Assembly: GCF_044704955.1 (NCBI RefSeq)
Contig: NC_091978.1
Span: 158,410,001 to 158,474,000 of the forward strand
Reading direction: 5' to 3'
Source of the DNA: Pristiophorus japonicus
Taxonomy: Eukaryota
Length of the DNA: 64,000 bases
A program made the position numbers and the translations under genes. This document shows, one piece after another, positions 1 through 64,000 of this stretch. Position 1 is the first letter of the stretch; each line of letters begins with the position of its first letter. A model generated the notes under the pieces. That model was not told the DNA's origin and did not search any database. It saw only the letters and a list, made by a program, of their open reading frames with translations.

Positions 1-1404
1 CTGTGATTTTTATTGGACTCCATACCATGGAGCATAGAATGTACTGTTCAATTATTAGCATTTGCCTTTTGAGAAAGTGAACTGTAGAACAGGAATAATT
101 GTGATGAATTGTATGAGTTTAAGGCACTGTGCATGCTATCAGACTGCAAACAGTAGTTAACAATTTAAAGCTCTGTAACCAGTCATAGCAAATTAACAAA
201 TCACTGTAATCATTCTTCAACAATGATAAATTATTTTGTTGGCAGTTTGGTACTATGGCTGTTTAAATATTTACTGGACGTACTTTAATCATTGAGGTAA
301 ATGGAGATGTTCATTTTCTTAAAATTCACATCTTTTAGCAACTTTATTTTGTTTATCAAGGTATGTGATCTTTGTTGAGGAAGGGGACTTCATCCACTTA
401 GCACACAAACAACAGTGAGCAAATTCTACTACAGCTCGGTTTAGTGGTATAGCTCCCTTTACTCATCTCCTCTTACAAGGCCAAGCCAGTTGGATATTAT
501 CTTCGCTCTTCATTTATCTAACTCCAACATGTGAATATCCCTAATGTTTTTGCCATTCCCAACCTACCTGCCTGACTCCTTATTCCAACCATTTTGAGTA
601 AAGACGTTTATTTTTCCTTCCCTAAATGTGTGGATTTTAAATTCAGAGCTTCCCCGCTATGCGAATTATGCCAGAGTGCTGAAACACAGTCTTGAGTTTG
701 GTGCTAGATTAGCTCCTGGAAGTCTTCCCCAATCCTTATGTTATTTGGATACATAATTCTGGGAGATTACCTTTGCATTTCCCCTCATCAGTGCAGGAGG
801 AAACATTTTGTGCCTTATATATTAGTTAAAGATGTTTTAGAGTTGGTCAGTCAAATGCAATCTAGTTTTAGTTCCTATCTTTCATCACTTGTACAAAGGA
901 TTAAAAGCTCAGCTTGTCAAAACTACGGTTCAAATTGAGAATAATTAGATATGGAAATGTAAGGAATGTGCCATGTCGTATTTTATTAAGATGCACAACC
1001 TAGTGAAGGTCCAGGGTCTTTGCTAACCACAAACACACAGGTAGATTATATTTCACTTCACGGGTGCCTCCCTCCTCACTCTTCCTCCCCCAACTTCCAT
1101 TAACATGGTATTGCCTTAAGGACAGGATGGCTCAATCAGAACCATGTAGTGGTCTATATTTTAAGAAGGTGACCAATTTTCTCTGCTCTACGCTTAACTA
1201 AACTATTTTTGTTGAACATTTCAATATTCTCACTTTCAAGAGGTTTGGCTGAGTTGTAGACTGGAGATGAACTGTTACCACCAGATTAGTGATAGTGGGG
1301 ACTTTTTTTTTAAACTCAGGAAGTCATTTAGCTTTCAGTACTGGGTTTATTGACTTAAAGCAACCCTCTATGAATATTTCGATATTTTAGGTTAGTAAAC
1401 CAAT

Positions 1405-2955
1405 TCATCATAGGCAGTTCCTCGAAATCGAGGAAGACTTGCTTCCACTCCAAAAGTGAGTTCTCAGGTGACTGAACAGTCCAATACGGGAATTACAGTC
1501 TCTGTCACAGGTGGGACACACAGTGGTTGGAGGAAAGGGTGGGTGAGCAGTATGGTTTGCCGCACGCTCCTTCCACTGCTTGCACTTGTTTTCTGCATGC
1601 TCTCGGCAACGAGATTCGATGTGCTCAGTGCCCTCCCGGATGCTCTTTCCCCCCCCCCCCACTGAGGCCGGTCTTTAGCCAGGGACTCCCAGGTGTCGGT
1701 GGGGATGTTGCACTTTATCAAAGGAGGCTTTGAGGGTGTCCTTGAAACGTTTCCTCTGCCCACCTTGGCCTCGCTTGCCATGTAGGAGTTCCGAGTGGAG
1801 CGCTTGCTTTGGGAGTCTTGTTTCGGGTATGCAAACAATGTGGCCCGCCCAACGGAGCTGGTCGAGTGTGGTCAATGCTTCGATGCTGGGCTTGATCGAG
1901 AACACTAATGTTGGTGCATCTGTCCTCCCAGGGGTTTTGCAGGATCTTGCGGAGACATCGTTGGTGGTATTTCTCCAGCAATTTGAAGTGTCTACTGTAT
2001 ATGGTCCACATCTCTGAGCCATACAGGAGGGAGAGTATCACTACAGCCCTGTAGACCATGAGCTTTGTGCCAGATTTGAGGGCTTGATCTTCGAACACTC
2101 TCTTCCTCAGGTGGCCGAAGGCTGTGCTGGCGCACTGGAGACGGTGTTGAACCTAGTCATCTATATCTGCCCTTGCTGATAATAGGCTCCAGAGATATGG
2201 AAAGTGGTCTACGTTGTCCAGGGCCGCGCCGTGGATCTTGATGACTGGGGGGGTCAGGTTGCTGGAGGATCTTTGTCTTAGGGATGTTTAGCATAAGGCA
2301 TATCCTTTTGTACGCCTCGGTGAAGATGTTGATGATGACGACTTGGAGTTCAGCCTCTAAGTGTGCGCAGACGCAAGCGTTGTCTGCGTATTGTAGCTCG
2401 ACGACAGAAGTCAGGACGGTCTTAGATCTGGCCTGGAGGTGACGAAGCTTGAACAGGTTCTATAGTTTAGTTCCACTTAAGTGGGGAGCTTATTGAGCGT
2501 GAGGTGGAGCATTGCAGCGAGGATGATCGAGAAAAGGGTTGACGCAATGATACAGCCCTGCTTGACCTCGGTCCAGATGTGGATTGGGTCTGTGATGGAT
2601 CCTTGGTCAGGATCACAGCTTGTATGTCGTCGTGAAGCAGGCAGAGGATGGCGACAAACTTTTGGGGGCAGTCGAAACGGAGGAGGACGCTCCATAGTCC
2701 CTCGCGGTTAAGTATCAAATGCCTTTGTAAGGTCAAACAAGGCCATGTACAAGGGTTGGTGCTGTTTCCTAAATGTCTCTTGCAGTTGTCGCGCCGTAAA
2801 GATCATGTCCATTGTACCCCATAGTAGACTGAATCCGCACTGTGACTCCGGGAGGAACTCCTCAGCCACAGGGAGAAGACAGTTGCGGAGGATTCTAGCG
2901 ATGACTTTCCCAGTGGCTGATAACAGGGAGATTCCGCTGTAGTTGCTGCAGTCTA
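1405..2955 (-). mobile_element. RTE-clade (BovB-like) LINE, 5'-truncated and frameshifted
   Basis: RT fragments (FDLTKAFDT, VKQGC), the C-terminus LPKQALHSEL...GGQRKRFKDTLK and CPTCDRDCNSRIGLFSH, and an (ATG)n tail at 1405-1411. Confidence 0.9.
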
Positions 2956-3569
2956 GGTTTGTAAACCAATTAGTGCTGAATTGGCAGCAATGTGATTTTG
3001 AAAAGGTTTTCTGGTACAGTAGTACAAAAACCCACTCAGGCAATACTGTGATATCACGGACAAAGAGCATCAGTGAAATCATAGCATAGCAGCTGTAGTA
3101 TGGAGGGTACTCTTGTTTAAAATGATTTAGCATTATGCTCCCATTGTTTATAAATATAGCTGCCACAGGATTTTGTGGAAAAATTTGAATGAAAATTTTG
3201 TGGAAGTAAACCGCAGACTTACTTAGTTCTTATTCCTAGAATCATTTTATTTACACTTAAACTTGTTCACAAGAAAATATTTACAGAATGCACCTTTTCA
3301 TTGATATGGGTGTTGGAACAGCTGCCAGATGATAGTGTTCTTATCACCCACCACCTGCTGTTATCATGGCATTGCCTTATGGCCCGACCAAAAGGGGCAA
3401 GGCTAGCATTTTTTCCCGATTAGCTCCTAGTCAAATATAGAGGGACTATGATTTATTTACTCTTCCTAACCCCTCTCCCCTTAGCTCAGATCCTGTCCCT
3501 TTAATAAAGGGAAATGATTTCTTAGCAAAACTCAGTGTAACATACCATGTTAGCAACAGATTGCAGCTA

Positions 3570-6500
3570 GCATAGAAACATAGAAAATAGGTGCAGGAGT
3601 AGGCCATCCGGCCCTTCGAGCCTGCACCACCATTCAATAAGATCATGGCTAATCATTCCTTCAGTACCCCGTTCCTGCTTTTTCTCCATACCCCTTGGTC
3701 CCTTTAGCTGCAAGGGCCATATCTAATTCCCTCTTGAATATATCCAATGAACCGGCATCAATAACTCTCTGCGGTAGGGAATTCCATCGGTTAACAACTC
3801 TGAGTGAAGAAGTTCCTCCTCATCTCAGTCCTAAATGGCTTACCCCTTATCCTAAGACTATGCCCCCTGGTTCTGGACTTCCCCAACATCGGGAACATTC
3901 TTCCCGCATCTAACCTGTCCAGTCCCATCAGAATTTTATGTGTTTCTATGAGATCCCCTCTCATCCTTCTAAACTCCAGTGAATACAGACCCAGTCGATC
4001 CAGTCTCTCATATGTCAGTCCTACCATCCCAGGAATTAGTCTGGTGAACCTCCGCTACACACCCTCAATAGCAAGAACGTCCTTCCTCAGATTAGGAGAC
4101 CAAAAGTGAATACAATATTGCAGGTGGGGCCTCACCAAGGCCCTGTACAACTGCAGTAAGATCTCCCTGCTCCTATACTCAAATCCCCTAGCTATGAAGA
4201 CCAACATACCATTTGCCGCCTTCACCACCTGCTGTACCTTCAATGACTGATGAATCATAACACCCAGGTCTCGCTGCACCTCCCCTTTTCCTTATCTGCC
4301 ACCATTCAGATAATATTCTGCCTTCGTGTTTTTGCCCCCAAAGTGGATAACCTCCGATTTATCCACATTATACTGCATCTGCCATGTATTTACCCACTCG
4401 CCTAACCTGTCCAAATCACCCTGCAGCCTCTTAGCGTCCTCCTCACAGCTCACACCACCACCCAGTTTAGTGTCATCTGCAAACTTGGAGATATTACACT
4501 CAATTCCATCATCTAAATCATTGATGTATATTGTAAAGAGCTGGGGTCCCAGCACTGAGCCCTGCGACACTCCACTAGTCACTGCCTGCCATTCTGAAAA
4601 GGACCTGTTAATTACGACTCTCTGCTTCCTGTCTGCCAACCAGTTCTCTATCCACGTCAGTGCATTACCCCCAATACCACGTGCTTTGATTTTGCACACC
4701 AATCTCGTGTGGGACCTTGTCAAAAGCCTTTTGAAAGTCCAAATACACCACATCCACTGGTTCTCCTCTGTCTACTCTACTAGTTACATCCTCAAAATAT
4801 TCCAGAAGATTTGTCAAGCATGATTTCCCTTTCATAAATCCATGCTGACTTGGACCAATCCCATCACTGCTTTCCAAATGTGCTGCAATTTCATCCTGAA
4901 TGATTGATTCCAACATTTTCCCCACCATTGATGTCAGGCTAACCGGTCTATAATTACCAGTTTTCTCTCTCCCTCCTTTTTTTAAAAAGTGGTGTTACAT
5001 TAGCAACCCTCCAGTCCATAGGAACTGATCCAGAGTCGATAGACTGTTGGAAAATTATCACCAATGCAGCCACTATTTCTAGGGCCACTTCCTTAAGTAC
5101 TCTGGGATGTAGACTATCAGGCCCTGGGCATTTATCGGCCTTCAATCCTGTCAATTTCCCGAACACAATTTCCGCAATAAGAAGGATATCCTTCAGTTCC
5201 TCCTTCTCACTAGACCTTCGGACCCCTAGTACATCGGGAAGGTTATTTGTGTCTTCCTTTGTGAAAACAGAACCAAAGTACTTGTTCAATTGGTCTGTCA
5301 TTTCTTTGCTCCCCATTATAAATTCACCCGAATCCAACTGCAAGGGACCAACATTTGTCTTCACTAATCTTTTTCTCTTCACATATCTATAGAAGCTATT
5401 GCAGTCATTTTTTATGTTTCCGGCAAGCTTCCTCGTACTCTATTTTCCCCTTCTTAATTAAACTCTTTGTCCTCCTCTGCTGTCTCCCAGTCCTCCGGCT
5501 TGCTACTTTTTCTGGCTAATTTGTATGCCTCTTCCTTGGATTTAACACTATCCTTAATTTCCCTTGTTAGCCACAGTTGAGCCACCTTCCCCGTTTTATT
5601 TTTACTACAGACAGGGATGTACAATTGCTGAAGTTCATCCATGTGATCTTTAAAGGTTTGCCATTGCCTATCCACCGTCAACCCTTTAAGTATCATCCAA
5701 TTCGTGCCTCATACTATCAAAGTTACCTTTCCTTAAGTTCAGGACCCTAGTTTCTGAATTAACTTTGTCACTCTCCATCTTAATAAAGAATTCTACCATA
5801 TTATGGTCACTCTTCCCCAAGGGTTCTCACACAACAAGATTGCTAATTAGTCCCTTCTCATTACACATCACCCAGTCTAGGATGGCCAGCTCTCTGGTTG
5901 GTTCCTCGATTTATTGGTCTAGAAAACCATCCCTAATACACTCCAGGAAATCCTCCTCCACGGCATTGCTACCAGTTAGGTTAGCCCAATCAATATGTAG
6001 ATTAAAGTCACGCATGCTTACTGCTGTACCTTTATTGCACACATCCCTTATTTCTTGTTTGATGCTGTCCCCAACCTCACTACTACTATTTGGTGGCATG
6101 TACACAACTCCCACTAGTGTTTTCTGCCCTTTGGTATTCCGTAGCTCCATCCATACCGATTCCACATCATCCAAGCTAATGTCCTTCCTTACAATTGCAT
6201 TAATTTCCTCTTTAACCAGCAACGCCACCCTGCCTCCTTTTCCTTTCTGTCTATCCTTCCTAAATGCTGAATACCCCTGGATGTTGAGTTCCCAGCCTTG
6301 GTCACCCTGGAGCCATGTCTCTGTGATGCCAATCACATCATGCCCGTTAACTGCTATCTGTGCAGTTAGTTCGACCACCTTATTCCGAATACTCTTCGCA
6401 TTGAGGCACAGAGACTTCAGGCTTCTCTTTTTAACACACTTTGACCCTTTAGAATTCTGCTGTAAAGTGGCCCTTTTTGTTTTTTGCCTTGGATTTCTCT

Positions 6501-7420
6501 GCCCTCCACTTTTACTATTCTCCTTTCTATCTTTTGTTTCTGTCTCCATTTTATTCCCCTGTCTCCCTGTATAGGTTCCCATCCCCCTGCCATATTAGTT
6601 TAACTCCTCCCAAACAGCACTAGCAAACACTCCCCTGGGACATTGGTTCCAGTCCTGCCAGCTGCAGACCATCCGGTTTGTACTGGTCCCACCTCCCCCA
6701 GAACCAGTTCCAATGTCCCAGGAATTTGAATCCCTCCCTACTGCACCACTGCTCAAGCCACGTATTCATCTGAGCTATCCTGCAATTTCTACTCTGTCTA
6801 GCATGTGGCACTGGTAGCAATCCTGAGATTACTACTTTTGAGGTCCTGCTTTTTAAATTTAACTCCTAGTTCCCTAAATTCATCTCGTAGGACCTCATCC
6901 CGTTTTTTACCTATATCGTTGGTACCTATATGCACCACGACAACTGGCTGTTCACCCTCCCTTTTCAGAATGTCCTGCACCCACTCCGAGACATCCTTGA
7001 CCCTTGCACCAGGGAGGCAACATACCATCCTGGAGTCACGGTTACGGCCGCAGAAACGCCCATCTATTCCCCTTACAATCGAATCCCCTATCACTATTGC
7101 TCTCCCACTCTTTTTTCTGCCCTCCTGTGCAGCAGAGCCAGCCACGGTGCCATGAACTTGGCTGCTGCTGCTCCCCCCTGATGAGTCATCCCCCTCAACA
7201 GTACCCAAAGCGGTGTATCCGTTTTGCAAGGGGATGACCGCAGGAGACCCCTGCACTACCTTCCTTGCACTGCTCTTCCTGTTGGTCTTCCATTCCTTAT
7301 CTGGCTGTGGACCCTTTACCTGCGGTAAGACCAACTCACTAAATGTGCTATTCACATCATTCTCAGCATCGTGGATGCTCCACAATAAATCCACCCACAG
7401 CTCCAGTTCTGCAACACGCC
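3570..7420 (-). mobile_element. Near full-length CR1 LINE (ORF1 SGNH-esterase-like; ORF2 APE + RT), degenerate
   Basis: ORF1 motifs IVIGDSIVRG and VVVHIGTND. APE motifs CLNAKSIRNK and IGITETW. RT motifs YLDFQKAFD, SQGSVLGP and FADD. (TTTCTATG)n tail at 3570-3590. Confidence 0.92.
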
Positions 7421-7464
7421 ATATAGTAAACAGTATTTTGTATAAGGTAATGGATTGACAAAAA

Positions 7465-7860
7465 AAGTACATTTATATAGCACCTTTTACAACCACTGGA
7501 CATCTCAAAGCACTTTGCAGCCAATTAAGTACTTGAAGTGTAGTCACTATTGCAACGTAGGAAATGTGGCAGCCAATTTGCACACAGCAAGCTCCCACAA
7601 ACAGCAATGTGATAATGACAAGCTAATCTGCTAATGTTTTGATTGAAGGATCAGGATAACTCTCCTGCTGCTCTTCGACATGGTGCCATGGAATCTTTTA
7701 TCTCCACTTGAGAGCAGACAGGGCCTTGGTTTAATGTCTTATCTGACAGTGCAGCACTGCACTGGAGTTTCAGCCTAGATTTTTATGCTCAAATCTCTGG
7801 AGTGGGCCTTGAACCCACAACCTTCTTACTCAGGCATGTGTGCTACCCACTGAGCCACAA
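7465..7860 (-). mobile_element. tRNA-derived SINE with Deu-like core and L2-type tail (SacSINE1-like)
   Basis: A/B-box head TGTGGCTCAGTGG...GGTTCAAGGCC, core ATTATCACATTGCTGTTTGTGGGAGCTTGCTG, and a 3' end resembling the L2 end at ~52920-52970. Confidence 0.7.
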
Positions 7861-8169
7861 CTAAGAATAGAAATATTTAAATTAGGAAAACTTAGGTGCT
7901 TGAAAGATTAAAATGCAGATCGTCTAACAGAATCTGCAACTGGAAGTGAATTAAAAAAGTACCAAGAAATGGTTTCAAAACTAAAACCCATTAGCCTATA
8001 ATTTCCTCAACTATAGTATTGCTTCAAAAAAAGGGTCTAGTAACTTGGGTCACTTGCACTAGATTAGATGGCATTCAATTGAAGCAAGATGACCCACCTG
8101 AAAATTGTCACCTTGAACTTGCTTTAAATCCATTCAACAAAACACTGGCAACATCTGGGTCATGTATTT

Positions 8170-11100
8170 TACATACGATCTACAACACAGAAACAGGCCA
8201 TTCGGCCCAACCAGTCTATGCTGACGTTTATGCTCCACTCGAGCCTCCTCCAGTCTTTCCTCATCTAAATCTATCAGCATAACCCATCCCTTCTCCCTCA
8301 GATGCTTGTCTAGCGTCCCCTTAAATGCATCTACACTATTTGCTTCAACTACTCCCTGTCCAAATGAGTTCACTCAAATGAGTTCCACTTTCTTACCACT
8401 CTTTAGGGAATTCAGAAGAAACTTCTTTACCCAATGGATTTCTTGGTGACGATCTTATATCGATGGCCTCTAGTTATGCTCTTCACCACAAGTGGAAACA
8501 TTCTCTCTGTATCCACTCTATCAAAACCTGTCATCATTTTAAAGACTTCTCTTTGGTCACTCCAGTCTTTTTGAGAAAAAAAAAGAGACCCAGCCTGTTC
8601 ATCCTTTCCTGATATGTATACCCTCATTTCTGGAACCGTCCTTGTAAATCTTCTCTGCACCCTCTCCAGTGATTCTATATCCTTTTTATAATTATGGCAA
8701 CCAGAACTGTATGCAGTTCTCTAGTGTTGTCTAACCAAGGTTCGATACTGGTTTAGCATAACTTCCCTACTTTTCAATTGTATACCTCTAGAAATAAGCC
8801 CTAGTGCTTGGTTTGCTTTTTTTTTTAAATAAATGGCCTTGCTAACCTGTATCGCAACTTTGTGATTTGTACTCTGATCCCTTTGTTCCTCTACCCATCC
8901 TAGACTCGTACCCTCCAAGTAACCTCCCTATTCTTTCTACCAAAATGTATTACCTCACATTTATCTGTGTTGAACTTCATTTGCCAACTATATGCCCATT
9001 CTGCAAGTTAATTAATGTCCTTCTGTAATTTGTTGCAGTCCTCCTTAGTATCAACTCTCTCCCTCCCCCCCAAATTTGGTGTCATCTGTAAATTTAGAAA
9101 TTGTGTTTTTGATTCAAATGTAAATCATTTATATAAATTGTGAACAGTGGTCCCAGCACTGATCCTCGTGGAACATCACTACTCCCCTTATGCCACTGAA
9201 CAGCTACCTTTTACCCCTACTCTCTGCTTTGTCTTACAGCCAGCTAGCGATCCATTCTGCTACTTGTTCCCCGACTCTGCATTCTCTGACCTTGTTCATA
9301 GTTATAGGGTACCTTATTGAAGGCCTTTTGAAAATCTAGTTAAATTACATCATCTGCATTACCATTGTCTACGTGCTTACCTCAAAATGAGGTGGTCAAG
9401 CAAGACTTCTGAAATCTATGCTGACTATTCATTATATTTTTGGTTTCAAGATGTTTTTCTATCTTCTTCAGTAGGGATTCCATTATTTGTCCTATCATCG
9501 ATGTTAAGCTGACTGGTCTATAATTCCCTGGACATGTTCTAACCCCCAGTCCTCCGGTACTACACCTTTTTCTGATTAATTATTAAATGTGTAGTAATGT
9601 CTCTGCTATCTCTTCCCTAAATTACACAAGAAATAGGAGCAGTAGGTGGTCATACGGCCCTCGAGCTTGCTCCGCCATTTAATACAATCATAGCTGATCT
9701 GATCATGGACTTGGGTCCACTTCCCTGCCCACTCTCCATAACCCCTTATTGTTTGAATAAATTTAAAGAGAGTGTTTCTTAATGTTCCAGCTTCCACAGC
9801 ACAGACAGCAAATTCCACAGATTTACAACCTTCAAGAAATTTCTACTCATCTCAGAATAAGGGGCTGCCCATTTAAAACTAGTCTCCCCCATCAGTGGAA
9901 ACATCCTCTCTGCATCCATCTTGTCAAGCCCCCTCAACCTTATAAGTTTTGATAAGATTACCTCTCCTGAATTCCAATGAGTAGAGGCCCAACCTACTTG
10001 ACCTTTCCTCAAGTCAACCCACTCATCTCCAGAATCAACCTCATGAACCTTCTCTGAACTGCCTCCAAAGCAAGTATATCCTTTCATAAATATGGAAACC
10101 AAAACTGCACACAGTATTCCAGGTGTGGCCTCACCAATACCCAGTATAACTGTAGCAAGACTTCCCTGCTTTTATACTCCATCCCCTTTGCAATAAAGGC
10201 CAACATTCCATTGGCCTTCCTGATCACTTGCTGTACCTGCATACTAACCTTGTGTTTCTCATGCACAAGTACCCCTAGGTCCTGCAGCACTTTGCAATCT
10301 TTCTCCATTTAAATAATAACTTGCTCTTTGATTTTTTTTTTCTGCCAAAGTGCATGAGCTCACACTTTCCAACATTATATTCCAACTGCCAAATCCTTGC
10401 CCACTCACAGCCTGTCTATGTCCTTTTGCAGATTGTGGCCTTCTCACATTGCTTTTCCTCCCATTTTTGTATAGTCAGCAAACTTGGCTATGTTACACTC
10501 AGTCCCTTCTTCCAAGTCATTTATATAGATTGTAAATAGTTGAGGTCCCAGCACCGATCCCTGCGGCACCACACTGGTTACTGATTGCCAACCCAAGAAT
10601 GAACCATTTATCCCTACTCAGTTTGTTAGCCAATCTTCTATCCATACTATTACCCCCAATCCCATGAACTTGTGCAGTAACCTTTTATGTGGCACCTTGT
10701 CAAATGCCCACTGGTTCCCCTTTATTCACCTTGTTCGTTACATCCTTAAAGAATTCTAGCAAATTTGTCAAACATTACTTCCTCTTCATAATTCCATGTT
10801 GACTGTCTGACCAAATTTTGCTTTTCCAAATGTCCTGCTACTGCTTCTTTAATAATGGACTTCAACATCTTCCCAAATCACAGATGTTAAGCTAATTGGG
10901 CTATAGTTTCCTACTTTTTGTCTGCCTCTCTTTAAAATAGGGGTATTACATTTGCAGTTTTCCAATCTGCTGGGACCTCCCCAGAATCCAGGGAATTTTG
11001 GTAAATCTTTTGCAATGCATGGATGCAATCCATCCAGACCAGGGGTTTTATTGAGAGTTTGATTAGTTTAATATATCCCTCTATTTTAAATGCACTTATC

Positions 11101-12110
11101 TTGTTACTAATCATCATCCAATGTCATGTCCACCTGTTCTATTTCCTTGGTAAATACTAAAGGAAAATTAATATTTCTGCCATCTCTATAATTACCAGTG
11201 GTATTATCCTGTCCATCCCTTAATGGCCCTATTCCCATCCCAACTTTAAAAAATACATTGATGTGCCTGTTAAAACAATTGTTTTATGTTCCGAGATCAT
11301 TTAATTTGCGTTCCGCTTTGCCTTACTAATTGTTTGATTTCTAATCCTTTCATATTCTCCTTTATCATGCACTCCCCTGCTGTTTATGTACTTAATGTAT
11401 ACTTCTTTCCTTACCCTCAATTGTTCCCCTTATGGCTTTATTCATCTGTGGAGTCTGTGTTTAGTTTGTTTATTCCTTTCAGCAGAATATATTGTTCTTG
11501 CACTCTGTTGAACACAGTTTTAAAATATTTCCCATTGCAGTTCTACAGCATTTTCCCAAGTTCTATTCTCAGCCCTTCAAAAAATCAGCTTTTCTCCAAT
11601 CTATTACCCTGGTTATCATACTTACATCCTTCACAATCAAAGCGTATTATATTATGGTCACTGTTGCCTAGATGTTCCCCAACTTTTACTTCTCATCTGC
11701 TCTGGTTCATTGCCCCTTACTAGATCCAATAGTGAATCATCACTTATTGGGCTTTTTACATATTGGGGTAGGAAGGAGTCCTGTACACATTGCAGGAACT
11801 CATTCTCTTTACCTACTTGTTAAGTCCAATTGATATTGGGGTAGTTGAAACCCATGATTATATTTTTAATAGAACACTCATTTCCCCAATTTATCTACAC
11901 ATTTCTTCCTCTACCTCCCTTCCACTATTAGATGGTCTGTAGACTACACCCAACACATTAATCCTTTATCTCTATATGGATTCTATTTTTGTCTTGCTGA
12001 TAACGGAGTCACTTTTCTACGGCCATTATCTCCACGTACAGCTACTCCACCTCCCCTCTATCTTTTGTAAATACATTATGCCCTGCAATGTTTAATTTCC
12101 AGTAGCCACA
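8170..12110 (-). mobile_element. Old CR1 remnant interrupted by a younger CR1 3' portion (~9620-11040)
   Basis: Degenerate CR1 RT C-terminal peptides (REVMLNQYRTLVRQH; REVLLQLYWVLVRPHLEYCVQFW) and decayed APE-region sequence. Boundaries approximate. Confidence 0.75.
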
Positions 12111-12960
12111 TTTTAGTAATGCTTCACACAAGGGTTCATAGTCAGATAGTGGCCATGTACAATGAAGCCAAATTCAGTCACATCTTCTGCCATATACCCT
12201 GCACTTTGGAACTATAACTATTCATGCCCAATGCATTCAAGTCACCTACACAAAGCTGGACTGATGAAACCGTGGTTCATCTACCCATATGTTACTCTGC
12301 CAGTGCTTTCACATATGGAATGGACTACTGCTAAGGAATCTTATTTTCCTATTTGAGGAGGCTGAACAAGTGTTTAGTAGCAGCAAAAAAGTACAACAGA
12401 ATGCAAGGTTTTCAATAGTGTGTAAACTCCGGATTTTACTGCTACCCAAATTTAATGATCTCCAGCTGGTGATCTTTCAAAGTGAAAGAGGATTGGCTAT
12501 TGGAAAATATTAAAGTTTAGAGGGTGGACTCACTTTCCCCTGCAACTTAAACCATTGGTTGGCCCACAGATCAACTTTCTACCTCCTAAAGCTGGGACAG
12601 TGGCAAATTGAACATATTCCTTTAGATGAACCAACAGACACCCAGCGAACAGGAGGAACCCCACTAGGGTTTGACTGCTTCATAGTTCTGACGCCCATTA
12701 AGTTCCAAATTTAAGTTTCTGAACCTGTCGAAGGTTAGAGTTTTACTACCGGTGATTATAGTTCCCGTCTTGACTATGGATGCAATTTGAGTAGTCAAAG
12801 TCGCAGATGTTAACAGAAACTAGAACATTTCCACCAAATGCTCAACCCAAGGCTGTTCAATAATTCGTTGCATTTTAATCTAGACACTGCAAACGGATCT
12901 ATAGGTAATGCCCGATTTCAAGTGACGGCAAGAGACAGTTGACGTGCTTTTTTAACATAC

Positions 12961-12966
12961 TTTATT
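12961..12966 (-). terminator. Probable ZAR1 polyadenylation signal AATAAA
   Basis: AATAAA on the minus strand about 110 nt after the stop codon, preceded by a U-rich tract. Confidence 0.65.
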
Positions 12967-13076
12967 TTCTTCAGCTTTGTTCGATCGTTTAAAGAAACCA
13001 AAAAAGACAAAATAAAGTAGCTTCCTGCGTTCCATTAACTTTTGAGTCCTAGCAGGAATCAACGCTACAATGCAAA

Positions 13077-13220
13077 TCAAATGATGTATTTGAAGCTGAA
13101 AGTGCTGTCACAGGAGAGCCGTTTGCCTTTGCATCTCCCACACAGATCCTGGCGATGTGGTCTTTTTGGGTCAACGTGGCGCATTTTGATGGGACATGTA
13201 CATCTCGTCTGTTTGCAGGT
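13077..13220 (-). CDS. ZAR1: ZAR1 exon 4 (144 nt, TCKQTRCTCPIKMRHVDPKRPHRQDLCGRCKGKRLSCDSTFSFKYII*)
   Basis: Acceptor catcag, the conserved Zar1 C-terminus FSFKYII, TGA at 13077-13079. The spliced CDS is 1050 nt (349 aa) with no lesions. Confidence 0.95.
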   Translation of the reverse strand, partial: TCKQTRCTCPIKMRHVDPKRPHRQDLCGRCKGKRLSCDSTFSFKYII

Positions 13221-13310
13221 CTGATGGGCAGGAAAAAACAAGGCTCACTGTACGGATGCTGGATACTCCTCAAACTTCTACACAGGTTGTGTGCTTCCTG
13301 CGCTACTTAC

Positions 13311-13385
13311 TTGACAGGTGATGTCCTCGACACGGTAAGGGTTATAGGCCTTCTCGCAGGTTCTGCAAAACTGCTTAAAGTAGAC
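13311..13385 (-). CDS. ZAR1: ZAR1 exon 3 (75 nt, VYFKQFCRTCEKAYNPYRVEDITCQ)
   Basis: Acceptor gacag, donor CAA|GTAAGT. Conserved Zar1 zinc-finger sequence. Confidence 0.95.
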
Positions 13386-13459
13386 CTGTCGGACGAGGAG
13401 ATTCGTGATGCAGACGATTCTCATGAGATTACATATAAAAATATTATTTTTACACTTGC

Positions 13460-13552
13460 CTTGTTCGTGCCTTGTACACACCAAACGTAAGCACTCTCCC
13501 AGCGAGCATTACAATCTTTGCAATGGAAGTATCCGTACTTCTGCTCCAGGAA
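13460..13552 (-). CDS. ZAR1: ZAR1 exon 2 (93 nt, FLEQKYGYFHCKDCNARWESAYVWCVQGTNK)
   Basis: Acceptor ctttag. Start of the 3CxxC zinc-binding domain. The donor is AAG|GCAAGT (GC donor). Confidence 0.95.
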
Positions 13553-14194
13553 CTAAAGCGAAAGTAAAAGCGTTTAGGACTCAACAATCCAAACACCAGG
13601 TGGGAAATTGCACGGTTGTCGACCCGATGGAGGAGATGCTCATTAATACACAACCCCCAAGCAGTCACTATACAAATAGTAAGATTTTCCCCGTGTACAT
13701 TTTAAAATCCTCTTCAAGGGTCCGAATGGAGCTGCAATTAATCCAGGTTTGTACAAGAGAGGTTCTTAATTTTCTATTAGTGGAAGGTGTGCGATCGTTT
13801 CATAGTAGCTGCTGAAGCTGACCCCGTCAATGATGGCATGGGTCCCTATTCAGCATCATGTAACAAGACAACTTTTACTGGTGCTACCTGTGCCCAACCA
13901 GGGCTTAAACTGGGGCTTGGAATTTCCCCGGGGCTCCTCCATCTCCAGCCAAAGTGCTCCGGTGTTCCCAATTGTTTAATGGCAAATGGTAATCATAGAA
14001 AAGGGAGGGGAGAAAGTAGGGCTTGCGGATTAAGGTAGCTCAATTAGTGACAAGATTGACCAATCATTGATGCCGGGGGTGCGGCCAGCCTCGTTACTGG
14101 AACTTTAATCCTGCCAAGGTCTCGAAAACGGGCAGAGTGCTTCTGGGTGACTAACAGCAAGTATCAAAGTGCCTTGTGCTACTGGTTAAACTAC

Positions 14195-14518
14195 AACTCT
14201 TTGGGGTGGGGGGTGTGGTGGGACAAAATACGTTAAATCAAGTGCCCCCCGATCTGGGGGACACTCCAGACACTTAACTGCCCCTTTTTTTTAAGTTAGT
14301 TTTTTTTTGTGTTTTTTTTTGGGGGGGGGGGGCATTAAAACCATATATTTTACAAGTGCCCCCTATAAAAGGGGAGGGGGACACACAAAATCCAGCAATT
14401 AAAACACATATAAAATCAAATTAAAATTTGGTTGCCGGGGGTGACAATGCACTCCAGTCCCTCCGGCGCCCACCTCTCGCGGAAGGCCGCGAACGTACCG
14501 GTGGACCCAGCGTGCTCC
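14195..14518 (-). mobile_element. Short 3' fragment of a Tx1/L1-clade element in ZAR1 intron 1
   Basis: Closely similar (reverse complement) to ~33015-33350. Flanked by a 14-bp TSD ACTGGTTAAACTAC at 14181-14194 and 14519-14532. Confidence 0.85.
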
Positions 14519-15166
14519 ACTGGTTAAACTACAGCAGTATTCACGTACCACCAGCTTGCACTTCTCTGGACAGATTAGTGGGTCAAATCAATACAAAAAA
14601 AATGGGCGCTCCTCACACGAAAAGCCATTTAGATTGGTCAATAGTTTGCTTTGGAGACTGAGGGGGGGGGGGGGGAAAGAGATATTACGCGAATACATAT
14701 ATCCCACTTCAATGGCTTGCAGTTAATTACTGTCATAACATGGGGAATTTTACATATCTGCATCAAAAATCAGGATCAGTGTTAATGTCCTGATATCTAT
14801 GTCGCTCGATGTCAAATGGTGTTCGCTAACACTCGAAATGCCGAGACACATTTTACGACATGAAAGAAATTCATTTCTATAGCGCCTTTCACGACCACCG
14901 GACGGCTCAAAGCACTTTACAGTGGTCACTATTGTAATGTAGGAAACAATAAAAAGGCGCTATATAAACAAGTTGTAAGATCCACTATAAACCCATTGGC
15001 GATTTAAATTGGAAATTCATTTTCAACAAACTTCACTGGAATACATTGCCAATGGTCCTTCCCGTTTATTACGCCATAGCAATTAGACGGCAATGAAATG
15101 GACGTTATGTAATTTAGTACTCGAACATGTGGGCGGTTTCAAACTTCGGGGAAAGTACGTTCTCAC

Positions 15167-15904
15167 CTGAAATCTCAAGCGTTTCTCGTTTTTGGCGGTG
15201 TTGGCGGTCGGGGTTTCGGTGTCTTGCGCTTTCTCATCTATCACTGTACCTTCAGGCTGGTCAGCAGTTGTCCCACCTTGATCATCCACGGTTGCAGTTC
15301 CTTTCTCCTCAGATTCCTCAACAGGCTCGGATGCGGTTTCCTCCTTTATAGCTTTCTCCACTTCAGGCTCGCTCTTTTCTTCCTGGAGAGGTTTCTCTTG
15401 TGATTCTTTGGAATTTTGTTTTGCAGCATCCCGATCTCCCCGATAGAGGAAGGTATTTAGATTGGGTGACACGATAGGAGAGTAGATGGCCATGGTCCTC
15501 CGGAAGCGAACATTCTTGGGCATACTGGCCGGGCTCCCTTGGACTTGGTTCTGTGAAGCCCGGCGCTTGAATGCACCTTTCCGCCTCATAGTCAACATCA
15601 GGAGTGTCCTGGGACCCAAAGAACATTGCACAGACGCATCGGTTTTGGGGTTAACCTGGACTCCAACATCTTTCGTGTTAGCTTTTCTCACTCTTGGGGT
15701 TAGGTTTGGGTTCACTTGAGACAATATGGCTTTGAGCTGAGCTCGTTGATAGTTGTCGAAGTATTCGCCAGGGTCTCCATAATTGCTCAAGTAATTCCTC
15801 TGTCTCCAACTAGAACCTTTTGGTCGGTTACTTATGTATTGGTAAGAATAAGGATTATACGGTGAATAAATATAATCAAACACATCTTCACCGAGGGTAG
15901 CCAT
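15167..15904 (-). CDS. ZAR1: ZAR1 exon 1 (246 codons, MATLGEDVFDYIYSPYNPY...KRLRFQ)
   Basis: ATG at 15904. Contains the Zar1-family motifs QRAQLKAILSQVNPNLTPR and DVGVQVNPKTDASVQCSLGPRTL. Ends at the phase-0 donor CAG|GTGAGA. Confidence 0.95.
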
Positions 15905-15936
15905 AGTTTTAGGCTGGGGTACCATACCCGTTGCTT

Positions 15937-15946
15937 TATTTAAATA
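15937..15946 (-). promoter_or_regulatory. TATA-like element (TATTTAAATA) upstream of ZAR1
   Basis: Palindromic TATA-like decamer about 33 nt upstream of the ATG. Position only; TSS unknown. Confidence 0.4.
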
Positions 15947-16486
15947 GTCCACCCAACCAGTCAATTGCGAAGTTCCTGCTGGTTAAATCTATTAAAATCA
16001 ATTTGTTTAACAAGCTCCACTCACAGCTTTTGGGAAACTTTTATTAGCAATGAGCGAACAAAACATTACAATTAGAATGGAAACACCTCTGAATGATACA
16101 GTATAACTTCCTGTGGCTCAGAAAATTCTAGAGAAAATTATATTCAGAAATATTGTATATTCATGAAACACCAACACGTTTTAGGTTACCAGCTAGTGTA
16201 TATCGACACACAGCTCTGTCTTGGAGGATCACTATTCTTGACATGTTGAAGATTATCAGAATTTACACCGCCCAGCGGATTACAAACTAGTTAACATTTT
16301 TACACAAACTGCTCATTAAATCACTTTCATTAATTTTGAAATTCATCAATTATACTCATTCCTCAAAACACGAAACACTGGATTGCACAGAGCACGTGAA
16401 AACGCGGATTACCCCATTAAAGGGTTTATTGGCCAACAGCCGTCAATCATTGAGCTTTTGTTAGCCCATTTTATTGCAGTCGTGTT

Positions 16487-17000
16487 TTACATTTGCGGAG
16501 TAGGTTCCATCATAATGGCGTGTTACTCACTCACACTCAGCTCTATAGGCGGAATCACTAATCTCTTCCTCCTTGAGTTACTTATAAGAAATGTCCGTGT
16601 CATTTATCCTGGTCTGGCGGTTCCTGCTTGTGTAACACGTCTCTTCTGAAGATTTTATATCCCAAAACAAAAAGGGCAGCTTCTGTAACTTGGAATAAAG
16701 CGTAGAGCAGAGGGAAGATGTAGATACTGCCAATTATACGGGGAAGGAAGGCTAATTACAGGATGGATGTACAGAGTTGGACATTTTGACATCCAGTTTC
16801 CAAAGAAACTGTCCTTTTGCAATAAGGAGGCAGGTTGAAGAGAGTGCCCAGACCATAACCAGCAGCATATCCAGCGAGCGGCATCAGCAGAGCCACAATG
16901 TACACAGAGGCTGGGATAGTGGCTAGAAGATCAGGTCCCAGCATGGTGCCAGTGAGGGTGAAGAGGATTATTAGAGTAACCATCAAGAACCATAAGGAAC
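16487..17000 (-). pseudogene. SLC10A4: SLC10A4 exon 3, disrupted
   Basis: Reads [25 protein letters not shown]...[43 protein letters not shown]...DTDISYK*LKEEE...IMMEPTPQM*. Stops at 16756-16758 and 16578-16580. Frameshifts at the exon start and near 16603. Confidence 0.92.
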
Positions 17001-17250
17001 CTTAGACAAGGAATATTTTTTTTTTATAAAAAGGACATTTTTTCACCATGTGTTAATTCTATTTCTATTAATTAGTTTGAATATTTTCACGTCCCATTTT
17101 CTAAAAAAAATACCAAGTTGTGTATATTTGGACTCGATGTAAGTTTGGCATGAATGTTCCAATATGTTGTTTGAGGGACGTTAACAGCCTACTCAATATG
17201 GTTGTAAAATGATGATGTAGGTGGGTAGTTCCTTATCAGCAGTAACAAAG

Positions 17251-20200
17251 AAACATAGAAACATAGAAAATAGGTGCAAGAGTAGGCCATTCGGCCCTTT
17301 GAGCCTGCACCACCATTTAATATAATCATGGCTGATCATGCAACTTCAGTACTCCATTCCTGCTTTCTCTCCATACCCCTTGATCCCTTTAGCCATAAGG
17401 ATCACATCTAACTCCCTTTTGAATTTATCTAACGAACTGGCCTCAACAACTTTCTATGGTAGAGAATTCCACACGTTCACAATTCTCTGAGTGAAGAAGT
17501 TTCTCCTCATCTCAGTCCTAAATGGCTTACCCCTTATCCTTAGACTGTGACCCCTGGTTCTGCACTTCCCCAATAGCAGGAACATTCTTCCTGCATCATG
17601 GACAAGGGAGAACCAGTTGATGTGGTATATTTGGACTTTCAGAAGGCTTTCGACAAGATCCCACACAAGAGATTAATGTGCAAAGTTAAAGCACATGGGA
17701 TTGGGGGTAGTGTGCTGACATGGATTGAGAACTGGTTGTCAGACAGGAAGCAAAGAGTAGGAGTAAATGGGGACTTTTCAGAATGGCAGGCAGTGACTAG
17801 TGGGGTACCGCAAGGTTCTGTGCTGGGGCCCCAGCTGTTTACACTGTATATTAATGATTTAGACGAGGGGATTAAATGTAGTATCTCCAAATTTGCGGAT
17901 GACACTAAGTTGGGTGGCAGTGTGAGCTGCGAGGAGGATGCTATGAGGCTGCAGAGCGACTTGGATAGGTTAGATGAGTGGGCAAATGCATGGCAGATGA
18001 AGTATAATGTGGATAAATGTGAGGTTATCCACTTTGGTGGTAAAAACAGAGAGACAGACTATTATCTGAATGGTGACAGATTAGGAAAAGGGGGGGTGCA
18101 ACGAGACCTGGGTGTCATGGTACATCAGTCATTGAAGGTTGGCATACAGGTACAGCAGGCGGTTAAGAAAGCAAATGGCATGTTGGCCTTCATAGCAAGG
18201 GGATTTGAGTACAGGGGCAGGGAGGTGTTGCTACAGTTGTACAGGGCCTTGGTGAGGCCACACCTGGAGTATTGTGTACAGTTTTGGTCTCCTAACCTGA
18301 GGAAGGACATTCTTGCTATTGAGGGAGTGCAGCGAAGGTTCACCAGACTGATTCCCAGGATGGCGGGACTGACCTATCAAGAAAGACTGGATCAACTGGG
18401 CTTGTATTCACTGGAGTTCAGAAGAATGAGAGGGGACCTCATAGAAATGTTTAAAATTCTGATGGGGTTAGACAGGTTAGATGCAGGAAGAATGTTCCCA
18501 ATGTTGGGGAAGTCCAGAACCAGGGGATACAGTCTAAGGATAAGGGGTAAGCCATTTAGGACCGAGATGAGGAGGAATTTCTTCACCCAGAGAGTGGTGA
18601 ACCTGTGGAATTCTCTACCACAGAAAGTTGTTGAGGCCAATTCACTAAATATATTCAAAAAGGAGTTAGATGAAGTCCTTACTACTTGGGGAATCAAGGG
18701 GTATGGTGAGAAAGCAGGAATGGGATACTGAAGTTGCATGTTCAGCCATGAACTCATTGAATGGCGGTGCAGTCTAGAAGGGCCGAATGGCCTACTCCTG
18801 CACCTATTTTCTATGTTTCTTTCTATCTAACCTGTCCAATCCCTTCAGAATTTTAAGTTTCTATGAGATCCCCTCTCATTCTTCTAAATTCCAATGAATA
18901 TAAGCCGAGTCGATCCAGTCTTTCTTCATATGTCAGTCCTGCCATCCCGGGAATCAGTCTGGTGAACCTTCGCTGCACTCCCTCAATAGCAAGAATGTCC
19001 TTCCTCAGATTAAGAGACCAAAACTGCACACAATATTCAAGGTGTGGTCTCACCAAGGACCTGTACAGCTGCAGTAAGACCTCCCTGCTCCTATACTCAA
19101 ATCCTCTCGCTATGAAGACCAGCATGCCATTTGCCTTCTTTACTGCCTGCTGTACCTGCATGCCTACCTTGAATGACTGATGTACCACAACACCCAGGTC
19201 TCGTTGCACCTCCCCTTTTACTAATCTGTCACCATTCAGATAATAATCTGCTTTCCTGTTTTTGCAACCAAAGTGGATAACCTCACACTTATCCACATTA
19301 TACTGCATCTGTCCATGCATTTGTCCATTCACCTAACCTGTCCAAGCCCCCCTGCAGCCCCCTAGCATCCTCCTCGCAGCTCACACTGCCACCCAGCTTG
19401 GTGTCATCTGCAAACTTGAAGATATTACATTCAATTCCTTTGTCTAAATCATTAATGTATATTGTAAATAGCTGGGGTCCCAGCACTGAGCCCTGTGGCA
19501 CCCTACCAGTCACTGCCTGCCATTCTGAAAAGGACCCGTTTATTCCTACTCTTTGCTTTTGTCTGCCAACCAGTTCCCTATCCAAGTCAATACATTACCC
19601 CCAATACCATGTGCCTTAATTTTGCACACTAATCCCTTGTGTGGGACCTTGTCAAAAGCCTTTTGAAAGTCCAAATACACCACATCCACTGGTTCTCCCT
19701 TATCCACTCTACTAGTTACATCCTCAAAAAATTCTGGAAGATTTGTCAAGCATGATTTCCCTTTCATAAATCCATGCTGACTTGGACCGATCCTGTCACT
19801 GCTTTCCAAATGCACTGCTATTACATCTTTAATAATTGATTCCAACATTTTCCCTACTACCGATGTCAGGCTAACTCGTCTCTCTCCCTCCTTTTTAAAA
19901 AAGTGGCATTACATTAGCTACCCTCCAATCCATAGGAACTGAACCAGAGTCTATTGACTGTTGGAAAATGACTACCAATGCATCCACTATTTCTAGGGCC
20001 ACTTCCTTAAGTACTATAGGATGCAGACTATCAGGCCCTGGTGATTTGTCGGCCTTCAGTCCCTTCAATTTCCCTAACACCATTTCCTGACTAATAAGGA
20101 TTTCCCTCAGTTCCCCCTTCTCGCTAGACCCTCGGTCCCCTGGTATTTTCGGGAGGTTATTCGTGTCTTCCTTAGTGAAGACAGAACCAAAGTATTTGTT

Positions 20201-20520
20201 CAATTGGTCTGCCATTTCCTTGTTCCCCATTATGAATTCCCCTGATTCTGACTGCAAGGGACCTACATTAGTCTTCACTAATCTTTTTCTCTTCACATAT
20301 CTATAGAAGATTTTATGTTCCCTGCAAGCTTACTCTCATACTCTATTTTTCCCCTCCTAATTAAACCCTTAGTCCTCCTCTGCTGATTTCTAAATTTCTC
20401 CCAGTCCTCAGGTTTGCTACTTTTTCTGGCCAATTTATATGCCTCTTCCTTGGATTTAACACTTTCCCTAATTTCCCTTGTTAGCCACGGTTGAGCCACC
20501 TTCCCCTTTTTACTCTTATG
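17251..20520 (-). mobile_element. CR1 LINE (minus strand) split by an oppositely oriented CR1, in SLC10A4 intron 2
   Basis: The minus-strand CR1 sequence AACATTCTTCCTGCATC|TAACCTGTCC is interrupted at ~17597 and resumes at ~18825. Confidence 0.88.
17598..18824 (+). mobile_element. Young 5'-truncated CR1 with an uninterrupted 377-aa RT C-terminal ORF
   Basis: ORF 17598-18731 with YLDFQKAFD, GVPQGSVLGP and KFADD. The 3' UTR ends TTCTATGTTTCT. Confidence 0.93.
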
Positions 20521-21612
20521 CCCCAGAATTCACAGTAGTAATGTCAGCTCCAAGAAATTTTCTGGATGATGAACGCAGAGTTATATAGGGTAACTCTCTG
20601 AGAATGTCAAACAAGAAACAATATATATCTACATCAGGATAGGGTTTCAACCGATGGTTCAGGAAATTCTAAATTTACATTATTTATAAAAAGAAAAAAA
20701 CTGTAAAAGCTCAAAATCTGAGCAAAGATGCACACCTGAAACATTAAACTCGGAGGAAAAATAAATTAATCCATTTCAGTGGAAAGGATTACAGCAAACT
20801 ACACTGGTGGGGTAAAGCTAACACCAGGGGTGAGCGAGAATCTGCCAGGTACAGTAATAAGGATATGTGAAAAGGGGGGATTTTAAAATAAAACTTATTT
20901 CAAAATCTGAGTGAGTAAACATAATGTAGGATTGATTCAAGTGAAGCCACACGAGGCAATGCACATCTTGATTTGGTAATGGTGAGTGACCCAGATAACA
21001 TATTATGCAGGCAAGGGGAGTTCTAGATGGATGATACCAATCACAGAATAAAGTTCAATAGGATTTGGAATACATTAATACCAAGGACCAACAATCAGGC
21101 TTGCAATTTTAAAAAACCCAACTTCAAGAGAATGAGTGAAGTACCTAAACAAATAATGGAAATTGTTTAACAACACTTCAGCTGAGGATAGATCAAAAAT
21201 CAAATGGGGGTGCTTTTCAGTTTGTGTGCTCACAGTCATTTTACTATTGAGGAAGGAGGGGAGGTTGGAAAATCCAGCAGCTTCTCTGTGGAGCCAAGCA
21301 TAAATAGACCATTAAAGCGGAAGGAGGCAGTCTTTGGGAAGGGAGAAATAAAGGAACTGGCAGTGGATAGAAGATTTTTGTGGGGCCAGGAAGAGCATTC
21401 GTAGTACCTGAAAATTGCATCAGATACTGCTCACCTGTTTACCGGCCTGTTCCATAATTGCGGTGATCTGGAGGAATTCTGATCCTGTCCTGGAATTATC
21501 TGAACTTTATAGCCCTAACTTAATGATCATGATAAAATGGGACTGTTTGTTATGGTTAAAACCCAGCACAGATCTCCAAACATTGCCCTTACACTGGGAC
21601 TTTTGAGGTTAT

Positions 21613-24600
21613 GATTTCATAGAATCATAGAAAATTACGACACAGAAGGAGGCCATGTGGCCCATCGTGTCCATGCAGGCCGAAAAAGAGTTACCCAGCC
21701 TAATCTCATCTTCCAGCACTAGGTTACGGCTCTTTAAGTGTACATCCAAGACCCTTTTAAATGTGATGAGGGTTTCTGCCTTTACAACCATTTGAGGCAG
21801 TGAGTTCCAGACTCCCACTTTTCTGCCCAACTGACCAGTTCATCAATATCTTCCTGCAGTCTAGAGCTTTCCTCCTCACTGTCAACCACACGGCCAATCT
21901 TTGTATCAACTGAAAAGTATTTATCATGCCCCCTATATTTAAGTCCAAATCATTATTGTATACTACAAAAAGTAAGGGACCAAGTACTGAGCCCTGTGGA
22001 ACCCAACTGGAAACAGCCTTCCAGTCACAAAAACTTCCCTTAACCATTGCCCTTTGCTTCCTGCCACTGAGGTGAAGCAATGTTTCCTCATCTCCCCTCT
22101 AATCCTTCTACCAACTACTTTAAATCTATGCCCCCTGGTTATTTGACCCCTCTGCTAAGGGAAATAGGTCCTTCATATCCACTCTATCTAAACCCCTCAA
22201 AATTTTATATACCTCAATTAAATCTCCCCTTAGCCCAATCTGTTCCAAGGAAAACATTCTCAGCCTATCCAATCTTTCCTCATAGCTAAAGTTTTCCAGT
22301 CCTGGTAACATCGTAAATCTCCTCTGCACACTTTCTAGTGCAATCACATCCTTCCTGTAATGTGGTGACTAAAACTGCACGCAGTACTCAAGCTATGGCC
22401 CAACTAGTTTTGTATACAGTTCTAGCATAACTTCCCTGCTCTTGTATTCTATGCCTCGGCTAATAAAGGAAAGCATTCCGTATGCCTTTTTAACTACCTT
22501 ATCAACCTGTCCTGCTACCTTTAAATATCTGTACATAAGAACATAAGAAAATAAGAAATAGGAACAGGAGTAGGCCATACGGCCCCTCGAGCCTGCTCCA
22601 CTATTCAATAAAATCATGGCTGATCTGATCATGGACTCAGCTCCACTTCCCTGCCCGCTCCCCATAACCCTTTATCTCCTTATCATTTAAGAAACTGTCT
22701 TAAACTGTGTTAAATTTATTCAATGTCCCAGCTTCCACAGCTCTCTGAGGCAGTGAATTCCACAGACTTACAACCCTCTGAGAGAAGAAATTTCTCCTCA
22801 TTTCTGTTTTAAGTGGGTGGCCCTTATTCTAAGTTCATGCCCTCTAGTTCTAGTCTCCCCCATCAGTGGAAACATCCTCTCTACATCCATCTTGTCAAGC
22901 CCCCTCATAATCTTATACGTTTTGATAAGATCACCTCTCATTCTTCTGAATTCCAATGAGTAGAGGCCCAACCTACTCAACCTTTCCTCATAAGTCAACC
23001 CCCTCATCTCCGGAATCAACCTAGTGAACCTTCTCTGAACTGCCTCCAAAGCAAGTATATCCTTTCATAAAAATGGAAACCAAAACTGCACACAGTATTC
23101 CAGGTGTGGCCTCACCAATGCCCTGTATAACTGTAGCAAGACTTCTCTGCTTTTATACTCCATCCCCTTTGCAGTAAAGTCCAACATTCCATTGGCCTTC
23201 CTGATCACTTGCTGTACCTGCATACTATCCTTTTGTGTTTCATGCACAAGTACCCCCAGGTCCCGCTGTACTGCAGCACTTTGCAATCTTTCTCCATTTA
23301 AATAATAACTTGCTCTTTGATTTTTTTCTACCAAAGTGCATGACCTCACACTTTCCAACATTATACTCCATCTACCAAACTTTTGCCCACTCACTTAGCC
23401 TGTCTATGTCCTTTTGCAGATTTTTTGTGTCCTCACACATTGCTTTTCCTCCCATCTTTGTATCGTCAGCAAACTTGGCTACGTTACACTCAGTCCCTTT
23501 TTCCAAGTCATTAATATAGGTTGTAAATAGTTGGGGTCCCAGCATTGATCCCTGTGGCACCCCACTAGTTACTGGTCTGTAGACATATGAGCCAAAGTCC
23601 CTCTGTTCCACCACACCTCTCAGTATCCTCCCATTTATTGTGGATTCCCTTGTTTTGTTGCTCCTCTCCAAATGCATTACCTCACACTTTTCCGGATTGA
23701 ATTCCATTTGCCACTTTTATGTCCAAGTGACCAGTTCATCGATATCTTCCCGCAGTCTAGAGCTTTCCTCCTCACTGTCAACCACATGGCCAATTTTTGT
23801 ATCATCTGCAAATTTCTTTATCATGCTCCCTACATTTAAGTCTAAAAATTGGAAAACGGCAAATGTAATGCCCCTATTTAAAAAAGGAGGCAGACAAAAA
23901 GCAGGAAACTACAGACCAGTTAGCCTAACATCTGTGGTTGGAAAAATGCTGGAGTCCATTAATAAAGAAGCAGTAGCAGGGCATTTGGAAAAGCATAATT
24001 CAGTCAGGCAGAGTCAGCATGGATTTATGAAGAAGTTACGTTTGACAAATTTGCTGGAATTCTTTGAGGATGTAACGAGCAGGGTGGATAAAGGGGAACC
24101 AGTGGATTTGGTGTTTTTGGACTTCCAGAAGGTATTTGATAAGGTGCCACATAAAAAGTTACTGCACAAGATAAAAGTTAACGGGTTGGGGGTAATATAT
24201 TAGCATGGATAGAAGATTGGCTAACTAACAGAAAACAGAGAGTCGGGATAAATGGTTCATTCTCGGGTTGGCAACCAGTAACTAGTGGGGTGCCACAGGG
24301 ATCAGTGCTGGAACCCTAACTATTTACAATCTATATTAATGACTTGGATGAAGGGACCGAGTGTAACGTAGCCAAGTTTGCTAATGATAAAAGATGGGAG
24401 GAAAAGCAATGTGTAAGGAAGACACAAAAAATCTGCAAAAGGACATAGACAGGCTAAGTGAGTGGGCAAAAGTTTGGCAGATGGAGTATAATTTTGGAAA
24501 GTGTGAGGTTATGCACTTTGACACAAAAAATCAAAGAGCAAGTTATTATTTAAATGGAGAAAGATTGCAAAGTGCTCCAGTACAGTGGGACCTGGGGAGT

Positions 24601-25650
24601 CCTGGTGCATGAAACACAAAAGGTTAATATGCAGGTACAGCACGTGATCAGGAAGGCCAATTAAATATTGGACTTTATTGCAAAGGGGATGGAGTATAAA
24701 AGCAGTGAAGTCTTGCTACAGTTATACAGGGTATTGGTGAGGCCACACCTGGAATACTGCATACAGTTTTGGTTTCCATATTTAAGAAAGGATATACTTG
24801 CTTCGGAGGCAGTTCAGAGAAGGTTCACAAGGTTGATTCCGGAGATGAGGGGGTTGACTTATGAGGAAAGGTTGAGTAGGTTGGGCCTCTAATCATTGGA
24901 ATTCAGAAGAATGAGAGGTGATCTTATCAAAACGTATAAGATTATGAGGGGGCTTAACAAGGTGGATGCAGAGAGGATGTTTCCACTGATAGGGGAGACT
25001 AGAACTAGGAAGCATAAAACTGAGATGAGGAGGAATTTCCTCTCTCAGAGGGTTATAAATCTGTGGAATTTGTTGCATCAGAGAGCCGTGGAAGCTGGGT
25101 CATTGAATAAATTTAAGACAGAGATAGACAGTTTCTTAACCAATAAGGGATAGGGGTTATGGGAGTGGGCAGGGAAGTGGACCTGAGTCCATGATCGGAT
25201 CAGCCATGATCCAATCATGGGCATACATATTAAGCGGTAGGCGACTTAATAGTGTAGATGAACGAAGGGACCTTGGAGTGCTCGTCCACAGATTCCTGAA
25301 ATTAGCAGGGCAGGTGGAGAAGGTGGTTAAGAAGGCATACAGAATGCTTGCCTTTATTGGCTGAGCAATAGAATATAAGAGCAGGGAGGTTATGCTTGAA
25401 ATTGTATAATACTTTGATTAGGCCACAGATGGAGTATTGCGTGCAGTTCTGGTCACCATATTATAGGAAGGATGTGATTGCACTAGAGAGGGTGCAGAGG
25501 AGATTTAGTAGGATGCTGCCTGGAATGGAGAATCTTAGTTATGAGGACAGATTGGATAGGCTGGATTTGTTTTCATTGGAACAGAGGAGGTTGAGAGGAG
25601 ACCTCATTGAGGTGTACAAAATATTGAGGGGCCTGGATATAGTGGAACAG
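21613..25650. mobile_element. Cluster of nested CR1 fragments of several subfamilies in both orientations
   Basis: RT C-terminal peptides on the minus strand (21613-23845) and the plus strand (23845-25650), with different microsatellite tails. Confidence 0.85.
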
Positions 25651-26044
25651 GAACTAACAAAGATATAAAATTCCCAAATGGTATAGTCAAATAAACACTT
25701 CACAGTAACATTCAGAACTGAACCTTGCAATTGCAGAAGTTCTGTTTACCATAAGTGGAAGTAAAACGAAGAAGTTGATTGATTTAAAAGTCCCCAAACC
25801 AAGGTTTCACCCAAGTAGACATTTTACAGTTGGAGAACTTTGGGTTTTGGATCACAGTTGTAGTGTGCTGGCCTGAATATCTGATTTACTTTTTATTTCC
25901 AGTGATTTCTGGCAAGGATAACACTGCTCAAAGACATGTGAGTTGTTATGTATCTTTGTTTTCTGCAATACTTTTATATATAAATTATTAAGATAAGATA
26001 TTGTTGTGAGATCTTTAACATCTACATGAATCACAGGAACAGAT

Positions 26045-26200
26045 AGATGGTGCCTCAGTTTAACATTTTATCCAAAGGACAGCACCACCGACTGCACTGG
26101 AAGGTCAGCATAGATTATGTACACACATTGATAATGGGGCTTGAACCCACAACCATCTGAGTCAGAGGCAAGAGTGTCACCATCTGACCCAAACTGACTC
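26045..26200 (-). mobile_element. 5' part of the same tRNA-derived SINE family
   Basis: Matches 7720-7860 (GGGCTTGAACCCACAACC B-box region). Confidence 0.6.
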
Positions 26201-27109
26201 ATTTACTAGTACTGTATTGGTCTTTTTGGTATTTCACAATAGTGAGAGAAATAATAACATTACATTTAAAACTTTGCATGCATTTATATTGTTAAACTTC
26301 TACACAAAATAATTATGATTGTTTATACAGGTCAGATATGAAAGGTGTTAATACTGAATTACAGTTGTAGCCATTGAAATAATGTAAGATTATACTATCA
26401 CTCTTGTGTTGATGCAAAGTGGTTTTGGATGCACATTGATGCAAATGTTGTATAATTTGGGAATTATATTCTGCAATGACTTCTTAACACACCCAAGGAA
26501 AGTGGGTATGAACCCTTCTCTAAGATGTTGTCTCATACTACTTGGGTTTCACACAAGGTGAGTATAACTCCAGTCAGGTGTGAAGACATTTTTTTAAAGG
26601 ACTGTTGGATCCCCTAGTTATTTTATAAATCTAGTATGAAGTGTTTTAATATTATGACAAAGCAAATGGTATGGTCCACTCTTTAACAAATTAAGGATTA
26701 GCTTTTGAGGAGTAGAGTATTGCACTTTCATCCAAGCATGCATGTGCATAGTTCTCTTCTGGGATGCAGAGTGTGAGTGGCAACTGGCAGAATAACTTCA
26801 ATTTTGCCAGCTGCACTTTGCAATCTATGGCCACTAGTGTCAGACCTGTAGTGCGGTATAAACACAGCCTACAGATTTGGATCGAAAAAGTAGTTCAATG
26901 GCAAAAGAACAGCCAACGGTAAACTGGGGGGCATTGATTTCCTCAATGGGTAAATATTAAGAATATATTGGATATACTTAATTTCAAAAGGGGAGTTGTT
27001 ACTCGTTTTTAATAGCTGATTACCGCACAGGATTGGCACATCTAGTGTTGGGATGTGGCGTTATAATAATCTTCTTGTGATTAATTTGGTTGGATCCCAC
27101 ATCTCAGTA

Positions 27110-27300
27110 AAGAAACAATGCTGGAACACCCAGCAGGTCAGAACAGGCCAGTTAACATTTCGGGTGCGGATCCTAGTTTTTGAAGAAGGGTTAGCGCCCA
27201 AAACATTAACTGGTCTTCTCGCCACAGATGCTGCCTGATTTGCTGAGTGTTTCTAGCAGATTCTGATTTTTATTTCAGGTCTCCAGCATCTGTTGTTTTC
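27110..27300. repeat. Penelope-like terminal-repeat fragments in inverted arrangement
   Basis: ATGCTGGAACACCCAGCAGGTCAG is followed by its imperfect reverse complement CTGATTTGCTGAGTGTTTCTAGCAG. Same family as 42066-42330 and 53225-53330. Confidence 0.55.
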
Positions 27301-27879
27301 ATTCCTTTTGTTCTCAATGTTCAGCGCGTGAGCCCAGTTCCTTCGACAGAGCTGCAAGAGTCCAATTGTTATCGGGTCGATTTGCCCTGTTATTTGTGTT
27401 TTGCAAATCACACATGAAGAAACTGGAGCCTCGGTGCGTCAATTCCGATTGGCAATAAATTGAAAAGAAAAATCTATAAAAAAAAGCGAGCAAGGCCCAG
27501 TAAATCCGTTTATTTCTTTAGTTGATAAGGAAATAAATGACCGTGTAATTATGCTGGCTGGACGAATAGTGTCTGCTCGGGGTGAATTGATTATTTTCAA
27601 TCTGGTATATCTGCAGGCATCCCAGACTGTGCATTTAAAATATATTGTATGCTTTTGCTAGTTTTACATGATCAAATCATCTTTACTGATCCGATTCATA
27701 TTTGAATTTCATACAATTGACTACAATATGTGCTTCACTCAGAAGACAGAAACAGCTGCCCGATTCTTGACCTTAGCTGGTCTTCGTTGAGCAAACAAAA
27801 GTGAGGATGTTTGTAATCAGTGTCAGCAGGTTTACACAAGGGACAGACACTGCTCGCCCATCCATTCCGGTCACCTTAC

Positions 27880-28089
27880 CTTCAGGAGAATGTCTGCGGC
27901 TCTCTTCTATCTGTATGTCATGAAGATCCCAGCCCTATCGGGATCAGAGTGCTGCACAGGGGGAGGGTTATCGCCCCAAAGGGAATGGGCTGAACGATAG
28001 GGGTGTTGATCCAGGCTCGGCTGTAAATCCACAGGCACAATGGCATCAGCAGCAGGGCCAGTAGTGTGGAGGAGATGGTCATGATTATA
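27880..28089 (-). pseudogene. SLC10A4: SLC10A4 exon 2, disrupted
   Basis: Reads IIMTISSTLLALLLMPLCLWIYSRAWINTPIVQ...LIPIGLG, then a 1-nt deletion, then IFMTYR*KRAADILLK (TAG 27907-27909). The exon is 210 nt where phase requires 211. Splice sites intact. Confidence 0.92.
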
Positions 28090-28578
28090 CTGTAAAAAGG
28101 AAAGGACAAATAGATCAGAGCAAACTCTGCTGTCAGAGAGCCCAGCTCATTCCCTACTTCTACAGGACCATTGCCCACACAGCCTTTAGCCCGGGCTCCC
28201 GGCACAACAGCTTGGCTCGAGTTCTCGAGACCAGCTTCCAGTTACTGGGAGATAGCTGAGGTACCGGTTTGATACTGGGTTACCGATGGGACGTGAGCCC
28301 AGAGTCCGGCTGCTCATTGCCCGGGCTCGGCCACCTGCAGCCGGCTCCTCTCGCCCTCTGAGTCCGGCCCCGTACACCGCCCCGCTCGCCATTCCGCTCC
28401 TTATTGGAAGGTAGTCTTGGAGTGTTGTTAACTTTTCAGTTCGGTTGCTTTGGCTCAGTTTAATCCGAGCAATCTGATTAAAGGGAGTGGAATGTAATGT
28501 ATGCAATGACCGGCTGACTCGCTACAGGCGAGTTAAGAGACCTCTCAGGCTGGCAACTATGCAGCGAGAGTTAGTTAC

Positions 28579-29049
28579 CTGAGGTTTATTTGGCCGTTGA
28601 CCAGCAGAGACATGATGTTGGAGAGATTCCCACCCGGCAGCAGCCACAGAGCAGCATGGCGATGGCAGACACTTCATTGAGAGAGAAGAGCAGGGCCAAG
28701 GGAAGGCCATCAAAGGCATGATGAGGAACTGCAGAACCCCCACCGGTCTCCTGAGGTGATCCCCAAGGTGGTTGATCTCCATCGTGCAGCTTAGGCCCAG
28801 CATGGTGAAGCACAGGATCGCCCCCACGGACACATTGAGGCGGTGGTTTAGGGCAGAGTCACAAAAAGGGGAGAGTTCACCAGAGTCGCTCAGAGTCGAA
28901 GCTTCTTGGGCCCAGAGGCTGGAGCCTTGCACAGTTGTCTGACCGGTGAAGCCTAGAGCAGTGCTGTTATAGAAGTCAGTGAAATTAGAAATATCTGGGA
29001 GGTCTAATGGGACCCAAGTAACATGTCCCACTGAAGTATGGTTCTCCAT
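28579..29049 (-). pseudogene. SLC10A4: SLC10A4 exon 1, disrupted
   Basis: Reads MENHTS...LNHRLNVSVGAILCFTMLGLSCTMEINHLGDHLRRPVG, then LALLFSLNEVSAIAMLLCGCC and GGNLSNIMSLLVNGQINL in shifted frames. Two 1-nt deletions and an apparent ~15-nt in-frame deletion. Donor AG|GTAACT intact. Confidence 0.9.
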
Positions 29050-29180
29050 CTCGAGCAGCCCAGGCTCTGTCCGTGGCCTCTGTCTGTCTGGTTATAATAA
29101 AGAAAACAACTTCCCTGCTTACTTCGAAAAGGTTCTCTGCCTCGGAGACAACACACGCTCCTGGGCATACTCACGCTGCA

Positions 29181-29255
29181 TTTATATGAGTTGGGTGCAA
29201 TCTCCTTTCCAGTAGACCCATCCACCGATGGTTTCTTCCAGTGGGAGCTTATTGG
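29181..29255 (-). promoter_or_regulatory. SLC10A4 core promoter: TATAAA (29181-29186) and CCAAT (29251-29255)
   Basis: Canonical motifs about 130 and 200 nt upstream of the ATG on the gene strand. Confidence 0.55.
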
Positions 29256-31109
29256 AGAGTAGATAGCCTTCTACCCTATTAAATATGAGCACCAGAAGTC
29301 TGATTAAAGAGAGGATATTAATCTCTCCACGCAGGGCTTTCTCATTACTGATTCCATCATCGATTTGGTCCGTTTTGTATTTATTACTTTGAGGTTTCAA
29401 GTTCTGGAATAGAAATACACAGAATTGAGAAATACGCCAACACATTACTAATGGTATCTGTGAATTCTATTTTTACACCGATTTCTTTAAGACCCATCAA
29501 TATCTTCCCTATATTCCATGTAACGTGTATTTATATGTGTAGGAAGTGCTGATAATGCTGTGTGTGTGTAGGAAGAGAGTCCGGATTATAAGGTTTAGTT
29601 GAGATGATGGAAGCTGGTCACTGAAGTTCTCCAGCGCCCCGTCACATCTACCGCTGTCCTTCAGCTCCTGCCGCAGTCTGGAACGCGCTAGTTAACCCTA
29701 CAATCCCGAAAGGACACAACCCCACATTCTGGTTTGTAAAAAGTAAGACTTCAACTACAGAAAGCGGATTTCTTTTCCAGGAAGTAATTCTTTTTCTCCA
29801 ATGTAAATGTATTTCCCGTCCTTAGGTCTGCCTCCCCGGATACTCACAGAACTATGTGCTCCTGGGTCTTTAGCCGGCACCACAGTACAAGCAGTGACTG
29901 GGGAAGATAGTGCCCTCGGCCACGACCAGCTGCCTTTAAGTTCTCCCACTCGTTCTTCGGAAAAACTCCAAGTGCATCCCCGTTACTCGTGGCTATTAGG
30001 AATTCCGTTTCCCGCTTCTATCCTTCAATTATTAAATAATAATTCATTGAACTTCAAAGTGATTAATCATATGCTGTCTGACCTACTGGAGTATTTCCAG
30101 CATTTTCTGTTTTTATTTACAACTAGAGCATGGATGAAAAGTAGTTTCCTCTTTGCAGTGGGAGGAAAGTTGTGTAAATCCAGAGTCAAGGTTCCATGAC
30201 TGCAGATTGAAGGGGAGAGAGTCTCAGTGGAAAGAAACAAATGAACTTGCATCTATAAAGCGTCTTACCATGTCATCAGGAACTCCCAAAGGCAATGGAT
30301 GGTGTCGGGACAGTTGTTATGAAGGAAGAGGTTCGTTGGATTTTGCTGCGAAGTCAGTTGAAGCAAACTGCTTCTCACCAAAGAAGTCTACAAAATGCAA
30401 TCAGGCTTAAAAAGCAGCAGCGACAAGCTCCTTTTTATGAAACAAAGCCACAAAGAATTCCGATTAGCTCCATTTATTACGGCCATTTATTTTAACATTG
30501 GAGTTACTGGTTTGAAAGGGTTACTGAGCCTAACACCGAGATGGATGCACAGTAGCTCCAGGGATACCGATGTTCCCTACTAATGTTAATTCAATCCCTC
30601 ATGTAGTAAGGTCAGTAACTCCACCGAGGTAGTAGTGCCCTCAATTATCTCATCAGTAATTAGAGCTTTAACAAAAATATTTTAAAACAATGATGGGAAT
30701 CGAACACAATAAAATGCTAATTTATTCAACATTTAATTAAAAGTGACACTGAGAATATATTTTCCCATTTCACGCACTCTGTGTTAAGTACTCCCAGGGC
30801 GGGCAAAGTAGGATCAATTACAGAGTAAAATCCGCTTCTACTCTGTCCCAACCATATGTTTTAGCCCCAACTGCAGGAAAGCGCTCTGTAACGTGTCATT
30901 GTGACATTTTCCACGTCCTATAACCTCTCTCCTATGGCCTTTCTCAACGCCATCTCCACGTCTAGTGCCAGCTCGTGGCAGTTTGTACTGTGTATTAGAA
31001 ACCTCATTGAGACGGACACAAGACTCTTATCAGCAGCAGCAAATGAGAGTTTGTCCTACAGTCGAAGCTGGATTTGAATCCATGTCCCAGAGTTGAAAGA
31101 TCAGTAAAA

Positions 31110-31440
31110 ATAAAGACTTGCATTTATATAACGCCTTTCACGACTACCAGACGTTCCAAAGTGTTTTACAGCCAATGAAGTACTTTTTGAAGTGTAGTCA
31201 CTGTTGTAATGTGGGAAACGCGGCAGCCAGTTTGCACTCAGCAAGCTCCCATCAACAGCAATGCGATAATGACCAGCTAATCTGTTTTTAGTGATGTTAA
31301 TTGAAGGATAAATATTAGCCAGGACACTGGGTATAACTCCCCTGCTCTTCTTCGAAATAGTGCCATGGAATCTTTTACATTTATTTTACATCTATCTGAG
31401 AGCACACTGGGCCTCCGTTTAACATCTCATTCAAAGGCAC
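31110..31440 (-). mobile_element. DeuSINE/SacSINE1-like copy
   Basis: Colinear with 7465-7750. Confidence 0.7.
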
Positions 31441-31826
31441 ACTAGTCCACTGCACTTTTTAATAAGAAGAATCCAAATGATGTACCAGCATGATAAAGGT
31501 TGAAGTTTTCCATGTCACTATCGGCAACTGCTGACCTTCTAACTCCACTTTATTACTTGTTGCCCACTCCTTCTTGTTGTATATGCAGACTATGGATGTA
31601 CTCTCTGTGGAGTCACGGTTTGGTTGCATAAGATGGAGACTTGTTTACCTGATGTACCATCAATAAGTTTACACTGTCATCATCATCATCATCATAGGCA
31701 GTCCCTCCAATCGAGGATGACTTGCTTCCACGCCAAAAAGGAATGAGTTTACAGGTGTTTCAATGAAGGACCTAATATTCCAGATCCCGAACTACATCTT
31801 GAAGGGTGGAAGATGCCTGTGCGTGT

Positions 31827-34810
31827 ATATAAGAACATAAGAATTAGGAACAGTAGTAGGCCATCTAGCCCCTCGAGCCTACTCTGCCATTCAACAAGAT
31901 CATGGCTGATCTGACCCTGGACTCAGCTCCACTTACCCGCCCGCTCCCCGTAACCCTTAATTCCCTTATTGGTTAAAAATCTATCTATCTGTGATTTGAA
32001 TACATTCAATGAGCTAGCCTCAACTTCTTCCTTGGGCAGAGAATTCCACAGATTCACAACCCTCTGGGAGAAGAAATTCCTTCTCAACTCGGTTTTAAAT
32101 TGGCTCCCCCGTATTTTGAGGCTGTGCCCCCTAGTTCTAGTCTCCCCAACCAGTGGAAACAACCTCTCTGCCTCTATCTTGTCGATCCCTTTCATTATTT
32201 TAAATGTTTCTATAAGATCACCCCTCATCCTTCTGAACTCCAACGAGTAAAGACCCAGTCTACTCAATCTACCATCATAAGGTAACCCCCTCATCTGCGG
32301 AATCAGCCTAGTGAATCGTCTCTGTACTCCCTCCAAACCTAGTATATCCTTCCTTAAGAAAGGTGACCAAAACTGCACGCAGTAATCCAGGTGCGACCTC
32401 ACCAATACCCTATACAGTTGCAACAGGACCTCCCTGCTCTTGTACTCCATCCCTCTCGCAATGAAGGCCAACATTCCATTCGCCTTCCTGATTACCTGCT
32501 GCACCTGCAAACTAACTTTTTGGGATTCATGCACAAGGATCATGGCGTACCATCTTGCCGTCCGGAGGAGGCGGGGGTCCCCGATGGAGGGCACTCTACG
32601 CAGGGGTCCTCCCACTATTCATCGGGGACTTGGCCTGGAGGGTGGTGCACGGAGCAGTGCCGTGCAACAAATTTTTAAGCCGGTTCACGGACTCCCAGGC
32701 CGCCTGCAATTTCTGCGGTCTGGAGGAGTCCGTGTTCCATGTTTTTATGGAGTGCACAAGGTTGCAGCCCCTGTTCCATTATTTGAAGGGGCTGCTCCTG
32801 AAATTCTGGCTGCACTTCAGTCCCACTCTCCTGATCTTTGGGCACCCTGTGCGGAGGGGAGCGGGTAGGTCCGAAGGCCTCCTCGTAGGACTGCTCCTGG
32901 GCACGGCCAAGGGTGCCATCAGCCGGTCCAGGCAGCGGGCGGTCGAGGGGGTCGTTCAACCTGACTGCCTGCCTCTCTTCCGCTCTTACATCCGGTCCAG
33001 GGTGTCCTTGGAGATGGAGCACGCGGTGTCCACCGGTACGCTCGCGGCCTTCCGCGAGAGGTGGGCACCGGAGGGACTGGAGTGCATCATCACGCCCGGC
33101 AACCAAATTTTAATTTGATTTTACGTTTTAAAGTTAATTTGTTTTAATTGCCGGTGCTTTTAGTGTCCCCTTCCCTTTTATAGGGGGCACTGGGGAAAAA
33201 TTGTGATTTTAGTGCCCAAAAAAAAAAAAAAGAAAAAACACAAAAAAAAAAGGGGGGGAAAAAAAGGGCCTTGTAAATGTCTGGAGTGTCACCCAGGTCG
33301 GGTGGCACCGTTTAATGTTTTATGTTTTGCAGGTGAACTCCAAAAAGAGTTTCATGCACAAGGACCCCCAGGTCCCTCTGCACCGCAGCATGTTGTAATT
33401 TCTCCCCATTCAAATAATATTCCCTTTTACTGTTTTTTTTTCCAAGGTGGATGACCTCACATTTTCCGACATTGTATTCCATCTGCCAAACCTTAGCCCA
33501 TTCGCTTAACCTACCCAAATCTCTTTGCAGCCTCTCTGTGTCCTCTACACAACCTGCTTTCCCACTAATCTTTGTGTCATCTGCAAATTTTGTTACACTA
33601 CACTCTGTCCCCTCTTCCAGGTTATCTATGTATATTGTAAACAGTTGTGGTCCCAGCACCGATCCCTGTGGCACACCACTAACCATCGATTTCTAACCCG
33701 AAAAAGACCCATTTATCCCGACTCTCTGCCTTCTGTTAGCTAGCCAATTCTCTATCCATGCTAATATATTTCCTCTGACTCCGCGTACCTTTATCTTCTG
33801 CAGTAACCTTTTGTGTGGCACCTTATTGAATGCCTTTTGGAAATCTAATTACACCACATCCATCGGTACACCTCTATCCACCATGTTCGTTATATCCTCA
33901 AAGAATTCCAGTAAATTAGTTAAATATGATTTCCCCTTCATGAATCCATGCTGCGTCTGCTTGATTGCACTATTCCTATCTAGATGTCCCGCTATTTCTT
34001 CCTTAATGATAGCTTTAAGCATTTTCCCCACTACAGATGTTAAACTAACCGGCCTATAGTTACCTGCCTTTTGTCTGCCCCCTTTTTTAAACAGAGGCGT
34101 TACATTAGCTGCTTTCCAATCCGCTGGTACCTCCCCAGAGTCCAGAGAATTTTGGTAGATTATAACGAATGCATCTGCTATAACTTCCGCCATCTCTTTT
34201 AATACCCTGGGATGCATTTCATCAGGACCAGGGTACTTGTCTACCTTGAATCCCATTAGCCTGTCCAGCACTACCCCGCTAGTGATAGTGATTATCTCAA
34301 GGTCCTCCCTTCCCACATTCCCGTGACCAGCAATTTTTGGCATGGTTTTTGTGTCTTCCACTGTGAAGACCGAAGCAAAATAATTGTTTAAGGTCACAGC
34401 CATTTCCACATTTCCTATTATTAAATCCCCCTTCTCATCAACAGGGACCAACATTTACTTTAGTCCCTCTTTTCCGTTTTATATATCGGTAAAAGCTTTT
34501 ACTTTCTGTTTTTATGTTTTGCGCAAGTTTACTTTCATAATCTATCTTTCCTTTCTTTATCGCTTTCTTAGTCATTCTTTGATGTCGTTTAAAATTTTCC
34601 CAATCTGCTAGTTTCCCACTAACCTTGGCCACCTTATACGCATTGGTTTTTAATTTGATACTCTCCTTTATTTCCTTGGTTATCTACGGCTGGTTATCCC
34701 TTCTCTTACTGCCCTTCTTTTTCACTGGAATATATTTTTGTTGAGCACTATGAAAGAGCTCCTTAAAAGTCCTCCACTGTTCCTCAATTGTGCCACCGTT
34801 TGGTCTATGT
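31827..34810 (-). mobile_element. CR1 LINE 3' ~2.2 kb, interrupted by a Tx1-like insertion
   Basis: RT motifs in ORFs 33849-34454, 33312-33686 and 31923-32520. TAAGAACA-type tail at 31829-31845. Confidence 0.9.
32540..33350 (+). mobile_element. 5'-truncated Tx1/L1-clade LINE with a zf-RVT C-terminus
   Basis: GDLAWRVVHGAVP and the CNFCGLEESVFHVFMEC zinc finger. 14-bp TSD TTCATGCACAAGGA at 32526-32539 and 33351-33364. Confidence 0.88.
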
Positions 34811-37800
34811 TCCCAGTTATTTTTTTTAGCATGTGGTGGCCATTGCACAGCCACCACACGGGCTTGACAGAGCTCGGTCTTGGTCCAGTGACAAGGATTA
34901 ACCAAGACGACTGGAGACCAGCTCTGCTACACGGACCGAGCGCGCACACATATAGCAGTGTGGGCTGACCTGTGCTGCCCCTGGGCCCTCACCTCTTACA
35001 GGCCCCAGACTCACGCCTCTCCTGGGCCCTGGTCACTTCCTTCTATAAACTCTTGCCGATCCTTTGTCCTGTTGTGTATATACATTCTGGCACCACTAGA
35101 GGGTGCAACTGGTGGAGACAGGGGGTTTCCTGCCCTGGTGGCAGGGCCCAGTATAAAAGGCTGCACACCATACTTGTGCCTCACTCTGGAGTTTGGAATA
35201 AAGGAGCAAGGTCACTGCATTTTGAGTACAACACATTGTCTCGTGGAGTCATTCATAAGTACATTACAGACAGAATAACTGGCAACGAGAATATGGACTT
35301 TCACATGATTATGGCTACCTTTGGCACACTAAAAGACTTTGCATCAGGTGATGATTGGGATGCCTTCACAGAAAGGCTCGAGCTATATTTCGTGGCAAAC
35401 GATCTGGCAGGGGAGATGGACGCATCGGCGGAGAAGTGCAAGGCTATACTGCTGACCAGTTGTGGGCCCGAGGTCTACTGCCTCATCAGGGACTGGCTGG
35501 CACCCACAAAGGCCAAGGATAAGACATACGATGAGCAGACTGAATGGCACCGTGTGATTTCGGCATGCACCTCAGCGAAGCAGTGCAAGACATCTTCGTT
35601 ATGGGAATTGGCCACGAGGGCCTCCTGCACAAGCTATTATCTGCCGACACCACAGTCAACCTGCAGATGGCCATCATCATCAGTCAGGCATTCATGACCT
35701 CGGCCTGCAGCACCTAGCAAATTATTCAACCTGTGGACTGAACCCCGGCAAGTACTGTACACAGAATGGTGCCTTTCACAGGCAAGACTGTAGAACGTGG
35801 ATCTGCCCAGGGCAGAGAGCACAGACCTCAGGGTTCCAGAACTCAGAGTCCACCCAGGGGTGCTCATCGAGTAGCACCATGCTGGTGTTGCGGAGGAAAC
35901 CATAGGGCTCACCAGTGTCGGTTTGCTGAGTATGTATGCAACTCCTGTAACATGAAGGGCCACCTCCAGCGTATGTATAAAAGAAATGCGACTCACCGTC
36001 TAGCAGAGGAGTCATTAGATGACTTTGAATCCAGCGGGGAGTATGATGATTTGGCCAGAGAGGCAGCTCAGCCCCAAGAAGAAGTGTATGGAGTGTATAC
36101 CTGCACCACCGATTGTCCTCCAGTGAAGATGGAAGTCGAGATAAATGGTGTTCCAGTCTTCATGGAAGTGGACACGGGAGTGAGCCAGTCAATGATGAGC
36201 TAGGATGCCTTTGAGAGGCTATGGAACGAAAAACGACCCAAGCTGGTTCCAGTACAGGAAAAGTTGTGCATCGACACCAAGGAGCTGATCCCAGTCTTTG
36301 GTAGTGCGGGTGTAAGTGTAATCCATAATGGCGTGGTGCACAAGTTACCTCTGTGGATTGTTGCAGGTGATGGTCCAACGCTACTCGGAAGAAGGTGGAT
36401 GGGGAAGATCCAGTTGAAATGGGAAGACCTCTTCACTCCAGCAATCGATGTCCCCCACGCTCAGAGGCAGAGCAAAACCTCACCTTCGCTTGGGCCAGGC
36501 ACCAGAGAACAGACCAGCGCAGCACAGACCATCCATCACGACTGCGTGGCAATGATACGACATGAATGACCTAAAAGTACCTTCCCGGCTCCAGTGGCAG
36601 GACTCCTGGGGAGGAAGATCAAATTCACAGGCACTCTTCCAGCTTTTGTGGCAAAATCGCGGGAGAGATGGATCAAGGCAGTCGACCTCGAGGACAGAGG
36701 CAAGATGGCGTCCCTGATGCAGCGAGGGCCAGCGTGGCTGAAAAAAAAGATGGCCACGGCAATATCATGAGGTGCAACGATGAGAGATCAACACATGGTG
36801 TCTAACAAAGGATTTGACTGGGGTAAAGCCAGCAGGGTTCTCTTAAAGGTGACCTGTAACCAACTGAACTTAAAGAAACATTGTATGCATGGCAGTCAAT
36901 GTAACAAACCGATTAAGATTGTGAACAGAATGTTCTTGCGAATTGTCGGTACTATTCCTAATGTAAAGAACAAAATGTTGTTGCGAGATGTCGGGAATAG
37001 GATGTCCCCAAAAGTAGCAAGCGAATGACCTCAGGAAGGTGAAGGCACTGATCCTGATACCCGGCCTCAGGTATATCCCATGCTGCAGGCACCTGATGGC
37101 ACTATTCGCCACGGACCTGGAAACGAAAATGGTGCCAATACGCGCAGTCGGCCGCCGTTACCCACTACCCGGGTGGAGACGGCGCAGTCCCCAGACCCAG
37201 TCGCTACCCGGCCATGTCTGGGAGCGAAAGATCAGAACCAACGAGTTCCCCAAATGGGACCTGGAACAGCCAGATTCCCAACACCGTTAGAGAGCAGGCA
37301 GAAGATTCTGCAGCCCTCAAAGGACAGGGAGGCCACACACATCTGTGGCTCTGCCCACCACTAAGCAAAGGCCCTGAGTCCTGGCAAGGTGAGCAAACCA
37401 AGCCCATTCCGCTAGCAGGGGGTGCAGCGCCACCATCAGACGACTAAGACCCCATCTGGTTGCTCTGGAACCAGCGTCCTTGCATAACTGTACTGCTACC
37501 TCAGTACTGACCATGACTGAACCATGAATGCAACCTACCCAATCCTGGCGCACGACCGTAAAACGTAACGAATGTAAGTCATTGACTAAGGTGTCACGAT
37601 ACAAACTGTAAACATTTTTCTTCATCCTTTCTTTGTACTTGCACTGTGTCTGATCCTGTATGTTAATGTAACGGGCCAGTTGCATGATCTCGCTGTGGGG
37701 GGTGAATGTATGTAACCATGGACACACACATGGATCACACCCAGAACCCTCTGGAACCTCCACTGCATCATCGAACCATCCAAACTGGTAACCACTACCC

Positions 37801-38527
37801 AACATTGTGGCAAAAGGAATTGGGGGTTAACAGGGAGAGAGCCAAGCCAAAGCACAGCCAAGGTGCAAGGGCTATTGGCACTTAAGTCTGGGGAGAGCTA
37901 AGCCAGAACACATAGTGCAAAGGTAATCGGCACAAAGGACTTGGGGGAGAGTGATGTTGTATATGCAGACTATGGATGTACTCTCTGTGTAGTCACTGTG
38001 TGGTTGCATAAGATGGAGACTTGTTTACCTGAAGTACCATCAATAAGCTTTACACTGTGTATATACAGGCTGGCACCACTAGAGGGTGCAACTGGTGGAG
38101 ACCGGGGGTTTCCTGCCCTAGTGGCAGGGTCCAGTATAAAAGGCTGCACACCATGCTTGTGCCTCACTCTAGAGTTTGAAATAAAGGACTAAGGTCACTA
38201 CAGTTTGAGTGCAACACATTGCCTCGTGGAGTCATTCATAAGTACATTACAGACATAATACTTCTGCTCTACTTTCCAGGCTGTTCTTTCAGCCACAGGA
38301 CAGTGTTTTCTGGAATCTCCATTGCTCTACCTCTCTCGCTGCTTTAAGCCTCTCTCTTTTACCATGCACTCTGGCCCCTGAATCTCATTTCATGCTCGGT
38401 GTCTACCATTTCTCCCTGTGAAGCACTGTCAGAGATTTTGTTATGTTGCAAGTATTATATAAATGCCCATTATTGTGTTTTTCCTTCTCAAATCAAGACT
38501 CTGTTGCTGAATGTCTGCTAGTGAAAT

Positions 38528-39605
38528 CGGCATGGTCCCGTGCTGCAAGACCATCAGCAGGCCAGGGCCATTAGAGGGAGCAGCGTGTGGCGGTACACTA
38601 CTGCAGGGAGCAGCACGTGCTACTGCAGGAGGGTGACGACTGAGTGCAGTGTGGGCAGGTGCAGCAGGAGCGGCGAGGTCGGGGCGAAGGAGCGGCAAGA
38701 GTTCGTAGAGGGATGTGATCGGGGTCCAGGAGAGGCGAGAGTTCGGGACCCAGAAGAGACGAGGGTCCAAGGGCAGCACGGGCCAGCCCACACTGCGATA
38801 TGTGTGCGCACTAGGTCCGTGCAGCAGAGCTGGTCTCCAATCGTCTTTGTTAATCCTTGCCACTGGACCAAGACATAGAAACATAGAAAATAGGTGCAGG
38901 AGTAGGCCATTTGGCCCTTCGAGCCTGCACCGCCATTCAATAAGATCATGGCTGATCATTCCCTCAGTGCCCCTTTCCTGATTTCTCTCCATGCCCCTTC
39001 ATCCCCTTACCTGTAAGGGCCATATCTAACTCCCTCTTGAATATATCCAATGAACTGGCATCAACAACTCTCTGCGGCAGGGAATTCCACAGGTTAACAA
39101 CTCTCTGAGTGAAGAAGTTTCTCCTCATCTCAGTCCTAAATGGCCTACCCCTTATCCTAAAACTATATCCCCTGGTTCTGGACTTGCCCAACATCGGGAA
39201 CATTCTTCCCGCATCTAACCTGTCCAGTCCTGTCAGAATCTTATACGTTTCTATGAGATCCCCTTTCATCCTTCTAAACACCAGTGAATAAAGGCCCAGT
39301 TGATCCAGTCTCTCCTCATATGACAGTCCAGCCATCCCTGGAATTAGTCTGGTGAACCTTCGCTGCACTTCCTCAATAGCAAGAATGTCCTCCCTCAGAC
39401 CTAGCTCTGTCAAGCCCGTGGGGTGGCTGGTGTGCAACGGCCACCACACGTTAAAAGAATCCATGCACAGGCATCTTCCACCCTTCAAGATGTTAGTTTG
39501 GGATCTAGAATATTAGGTCCATCATTGAAACACCTGTGAACTCATCCCTTTTCGGTGTGGAAGCAAGTCATCCTCGATTCGAGGGACTGCCTATGATGAT
39601 GATGA
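38528..39605 (+). mobile_element. Second bipartite RTE-derived element, split by a CR1 3' fragment (38874-~39392, minus strand)
   Basis: GC-rich head, RTE ORF-start remnant, RTE 3' end GTGGAAGCAAGTCATCCTCG...CCTATGATGATGATG. CCAAGAC|CTAGCTCTG continues across the CR1. Confidence 0.8.
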
Positions 39606-39702
39606 GTTGAATATTGGTATTGTGTGTATATATATTACAAAAAATGAAGAATTGTGTTACCTGTCAGATGATGCCTAGTGAGTGTGCTCCAAGACATGAA
39701 TG

Positions 39703-41271
39703 CAGCTCAATTTTGCCCAAGCCTGTTTTCTGGTGTATTGTCAGAGTTATGCCCGTTTTTCTAGGCCAGAAATGCGCTGAAAATAATTTGCCAAAGTTTC
39801 CCCAATGTATAATTCGAAGTTGGCAGCGTGCAACGTGTCCAGCCACCTCGTTGGGGGGGGGGGGGGGGGGGGTGGAGCCTGGTGTCTGCACCAAAAAACA
39901 ATGCCGCACCTTTTGTGCATGCGTGGAAAAAGAAAATTACGTTTCTGACATCGTTGCAATGGACTCGCATGAGCAGTACAGTTCCGAGTTGGCAATCGGC
40001 CATTTTTAAAGAGCCAGTTGTGTGTGTGAGAAGGAGTGCTGTTTGAGAGCATTGGAAAAATCACAGCTGCAGCAGTACAAGATGCAACATAAGAACATAA
40101 GAAATAGGAGCAAGAGTAGGCCATATAGCCCCTCGAGCCTGCTCCACCATTTAATACGATCATGGCTGATCCAATCATGGACTCAGGTCCACTTCCCTGC
40201 CCGCTCCCTATAACCCCTTATTCCCTTATCGGTTAAGAAACTGTCTACCTCTGTCTTAAATTTATTCAATGTCCCAGCTTCCACAGCTCTCTGAGACAGC
40301 GAAATGCACAGATTTACAATCCTATGAGAGAAGAAATTCCTCCTCATCTCAGTTTTAAATGGGCGGCCCCTTATTCTAAGATTATGCTCTCGAGTTATAC
40401 TCTCCCCCATCAGTGGAAACATCCTCTCTGCATCCACCTTGTCAAGCCCCCTCATAATCATACACATTTCAATAAGATCACCTCTTATTCTTCTGAATTT
40501 CAGTGAATAGAGGCCCAACCTACTCAACCTTTCCTCATAAGTCAACCCCCTCATCTCTGGAATCAACCTAGTGAACGCGGTGCAAGGACCAAGAATTTCT
40601 TACAGGAAGAAGTGGAGGCACTAGTTACTGTGATTGAGAACAGATGGCAGGAGCTGAACACCAGCAGAGGTCACATAAAAGCTCCACCCAAAGAAATGAA
40701 GAAACACTGGAGGCAAGTTGCAGAAGATTACTGTGCAATGTTGAACACCACGAGATCTGGAGGCCATTGAAAAAGAAGTGTCAGGACCTTGATCAAGTAG
40801 TTAGTGTAAGTAATATTTTCATTTATTAAATGAAATTGCAATTGTAAATATGACCATCTGTATGTCCCACCCAGCAGAAAGATCCTCTCATTAAAAAGTT
40901 AGGTTTTCATCTTTGCAGAGGAAGGTGGCACATAATAAAAGGTGAAAGAACTCGAACTGGAGGAGGCCCTGCAAATCTGCAGCCACTGATACCCTTGGAA
41001 GAGAGGGTCACTGCTGTGATGGGTGCTGCCTGGAGAAAGGCAATCAGTACTGCACAAGCTGGGCCCACACTCGAGGGAGAGGGGAAGTCCTGCAAATTCA
41101 TCGTGGTCCTTCAAATGAGCCTATGAAGTAAAAAAAAAACTCGCCTAGGAAAATCGGAACTAAGTCAGTTACGCCAGCGCAGATCACAGGGGGAAATTTG
41201 GAAAAAAATAAATACTGCAAAAAAAGGCGCACCAAAAAAAACAAAGCAAATGACCGAGGAAAATTGAGCGC
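39703..41271 (+). mobile_element. Non-autonomous PIF/Harbinger-type element retaining a Myb/SANT gene remnant; CR1 fragment inserted at 40088-40574
   Basis: Imperfect TIRs GCTCAATTTT...AAAATTGAGC. Translates to MQRGARTKNFLQEEVEALVTVIENRWQEL...KKHWRQVAEDY, a GT-AG intron at ~40806-40918, then RKVAHNK...RTGGGPANLQPL. Confidence 0.75.
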
Positions 41272-42065
41272 AAGATGTTACTGATCAAGCGGTCAGGCAT
41301 ATCACAGTTTGTGATCTCTCAATGATGTGAGACAACCTCAGAACTGACTGCAGAGTACATTCACTTTATTAAACATAGAAACTTGTTCCCTTGCATGGAC
41401 AGAGGGTTCATTCCGAATATCTTGCAGAGACGAACAGGCAGTTGCACCCGGAGGACTGGTATAGCGAGTAAGAGAGAGATCAGAGTTTCCTTACCTCTTA
41501 CCGTATTCGGTGTATTCGTTTTCACTTCTTTGCCAGGCAGTGGCGGGTGTCATCAGCTCATGCTGTATGCCATGTGGTTAGGCCCGAAGTGGTATTAGGA
41601 TTTCTTTTAATGGCTCATACAGGGGATTTCCCCTGCTGACTGTATGTAGACAAATTATAGACTGACTAAAAAAAATTGCCGTGGGCAGCAAACAGAGGAC
41701 ATGTTCCCCATTTGTGCTTATTTTCAGGTCATGATTTATACAATACTCAGCACCATTTGTTGATATCTGCTGAAATAGGAAGTATGGCAATAAAAATTGT
41801 GACAACAGGCGTGGGATTGTAGCCATGATCTCCTTTGCATGTGTCATCTGTATTAATTGCAAAGTATTTGCTGACCTCAATGCAAACCTATCCTGAATAT
41901 TTAATGTTTAGTGTAGTGATTGGAAGTTCTATTATTGGTCGTTGCCACTGTACTACTACTTTTGCTCTGATGTAGAGTTGTTTCAAGTGTGCACCAAAAC
42001 AACAGCTGTAACTTCAGAGCTTATTGTCACCCACAACTAAATGCAGCCGAAGTTATGACTCTAGT

Positions 42066-42330
42066 CTAAAACAAAAGCAAAATACTGAGGATGCTGGAAT
42101 CTGAAATAAAAACAGAAAATGCTGGAAATCTCAGCGGTGGAGAGAGAAACAGTGTTTCAGGTCGATGATCCTTCGTCAGAACTGGCAATAGTTTAAAATG
42201 TAACAGATTCTTAATGAAGTGCTGGCGCCCTGAAAGGGGGAGGGAGGGGGGAAAGAACAAAAGGGAAGGTCTGTGATCGGTTGGAAGGCAGAAGAGATTT
42301 GAGAGACTAAGGGGATGATGAGCTGAATAA
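42066..42330 (-). repeat. Penelope-like terminal repeat with a hammerhead-ribozyme core
   Basis: The minus strand reads CTGACGA-AGGATC-ATC-GACCT-GAAAC-ACT-GTTTC (42146-42179). Confidence 0.6.
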
Positions 42331-43343
42331 CTCTAGTCTGCTGGTTGTTTCTCATTAGAATAATGGCAGCTGAACAGTAACCAAGAAATCTGGTAGGTGG
42401 GTGCTTCACCCGGCTTCAGATCCCAGCCTTGATGGATGTTCACACTTAGACTTAGATTCGCACTTAGTGGGAGGAACAGGTGACTTTGGACCTATGGTTT
42501 CCAAAGCTCTTCACCATTGGGGTTTCCCTCATGTCATGTCTGGGTCTGTTATAAATTAAGTGATAGAGATTGATTGCTATGATTAGTCAATACTCCATTA
42601 TCATGGTATTACATGACTACCAGGATGGTGGAAGGTGACCTAGATGGGCCATGGTCTTTTTTTGTCTAACATTTTCCGTGTTCCTATTCTCCTGGATGTC
42701 AGGATGACAAGTTCTCAGATAGTTATTGAGCAAGATACTAAACGGAGGTAAGCCATCATATCAATGGGCTGGAGGTTTATTTAGGTGATGTGCCTCTTTC
42801 ACTAACCAATAAAGAGCATCATAGATTGGGTCCTACAAAGATATCCTCAAGATGCCAACTCACCCATTCTCCAGGTCACAGACTCCTGCCTGGCAGAGCT
42901 AAGTCATTGTGCGTGGGAAGGAGGCCAAGAACACGAGGAAGAAAGTGAGAGAGATTGGAGTTAATAAGGTCTTCAAACCTGCCAATAAATATTTTAACAC
43001 TCAAGCTCACATAAATACAATTATAAACAATTTCCTATTGATTTTGATTTTTGAAATAGTAAAGATAATCCCAAGGAATACATGTAGGATATGGAAATGT
43101 ATATTTTAAAAGACTAAATACTGAATTTCATGTTTTCTCCTTTTTTTAGTTTACAGAATGAAGGTCCTCCTTGTGCTTTCCGGAATCCTCTTTGTAGTCC
43201 AAGGTAAGCAGACCACATGCATCACCCACATCATTAATGACACTGGGATGACACTCGGATCCCCATCTACTATGACTGGTTGAATGGAACTCCTAAAATG
43301 CACGGGAAAAAAACTCTTTAAATTTGCTTTCACAAAGTGAAAA

Positions 43344-44087
43344 GGGGAGAAATTCGGGAGCGTTCCGTTTGGGCCGCTAACTTTTAGAAGTTGAAAAAAT
43401 TAGCACCAGGCTCTAAACATTTTCAACTTTTAAAACATTTGGTGGTTGTACTCCAGGAAGGAAGTGGAGCACTAAGCGCTCCTTTTCCTTCCTGGAGCAC
43501 AACAGGATGCAGGCAGGGCGATCGTGGTGCAGCGCTGCTACGTTCTCAGGCTCTTTCCCTCCCTTAAAGGGAAGAGCCATCGATGCAGGCTCTGCAATGG
43601 GCCCGGTGAGCTGGTCCCCGACAGCAGCCACGATCTGGCTTGATCTGCCCAATGCACTGCAGCAGAATGCCGGGCTGATTAATCGCGGCCAAAGAGCAAT
43701 ACAAAAAAATTGAAAAAGACCATTGCATAATTTTCTGTACTTCCCTCGGCCACGTCCCCTTTAACCTTCACCCCCCCCCCCCCCCCAAAGCACCCAGCCT
43801 CCAGATCAATGCCTTCTGCAGCTGCCGGTGTTTTCGCCCGACGATGCTATAGTGAGTGTGACTGAAGTTCGAGTCTGGGGCGTTACCGGGGCAATGCGCA
43901 CGGCATTGACGTCACGATCTCGGGACAAAGGAGATCGGGGCACAACGTCCTACTGCCGGTGTAAACCACCCGCCGAAGTTAGTGGGAGTCGTTCATCCTG
44001 GTCGATAAGAATTTCGCGCCCCGCTATCACCCCCCCCCCCCCCCGGAGGCGATAACGGGAGGCGATAAGGAGGCCAATGTCTAGGCC
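43344..44087. mobile_element. GC-rich MITE-like insertion (possibly Harbinger-derived)
   Basis: Abrupt GC/CpG-rich block in AT-rich flanks, with degenerate inverted ends (GGGGAGAAATT...AATGTCTAGGCC). No coding similarity recognised. Confidence 0.45.
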
Positions 44088-45757
44088 AAAGACTGTAACG
44101 GGTGAGGTGTCATTATCAGCATTTACCTAACTGTGAGAAGGACACTGGTACAATTAATGAAATGTAGGCACATTGTTAATCTGACACTATAGTATCCTAT
44201 GTTTGTTACAGTCAATAAAATGTCATCAAAATTGAAGTTCTTCATTTGTCTCTGTATTGGTCCCCAGCATGAAGTGAGGCACTGACATTCTCCTTTATTG
44301 AATATCATCCAATGGATAAATCTCAGCTGGATCCTCTTGTAGATCACAGAACAAGAATAACATTGTTTATTAATTATTTCAAAATGATAATCTTGTTTCT
44401 TATATATTTATAATATTAATTCCTTAACCATCTTGAATGATCTTTCTCTCCAAATACCCTCTCCCTTAAAAATAAACAAAACAAAACATGAGACAGTAAA
44501 TTTCCTGAGGAAGATAATAACATAATTAGAATGTGGTGGTCAACCAGGGAACTAACAGGAGGAAGAAGCTCTGTGAAGATTCCCATTCTCAACCATGCAC
44601 ATGAGTAGAAGAGACAAGGCTGAAGTGTACGCAAAAGCCATTATGGAAAAATGCTGATGCTGAGTTACAAAACTGCTTTTGTGGAAGGCTCTGTGAAGTT
44701 CAAATCCCCAGGCCCAGCAGCTAAAGGAGCAAATTGCAGCTCCTCCAATTCCACTTGTCTTCTTCTTAAGCAATCCCTTGGAATTGAGGATGACTTGCTT
44801 CCATACTGTGGTGTATGTAGCACTCAAATCACTGACTCCACACGGTCTGGTGTTGTAGTAACTGCTGTGACCTTAGTCCTTTATTGTGTAACTCCAGAGT
44901 GCCTCTCAGGTGTGGTGGGCAGCCTTTTATACTCTGTCTTGCAGGTACTTTCAGGTCTCCCACCACAGCACTCTCTGTGGTGCACCATTGTACTTATACA
45001 TTTAATGTACCTGGACAATACATAACATCTCACTTCCCCCCCCGCCCCCGCAGTTCCAAAAGCCATTGCCAGTAACCTCGGCCTTGCTCGTCCTGGTTGA
45101 GATGTTATGTCAAAAGGTTGCAGGTACACTGAACAGTTATTTAATCCCAGCTCACTGGGTGAGGTATGCTGCCCCTTTTTGCCCGAGGTAATGGGCTGCG
45201 CTGAGACAGGGTATTGCAACTAGTGCGTTGCCTCTGTTCTCAGTAGTTGCCTAAGTGGCTCATCTGCAGCCGCTGAACCATTGCATGAATCACGTAAAAT
45301 CGAAAATCGCCTTGGTCCATTAGATATGTTAGTCACGGACCCCTTAATCCTTTTACTTGTACATCGTGGTATTAATTCTTTTCGTAAATCATTCATAGCG
45401 ATCATTTTAAACACAGTACCCATATAGAATCAAAATATTAACTCTTATCCTAAATCACATCATCATACAAATCACATTACTCAATTAGACTCGCTCTTGC
45501 CTTACAAAAGTCTCTTTGTGGTGTAAGGCCCTTTTAAGGCTCCCGGGTGCATTTCCCTTTTAAGATTCCATCTTGTGGTTCCCACCAGGCTTCCACTGGG
45601 CGTCGCCATTTTAGTTGCTCTGCTTGCTTTTGTTCTGCTGAGCTCGCTGGCATGGCGTTTTAGGAAGAACTAGAAGGGGTAAAGAAGGAAGAAAGAAGAA
45701 AAATGGCCAAGAATGAATGAATCTTGAATTGTGGCAGAAATGGTTCTGTGGATTCGA

Positions 45758-46240
45758 TCAGTCATAGTCCCTATGGCCTCCGTAACTGCCGTAACTGCTG
45801 CCTAATCCGCCGCTCTGGCTCTTGTGCCCACCCAAGTAGCTGTCGCGTTCTCCTGGGTCATACTTGCTGCCGCTGTAGCCTCTGCCGCCTCTGTAGCCTC
45901 CTCTCCTGCCGTTCGGGCCACCGCTGTAGCCTCTGCCGCCTCTGTAGCCATCTCTCCTGCCGTTCCGGCCACCGCTGTAGCCTCCGCCGCTGCTGTAGCC
46001 TCCTCTCCTGCCGTTCGGGCCGCCGCCGTCCCGGCCTCCACCGTAGCCGCGACCGCTGCCCGACTTTCTCTCCGCGTGGGCCCCCCCGATTTGTCGTCCG
46101 TCGATGGATGTCCCGATCAACGCCTGCTCTTCCAGGGTCTGCTCGTCTGTGGAGGCTGAGGCTGCAAGATTGCTTGAGGTCAGGAGTTCTGGGCTGCTGT
46201 CGTCTGTGTGGGGATTTAGACTGCCGATGAATGGCTTCTT
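45758..46240 (-). pseudogene. CIRBP/RBM3-like retro-captured fragment (degenerate RRM + RGG tail)
   Basis: KPFIGSLNPHTD, STDEQTLEEQ and ALIGTSIDGRQIGGAHAERKS parallel CIRBP KLFVGGLSFDTNEQSLEQ and [20 protein letters not shown]. These are followed by a G/R/Y/S-rich tail ending RDYD*. Confidence 0.7.
45871..46023. repeat. Three ~51-bp tandem units encoding (GGRGYSGGPNGRRGGYR)-like repeats
   Basis: Direct repeats of CCGCTGTAGCCTCTGCCGCCTCTGTAGCCTCCTCTCCTGCCGTTCGGGCCA. Confidence 0.85.
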
Positions 46241-49200
46241 TCTCCTTCAGCTCGGTCGGCGCTGCTCTTTGGGAACCTGGGGAACTGCAGTCTGTGGAGG
46301 AATGAAGTCTTACCAGCTCCCACGGACCTTCCCCATCCACCTCCTGCCGAGAAGCGTGGGCCCATTGCCTGCAATGACCCACAAAGGTAAACCGTGCGTC
46401 TCGCCCCCGTGAGATACCTGCACCTCCGCTCTGTCAAGAACAGGTATCAGTTCCCTGGTGTAGGTGCGCAGCTTCACCGTGATCGGGACCAGCTTGGGTC
46501 GTGCAGCTGGGTTGACCCACAGTTTCTCAAAAGTTCTCTGACTCATCAACGACGGACCCGATCCAGCGTCCACTTCCATACTCACTGGGACTCCATTGAT
46601 CTTGACTTCCATAATCACTGGGGCCGAATCGTCGGTACACGTAGACAGTCCAAACAACGCCTCATCTTCTTCTGCCTGCCCCTCGCTGGATGGTGGATCC
46701 TCTACCATCTCCTCAGCCACACGGTGAGTCAGGTTTCTTTTGCACATACGCTGAAGGTGGCCTTTCGTGTGGCAGGTATTGCACCTATACTCCGCAAACC
46801 TGCACCGGTGAGCCCCATGGCTTCCTCCGCAGCACCAGCATGGTGCTACTCGATTAGACTCCCTCGGCGGACTCTGAGATCCAAGACCCCGAGATCCGTG
46901 CTCCCTGCTCTGGGCAGAGCCATGTTCTTCAGTTTTGTCCATGGTGGGCGCTATCCTGTGGACAGTGCCTGCCGGGTTCGAGACTGTATGGATCATCTGC
47001 TTGGTGCTGCACGTCAAGGTCATAAATGCCCTACTGATGGTGATGGCTTGCTTCAGGGTGACTGTGGGTTCAGTGGATAGCAGCTTGTGAAGGAGACCCT
47101 CATGGCCAATCCCCATAACAAAGACGTCTCGCAACGCGTCGTCAAGGTGTGTGCCAAAATCACATGGCGCCGCGAGTCTCCTGAGGTCCGCAACATATTT
47201 GGTGACATCCTGGCTCTCAGGTCTGCAGTGGTGGTAGAATTTGTGCCGGGCCGTGAGGATGCTCTCCTTCGGTTTCAGTTGGTCATGAATGAGTGCGATC
47301 AGCTCCTCATATGACTTATCCCTGGTGCTCGCGGGTGCCAACGAAGCCCTGACGAGACAGTAAACCTCATCACCACAACTGGAAAGCAATATCGCCTAAC
47401 GCTTCTCTCTCAGTGCATCCGTGTTCCCCGTCAGGTCGTTTGCTGTGAAGTAATACTCAAGCCTTTCCGTAAAGGCCTCCCAATCATTGCCCACCGTAAA
47501 ATCCTTTAGCGAGCCCAGAGTAGCCATGGTTGCGTGAAGTTCGTCCGTGTCTTTGTCGCCAATGTGGTGTATGTAGCACTCAAATCACTGACTCCACACG
47601 GTCTGGTGTTGTAGTAATTGCTGTGACCATAGTCCTTTATTGTGTAACTCCAGAATGCCTCTCAGGTGTGGTGGGCAGCCTTTTATACTCTGTCTTGCAG
47701 GTACTTTCAGGTCTCCCATCACAGCGCCCTCTGTGGCGCACCATTGTAATTATACATTTAATGTACCTGGACAATACATAACATCTCACTAAAATTAATT
47801 CTCAGGTGACTGATGAGTCCAATGTGGGACCTACAGTCTCTGTCACAGGTGGGGCAGATGGTGGTTGGAGGGGTGGGTGGGTGGGGTACTTGGGTTGTTA
47901 TGCGTTCCTTCCGCTGTTTGCGCTTAGATTCCGTTTGCTCCTGGCGAAGAGACTCGAGGTGTTCGGTGCCTTCCCGGATGCTTCTCCTCCACTTTTTGCA
48001 ATGTTGAGCCAGAGATTCCCAGGTGTCGGTGGGGATGTTGCACTTTTTCAGGGAGGCTTTGAGGGTGTCTTTGAAGCATTTCCTCTGCTCACCTGGGGCT
48101 CTCTTGCCGTGTCGGAGCTCCGAGTAGATCGCTTGTTTTGGGAGTCTTGTGTCAGGCATTCGGGCGATGTGGCCCGCCCAATGGAGCTGATCGAGTGTTG
48201 TCAATGCTTCGATGCTGGGGATGTTGGTCAGAGCGAGAACCCTGACGTTGGTGCACCTATCCTGCCAATGGATTTGCAGAATCTTGCAGAATCTTGCAGA
48301 GGCAGCATTGGTGGTACTTCTCCAGTGTTTTGAGGTGCCTACTGTACATGGTCCATGTCTCTGAAGCATATAGGAAGGTGAGTATCACTATTGCTCTGTA
48401 GACCATGAGCTTGGTGTCGGGTTTGAGGTCCTGGTCTTCAAACACCCTCTTCCTCAGGCGACCGAAGGCTGCACTGGCACACTGGAGGCATTGTTGGACT
48501 TCGTCATCGACATTGACAGTAGGCTCTAGAGGTATGGAAAATGGTCCACGATTTCCAAGATCTCGTCGTGGATTTTGATAATCGGGGGGCAGTGATGTGT
48601 GGCGGGGGCAGGTTGGTAGAGGACCTCTGTCTTACGGATGTTTAGTGTGAGGTCCATGCTCTCGTATGCTTCGATGAAGGTTTGGAGTTCGACCTCCGAG
48701 TATGCGCAGATGCAAGTGTCATCTACGTGCTGTAATTCAATGACAGAGGATGGGACGACCTTGGATCTGGACTGGAGGCGATGGAGGTTGAACAGTTTCC
48801 TGTTTGTTCTGTAGATTAGCTCCACTCCAACAGGTAGCTTACTGAGGGTGAGAAGGAGCATTGCAGCATGGAAGATTGAAAAGAGCGTTGACACAGCCTT
48901 GCTTGACCCTGGTCCATACGTGAAGTGGGTCTCTGGTGGATCTGTTGGTCAGGATCACGTATTGCATGTCATTGCGAACCAGGCGGAGGATGGTGACTAA
49001 ATTTGAGGAGGACACTCCATAATCCCTCACGATTGACATTGTCAAAGACCTTTCTGAGGTCGAAGATGGTCATGTACAGAGGTTGGTGCTGTTCCCTGCA
49101 TTTCTCTTGAAATTGACACATCTTGTGAAGATCACATCTATTGTGCCCCTAAGTGGGTGGAATCTGCATTGTGACTCTGGGAGGAGCTCTTCAGCTACTG

Positions 49201-51259
49201 GGAGGAGGCAATTGAGGAACATTCTTGCGATGACGTTCCCTTTGGCATGCAGCAGGGAGATTTGTCTGTAATTACCGCAATTAGACTTGTCACCTTTCTT
49301 GAAGATGGTCACGATTATGGTGGCTCTGAGTTCCCCTGGCATGCTCTCCTCCTTCTAAATAAAATAAATGAGTTCATGGATTTGCGCCAATAGTGCTTCT
49401 CTGCCATGCTTTAGTGCCTCGGCGGGGATTCCATCTGCTCCTGAGGCCTTGTTGTTCTTCAGTTGTCAGATGGCCTTTTCTACCTAATGCCGGGCTGGGG
49501 TTATGCTGAGGTGGTGGCGGGTAGCATGCTGCGGGATGGAATTGAGGACACTCATGTTGAAGACGGAGTCTCGGTTAAGGAGATCTTCGAAGTGCTCCTT
49601 CCAGTGAGCACTGACTGCCTCTCTGTCCTTGATGTGTACCTCTCCATTCTTTGCCTGCAGTGGGGTAGGGACTTCGGTGTTTGTGCCGTAGGTGGTCTTG
49701 ACTGTGCCAAAGAATCCACGCATGTCATGGTTGTCGGCTAGTAGCTGGATCTCCTGCGCTTTCTCCACCCACCATCTGTTTTTTAGGTTGCGAGTTTTTT
49801 GTTGGATCTTGGCCTTCAGATGTCTATGGAGCTGCTTTCTTGCTCTCGAGTTGTGTTGTTGTTTCCAGTTCAAGAATGCCTTGTGCTTATGGCTTATTAG
49901 CTCCTGGATCTCCTGGTCATTCTCGTCTAACCAGTCTTGATGTTTCCTGGTCGAGTGACCGAGCATCTCTTCGCAGGTGCTACTTATGGAGGCCTTGAGG
50001 GCAGACCAGGTGTTGTGGACACTCCAAGTCTCTGGTTCAACAGGAGTCGTCAGGTTGACAGTGAGGCACTGGCTGAATAGAGCTTTCTTAGCAGGGTCTT
50101 TGAGTGCTCCAGCGTTGATTTTCCTGCGGCATAATTTTTGTTGCCGCCGCTGTTTTGGGGCTATGTTGATGGAGATGACAGTACGGATTAGGCGGTGGTT
50201 CATCCAGCAGTCGTAAGCTTCTGTTATGGCGCAGGTGATGCGGTCCCTCACTCGGACAATGACGTAGTCTAGCAGATGCCAGTGCTTGGAGCGAGGGTGT
50301 TGCCATGAAGCCTTGTACTTGTCTCTCTGATGGAACAAGGTGTTGGTTGTGACAAGGCCGTGTTCTAACCTCATCAGGAGGAGAGTACCATTGGAGTTGG
50401 TTTTCCCTATCCCCTCTCTGTCGATCACATCTCCCCATAGGTCTGTGTCCTTTCCAACTCTGGCATTAAAGTTGCCAAGGAGTATCAGCTTGTCATCCGC
50501 TGGGACTCGGGACAGGGATTGTTCGAGGCTGGAGTAGAATTAATTTTTGGTTTCGTCTGTAGCTTCCAGTATTGGGGCATATGCTCTGAAGACCGTAACG
50601 CACTGGTTCCAGACTAGGGTGAGCTAAAGAGTCATGAGGCGTTCGATTATTCCACAAGAGGAGTCTCTGAGACGCCCAACTCTCTCTGTTTTATGGTGAA
50701 GCCTACCTCATGGAGGCGGCGTTCTTCTTCTGGTTTACCTTTCCAGAAGAAAGTGCAACTACCATTTTATTCCTTGAACTGGCCTTCCCCTGCCTGCCGG
50801 GTCTTGCTTGGGGCAGCGATATCTATGTCGAAACATCTAAGCTCGCGGGCAACAATAGCAGTACAGCATTCTGATCTGTTGCCATTGGGGTTGTCCATGA
50901 GGGTCCTGACGTTCCAGGTCCGGAATTTCATTTTAAAGGGTGGAAGATGCCTGTGTGCGAATTCTTTTATCATGGGGTGCACACCAGCTACCACACAGGC
51001 TTGACAGAGCAAGGTCTTGGTCCAATGGCAAGGGGATCCAAGACGATTGGAAAACATGGCTCTGCTACATATTCCACCTGTACTTGGTCCTCAATTATAC
51101 TTTTAGCTTCACTAAGTGATCTCTTATGTAACTCACCAACTGATCCCTATGTATCTGTACTTGCCGTTGTAGGAGTGGGTGATGCAAGGTGCTGGTAGGT
51201 GCTTGGTTGAGGCCAGATATTCCCTTTCTCCTCCACCCTCACCTCCAGCAACAGGTGCG

Positions 51260-52972
51260 AGGAGATAATGGACTCTTTGTCACTAAGATTGAGACCATCC
51301 ATTCAGCTGCCTCTGCTGTTTATCTCCCTTTCCCTAGCCCACAAAGCCAAATTTCCCCTAAGGTTTCCCTCTGGCCTAGCCCTGAAATCGTATCTTTGTC
51401 CAATTTCTCTCCTATCTCCCTTCAGGCCCTCTCCGAACTGAACTTGTCCATGAGACCCATTTCCTGTTCCCGCGACCCTAATCCCACCAAACTGCTGACC
51501 ACTCAACTTACCTTCCTGGCCCCCATGTTAGCTGATAATGTTAATGATTCCTTCTCCTCAGGTACTGTCCCCATCCCCTTCAAATCAGCCTTCATCACCC
51601 CTCTCCTCAAAAAGTCCACCCTTGACCACTGTGCTTGCAAACTACTGCCCCATCTCCAACCTCCTTTTCCTTTCCAAAATCCTTGAATGTGTTGTTACCT
51701 CCTAAATCCTTGCCCATCTTTCCCGCAACTCCATATTGGAATCCCTCCAATTAGGTTTCCACTGAAATGGTCCTGATCAAAGTCAAAAATGACATTCTAT
51801 GTGACTGTGACTCATCCTTCTTGACCGGTCTGCAGCCTTTGACACAGTTGACCACACCAATCTCCTCCAAGGCCTCTCCACCGTCGTCCAGCTGAGTGGG
51901 ACTGCCCTCGCCTAGTTCTGTTCTTATCTACCCAGCTGTAGCTAGAGAATCACCTGCAATGGCTTCTCTTCTTGCTTTGGCACAGTTACCTCTGGTGTCC
52001 CCTAAGGATCTATCCTTTGCCCCCTCCTATTTCTAACCTTTATACTACCCCTCGGCGGCATCATTCGCAAACACAACACCAGGTTCCACATGTATGCCGA
52101 TGACACCCAGCTCCAACTTACAACCACCTCTCTTGACCCCTCCACTGTCTCTGATCTGTCACACATGCTTGTCTATCCAGTAGTGGATGAGCAGAAATGT
52201 TCCCTAACTATATATTGGGAAGACTGAAGCCATTGTCTTTGGTCTCCGCTACAAATTTCGTCCCTAGACATCGACTCCATCCCCCTCTCCTTGGTCACTG
52301 TGTGAGGCTGAACCTGACCTTGGTGTTGTATTTGACTCTGTGATGAGCTTCAGACCACATATCTGCTCCATCACCAAGGCCGCCTACTTCCACCTCTGTA
52401 ACATCGCCCATCTCCGCCCCTGCCTCAGCTCATCTGCTGCTGAAAACCTCATCCTTGCCTGTGTTACCTCTAGACTTGATTATTCCAAATGGCCTCCTAC
52501 CACCTTCTGTAAATTTGAGCTTATCGAAAACTCTGCTGTCCATATCCTAACGTGTTTCAAGTCCCGTTCATCCATCACCCCTATGATCGGTGACCTACAT
52601 TGGCTCTCAATCTGGCAACGCCTTAACTTTAAAATTTTCATTCTTGTTTTAAAATCCCTCCATGGCCTCTGTAACCTTCTCCAGCCCTATAACCCTCCGA
52701 GATCTTCCAATTCTGGCCTCTTGCGCATCTCCGATTTTAATCGTTCCACCATTGGTGGCCGTGCCTTCAACTGCCTAGGCCCTAAGCTCTGGAATTCCCT
52801 CCCTAAACCTCTTTGTCTCTCTACCTCTCTTTCCTCCTTTAAACCACTCCTTAAAACCTACTTCTTTGACCACATTTTGACTTGGTGTCAAATTCTGTTA
52901 AAGTTCCTGTGACGTGCCTTGAGACATTTTACTACGTTAAAGGTACTATATAAATGCAAGTTATTGTTGTTC
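51260..52972 (+). mobile_element. L2 LINE 3' portion, degenerate
   Basis: [73 protein letters not shown] tail. Confidence 0.88.
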
Positions 52973-53439
52973 TTATTAGAAATGAGGAATGTAACAGAAG
53001 ATGTGTGGCGTGCATGTGACCAGCCAAGCAGCCAGCTTCTATGAGTCTTTGAACATACAACACACAATTACCTGTGTTTTCAGGGTGTTTGATGTTTGCT
53101 GCTTGCCACATCTAATGTCAACAGAAGAAAAGCCTTGGCTTGTTTACACTGTGGAATGCTGTTTTAAAACCTGGGCACGCCTAAGCAGCATTTGGAAAGT
53201 AGATGAACAATTGCCAGTGTTTCAAAATCAAAATACTGCAGATGCTGGAAATCTGATTGCTGGAAACACTCAGCAAATCAGGCAGTATTTGTGGAGAGAC
53301 AGAGTGAACGTTTCAGGTCGATGCCCTTTCTTGCAATTGTGCGTTCTCTCACTATGATGCTCCACCAAGCTTACATTGAAGTGCTGTTAACACATATTGC
53401 AAAGAGAAATTATAAAATTATGCAAGTGTGAATACATTG

Positions 53440-53705
53440 GCAATGGTAGAATAGTGATTATGTGACTGGACTAAAAATTCAGAGACATGAGTTCAAATCC
53501 CACTATGACAGTTTGTGAATTTGAATTCAGTTAATTAAATAAATCTGGAATAGAAAGCTGGTATCAGTAATGGTGAGCATGAAGCTACTGAATTGTCGTA
53601 AAAACCCAACTGGTTTACTAATGTCCTTTAGGGAAGGAAACCTGCCATCCTTACCTGGCCTATGTGTGACTCCAGACCCACAGCAATGTGGTTAACTCTT
53701 AACTT
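53440..53705 (+). mobile_element. tRNA-derived SINE (family not determined)
   Basis: B-box GAGTTCAAATCCC. The body resembles a common shark interspersed repeat (from memory). Confidence 0.5.
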
Positions 53706-53711
53706 AAAATA

Positions 53712-56700
53712 AAATTCATTCCTGGTTGTGGGTGTCATTGGCAAGGCCAGCATTTATTGCCCATCCCTAATTGCCCTTGAGAAGGTAGTGGTGAGCCGCC
53801 TTCTTGAACCACTGCATTCCTTGTGGGGCTGTTAGGGAGGGAGTTCCAGAATTTTGATCCAGCGACAATGAAGGAACGCCGATATATTTCCAAGTCAGGA
53901 TGGTGTGTAATTTGGAGGCAACTTGGAAGTGATGGTGTTCCCATGCGCCTGCTGCCCTTGTCCTTCTAGGTGGTAGATGTCGCGAGTTTGGGAGGTGCTG
54001 CTGAAGAAGCCTTGGCGAGTTTCTGCAGTGCATCTTGTAGTTGGTCCACATTGCAGCCATGGTGCGCCAGTGATGGAGGGAGTGAATGTTGAAGTGGTGA
54101 ATGGGGTGCCAATCAAGCGGGCTGCTTTGTCCTGGATGGTGTCAAGCTTCATGGCATCTTGTCAAACATGGGCAAAGAAACCTACTCCTGATACCACCTA
54201 CCAGCCTCCCTCAGCTGATGAATCAGCACTCTCCCTGTTGAACACCACTTGGAAAAGAACTGAGGGTAGCAAGGGCACACAAGTGTGGGAGACTTCAATG
54301 GCCATCACCAAGAATGGCTAAATAACACCGCTAGTGACTGAGCTGGCTGAGTCCTGAAGGACATAGTTGCCAGACTGGGCTTACGGCAGGTGGTGAGAGA
54401 ACCAACACAAGGGAAAAACCTATTTGACATAGAAACATAGAAACATAGAAAATAGGAGCAGTAGTAGATCATTCGGCCTTTCGAACCTGCACCGATATTC
54501 AATATGATCATGGCTGATCCTCTATCTCAACACCATATTCCCGCTTTCTCCCCATATCCCTTGATGTCTTTTGTGTCTAGAAATCTATCTATCTCCTTCT
54601 TAAATATATTCAGTGACTTAGCCTCCACAGCCTTCTGTGGTAGGGAATTCCACAGGTTCACCACCCTCTGAGTGAAGAAATGTCTCCTCATTTCAGTCCT
54701 AAATTTCCTACCCCGTATCCTGAGACTGTGACCCCTTGTTCTAGACTTCCCAGCCAGGGGGAACATCCTCCCCACATCCAGTCTGTCCAACCCCGTCAGA
54801 ATTTTATACGTTTCAATGAGATCCCCTCTCATTCTTCCAAACTCTAGTGAATACAGGCCTAGTCGACTCAATCTCTCCTCATATGACAGTCCTGCCATCC
54901 CAGGAATCAGTCTGGTGAATCTTCGCTGCACTCCCTCCATGGCAAGTATATACTTTCTTAGGTAAGGAGACCAAAACTGCACAAAATACTCCAGGTGTGG
55001 TCTCACTAAGGCCCTGTATAACTGTAGTAAGACATCCTTGCTTCTGTACTCAAGTCCTCTTGCAATGAAGGCCAACATACCATTTGCCTTCCTAACTGCT
55101 TGCTGCACCTGCATGTTTGCTTTCAATGACTGGTGTACAAGGACACCCAGGTCCCTTTGTACATCGACATTTCCCAAGCTATCACCATTTAAATAATACT
55201 TTGTCTTTATGTTTTTCCTACTAAAGTGGATAACTTCACATTTATCCACGTTATACTGCATCTGCCAAGTGTTTGCCCAATCACTCAACCTATCTAAATC
55301 GCCTTGCAACATCTTTGCATCCTCCTCACAACTTACAATCCCACCTAGTTTTGTGTCATCAGCAAACTTGGAAATATTACATTTGGTTCCCTCATCCAAA
55401 TCATTTATATATATTGCGAATAGCTAGGGCCCAAGCACTGATCCCTGTGGTACCCGACTAGTCACTGCCCCAAACCAAAAAAGACCCATTTATTCCTAAT
55501 CTCTGTTTCCTGTCAGTTAACCAATTTTCAATACATGCCAGTATATTACTCCCAATCCTATGTGCTTTAATTTTGCACACTAACCTCTTATGTGGGACTT
55601 TATCAAAGGCCTTCTGCAAATCCAATTACGCTACATTCACTGGTTCTCCCTTATCTATTCTGTCAATTACATCCTCAAAAAACTCAAGTAGGTTTGTCAA
55701 ACATGATTTTCCTTTCATAAATCCATGTTGACTTTGTCTAATCCCGTTGATATTATCTAAGTGTCTTGTTATCACATCCTTTATAATAGACTCCAGCATT
55801 TTCCCTACTACTGATGTCAGGCTAACCGGTCTGTAGTTCCCCATTTTCTCTCCTTTTTTAAAAAGTGGGGTTACATTTGCCACCCTCCAATCTACCCAAT
55901 CTGCAGGAACTGTTCCATAATTGATAGAATTTTGGAAGATGACACCTAATGCACCCACTATTTCCATGGCTATCTCTTTTAGTACTCTGGGATACAGATC
56001 ATCAGGCCCTGGGGATTTATTGGCTTTCAGTCCCATTAGTTTCTCCAGCACTATTTTCTTACTAATAATCATTTTCTATAATTCCTCTTGCTCACTAGAT
56101 CCTTGGGTCCCTAGCATTTCTGGGACCTTATTTGTGCCCTCTTCCGTGAAGACAGAACCAAAGTATTTAGAAACATAGAAACATAGAAAATAGGTGCAGG
56201 AGTAGGCCACTTGGCCCTTTGAGCCTGCACCACCATTCAATAAGATCATGGCTGATCATTCACCTCAGTACCCCTTTCCTGCTTTCTCTCCATACCCCTT
56301 GATCCCTTTAGCTGTAAGGGCCACATCTAACTCCCTCTTGAATACATCCAATGAACTGGCATCAACAACTCTCCGTGGTAGAGAATTCCACAGGTTAACC
56401 ACTCTCTGAGTGAAGAAGTTTCTCCTCATCTCAGTCCTAAATGGCTTACCCCTTTTCCTTAGACTATGTCCCCTGGTTCTGGACTTCCCCAACATCGGGA
56501 ACTTTCTTCCTGCATCTAACCTGTCCAGTCCCGTCAGAATTTAATATGTTTCTATGAGATCCCCTCTCATCCTTCTAAACTCCAGTGAATACAGGCAAGG
56601 TCGATCCAGTCTCTTCTCATATGTCAGTCCTGCCATCCCGGGAATCAGTCTGGTGAACCTTCGATGCACTCCCTCAATAGCAAGAACGTCCTTCCTCAGA

Positions 56701-59700
56701 TTAGGAGACCAAAACTGAACACAATATTCCAGGTGAGGCCTCACTAAGGCCCTGTACAATTGCAGTAAGACCTCCCTGTTCCTATACTCAAATCCCCTAG
56801 CTATGAAGGCCAACATGCCATTTGCCTTCTTCACCGCCTGCTGTACCTGTATGCCAACTTTCAATGACATGACACCCAGGTTATTTAATTGTTCTGCTAT
56901 TTCCTTGTTCCCCATTATAAATTCTCCTGTTTCTGACATTTGTCTTCACTAATCTTTTTCTTTTTACATACTTGTAGTAACTTTTGCAGTTGGTTTTTAT
57001 GTTCCTTGCAAGTTTACTCTCGTACTCTATTTTTCCCCTCTTAAATCAATATTTTGGTCCTTTTTTGCTGAATTCTAAACTGCTCCCAATCCTCAGGCTT
57101 GCTACTTTTTCTGGCAACTTTGTATGATTCCTCTTTGGATCTAATACTGTCCTTAATTTCTTTTGTTAGCCATGGTTGGGCCACTTTTCCTTTTGTGTTT
57201 TTGCACCAGGAAGGAATGTGTAACTGTTGAAATTCCTTAAATGATAGCCATTGCCTATCCACTGTCATGCCTTTTAATGAATCTTCCTAACCTATCATAG
57301 CCAATTCATTCCTCATACCTTTGTAGTTTCCTTTGTTTAGATTTAGGACCCTAGTTTCGGATTGGACTACTTCACTTTCCATCTTAATAAAGAATTCAAT
57401 CATGTTATGGTCACTCTTCTCTAAAGGACCCCGCACAAAAAGACTGTTAATTAACCCCTTTTCATTGCACAATACCCAATCTAGGATAGCCTGTTCCCTA
57501 GTAGGCTCCTCAACATACTGGTCTAAAAAACCATCTCGTACACACTCCAGGAATTCATCTGCCACAGTAGTATTACTAATTTGGTTTGGCCAGTCTATAT
57601 GTAGATTAAAGTCACCTATGATTACTGTAGAACCCTTGCTAAATGCATCTCTAATTTCCTGTTTGAAGCCATCTACTACTATTTGGAGGCCTATAGACAA
57701 CGCCCACCAATGTTTACTGCCCCTTGGTGCTCCCTAGCTCTACCCAGACTGATTCGACATCTTGATTTTCTGAGCTAATATCCTATCTCACTATTGCTCT
57801 GATTTCATCCTTTACTAATAGCGCCACACCACCCCCTCTTCCTTTTTGACGATCCTTCCTAAATATCAAATATCCTTGGATATTCAGTTCCCAACCCTGG
57901 TCATCCTGCTAACATGTCTCCGTAATTGCAACTATATTGTATCCGTTTACATCTATTTGCGTTGTTAATTCGTCTACCTTATTACAGATGCTTCATGCAT
58001 TCAGATACAATGCTTTTAGATTTGTCTTTTTAACATTATTAGACATCTTAACATTATTTTGTACTATAGCCCTATTTGTCTTATCTCTATTTTTTCTTAC
58101 CTGGACCTTATTTGTTAGTGCACTCTTTTGTTTGTATGCTCTGTCCCTTCCTGACATAATCTGGTTATCCTTACCACAATCACTTTCCTTTTCTTTTCTC
58201 TTTAGCATTCTAGATTTCTCTCCACTGGGACCCTCCTCCTCCCCCCACCCCCCACACCCTCCACCCACCCGCGCCCCACCCTTTATTTAGTTTAAAACCC
58301 GATCTACCTCCCTAGTTAGTCAGTTCGCTAGAACTCTGGTCCCAGCATATTTCAGGTAATGTCCGTCCCCATGGAACAGCTCTCTCTTTCCCGAGTATTG
58401 GTGCCAGTGCCCTACGAATCGAAACCCACTTCTCCCACACCAACCTCTGAGCCACGCATTCATCTCCCTGATTCTATTGACCCTATGCCAATTTGCTCGT
58501 GGCTCAGGTAATAATGCAGAGATTATTACCTTTGTGGTTCTGCTTTTCAATTTAGTCCCTACCTGCTCAAACTCTCTCAGCAGAACCTCTTTCTTAGTCC
58601 TACCTATGTCATTGGTGCCTACATGTACCACGACAACTGGATCCTCCCCCTCCCACTCCAAGTTCTTCTCCAGCCCGGAGGTGATGTCTATTATCCTGGC
58701 ACTGGGTAGACAACACAGCCTTCGGGACCCATGTTCTTGGCTGCAGAGAACCCTATCTATCCCCCTAACTATACTGTCCCCTACTACAACCACATTCCTC
58801 TTTACTCCCCCCACTTGAATGGCATTCTACACCACGGTGCCTTGGTCAGTCTCCACACTTGTCCACAAGGGTTACAAGAACCTCAAATCTATTGGACAAG
58901 TGCAGGGACTGAGGCTCCTGCAATACTACCTCCTGGATTCCCGTACCTGCCTCACTCGCAGTCGCACCCTCCTGTCCCTGACCACGTGTCAATTCTAAAG
59001 TATTTAATCTAGAGGGTGTGGCTGCCTCCTGGAGCAAAAGGTCCAGGTAACTTTCTCCCTCCTTGATGTCTCGCAATGTCTGTAGCTCGGATTCCAGCTC
59101 CTCAACTCGGAGCCGAAGTTCGTGGAGCCGCAGACACTTACCGCAGACGTAGTCGCCCTGGACCAAAACATCCAGACGCTCCCACATATTAGAAACATAG
59201 AAACAAAGAATGGTGGTGCAGGAGTAGGCCATTCGGCCATTCGAGCCTGCACCACCATTCAATAAGATCATGGCTGCAACACATCTCCTGTTTTCCTATT
59301 ATTTTATTTAATTAATTAGTTTATGTTAATCAAAGTATTGACCTTATATAGTTTATTAAATGAGTTAAATAAATAAATGTCAGTTTTTAGTAGATAGTTA
59401 TATGCTATATGTTAATTTAAAAGAAAAACTTAGCCCACAGTCACTACCAATCACTTACCTGTCACACAGCAGAGTTCTCCCCACCCGGAGCCATGCGATC
59501 TCCTGGGAGAGGCAAGAAAACAGATAAAAACCCAGGCAATAAAATTGGAGAAAAAATCTGGGAAAATTCCTCTCTGACCCAATCAGGCGATGGAAACTAA
59601 TCCAGGAGATCACACTGGCCTGCTGTGGTCTGCTGTGGCTTTTATCCCCACTCTCAGGCCTCGGTCTGCTCCCGCTCAGGTGCGCCGCCGCTCTGGGGAA

Positions 59701-60150
59701 GAAGTTAGGAAAAACAAGGCAAAGCAACATCTCCCGCCCTCACTTCATCGAACTTTCCCACTCACCAAACTCTATGTTTTCTCACTCTGTGCTACTGCAC
59801 TGCGTCTAATCCTCACATAATCCTCATCAGTCTACCTGTCGCACATGCATCAGTCCATATATTAGTAGGAGTGAGCACTACACAGTTCTTGTGGAGACAA
59901 AGTCCCATCTTCACAATGAGGACAATCTCCATCGTGTTATGTGATACTATCACCATGCTAAATGGGATAGATTCAGAACAGATCTAAAACCGGGCATCCA
60001 TGAGGCACTGTGGGCCATCAGCAGCAGCAGAATTATATTCTACCACAATCTGTAACCTCATGGCCTGACATATCCCTCTCTCTGCCATTACCATCAAGCC
60101 AGTGGACCAACCCTGGTTCAAAGAGGAGTGTAGAAGGAAATGGCTGAGTG
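53712..60150. mobile_element. Fragments of an older CR1-superfamily LINE: 3' end on minus (53712-54150) and APE region on plus (54150-54426 and 59805-60150), split by CR1
   Basis: KLDTIQDKAARLI on the minus strand. On the plus strand GDFNGHHQEWL...REPTQGKNLFD resumes after the CR1 with an APE-like SEHYTVLVETK. Confidence 0.6.
54427..59800 (-). mobile_element. Essentially full-length CR1 LINE (5'UTR, ORF1 zinc finger/coiled coil/esterase, ORF2), with nested CR1 3' fragments at 56169-56880 and 59190-59277
   Basis: ORF1 YVCGKCLRLHELRLRVEELESEL, VVGDSIVRG and VHVGTND. APE LYLNA, IGDFN and SDH. RT ORF 54527-55399. (ATAGAAAC)n tail. Confidence 0.9.
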
Positions 60151-60155
60151 CACTG

Positions 60156-63100
60156 TGTTATGTATGTGAACATTGTAACTGTGTAAGACTTCCCACCAGA
60201 GGGCGCAACTGTTGGAGGCCCAAGGGTCACCTGCACACCTCGTGCAAGGGAGTATAAAAGGTTGTCTGCCATGCTGCGTAGGCACTCTGGAGTTGTATTA
60301 AAGAGATTAAGGTCACATCAGTTTTAGCTCACAGTACTCAGTCTTGTGGAGTTCTTCCATACTTAACAATTGGCAATGAGTAACAGATTACGAACTTTCA
60401 TGCGGCCATGACTGCTGTTGGTACTTTAGAGAGATTTGTAGAGGGTGATGATTGGGAAGCTTTCGTTGAGCGTCTTGACCAGTACTTCGTGGTCAACGAG
60501 CTGGATGGGGACGATCAAGCGCAGGGCGAATCTCCTCACCATGTGTGGGTCCTCAATATACGGCCTCATCAAGAATCTGCTAGCACCGGAGAAACCAGCG
60601 GAGAAGACATATACAGAGTTGTGTATATTGGTTCGGGAACACTTCAAGCCGAAGGAGAGCATCTTAATGGCCAGGTATCGCTTCTACACGCACCACCACT
60701 CCGAGGGCCAGGACGTGGTGAGTTATGTCGACGACCTGAGAAGCCTTGCGAGAACTTGCGAGTTTGCTGGATTTTTGGGGGAAATGCTGCGGGACTTTTT
60801 TGTGCTTGGCAATTGCTACGAGGTTATTCTTCGCAAGCTGCTGTCCGACGCATCCCTAAACCTGAGCAAGGCTATCACCATAGCCCAGGCATTCATATCC
60901 ATGAACGATTATACCAGATAGATATCTTCCCCAGCATCGAAGCTCACCGGCAAGTACTGTGCATAAAATAACGTCGCTAGCAGGCAGAACTGCATATGGC
61001 AGGATCTACATGTCTGCAGCTGCAAGACCTAGGATGACTCCGAGTCTGCCATCGGAATGCAAATCCATTAGCACCATGTTGGTGCTGCGGGAGTAATCAT
61101 CAAGCCCATCAATGCCGATTCAAGCACTATGTGTGCAAAGGCTGCGAAACAGTGGGGCACCTCCAGCGAATGTGCACGAGTGCTGCGACTCACCACGTGG
61201 CAGAGTCGGCAGAGGATGATCGATCCAGCGCAGATCACAGAACAAACAAAAGAGGCAACTCAACCCGAGGAAGAAGTGTATGGGGTACACACCTTCACTA
61301 CCAAGAGCCCTCCTATTATGCTGAAAGTCAAATTGAATGATATTCCGGAATCAATGGAGTTGGACACGGGGGCGAGTCAGTCAATTATGAGCCAGTTGGC
61401 TTTTGATAAACTGTGGGGCAACAAGGTACAAAGGCCCAAACTGAGCCCGATTCAGACAAAGCTGTGCACCTATACCAAAGAGCTCATACCAGTCATTGGC
61501 AGTGCGGCAGTTAAGGTATCGTACGATGGAGCTGTACATGATTTATTACTGTGGATTGTACCAGGCGATGGCCCAACACTATTCGGCAGAAGCTGGCTGG
61601 GAAAGATTCTATGGAACTGTGACGACATCAATGCACTATCTTTAGTGGTGACGCCTCGTGCGCCCAAGTGCTGAGCAAGTTTCCGTTGCTATTTGAACCA
61701 GGCATCGGCAACTTCACAGGCGCCAAGGTGCAGATCCATCTAGTCCCTGATGCAAGGCCTGTTCATCACAAAGCTCGAGCGGTTCCATATATGATGAGAG
61801 TGAAAGTCGAGATCGAACTGGACATACTTCAACGAGAGGGAATTATATCGCCAGTCGAGTTCAACGGCCCCAAGTTTCCACACGCGGCGAAAAAGGCGCA
61901 CCTCAGAGCTGGGCGCCTGTTTTTCGCGCCGAAAACGGCGCCGGAAAAAAAGTGCGGTATTCTCGAGCTCCTTGGAGCTCGATGTCTGCTTGGCGCGGCG
62001 CACAGGGGGCGGAGCCTACCACTCACGTCGATTTTGTAAGTAGGAGGGGGTGGGTACAATTGAAATGAGGCTTCTTGGTGCCGGCAACCCTGCGCGTGCG
62101 CGTTGGAGCATTCGCGCACGCGCAGTCTGAAGTAAACATTGGCACTTGGCCATTTTTAAAAGTATTGCAGAAAAAGTGAAGATTTGTTTCTTGGACCCCT
62201 GCAAAGGCTTGTATTTTAATTTTCTTGATATTTCTGTGTGTGAGGGAGTGCTTTTAGCAGCACTGCTGAATAAATCACCTGCTGAAATCAGTGAGTTCAG
62301 CTTTTCACTGCGAAACTTGCAGAACCAGTGCCTGCAAATTAAGGACTGTGTGTTTGGAGAAATAAAAGTGCCAATTCAACTTTGCAATGGATCAATTTCC
62401 ACCAAGAACAAAGAATTTCTTGCATGAGGAAGCAAACCATTACATAATATGTGGTGCACCCATTCTGCAAATTTAAATATAAAGATGTCGATGTGGCTGC
62501 CTCTCCCTGTCCAAATGGCCTCAGTCAGTCCCCTTCACAGCTCAAAGGCTGCTGCTGTTCCCGACCAGCCACTGACGCCGCTGCAATCCCATGGCCGAAT
62601 AGCCTCAAGTCCGTCCGGGTGCTGCATCTTCGCGGGGAATGAAGGCCTGCCTCAAGCACCGCAGCTCAGCTCGAAGGCTGCTTGCTGCCGCTGCCGTTGA
62701 GACGAGACACTGACGCCACACCCCTGCCTGTCTCCAATATGAAAGGCCTGCCTGAAGCACTTTCACACAGGTAGGAACATGGTTTATTTAATCTTTTCTT
62801 TGCTTTTTATTCAGGTTGGATTTATTTGTATAATATTTCTATAAGTATAACTAAGGATTGATTGTAGAATTTAATGACTTCCCTTCCCCCCCTCCCTCCC
62901 CCCCCCACCTCGTTCCCAACGCCTAATTTGTAACCTGCGCCTGATTTTTAAAAGTGTAGACAATGTTTTTTCAAGCGTACAAAAATCTTCACTTACTCCA
63001 TTCTAAGTTCGTTTGGAGTACGTTTTCACCGTGGAAACTTTGAAATCAGGCGTCAGTGGCCGGACACGCCCCCTTTTGAAAAAAAAATTCTGTTCAAAAG

Positions 63101-63343
63101 TGAAACTGTTCTACCTGACTAGAACTGCAGAAAACTAAATGTGGAGAATTCCGATTTCTAAGATACTCCGTTCTACACCAGTTGCTCCTAAAAATCAGGA
63201 GCAAATCATGTGGAAACTTGGGGCCAATGAGTGGGCCAGTCTGATTGTTCCGGTGTTGAAAAGCGATGGCATAGTCAGAATCTGTGGAGACCACAAGGTA
63301 ACAATCAACAGAGTCTCGTTACAGGACCAGTACCCGCTACCCA
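60156..63343 (+). mobile_element. Gypsy LTR retrotransposon 5' half (LTR, gag, protease, start of RT), degenerate and cut off at the assembly gap
   Basis: LTR 60156-60368 and PBS TGGCAATGAG. Gag from 60408 and protease LDTGAS. Pol reads ...GIISPVEFN|EWASLIVPVLKSDGIVRICGDHKVTIN...QYPLP. Confidence 0.9.
61866..63225 (+). mobile_element. Harbinger-type non-autonomous DNA transposon inserted in the Gypsy pol gene
   Basis: 17-bp perfect TIRs GGCCCCAAGTTTCCACA...TGTGGAAACTTGGGGCC. 3-bp flanks AAC/AAT. Internal remnant MDQFPPRTKNFLHEE resembles the Myb/SANT ORF start at ~40580. Confidence 0.85.
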
Positions 63344-63366
63344 GGAGAAGAGGGGGGAGAGGGGGA

Positions 63367-63533
63367 NNNNNNNNNNNNNNNNNNNNNNNNNNNNNNNNNN
63401 NNNNNNNNNNNNNNNNNNNNNNNNNNNNNNNNNNNNNNNNNNNNNNNNNNNNNNNNNNNNNNNNNNNNNNNNNNNNNNNNNNNNNNNNNNNNNNNNNNNN
63501 NNNNNNNNNNNNNNNNNNNNNNNNNNNNNNNNN
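63367..63533. other. Assembly gap (Ns) flanked by GA-rich low-complexity sequence
   Basis: Run of N. Confidence 0.99.
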
Positions 63534-64000
63534 GGAGAGAGGAGGGTGGGAGGGAAGGAGAGAGGAGGGTGGGAGGGAAGGAGAGCGGAGGGAGGGAGGG
63601 AAGGAGAGAGAAGGGAAGGGAGAGAAGGAGGCTGAACAGCCGGGCCCAAGATGTCGGGCTGGATTTACAGGTAGGTGGCGTCGGGTCTCGGGGGGGTCGC
63701 GGAGGTCCGGAGGGTGGGGGGGGTAGAGTCGCGGAGATCCGGGGGGGGAGGGGGGGAGCCGCGGAGGTCCGGGGGAGCGGAGGTCGGGTCGCAGGGGGGG
63801 GGCGAAATAGAGGTCGGGTTGCGGAGGTCCGGGGGGGGGAGAGATCGGGGGTCCGGTTGGGTGGGAGGAGCCTTATTCATGCAGCCCCAATGAGGAAATT
63901 CGGCCAGGTCTAGGGGCTGCGTGCTTCGGGCCCCTCCACAGTTTTGGGCGCCTGGAGCTACTGCACATGCGCGCCCACTGTAGCGCGCATGTGCAGAGGT

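Follow-up and report, generated by a model that had tools for sequence, protein, structure and literature searches.

Results

SLC10A4 is very probably disabled in place in the shark Pristiophorus japonicus, with no second copy found in the assembly: what was likely one loss of function would have been followed by neutral decay, likely over tens of millions of years. The preliminary description of this DNA had proposed such a disabled gene, and that interpretation held apart from its dating. Orthology, synteny, the three-exon structure, the lesions, an excess of missense changes and, in one sample, the reads over exons 1 and 2 make up the demonstrated part of this account.

A broken SLC10A4 orthologue at the ancestral position

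SLC10A4 is an orphan protein found in cholinergic and monoaminergic vesicles as well as in mast-cell granules. Its remnant occupies three exons (29049-16487, minus strand) of the window, the whole 64,000-nucleotide stretch of P. japonicus DNA that was analysed. In a frameshift-aware alignment the remnant was 84% identical to Heptranchias SLC10A4 (329/393 aligned codons), with 88% identity in the core region. Among the matches listed, the exon-3 piece was closest to Heptranchias SLC10A4 (89% identity, E 8e-67), and every informatively named match in the best 120 of 295 was an SLC10A4. In the SLC10A4 tree, the remnant nested within the starred chondrichthyan clade (96/97), while the node uniting it with Heptranchias and Callorhinchus stays open; a tree of SLC10 paralogues, with 7/10 inner branches open, was left out of the orthology argument. 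Both introns are GT-AG, which argues against a processed copy.

The neighbours tell the same story. SLAIN-family exons lie on one side (C2:158.51-158.64 Mb); on the other, intact ZAR1 adjoins the remnant and is followed by a FRY-family gene, whose last exon (C2:158408204-158408479) ends 1.5 kb before the window. These neighbours are assigned to family level, as SLAIN2/SLAIN1 and FRYL/FRY were not separated by sequence, and the locus fits the mammalian order, SLAIN2 - SLC10A4 - ZAR1 - FRYL. Best match, clade and neighbours thus agree with the place beside ZAR1 proposed earlier: the remnant is the shark's own SLC10A4 orthologue at its ancestral position.

Intact SLC10A4 is widespread, with annotated members from chimaeras to primates among the matches listed. 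These include stop-free proteins from 19 other chondrichthyan species, namely Heptranchias perlo (XP_067844134.1) and 18 further sharks, rays and chimaeras, and 7 of the 19 reference proteins used are short models of 322-325 aa that start at an internal Met. The C-terminal DTDISYKKLKEE-type segment of the intact chondrichthyan proteins is also present in the remnant, which is otherwise broken as follows.

Features of the locus (basis in brackets):
29251..29255, minus strand, CCAAT box, predicted promoter element (sequence motif)
29181..29186, minus strand, TATAAA box, 132 nt upstream of the ATG (sequence motif)
28579..29049, minus strand, coding exon 1, ATG at 29049, GT donor at 28578 (alignment, splice sites, read contigs)
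28731..28732, minus strand, junction of a 15-nt in-frame deletion, Heptranchias residues 115-119 (alignment)
28700..28701, minus strand, frameshift 1 (-1) at L130, 116 in-frame codons before it (alignment)
28635..28636, minus strand, frameshift 2 (-1) at P152, CCPGG motif (alignment)
27880..28089, minus strand, exon 2, AG/GT flanked (alignment, splice sites, read contigs)
27925..27926, minus strand, frameshift 3 (-1) at V226 (alignment)
27907..27909, minus strand, premature TAG at Y232 (alignment)
16487..17000, minus strand, exon 3, ending at the terminal TAA 16489-16487 (alignment)
16999..17000, minus strand, frameshift 4 (-1) at V242, first codon of exon 3 (alignment)
16756..16758, minus strand, premature TAA at K323 (alignment)
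16602..16605, minus strand, frameshift 5 (+1) near D374 (alignment)
16578..16580, minus strand, premature TAA at K382 (alignment)
16538..16541, minus strand, frameshift 6 (-2 or +1) near V396, GT/GA repeat (alignment)
16523..16525, minus strand, premature TAA at Heptranchias Q401 (alignment)
13077..15904, minus strand, intact ZAR1, exons 15904-15167, 13552-13460, 13385-13311 and 13220-13077

Ten frame-breaking lesions (six frameshifts and four premature stops) accompany the 15-nt deletion, and the set was the same with each of four orthologues as reference in frameshift-aware alignments. The exons, splice sites, TATA box and lesions reported previously were all recovered in place; the fourth stop, TAA 16525-16523 (Q401), was absent from the earlier list. 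Gaps of 2 and 6 residues in the N-terminal tail were left out of the count because tail length differs among intact orthologues. The five residues removed by the deletion are kept in 26/26 intact orthologues aligned, and K323, a TAA in the remnant, is likewise K in 26/26. The frame is broken three times within the SBF domain region, and the remnant locus is not among the 8 genomic matches to PF01758 (SBF domain). In the spliced model the TAG at 27907..27909 is the first stop and leaves 217 aa, which keep the native frame only up to residue 116.

Two Chiloscyllium gene models have an over-extended N-terminus that matches the upstream stretch 29280-29200 at 48% across 25-27 aa (E 0.002-0.004 in a search of the window), which suggests that this DNA may be conserved.

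Read support

The lesions had been put forward for checking against reads. Exons 1 and 2, with five lesions, aligned gaplessly and with 0 differences to a 2891-nt read-derived contig in 3/3 runs, all from one sample that is possibly the source of the assembly. Exon 3 is covered by contigs in 0/4 runs of that sample, where the contig filter may drop sequences, so its six lesions are read from the assembly. Run X5, a run of unrecorded kind from another sample, had no contig on exons 1-2, and no RNA run was among those listed as containing this DNA; neither observation carries evidential weight.

Constraint on the remnant and on ZAR1

At sites otherwise invariant in SLC10A4, the remnant carries 14 missense changes among 163 scorable positions. 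Intact orthologues have 0-6 such changes, with 6 among 174 in Hemitrygon, whose gene is annotated as intact. The excess is significant both over Heptranchias SLC10A4 (3/170, Fisher p 0.005) and over ZAR1 of the same genome (0/121, p 0.0004). The end branches agree: 0.11 for the remnant vs 0.018 for Heptranchias in the SLC10A4 tree, and 0.051 for the same shark vs 0.052 for Heptranchias in the ZAR1 tree. These results, an amino-acid proxy, support relaxed selection on the remnant, for which a check had been proposed.

The description of ZAR1 as flawless was also borne out, with no invariant site changed and exons that splice into an unbroken 349-aa ORF; the donor of intron 2 is GC. As a control ZAR1 has two outliers among 18 intact references (Leucoraja with 32 changes and Narcine with 9), the other 16/18 showing 0-3. 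In its tree the shark is an elasmobranch that groups with neither the galeomorph nor the batoid clade and is nearest Heptranchias, without starred support; by this placement the host is likely a squalomorph shark.

Age of the loss

When was the gene lost? Neutral decay of the remnant is estimated at ~0.035-0.045 substitutions per site, which corresponds to ~20-26 Myr at the fastest published nuclear rate found and to 70 to >200 Myr at slower assumed rates. Because of this divergence and the ten frame-breaking lesions, the loss is likely tens of millions of years old on the slow shark clock; the date rests on assumed rates. The preliminary description had called the loss fairly recent in view of the high protein similarity. 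Ten lesions and ~0.04 substitutions per site speak for an older event, and high protein similarity in sharks does not imply a recent loss. The simple neutral model fits loosely, since the four premature stops observed exceed the expectation of 1.2-1.6 for d 0.04-0.05 (P 0.03-0.08). Short fragments were also searched for closer relatives with or without the lesions; 54 matched, none above 80% identity, and so gave no means of dating the loss.

Search for a second copy and alternative readings

DNA, protein and domain searches found no second SLC10A4 copy in the 5.9 Gb assembly. Exon-1 DNA gave 1 match genome-wide and exon-3 DNA 2, itself and an 80%/79-nt paralogue piece; the exon-3 protein gave 5, with the runner-up at 49%. 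Of 13 matches to the Heptranchias protein, in a search with a stricter first pass, none but the 3 window exons exceeded 54%; genome match counts are lower bounds. The nearest other locus (C4:185.8 Mb) matches solved NTCP chains at 131-134 bits. Elsewhere in the assembly, two single-exon SLC10 paralogues are unbroken (ORFs of 463 and 442 aa). An intact copy elsewhere, which would make this a duplicate pseudogene, had been named as the thing to look for, and none was found within the assembly; the remnant is thus supported as a unitary pseudogene as far as the assembly shows.

Could the assembly lack an intact SLC10A4, or have collapsed the sequence that holds it? Assembly completeness is not reported, and the stricter first pass leaves the Heptranchias-protein search some room for such a copy. 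However, the broken copy occupies the ancestral position, the three exon searches without that stricter pass gave no second copy, and no second contig at least 85% alike along exons 1 or 2 was found in 3 runs, save one 33-nt partial match (run X1). We regard a missing duplicate as very improbable. Slightly less probable still are errors of assembly or sequencing, or a null allele confined to one haplotype. Frameshifts at 28636, 17000, 16605 and 16538 do sit in short runs or repeats, exon 3 is outside the contig cover and Logan contigs lose rare variants. Against this, exons 1-2 equal the read contigs with all five lesions, the four stops and 14 invariant-site missense changes are substitutions, and ZAR1 and the two single-exon paralogues are unbroken in the same assembly; homopolymer error was doubted on similar grounds before. 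An intact allele, differing at dozens of sites, should moreover form a separate contig.

The locus might instead still function through the truncated 217-aa protein, an RNA or a regulatory element. The ATG, splice sites, TATA and CCAAT boxes persist, and 27 nt separate the first stop from the last junction downstream of it; under the 50-55-nt rule for nonsense-mediated decay, the RNA would therefore escape degradation. But short motifs are expected to survive at ~4% divergence, and the in-frame part carries the 15-nt deletion together with G95S and V98M at invariant sites; a retained function is hard to credit.

Discussion

How could SLC10A4 be lost? With the gene disabled in place, we infer that, under relaxed selection, a first null could have been tolerated and have drifted to fixation, later lesions piling up free of constraint. 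The first null would be tolerable because SLC10A4 is an accessory vesicle and granule protein whose loss gives mild deficits in the mouse. Vesicle filling would then depend on VMAT2 and VAChT alone, and the locus, if transcribed, would yield only the 217-aa product, out of native frame after 116 residues. Judged from its genome, the lineage is likely a natural SLC10A4 knockout.

No earlier report of SLC10A4 loss was found in the literature (titles and abstract openings); supplementary gene-loss tables of shark genomes could list one. The event is of an ordinary kind, unitary gene loss, and the gene is new for it. The surprise is moderate, as unitary loss is common and mouse knockouts are mild. 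Still, a wild lineage likely without SLC10A4 for millions of years would mark the gene as dispensable over evolutionary time, and the remnant gives a handle for co-loss analysis and for comparing vesicle physiology with sharks that keep SLC10A4. For Heterodontus, Narcine and Hypanus, ZAR1 entries are present and SLC10A4 is absent among the matches listed. A further reading, though rather unlikely, is that a multi-species shark clade descends from an ancestor that lost SLC10A4 tens of Myr ago and that other elasmobranchs lost it again on their own; if so, these lineages would form a series of natural vertebrate knockouts, whose co-lost genes and shared physiology could point to the substrate or partner of SLC10A4.

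Transport screens found no substrate (PMC4472396). The same gene is lost in mouse knockouts, which show mild memory and gating deficits with less vesicular monoamine (PMC13569439) and weaker mast-cell degranulation (PMC5430724); in contrast, the shark loss is evolutionary, likely long-standing, in a wild vertebrate and known from the genome alone. The wolverine SLC10A5 pseudogene, described in PMC9339297 as syntenic and frameshifted with no other copy found, is likewise the remnant of an orphan SLC10 member at its syntenic place, but concerns another paralogue and another lineage, wolverine SLC10A4 being among the annotated members (PMC9339297).

A Disabled SLC10A4 Gene beside ZAR1

The preliminary description had recognized three SLC10A4 exons with splice sites next to ZAR1. 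We recovered all three, and both introns are GT-AG. When the spliced model was aligned frameshift-aware to four intact orthologues (Heptranchias, Cetorhinus, Callorhinchus and Pristis), each alignment gave the identical set of lesions.

Features of the SLC10A4 remnant (window coordinates)
29049-28579, minus strand: coding exon 1 (minus-strand reading and splice sites)
28089-27880, minus strand: coding exon 2 (minus-strand reading and splice sites)
17000-16487, minus strand: coding exon 3 (minus-strand reading and splice sites)
~28701, 28636, 27926, 17000, 16605, 16538, minus strand: six frameshifts (frameshift-aware alignment)
27909, minus strand: premature stop TAG (frameshift-aware alignment)
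16758, 16580, 16525, minus strand: three premature stops TAA (frameshift-aware alignment)
28732/28731, minus strand: 15-nt deletion (alignment)

Every lesion described earlier is in this set, but the stop at 16525 had been missed. The 15-nt deletion takes out five residues that all 26 aligned intact orthologues keep; 329 of 393 codons are identical to Heptranchias SLC10A4. Translated unrepaired, the spliced model stays in the native frame for 116 codons and gives 217 aa in all, ending at 27909. Because this first stop lies just 27 nt upstream of the last exon junction (27909-27880), any transcript would be predicted to escape nonsense-mediated decay, by the rule on stop-to-last-junction distance. 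A ten-A run at 17015-17025 breaks the pyrimidine tract ahead of the exon-3 acceptor and may weaken splicing.

Two Chiloscyllium gene models extend too far at the N-terminus, and their over-long N-termini resemble positions 29280-29200 upstream of exon 1 (48% over 25-27 aa), a likeness suggesting that promoter DNA, including a predicted CCAAT box, is conserved across sharks. Intron 2 contains a 384-aa reverse-transcriptase-like ORF (17577-18728, plus strand), which we take to be a LINE-type repeat; similar fragments, presumably LINE-like and LTR-like, fill 30000-64000.

A protein search with the exon-3 piece (X in place of the stop) returned 295 proteins, and every informatively named one among the 120 listed is SLC10A4. 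Heptranchias perlo is the nearest annotated relative among these (89% in exon 3), as it is for ZAR1 (90% over 348 columns). A 27-protein tree places the remnant inside the starred chondrichthyan SLC10A4 clade, at an unresolved node shared with Heptranchias and Callorhinchus. The ZAR1 tree puts the window's protein with the elasmobranchs but in neither the galeomorph nor the batoid clade, a placement that lacks starred support and makes a squalomorph shark the likely source.

The proposed syntenic position is borne out by the neighbours. The window occupies C2:158410001-158474000. Upstream of SLC10A4 and in the same orientation, a SLAIN-family gene lies at C2:158.51-158.64 Mb; ZAR1 follows directly downstream, and then comes a FRY-family gene of opposite orientation, whose last matched exon lies 1.5 kb before the window. 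This arrangement fits the mammalian order SLAIN2-SLC10A4-ZAR1-FRYL. The genome has three SLAIN-family loci (C2:158.5-158.6 Mb, C6:78.6 Mb and C10:24.6-24.7 Mb) and mammals have two SLAIN genes. ZAR1 intron 2 is GC-AG, with its GC donor at 13459-13458.

Exon 1-2 Lesions Are Present in Read Contigs and No Second Copy Is Found in the Assembly

Are the lesions real? Four sequencing runs contain this DNA, all from one sample that is possibly the assembly's own source. In each of three runs, one 2891-nt read contig spans 27800-29300, covering five lesions, with no differing letters and no gaps; no further full-length contig at 85% likeness or more was found over this interval in these runs. Contigs can lose variants, but an intact allele would likely have shown up as another full-length contig, and the exon 1-2 lesions are therefore probably homozygous in the sampled animal. 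Exon 3 has read-contig cover in none of the four runs, so its lesions rest on the assembly. ZAR1, previously called flawless, is indeed an unbroken 349-aa ORF, and two single-exon SLC10 paralogues are likewise uninterrupted over 463 and 442 aa; thus, the control genes carry no sign of general frameshift error.

Copy searches covered the assembly of 5.92 Gb in 4318 contigs, for which no completeness figure is reported. Exon-1 DNA matched only itself, and exon-3 DNA itself and one 79-nt piece at 80% on contig C4. Exon-3 protein gave five matches (next best 49%), and Heptranchias SLC10A4 protein 13, exceeding 54% only at the window's three exons in a stricter first look. The PF01758 profile gave eight matches at six other loci, which from their translations we take to be two SLC10A3/A5-type single-exon genes, three ASBT/SOAT-type and one NTCP-type (C4:185.8 Mb, 131-134 bits against solved NTCP chains). 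The genome-wide search for an intact SLC10A4, proposed in the preliminary description, thus found no second copy in the assembly by any of these queries.

Three separate multi-exon SLC10 genes, L005 (C10:90.5 Mb), L006 (C2:228.4 Mb) and L007 (C4:56.1 Mb), are presumably ASBT/SOAT-like. Only two such genes are known in mammals, and L007 may be a retained ancient paralogue.

Relaxed Selection and Age of the Loss

The 19 intact chondrichthyan SLC10A4 proteins all agree at 167 core sites. There, the remnant shows one gap, three breaks and 14 missense changes, and each missense change needs a single base. The same test gave 0-6 changes in 167-174 sites for each intact species (Heptranchias 3, Callorhinchus 3, Hemitrygon 6) and 0/121 for ZAR1 of the same genome (Fisher tests of the remnant: p 0.005 vs Heptranchias SLC10A4, p 0.0004 vs ZAR1). 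The SLC10A4 end branch is 0.11 for the remnant and 0.018 for Heptranchias, but the ZAR1 end branches are alike (0.051 and 0.052), so the speed-up is specific to SLC10A4. Relaxed selection is thus supported in this amino-acid comparison. Given lesions in all exons, synteny, no second copy in the assembly and excess missense change, the locus is very probably a real unitary pseudogene of SLC10A4, as first proposed.

Among intact references, the Hemitrygon akajei protein (P0248) has the most changes: six, plus one gap, over 174 sites that are otherwise invariant. One of these changes, C150G, hits the CCPGG motif. The excess possibly reflects relaxed constraint, or a model or assembly error.

How old is the loss? 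For 11-14 missense changes, neutral divergence comes to about 0.035-0.045 substitutions per site (rough range 0.017-0.08). Four stops were observed where 1.2-1.6 would be expected (P 0.03-0.08); either the upper part of that range is favoured or the model is crude. A white-shark study used 1.93e-8 per generation of 11 years (PMC12358869), or 1.75e-9 per year, a rate that here gives 20-26 Myr; for the epaulette shark, 7e-10 per generation was estimated directly (PMC10587355). If the yearly rate is instead assumed to be 5e-10 or 2e-10, the age becomes 70-90 or 175-225 Myr. A second route, in which the intact gene is assumed to have a dN/dS of 0.03-0.1 and the split from Hexanchiformes is put at 200-290 Myr ago (upper bound from 10.64898/2026.02.13.705779, lower bound assumed), yields 32-165 Myr. 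All dates depend on assumed rates; none places the loss within the last few million years, and it was probably old rather than "fairly recent", as had been suggested. An old loss predicts that some lesions are common to close relatives.

Distribution and Route of the Loss

Stop-free annotated SLC10A4 proteins exist in 19 other cartilaginous fishes; seven of the reference proteins used are short models beginning at an internal Met. ZAR1 entries exist for Heterodontus francisci, Narcine bancroftii and Hypanus sabinus, but no SLC10A4 of theirs appeared among the 120 of 295 matches listed or the 10 clusters opened. A Heterodontus SLC10A4 would be expected near the top of the list. Further losses are possible, as is a listing or annotation gap, and we treat this as a lead only.

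How was the gene lost? The SLC10A4 protein, an orphan, belongs to the vesicles of aminergic cells. In mice, constitutive knockout is described with mild deficits and less vesicular monoamine (PMC13569439), and mast cells lacking SLC10A4 with reduced degranulation (PMC5430724); a further study found no transported substrate (PMC4472396). Once selection relaxes, drift can remove a modulator whose null phenotype is mild, and we consider this the most likely route. Alternatively, the loss may have been adaptive.

Our literature search found no report of SLC10A4 loss among the titles and abstracts listed. The nearest published case found is the wolverine SLC10A5 pseudogene (PMC9339297), likewise a disabled SLC10 member, although the paralogue differs (SLC10A5 rather than SLC10A4).

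Follow-up and report, generated by a model that had tools for sequence, protein, structure and literature searches.

How does the reading frame of an LTR retrotransposon come to end in a host RNA-binding protein, and does the added part serve the element? The question is raised by one copy in a 64,000-nucleotide stretch of the Pristiophorus japonicus genome (GCF_044704955.1, NC_091978.1, positions 158,410,001 to 158,474,000; hereafter the window), in which a single minus-strand frame passes from gag through an aspartyl protease (PR) into sequence related to the cold-inducible RNA-binding protein CIRBP.

Structure of the window copy

The first-pass annotation had described LTRs, a PBS and a polypurine tract (PPT) around a minus-strand frame of 590 codons with three stops and no frameshift, and this architecture was confirmed. 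The frame runs from 47527 to 45758, with stops at codons 44, 406 and 427. The two LTRs (47783-47563 and 45027-44807) are each 221 bp long and have diverged by 3.6%; a repeat finder reports them as 228 nt because 7 flanking bases match too. Both the PPT and the PBS, which we take to be of the tRNA-Ser type, were found. The features of the copy, all on the minus strand, are listed below.

47563..47783, minus strand: 5' LTR, TGT...ACA, 221 bp
47555..47561, minus strand: PBS with a TGGCGAC core, common to pol-bearing Gypsy families of the same genome
46610..47527, minus strand: gag, with a private stop at codon 44
46346..46609, minus strand: aspartyl protease, residues 307-394; DAG in the window copy, DTG in copy L013
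46241..46321, minus strand: protease end and Pro/Arg-rich linker, with private stops at codons 406 and 427
46200..46240, minus strand: remnant of CIRBP RRM strand 1 / RNP2, altered
46151..46208, minus strand: antisense host 7SL RNA, nt 39-96; adds a net 57 nt in frame and has 5-nt microhomology at the left end
46040..46151, minus strand: start of CIRBP RRM helix 1 fused to the C-terminal end of the RRM by an in-frame deletion of RNP1 and more
45870..46026, minus strand: RGG/YGG repeat, tandemly expanded, 51 nt x 3.1
45758..45863, minus strand: CIRBP C-terminus, RDYD and the host stop codon
45721..45757, minus strand: initial part of the host CIRBP 3'UTR
45050..45720, minus strand: 3' non-coding region, common to sister lineages
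45028..45049, minus strand: PPT
44807..45027, minus strand: 3' LTR, 221 bp

The gag of this copy carries two Cys/His knuckles (46840-46742), and the family presumably belongs to the Mag clade of Gypsy. The Pfam match to aspartyl protease (residues 307-391/394) falls below the cut-off in the window copy and above it in L013. Compared to its relatives, the window copy is short of about 185 bp of 3' non-coding sequence, and it has no TSD. These two features had been overlooked in the first-pass annotation, as had the 7SL insert (46208-46151) and the second CIRBP paralog described below. Searches for a source of the 3' non-coding region (45050..45720), including about 180 kb around the host CIRBP cluster, found none.

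A pol-less family with several lineages

The window copy is a member of a family of more than 1,000 copies with LTRs and TSDs, no pol, two CIRBP donors, a 7SL insert and a stepwise loss of the RRM. A 23-nt motif at the protease end has 1,041 exact matches genome-wide, compared to none for its reversed control, so that a one-off retrocopy insertion is ruled out; a first look at the PR/cargo junction had given 1,626 candidates, 40 of which were scored. The lineages were classified on the first 100 of the 1,041 motif matches. In none of these 100 copies does pol occur within 1 kb after PR, which bears out the earlier description of the element as non-autonomous. Matches to pol near three copies of lineage D and one of lineage B proved to be neighboring elements beyond the LTRs.

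In 52 of the 100 copies, which form the window's lineage (B, C and D), the intronless host CIRBP follows in frame with Gag-PR, and a sister lineage (S, 9 copies) carries a second CIRBP paralog. CIRBP is absent from a further 37 copies (N), most of which have a deletion scar; the S-type junction scar is retained in 20 of the 28 examined. Full-length copies span 2.2-3.5 kb, and 67 of 75 are flanked by a 5-bp TSD (at most 1 mismatch). Median LTR divergence is 5.0% in N, 4.5% in B, 5.9% in C, 5.0% in S and 3.4% in D, the youngest (n=12).

At the family level, the TG...CA LTRs, PBS, PPT and short TSD are those of a Ty3/Gypsy derivative, and Gag-PR is homologous to Gypsy polyproteins of the order PR-RT-RH-IN. 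A protein search with Gag-PR returned 93 matches, mainly K02A2.6-like proteins bearing RT/RH/IN. The content of Gag and protease only, with no RT/RH/IN, is that of TR-GAG elements. Gag-PR is 44% identical to that of the pol-bearing element L066. In the pol-bearing Gypsy families of the same genome that are candidate helpers, the LTRs begin with TGTT as they do here, and the PBS core and a G-rich PPT are also common to both. A search for a pol-bearing parent with the same LTR gave 2 matches, both from a distant family, and no such parent.

A gag-PR tree, from which 9 truncated or duplicate loci were left out and in which interrupted copies gave 3 long-branch rows and bootstrap support is not settled, fixes neither the root nor the order of the captures. 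L035, which has a whole RRM, sits beside the C copies in this tree (88/79). Because of this nesting, L035, considered as a candidate for the ancestral state, may be a relic cargo on a recombined gag or a re-capture.

Host donors of the cargo

The cargo of the window copy matches no Pfam family, and its best match in the PDB, one of 2, is RBM3 at E=0.48. Its origin was revealed by comparison with the host: pairwise BLASTP against the genome's own CIRBP gives E=1e-5, and the DNA aligns with 22/28, 28/28, 78/88 and 125/139 identities that cross the stop codon into the 3'UTR. The capture of CIRBP proposed in the first-pass annotation is thus supported by both, including the comparison with the host 3'UTR (45721..45757). 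In the window's lineage the cargo covers CIRBP from RRM strand 1 into the 3'UTR. The donors belong to a cluster of CIRBP genes on C7 whose coding regions are without introns, which leaves the exon-junction comparison suggested at first pass without an application. At 8 of 8 diagnostic sites the commonest state of the S copies is that of paralog 2; in the B copies it agrees with paralog 1 at 4 of 8, and alignment of the B tails scores 433-490 with paralog 1 compared to 169-208 with paralog 2. Homology in the S lineage begins about 30 nt past a TATA-like box of the host gene (a motif by our own reading), so that the promoter is excluded. The host mRNA segments lie in sense inside the LTRs, with no poly(A) and with microsimilarity at the junctions, as judged by eye in a few copies with chance not assessed. 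For the N/S leader, the donor search gave only matches of 96-100%, which were read as family copies, and about 180 kb around the CIRBP cluster held no match.

The RRM was destroyed stepwise across the lineages. An RRM_1 Pfam match is present in the host gene (P0005) and L035, and is absent from L013, P0003, P0004 and the window copy; neither L013 nor the window copy has the intact RRM with RNP2 and RNP1 of a CIRBP/RBM3 protein, in line with the loss of RNP1 claimed earlier. The tail is an RGG/YGG low-complexity segment of 99 aa with 39% Gly, 15% Arg, 12% Tyr and 4 RGG, and its tandem expansion, also noted at first pass, is evident.

The RRM remnant is interrupted by a 57-nt insert of antisense 7SL RNA, which has 56/58 identities to the host gene and 54/58 in the window copy. 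Its alignment scores are 101-109, compared to a shuffle maximum of 37, with the match in antisense only, and microhomology (CACAG) is found at the insert. An Rfam scan of the element left the 58-nt piece undetected and gave only 2 unrelated weak matches; direct alignment to the genome's 7SL genes recovers it. In C copies, as noticed post hoc, none of 13 shared RRM-remnant variants falls in the insert compared to 22 of 73 private ones. The 7SL insert, the second CIRBP paralog and the 37 of 100 copies without CIRBP are new findings here.

Selection on Gag-PR and on the cargo

Two natural copies, L013 and L059, have an open frame from gag through the CIRBP stop, and the three stops of the window copy are absent from the other 29 of the 30 closest loci; for these 30, a stop or frameshift common to the family between PR and cargo is ruled out. 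The single open Gag-PR-cargo frame expected at first pass therefore holds. Gag-PR provides an internal control for selection. Its w (dN/dS) is 0.40-0.62 for shared variants in all five lineages, compared to 0.69-1.22 for private ones (B+C, p=2e-7). For the cargo, w is 1.12 for shared and 0.96 for private variants (p=0.66), and the difference in shared w between cargo and Gag-PR is significant (p=0.0014). Purifying selection thus acts on Gag-PR and none on cargo residues, so that the expectation of dN/dS below 1 was borne out for Gag-PR and failed for the cargo, which does not behave as a domesticated accessory domain would. The idea of a selected functional module is not supported by this comparison, nor by the 37 copies without CIRBP and the frame shifts of the tail in some sublineages.

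Origin of the cargo and alternative explanations

We consider it probable, if by no means certain, that this pol-less Gypsy-type family, of which the window holds a decayed copy, extended its Gag-PR frame into CIRBP and antisense 7SL by what was likely template-switch capture, and that the CIRBP tail is likely a passenger that is tolerated. The element would build its own Gag-PR particles, which would account for the conservation of Gag-PR, and would depend for RT and integrase on pol-bearing Gypsy families whose LTR ends, PBS and PPT resemble its own. The captures would be serial, made by template switches of this pol-less vehicle onto co-packaged host RNAs: the YNQ-type paralog would have been taken up first, from about its cap site, and a homology-driven switch to the RDYD-type paralog would then have given rise to the window's lineage. 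The 7SL piece may have been patched in during plus-strand synthesis, from which its antisense orientation would follow. The tail would be translated by default, its frame only loosely kept.

dN/dS is blind to selection on composition. The RGG tail might be maintained as a basic, disordered RNA-binding extension of Gag-PR, or as a peptide cut at the old PR/RT site, that aids RNA packaging, annealing or condensation, a harmful or useless RRM having been removed in frame; we hold this to be possible, if unlikely. All five lineage-level indels in the linker and RRM remnant (-69, +57, -51 and, in 2 copies each, -21 and -18) are multiples of three, and among length classes with at least 3 copies 3 of 5 coding classes are so, compared to 1 of 14 in the 3' non-coding control (Fisher p=0.037). 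The Gly/Arg-rich tail was retained in B, C and D while the RRM was lost, tandem expansions recur (the longest ORF reaches 764 aa), net charge is highest in the D tails (median +25), and the window's lineage makes up 52 of the 100 copies. No stop occurs among 55 shared non-synonymous cargo variants compared to 8 among 169 private ones, a weak difference. However, cargo w is near 1, copies without CIRBP are as old as B, C and S by LTR divergence, and frame shifts are shared: 5 copies have a -23-nt change close to the end of the tail, and L109, L181 and L183 read an Ala-rich frame. The RGG frame is reached by only 6 of 13 D copies, and a GC-rich period-3 repeat grows by multiples of three and has few stops in the other frames as well. 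That the RGG tail of a host stress-granule protein was repeatedly recruited to give Gag a second arm for RNA binding and condensate formation, in an element competing for its helper's enzymes, with the RRM stripped in frame and the tail more basic in the youngest lineage, seems to us rather unlikely.

Alternatively, the captured pieces might work as RNA, as spacers, as stability or export signals, or by pairing of antisense 7SL with host SRP RNA, which we judge quite improbable. A length of about 3 kb is kept across lineages despite differing cargo, and the post hoc distribution of variants in the C insert agrees with such a role, but D has an eroded insert, deletions have removed part of it from L109, L120, L123, L181 and L183, and B, S and N were amplified without it. 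We consider it very improbable that CIRBP and 7SL entered as DNA, a genomic copy having received them by LINE-driven or repair-templated insertion and then been amplified. The donor coding region is intronless, so there is no exon junction to prove an RNA template, and a 4-5 nt repeat flanks the antisense 7SL piece. However, the left repeat belongs to 7SL itself and is therefore microhomology, the junctions viewed show neither a poly(A) run nor a long TSD where the cargo ends, both CIRBP captures are in sense directly after the same linker, and the S start is close to the predicted cap site.

Relation to known systems and implications

Fusions of gag to host sequences in defective, helper-dependent retroviral genomes are familiar as gag-onc. 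That LTR elements capture host RNA is already known, mostly from single young chimeras or laboratory retroviruses. Where the following studies bear on the present case, the likenesses and differences are these. LTR elements switch templates at microsimilarities during retroposition (Tan et al. 2016, PMC5131818), and the cases described there likewise have host mRNA fragments inside an LTR element, microsimilarity joins, multiple donors and re-transposition as non-autonomous chimeras. In that study the retrocopies are young and are counted one by one in each species, whereas here chimera-founded lineages account for about 60 of the 100 copies sampled from more than 1,000, and the cargo was fused to a Gag-PR under purifying selection and then went through a series of edits. 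TR-GAG elements (PMC6022998) likewise have LTRs with Gag or Gag and protease and no RT or integrase, but their definition, as given there, was applied to plants and does not include a host-derived in-frame C-terminal cargo. Retroviral particles package 7SL and reverse transcribe it, and short host RNA patches are used in repair via microhomology (PMC2175372, PMC4997597); these systems are retroviruses, whereas here a 7SL patch became fixed in a family of Gypsy type and was passed on to many copies. Orchid AlkB (PMC9289625) and bdelloid ORF3s (PMC5408684) are likewise host-related RNA-acting domains in Gypsy-type elements, but as described they are separate ORFs, with AlkB enzymatically active, whereas here the domain is fused, its fold lost and its evolution neutral.

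Protein searches found Gag/linker-CIRBP fusions under one species label only; 7 longer matches bear the labels of other sharks and rays, and of these the 3 viewed are gene models of tandem CIRBP that lack gag. Metagenome contigs held no such fusion, and a literature search, with subscription journals and Repbase/Dfam outside its scope, yielded, judged by title among the papers listed, nothing on an LTR retrotransposon with captured CIRBP or a shark Gypsy with a cold-inducible RNA-binding protein. For annotation, several UniRef "RNA-binding protein 3-like" entries for Pristiophorus japonicus are pieces of this transposon.

If the tail were useful by its composition, the family would represent a rare accessory domain caught while forming, and were it a recruited arm on Gag, the series of copies would document the de novo evolution of a nucleocapsid-like domain from a host mRNA. 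Since the cargo decays like a passenger, it is likely a record of host RNAs entering the particles more than an added function. The family offers a large sampled record of this kind in a vertebrate, in which mRNAs of two paralogs and a 7SL patch are preserved together with losses and tandem expansions, and shows that adaptation is not required for an in-frame fusion between Gag and a host RNA-binding protein to be conserved. In the germ line, Gypsy particles likely co-packaged 7SL and abundant mRNAs, as retroviral particles do.

Structure and copy number of the element family

The Gypsy-type element in the window and the features around it are as follows.

44807-47783, minus strand: element with LTRs, gag, protease (PR) and a CIRBP-derived cargo (the window copy)
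47527 to 45758, minus strand: its 590-codon frame, with three stops and zero frameshifts, flanked by a 221-bp LTR pair
47784-47790: seven bases beyond the 5′ LTR, identical to those between the PPT and the 3′ LTR
35071-38253, plus strand: second LTR element of ~3.2 kb, apparently without pol, its gag-PR about 70% like that of the main element
60250-63350, plus strand: degenerate, interrupted Gypsy element of the pol-bearing type, with gag, PR and the start of RT

Aspartyl-protease models matched residues 307-394 of the window frame, and its Gag-PR matched 93 proteins, the majority of them Gypsy polyproteins that also contain RT, RNase H and integrase; no pol sequence was found 3′ of Gag-PR in the window element. 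The two LTRs diverge by 3.6%, and the surroundings are presumably the 3′ end of an RTE-type LINE. No TSD was found in this copy, which, together with the seven matching bases, possibly reflects an aberrant end or gene conversion. The CIRBP cargo did not match the post-protease region of the element at 35071-38253; Gag-PR families without pol may be frequent in this genome.

The first-pass annotation had proposed a multi-copy family with a single open Gag-PR-cargo frame, and both proposals were borne out. A PR/cargo junction query yielded 1,626 first-look candidates in the genome, and the 40 that were scored covered nearly the whole query, matching it at 93-100%. A 23-nt protease-end motif had 1,041 exact genomic matches, which is a floor for copy number. 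The first 100 of these by genome order, all from contig C1, were taken as a census sample, and none had pol within 1 kb 3′ of PR. Alignment scores assigned 39 copies to lineage N (without CIRBP), 19 to D, 16 to B, 15 to C and 9 to S, with 2 broken; when L181 and L183 are, like L109, placed in B on visual inspection, the counts become 18 for B and 37 for N. Of 75 full-length non-D copies, 67 are flanked by a 5-bp TSD with no more than one mismatch. Among 30 fetched loci, every window stop was confined to the window copy, a stop was the commonest codon in no alignment column, and no shared frameshift was found from PR to the cargo start; seven loci had small indels at a run of G close to codon 481. 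In 2 of 156 loci (L013 and L059), the natural sequence has no interruption of the frame between the gag start and the CIRBP stop.

Origin of the captured sequences

Searched alone, the window cargo had no significant match in Pfam and a non-significant RBM3 match in PDB (E=0.48). Protein searches matched seven proteins, one of them a CIRBP labelled Pristiophorus japonicus that an intronless ORF of this genome encodes at 100%. The suggested capture of a CIRBP sequence is upheld at the DNA level, as matches to the host CIRBP cluster (22/28, 28/28, 78/88 and 125/139 nt) run through the stop codon into about 40 nt of 3′UTR. This cluster (L031-L034 and L037; contig C7, 219.41-219.77 Mb) comprises five or more CIRBP-like genes in tandem whose coding regions lack introns; since neighbouring genes are fused into one protein in other shark and ray gene models, it looks conserved and mis-annotated. 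UniRef entries P0001-P0004, P0006 and P0008, listed under the name "RNA-binding protein 3-like" or as uncharacterized, represent fragments of the element family.

Lineages B, C and D (52 of 100 copies), the grouping to which the window copy belongs, carry the RDYD-ending paralog 1. The RRM is complete in one copy, L035 (Pfam RRM_1, E=4e-22); B copies lack RNP1 (-69 nt), and C copies have gained 57 nt, most of them also lacking 51 nt. D is a clade (support 100/100) nested among C-type copies, with LTRs about 80% like those of B and a strongly changed cargo. The C insert is antisense to nt 39-96 of the 7SL gene L046 (identity 56/58 for L013 and 54/58 for the window copy), with scores of 101-109 where shuffled sequences reached at most 37; no sense-orientation 7SL match was found for it, and CACAG at its left junction is common to 7SL. 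In D copies L178, L182, L186, L192 and L149, an eroded 7SL-derived unit of about 18 codons is tandemly repeated in frame. The host 7SL genes form a tandem array with ~4-kb spacing (L046; contig C14, 178.09-178.21 Mb). With RF00017, a first look picked up 119,045 rough candidates, a number that may indicate a repeat family derived from 7SL in this shark.

S copies carry the YNQ-ending paralog 2 (L034). The match starts about 80 nt upstream of the ATG, some 30 nt downstream of a TATA-like box of the host sequence, and extends as far as RNP1. Of eight sites that distinguish the paralogs, S copies most often have the paralog 2 state at every one; B copies most often have that of paralog 1 at four and that of paralog 2 at the other four, three of the latter at the 5′ edge. 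This mosaic is compatible with replacement of paralog 2 by paralog 1 through a homologous switch, but is no proof of it. In another shark, a gene model contains both types of paralog. Lineage N likely lost its cargo, since it groups with S in the tree (87/87) and 20 of 28 N copies retain a junction of the S-type 5′UTR start with the S-type 3′ junction. L160 and other N/S copies have a GC- and CpG-rich leader with GT/GA microsatellites 3′ of the linker; a donor for it was not found, and it possibly represents additional captured 5′ ends of host RNAs.

Median LTR divergence was 4.5% in B (n=15), 5.9% in C (19), 5.0% in S (9), 5.0% in N (17) and 3.4% in D (12), so that lineage ages overlap. No copy was below 1.8%; thus, the amplification burst appears to be over.

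Proposed mechanism and selection

The conservation of Gag-PR in a pol-less element suggests that the element's RNA was served by the protein it encoded itself, and RT and integrase would have to be supplied in trans. Pol-bearing Gypsy families are abundant in the genome, one with an open 1,356-aa ORF, and have in common with the element TGTT LTR starts, the PBS core, a G-rich PPT and LTRs of about 210 bp. Their Gag-PR is only 44% identical to that of the element, and pattern search found no closer pol-bearing parent. The post-protease region would then be free space in which template switches onto co-packaged host RNAs became fixed: minus-strand switches may have given the sense CIRBP pieces, and a plus-strand switch onto 7SL RNA the antisense patch. 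The tail would be translated by default.

Selection was assessed by comparing non-CpG variants in at least three copies (shared), which arose while the lineages transposed, plus some recurrence, with private variants. For Gag-PR, the dN/dS-type ratio w of shared variants was 0.40 in B, 0.44 in C, 0.57 in D, 0.62 in N and 0.54 in S, compared to 0.69-1.22 for private ones. In B and C, whose sets include loci chosen through similarity searches, Gag-PR counts were 103/93 shared versus 717/277 private (p=2e-7; duplicate and four rearranged loci omitted). Cargo counts, omitting the repetitive C tail, were 55/19 versus 169/68 (w 1.12 vs 0.96, p=0.66), and shared cargo differed from shared Gag-PR (p=0.0014). 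Sequence-level selection thus lends no support to the function in RNA packaging or condensates that had been envisaged for the RGG cargo, and the tail is probably a passenger.

That the tail was selected as a basic disordered extension is rather unlikely. The B RRM remnant differs from the host by 12 non-synonymous and 6 synonymous changes over 62 codons (w 0.77). Each of the five indel classes seen in the linker and the RRM remnant has a length divisible by three; of 14 common classes in 3′ non-coding sequence, only one does. The frame is kept across the remnant by 33 of the 55 B/C copies that could be scored, the remainder being largely private decay. Counting against strict frame retention are a -1 class in three C copies, a -23 class close to the tail end in five copies, an Ala-rich shifted tail in three copies, and the fact that only 6 of 13 D copies reach the RGG frame. 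Roles of the captured pieces at the RNA level, or their entry at the DNA level, are, taken jointly, less probable still.

Comparison with known systems

A 1993 paper reportedly, by its title, described a recombinant containing 7SL.

As presented in the portions of the sources consulted, LTR-mediated retroposition by microsimilarity (PMC5131818) follows the route proposed here, TR-GAG (PMC6022998) has the same architecture, and retroviral 7SL packaging, reverse transcription and patch repair (PMC2175372, PMC4997597) are a counterpart of the 7SL patch. Gypsy elements with functional captured domains (PMC9289625, PMC5408684), in one of which the domain was demonstrated to be active, carry them in the consulted sections as additional ORFs, unlike the fused cargo of this element. 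A prior description of the family was not found in the open-access literature, supplements aside; the family itself is real and richer than the first-pass annotation had stated.
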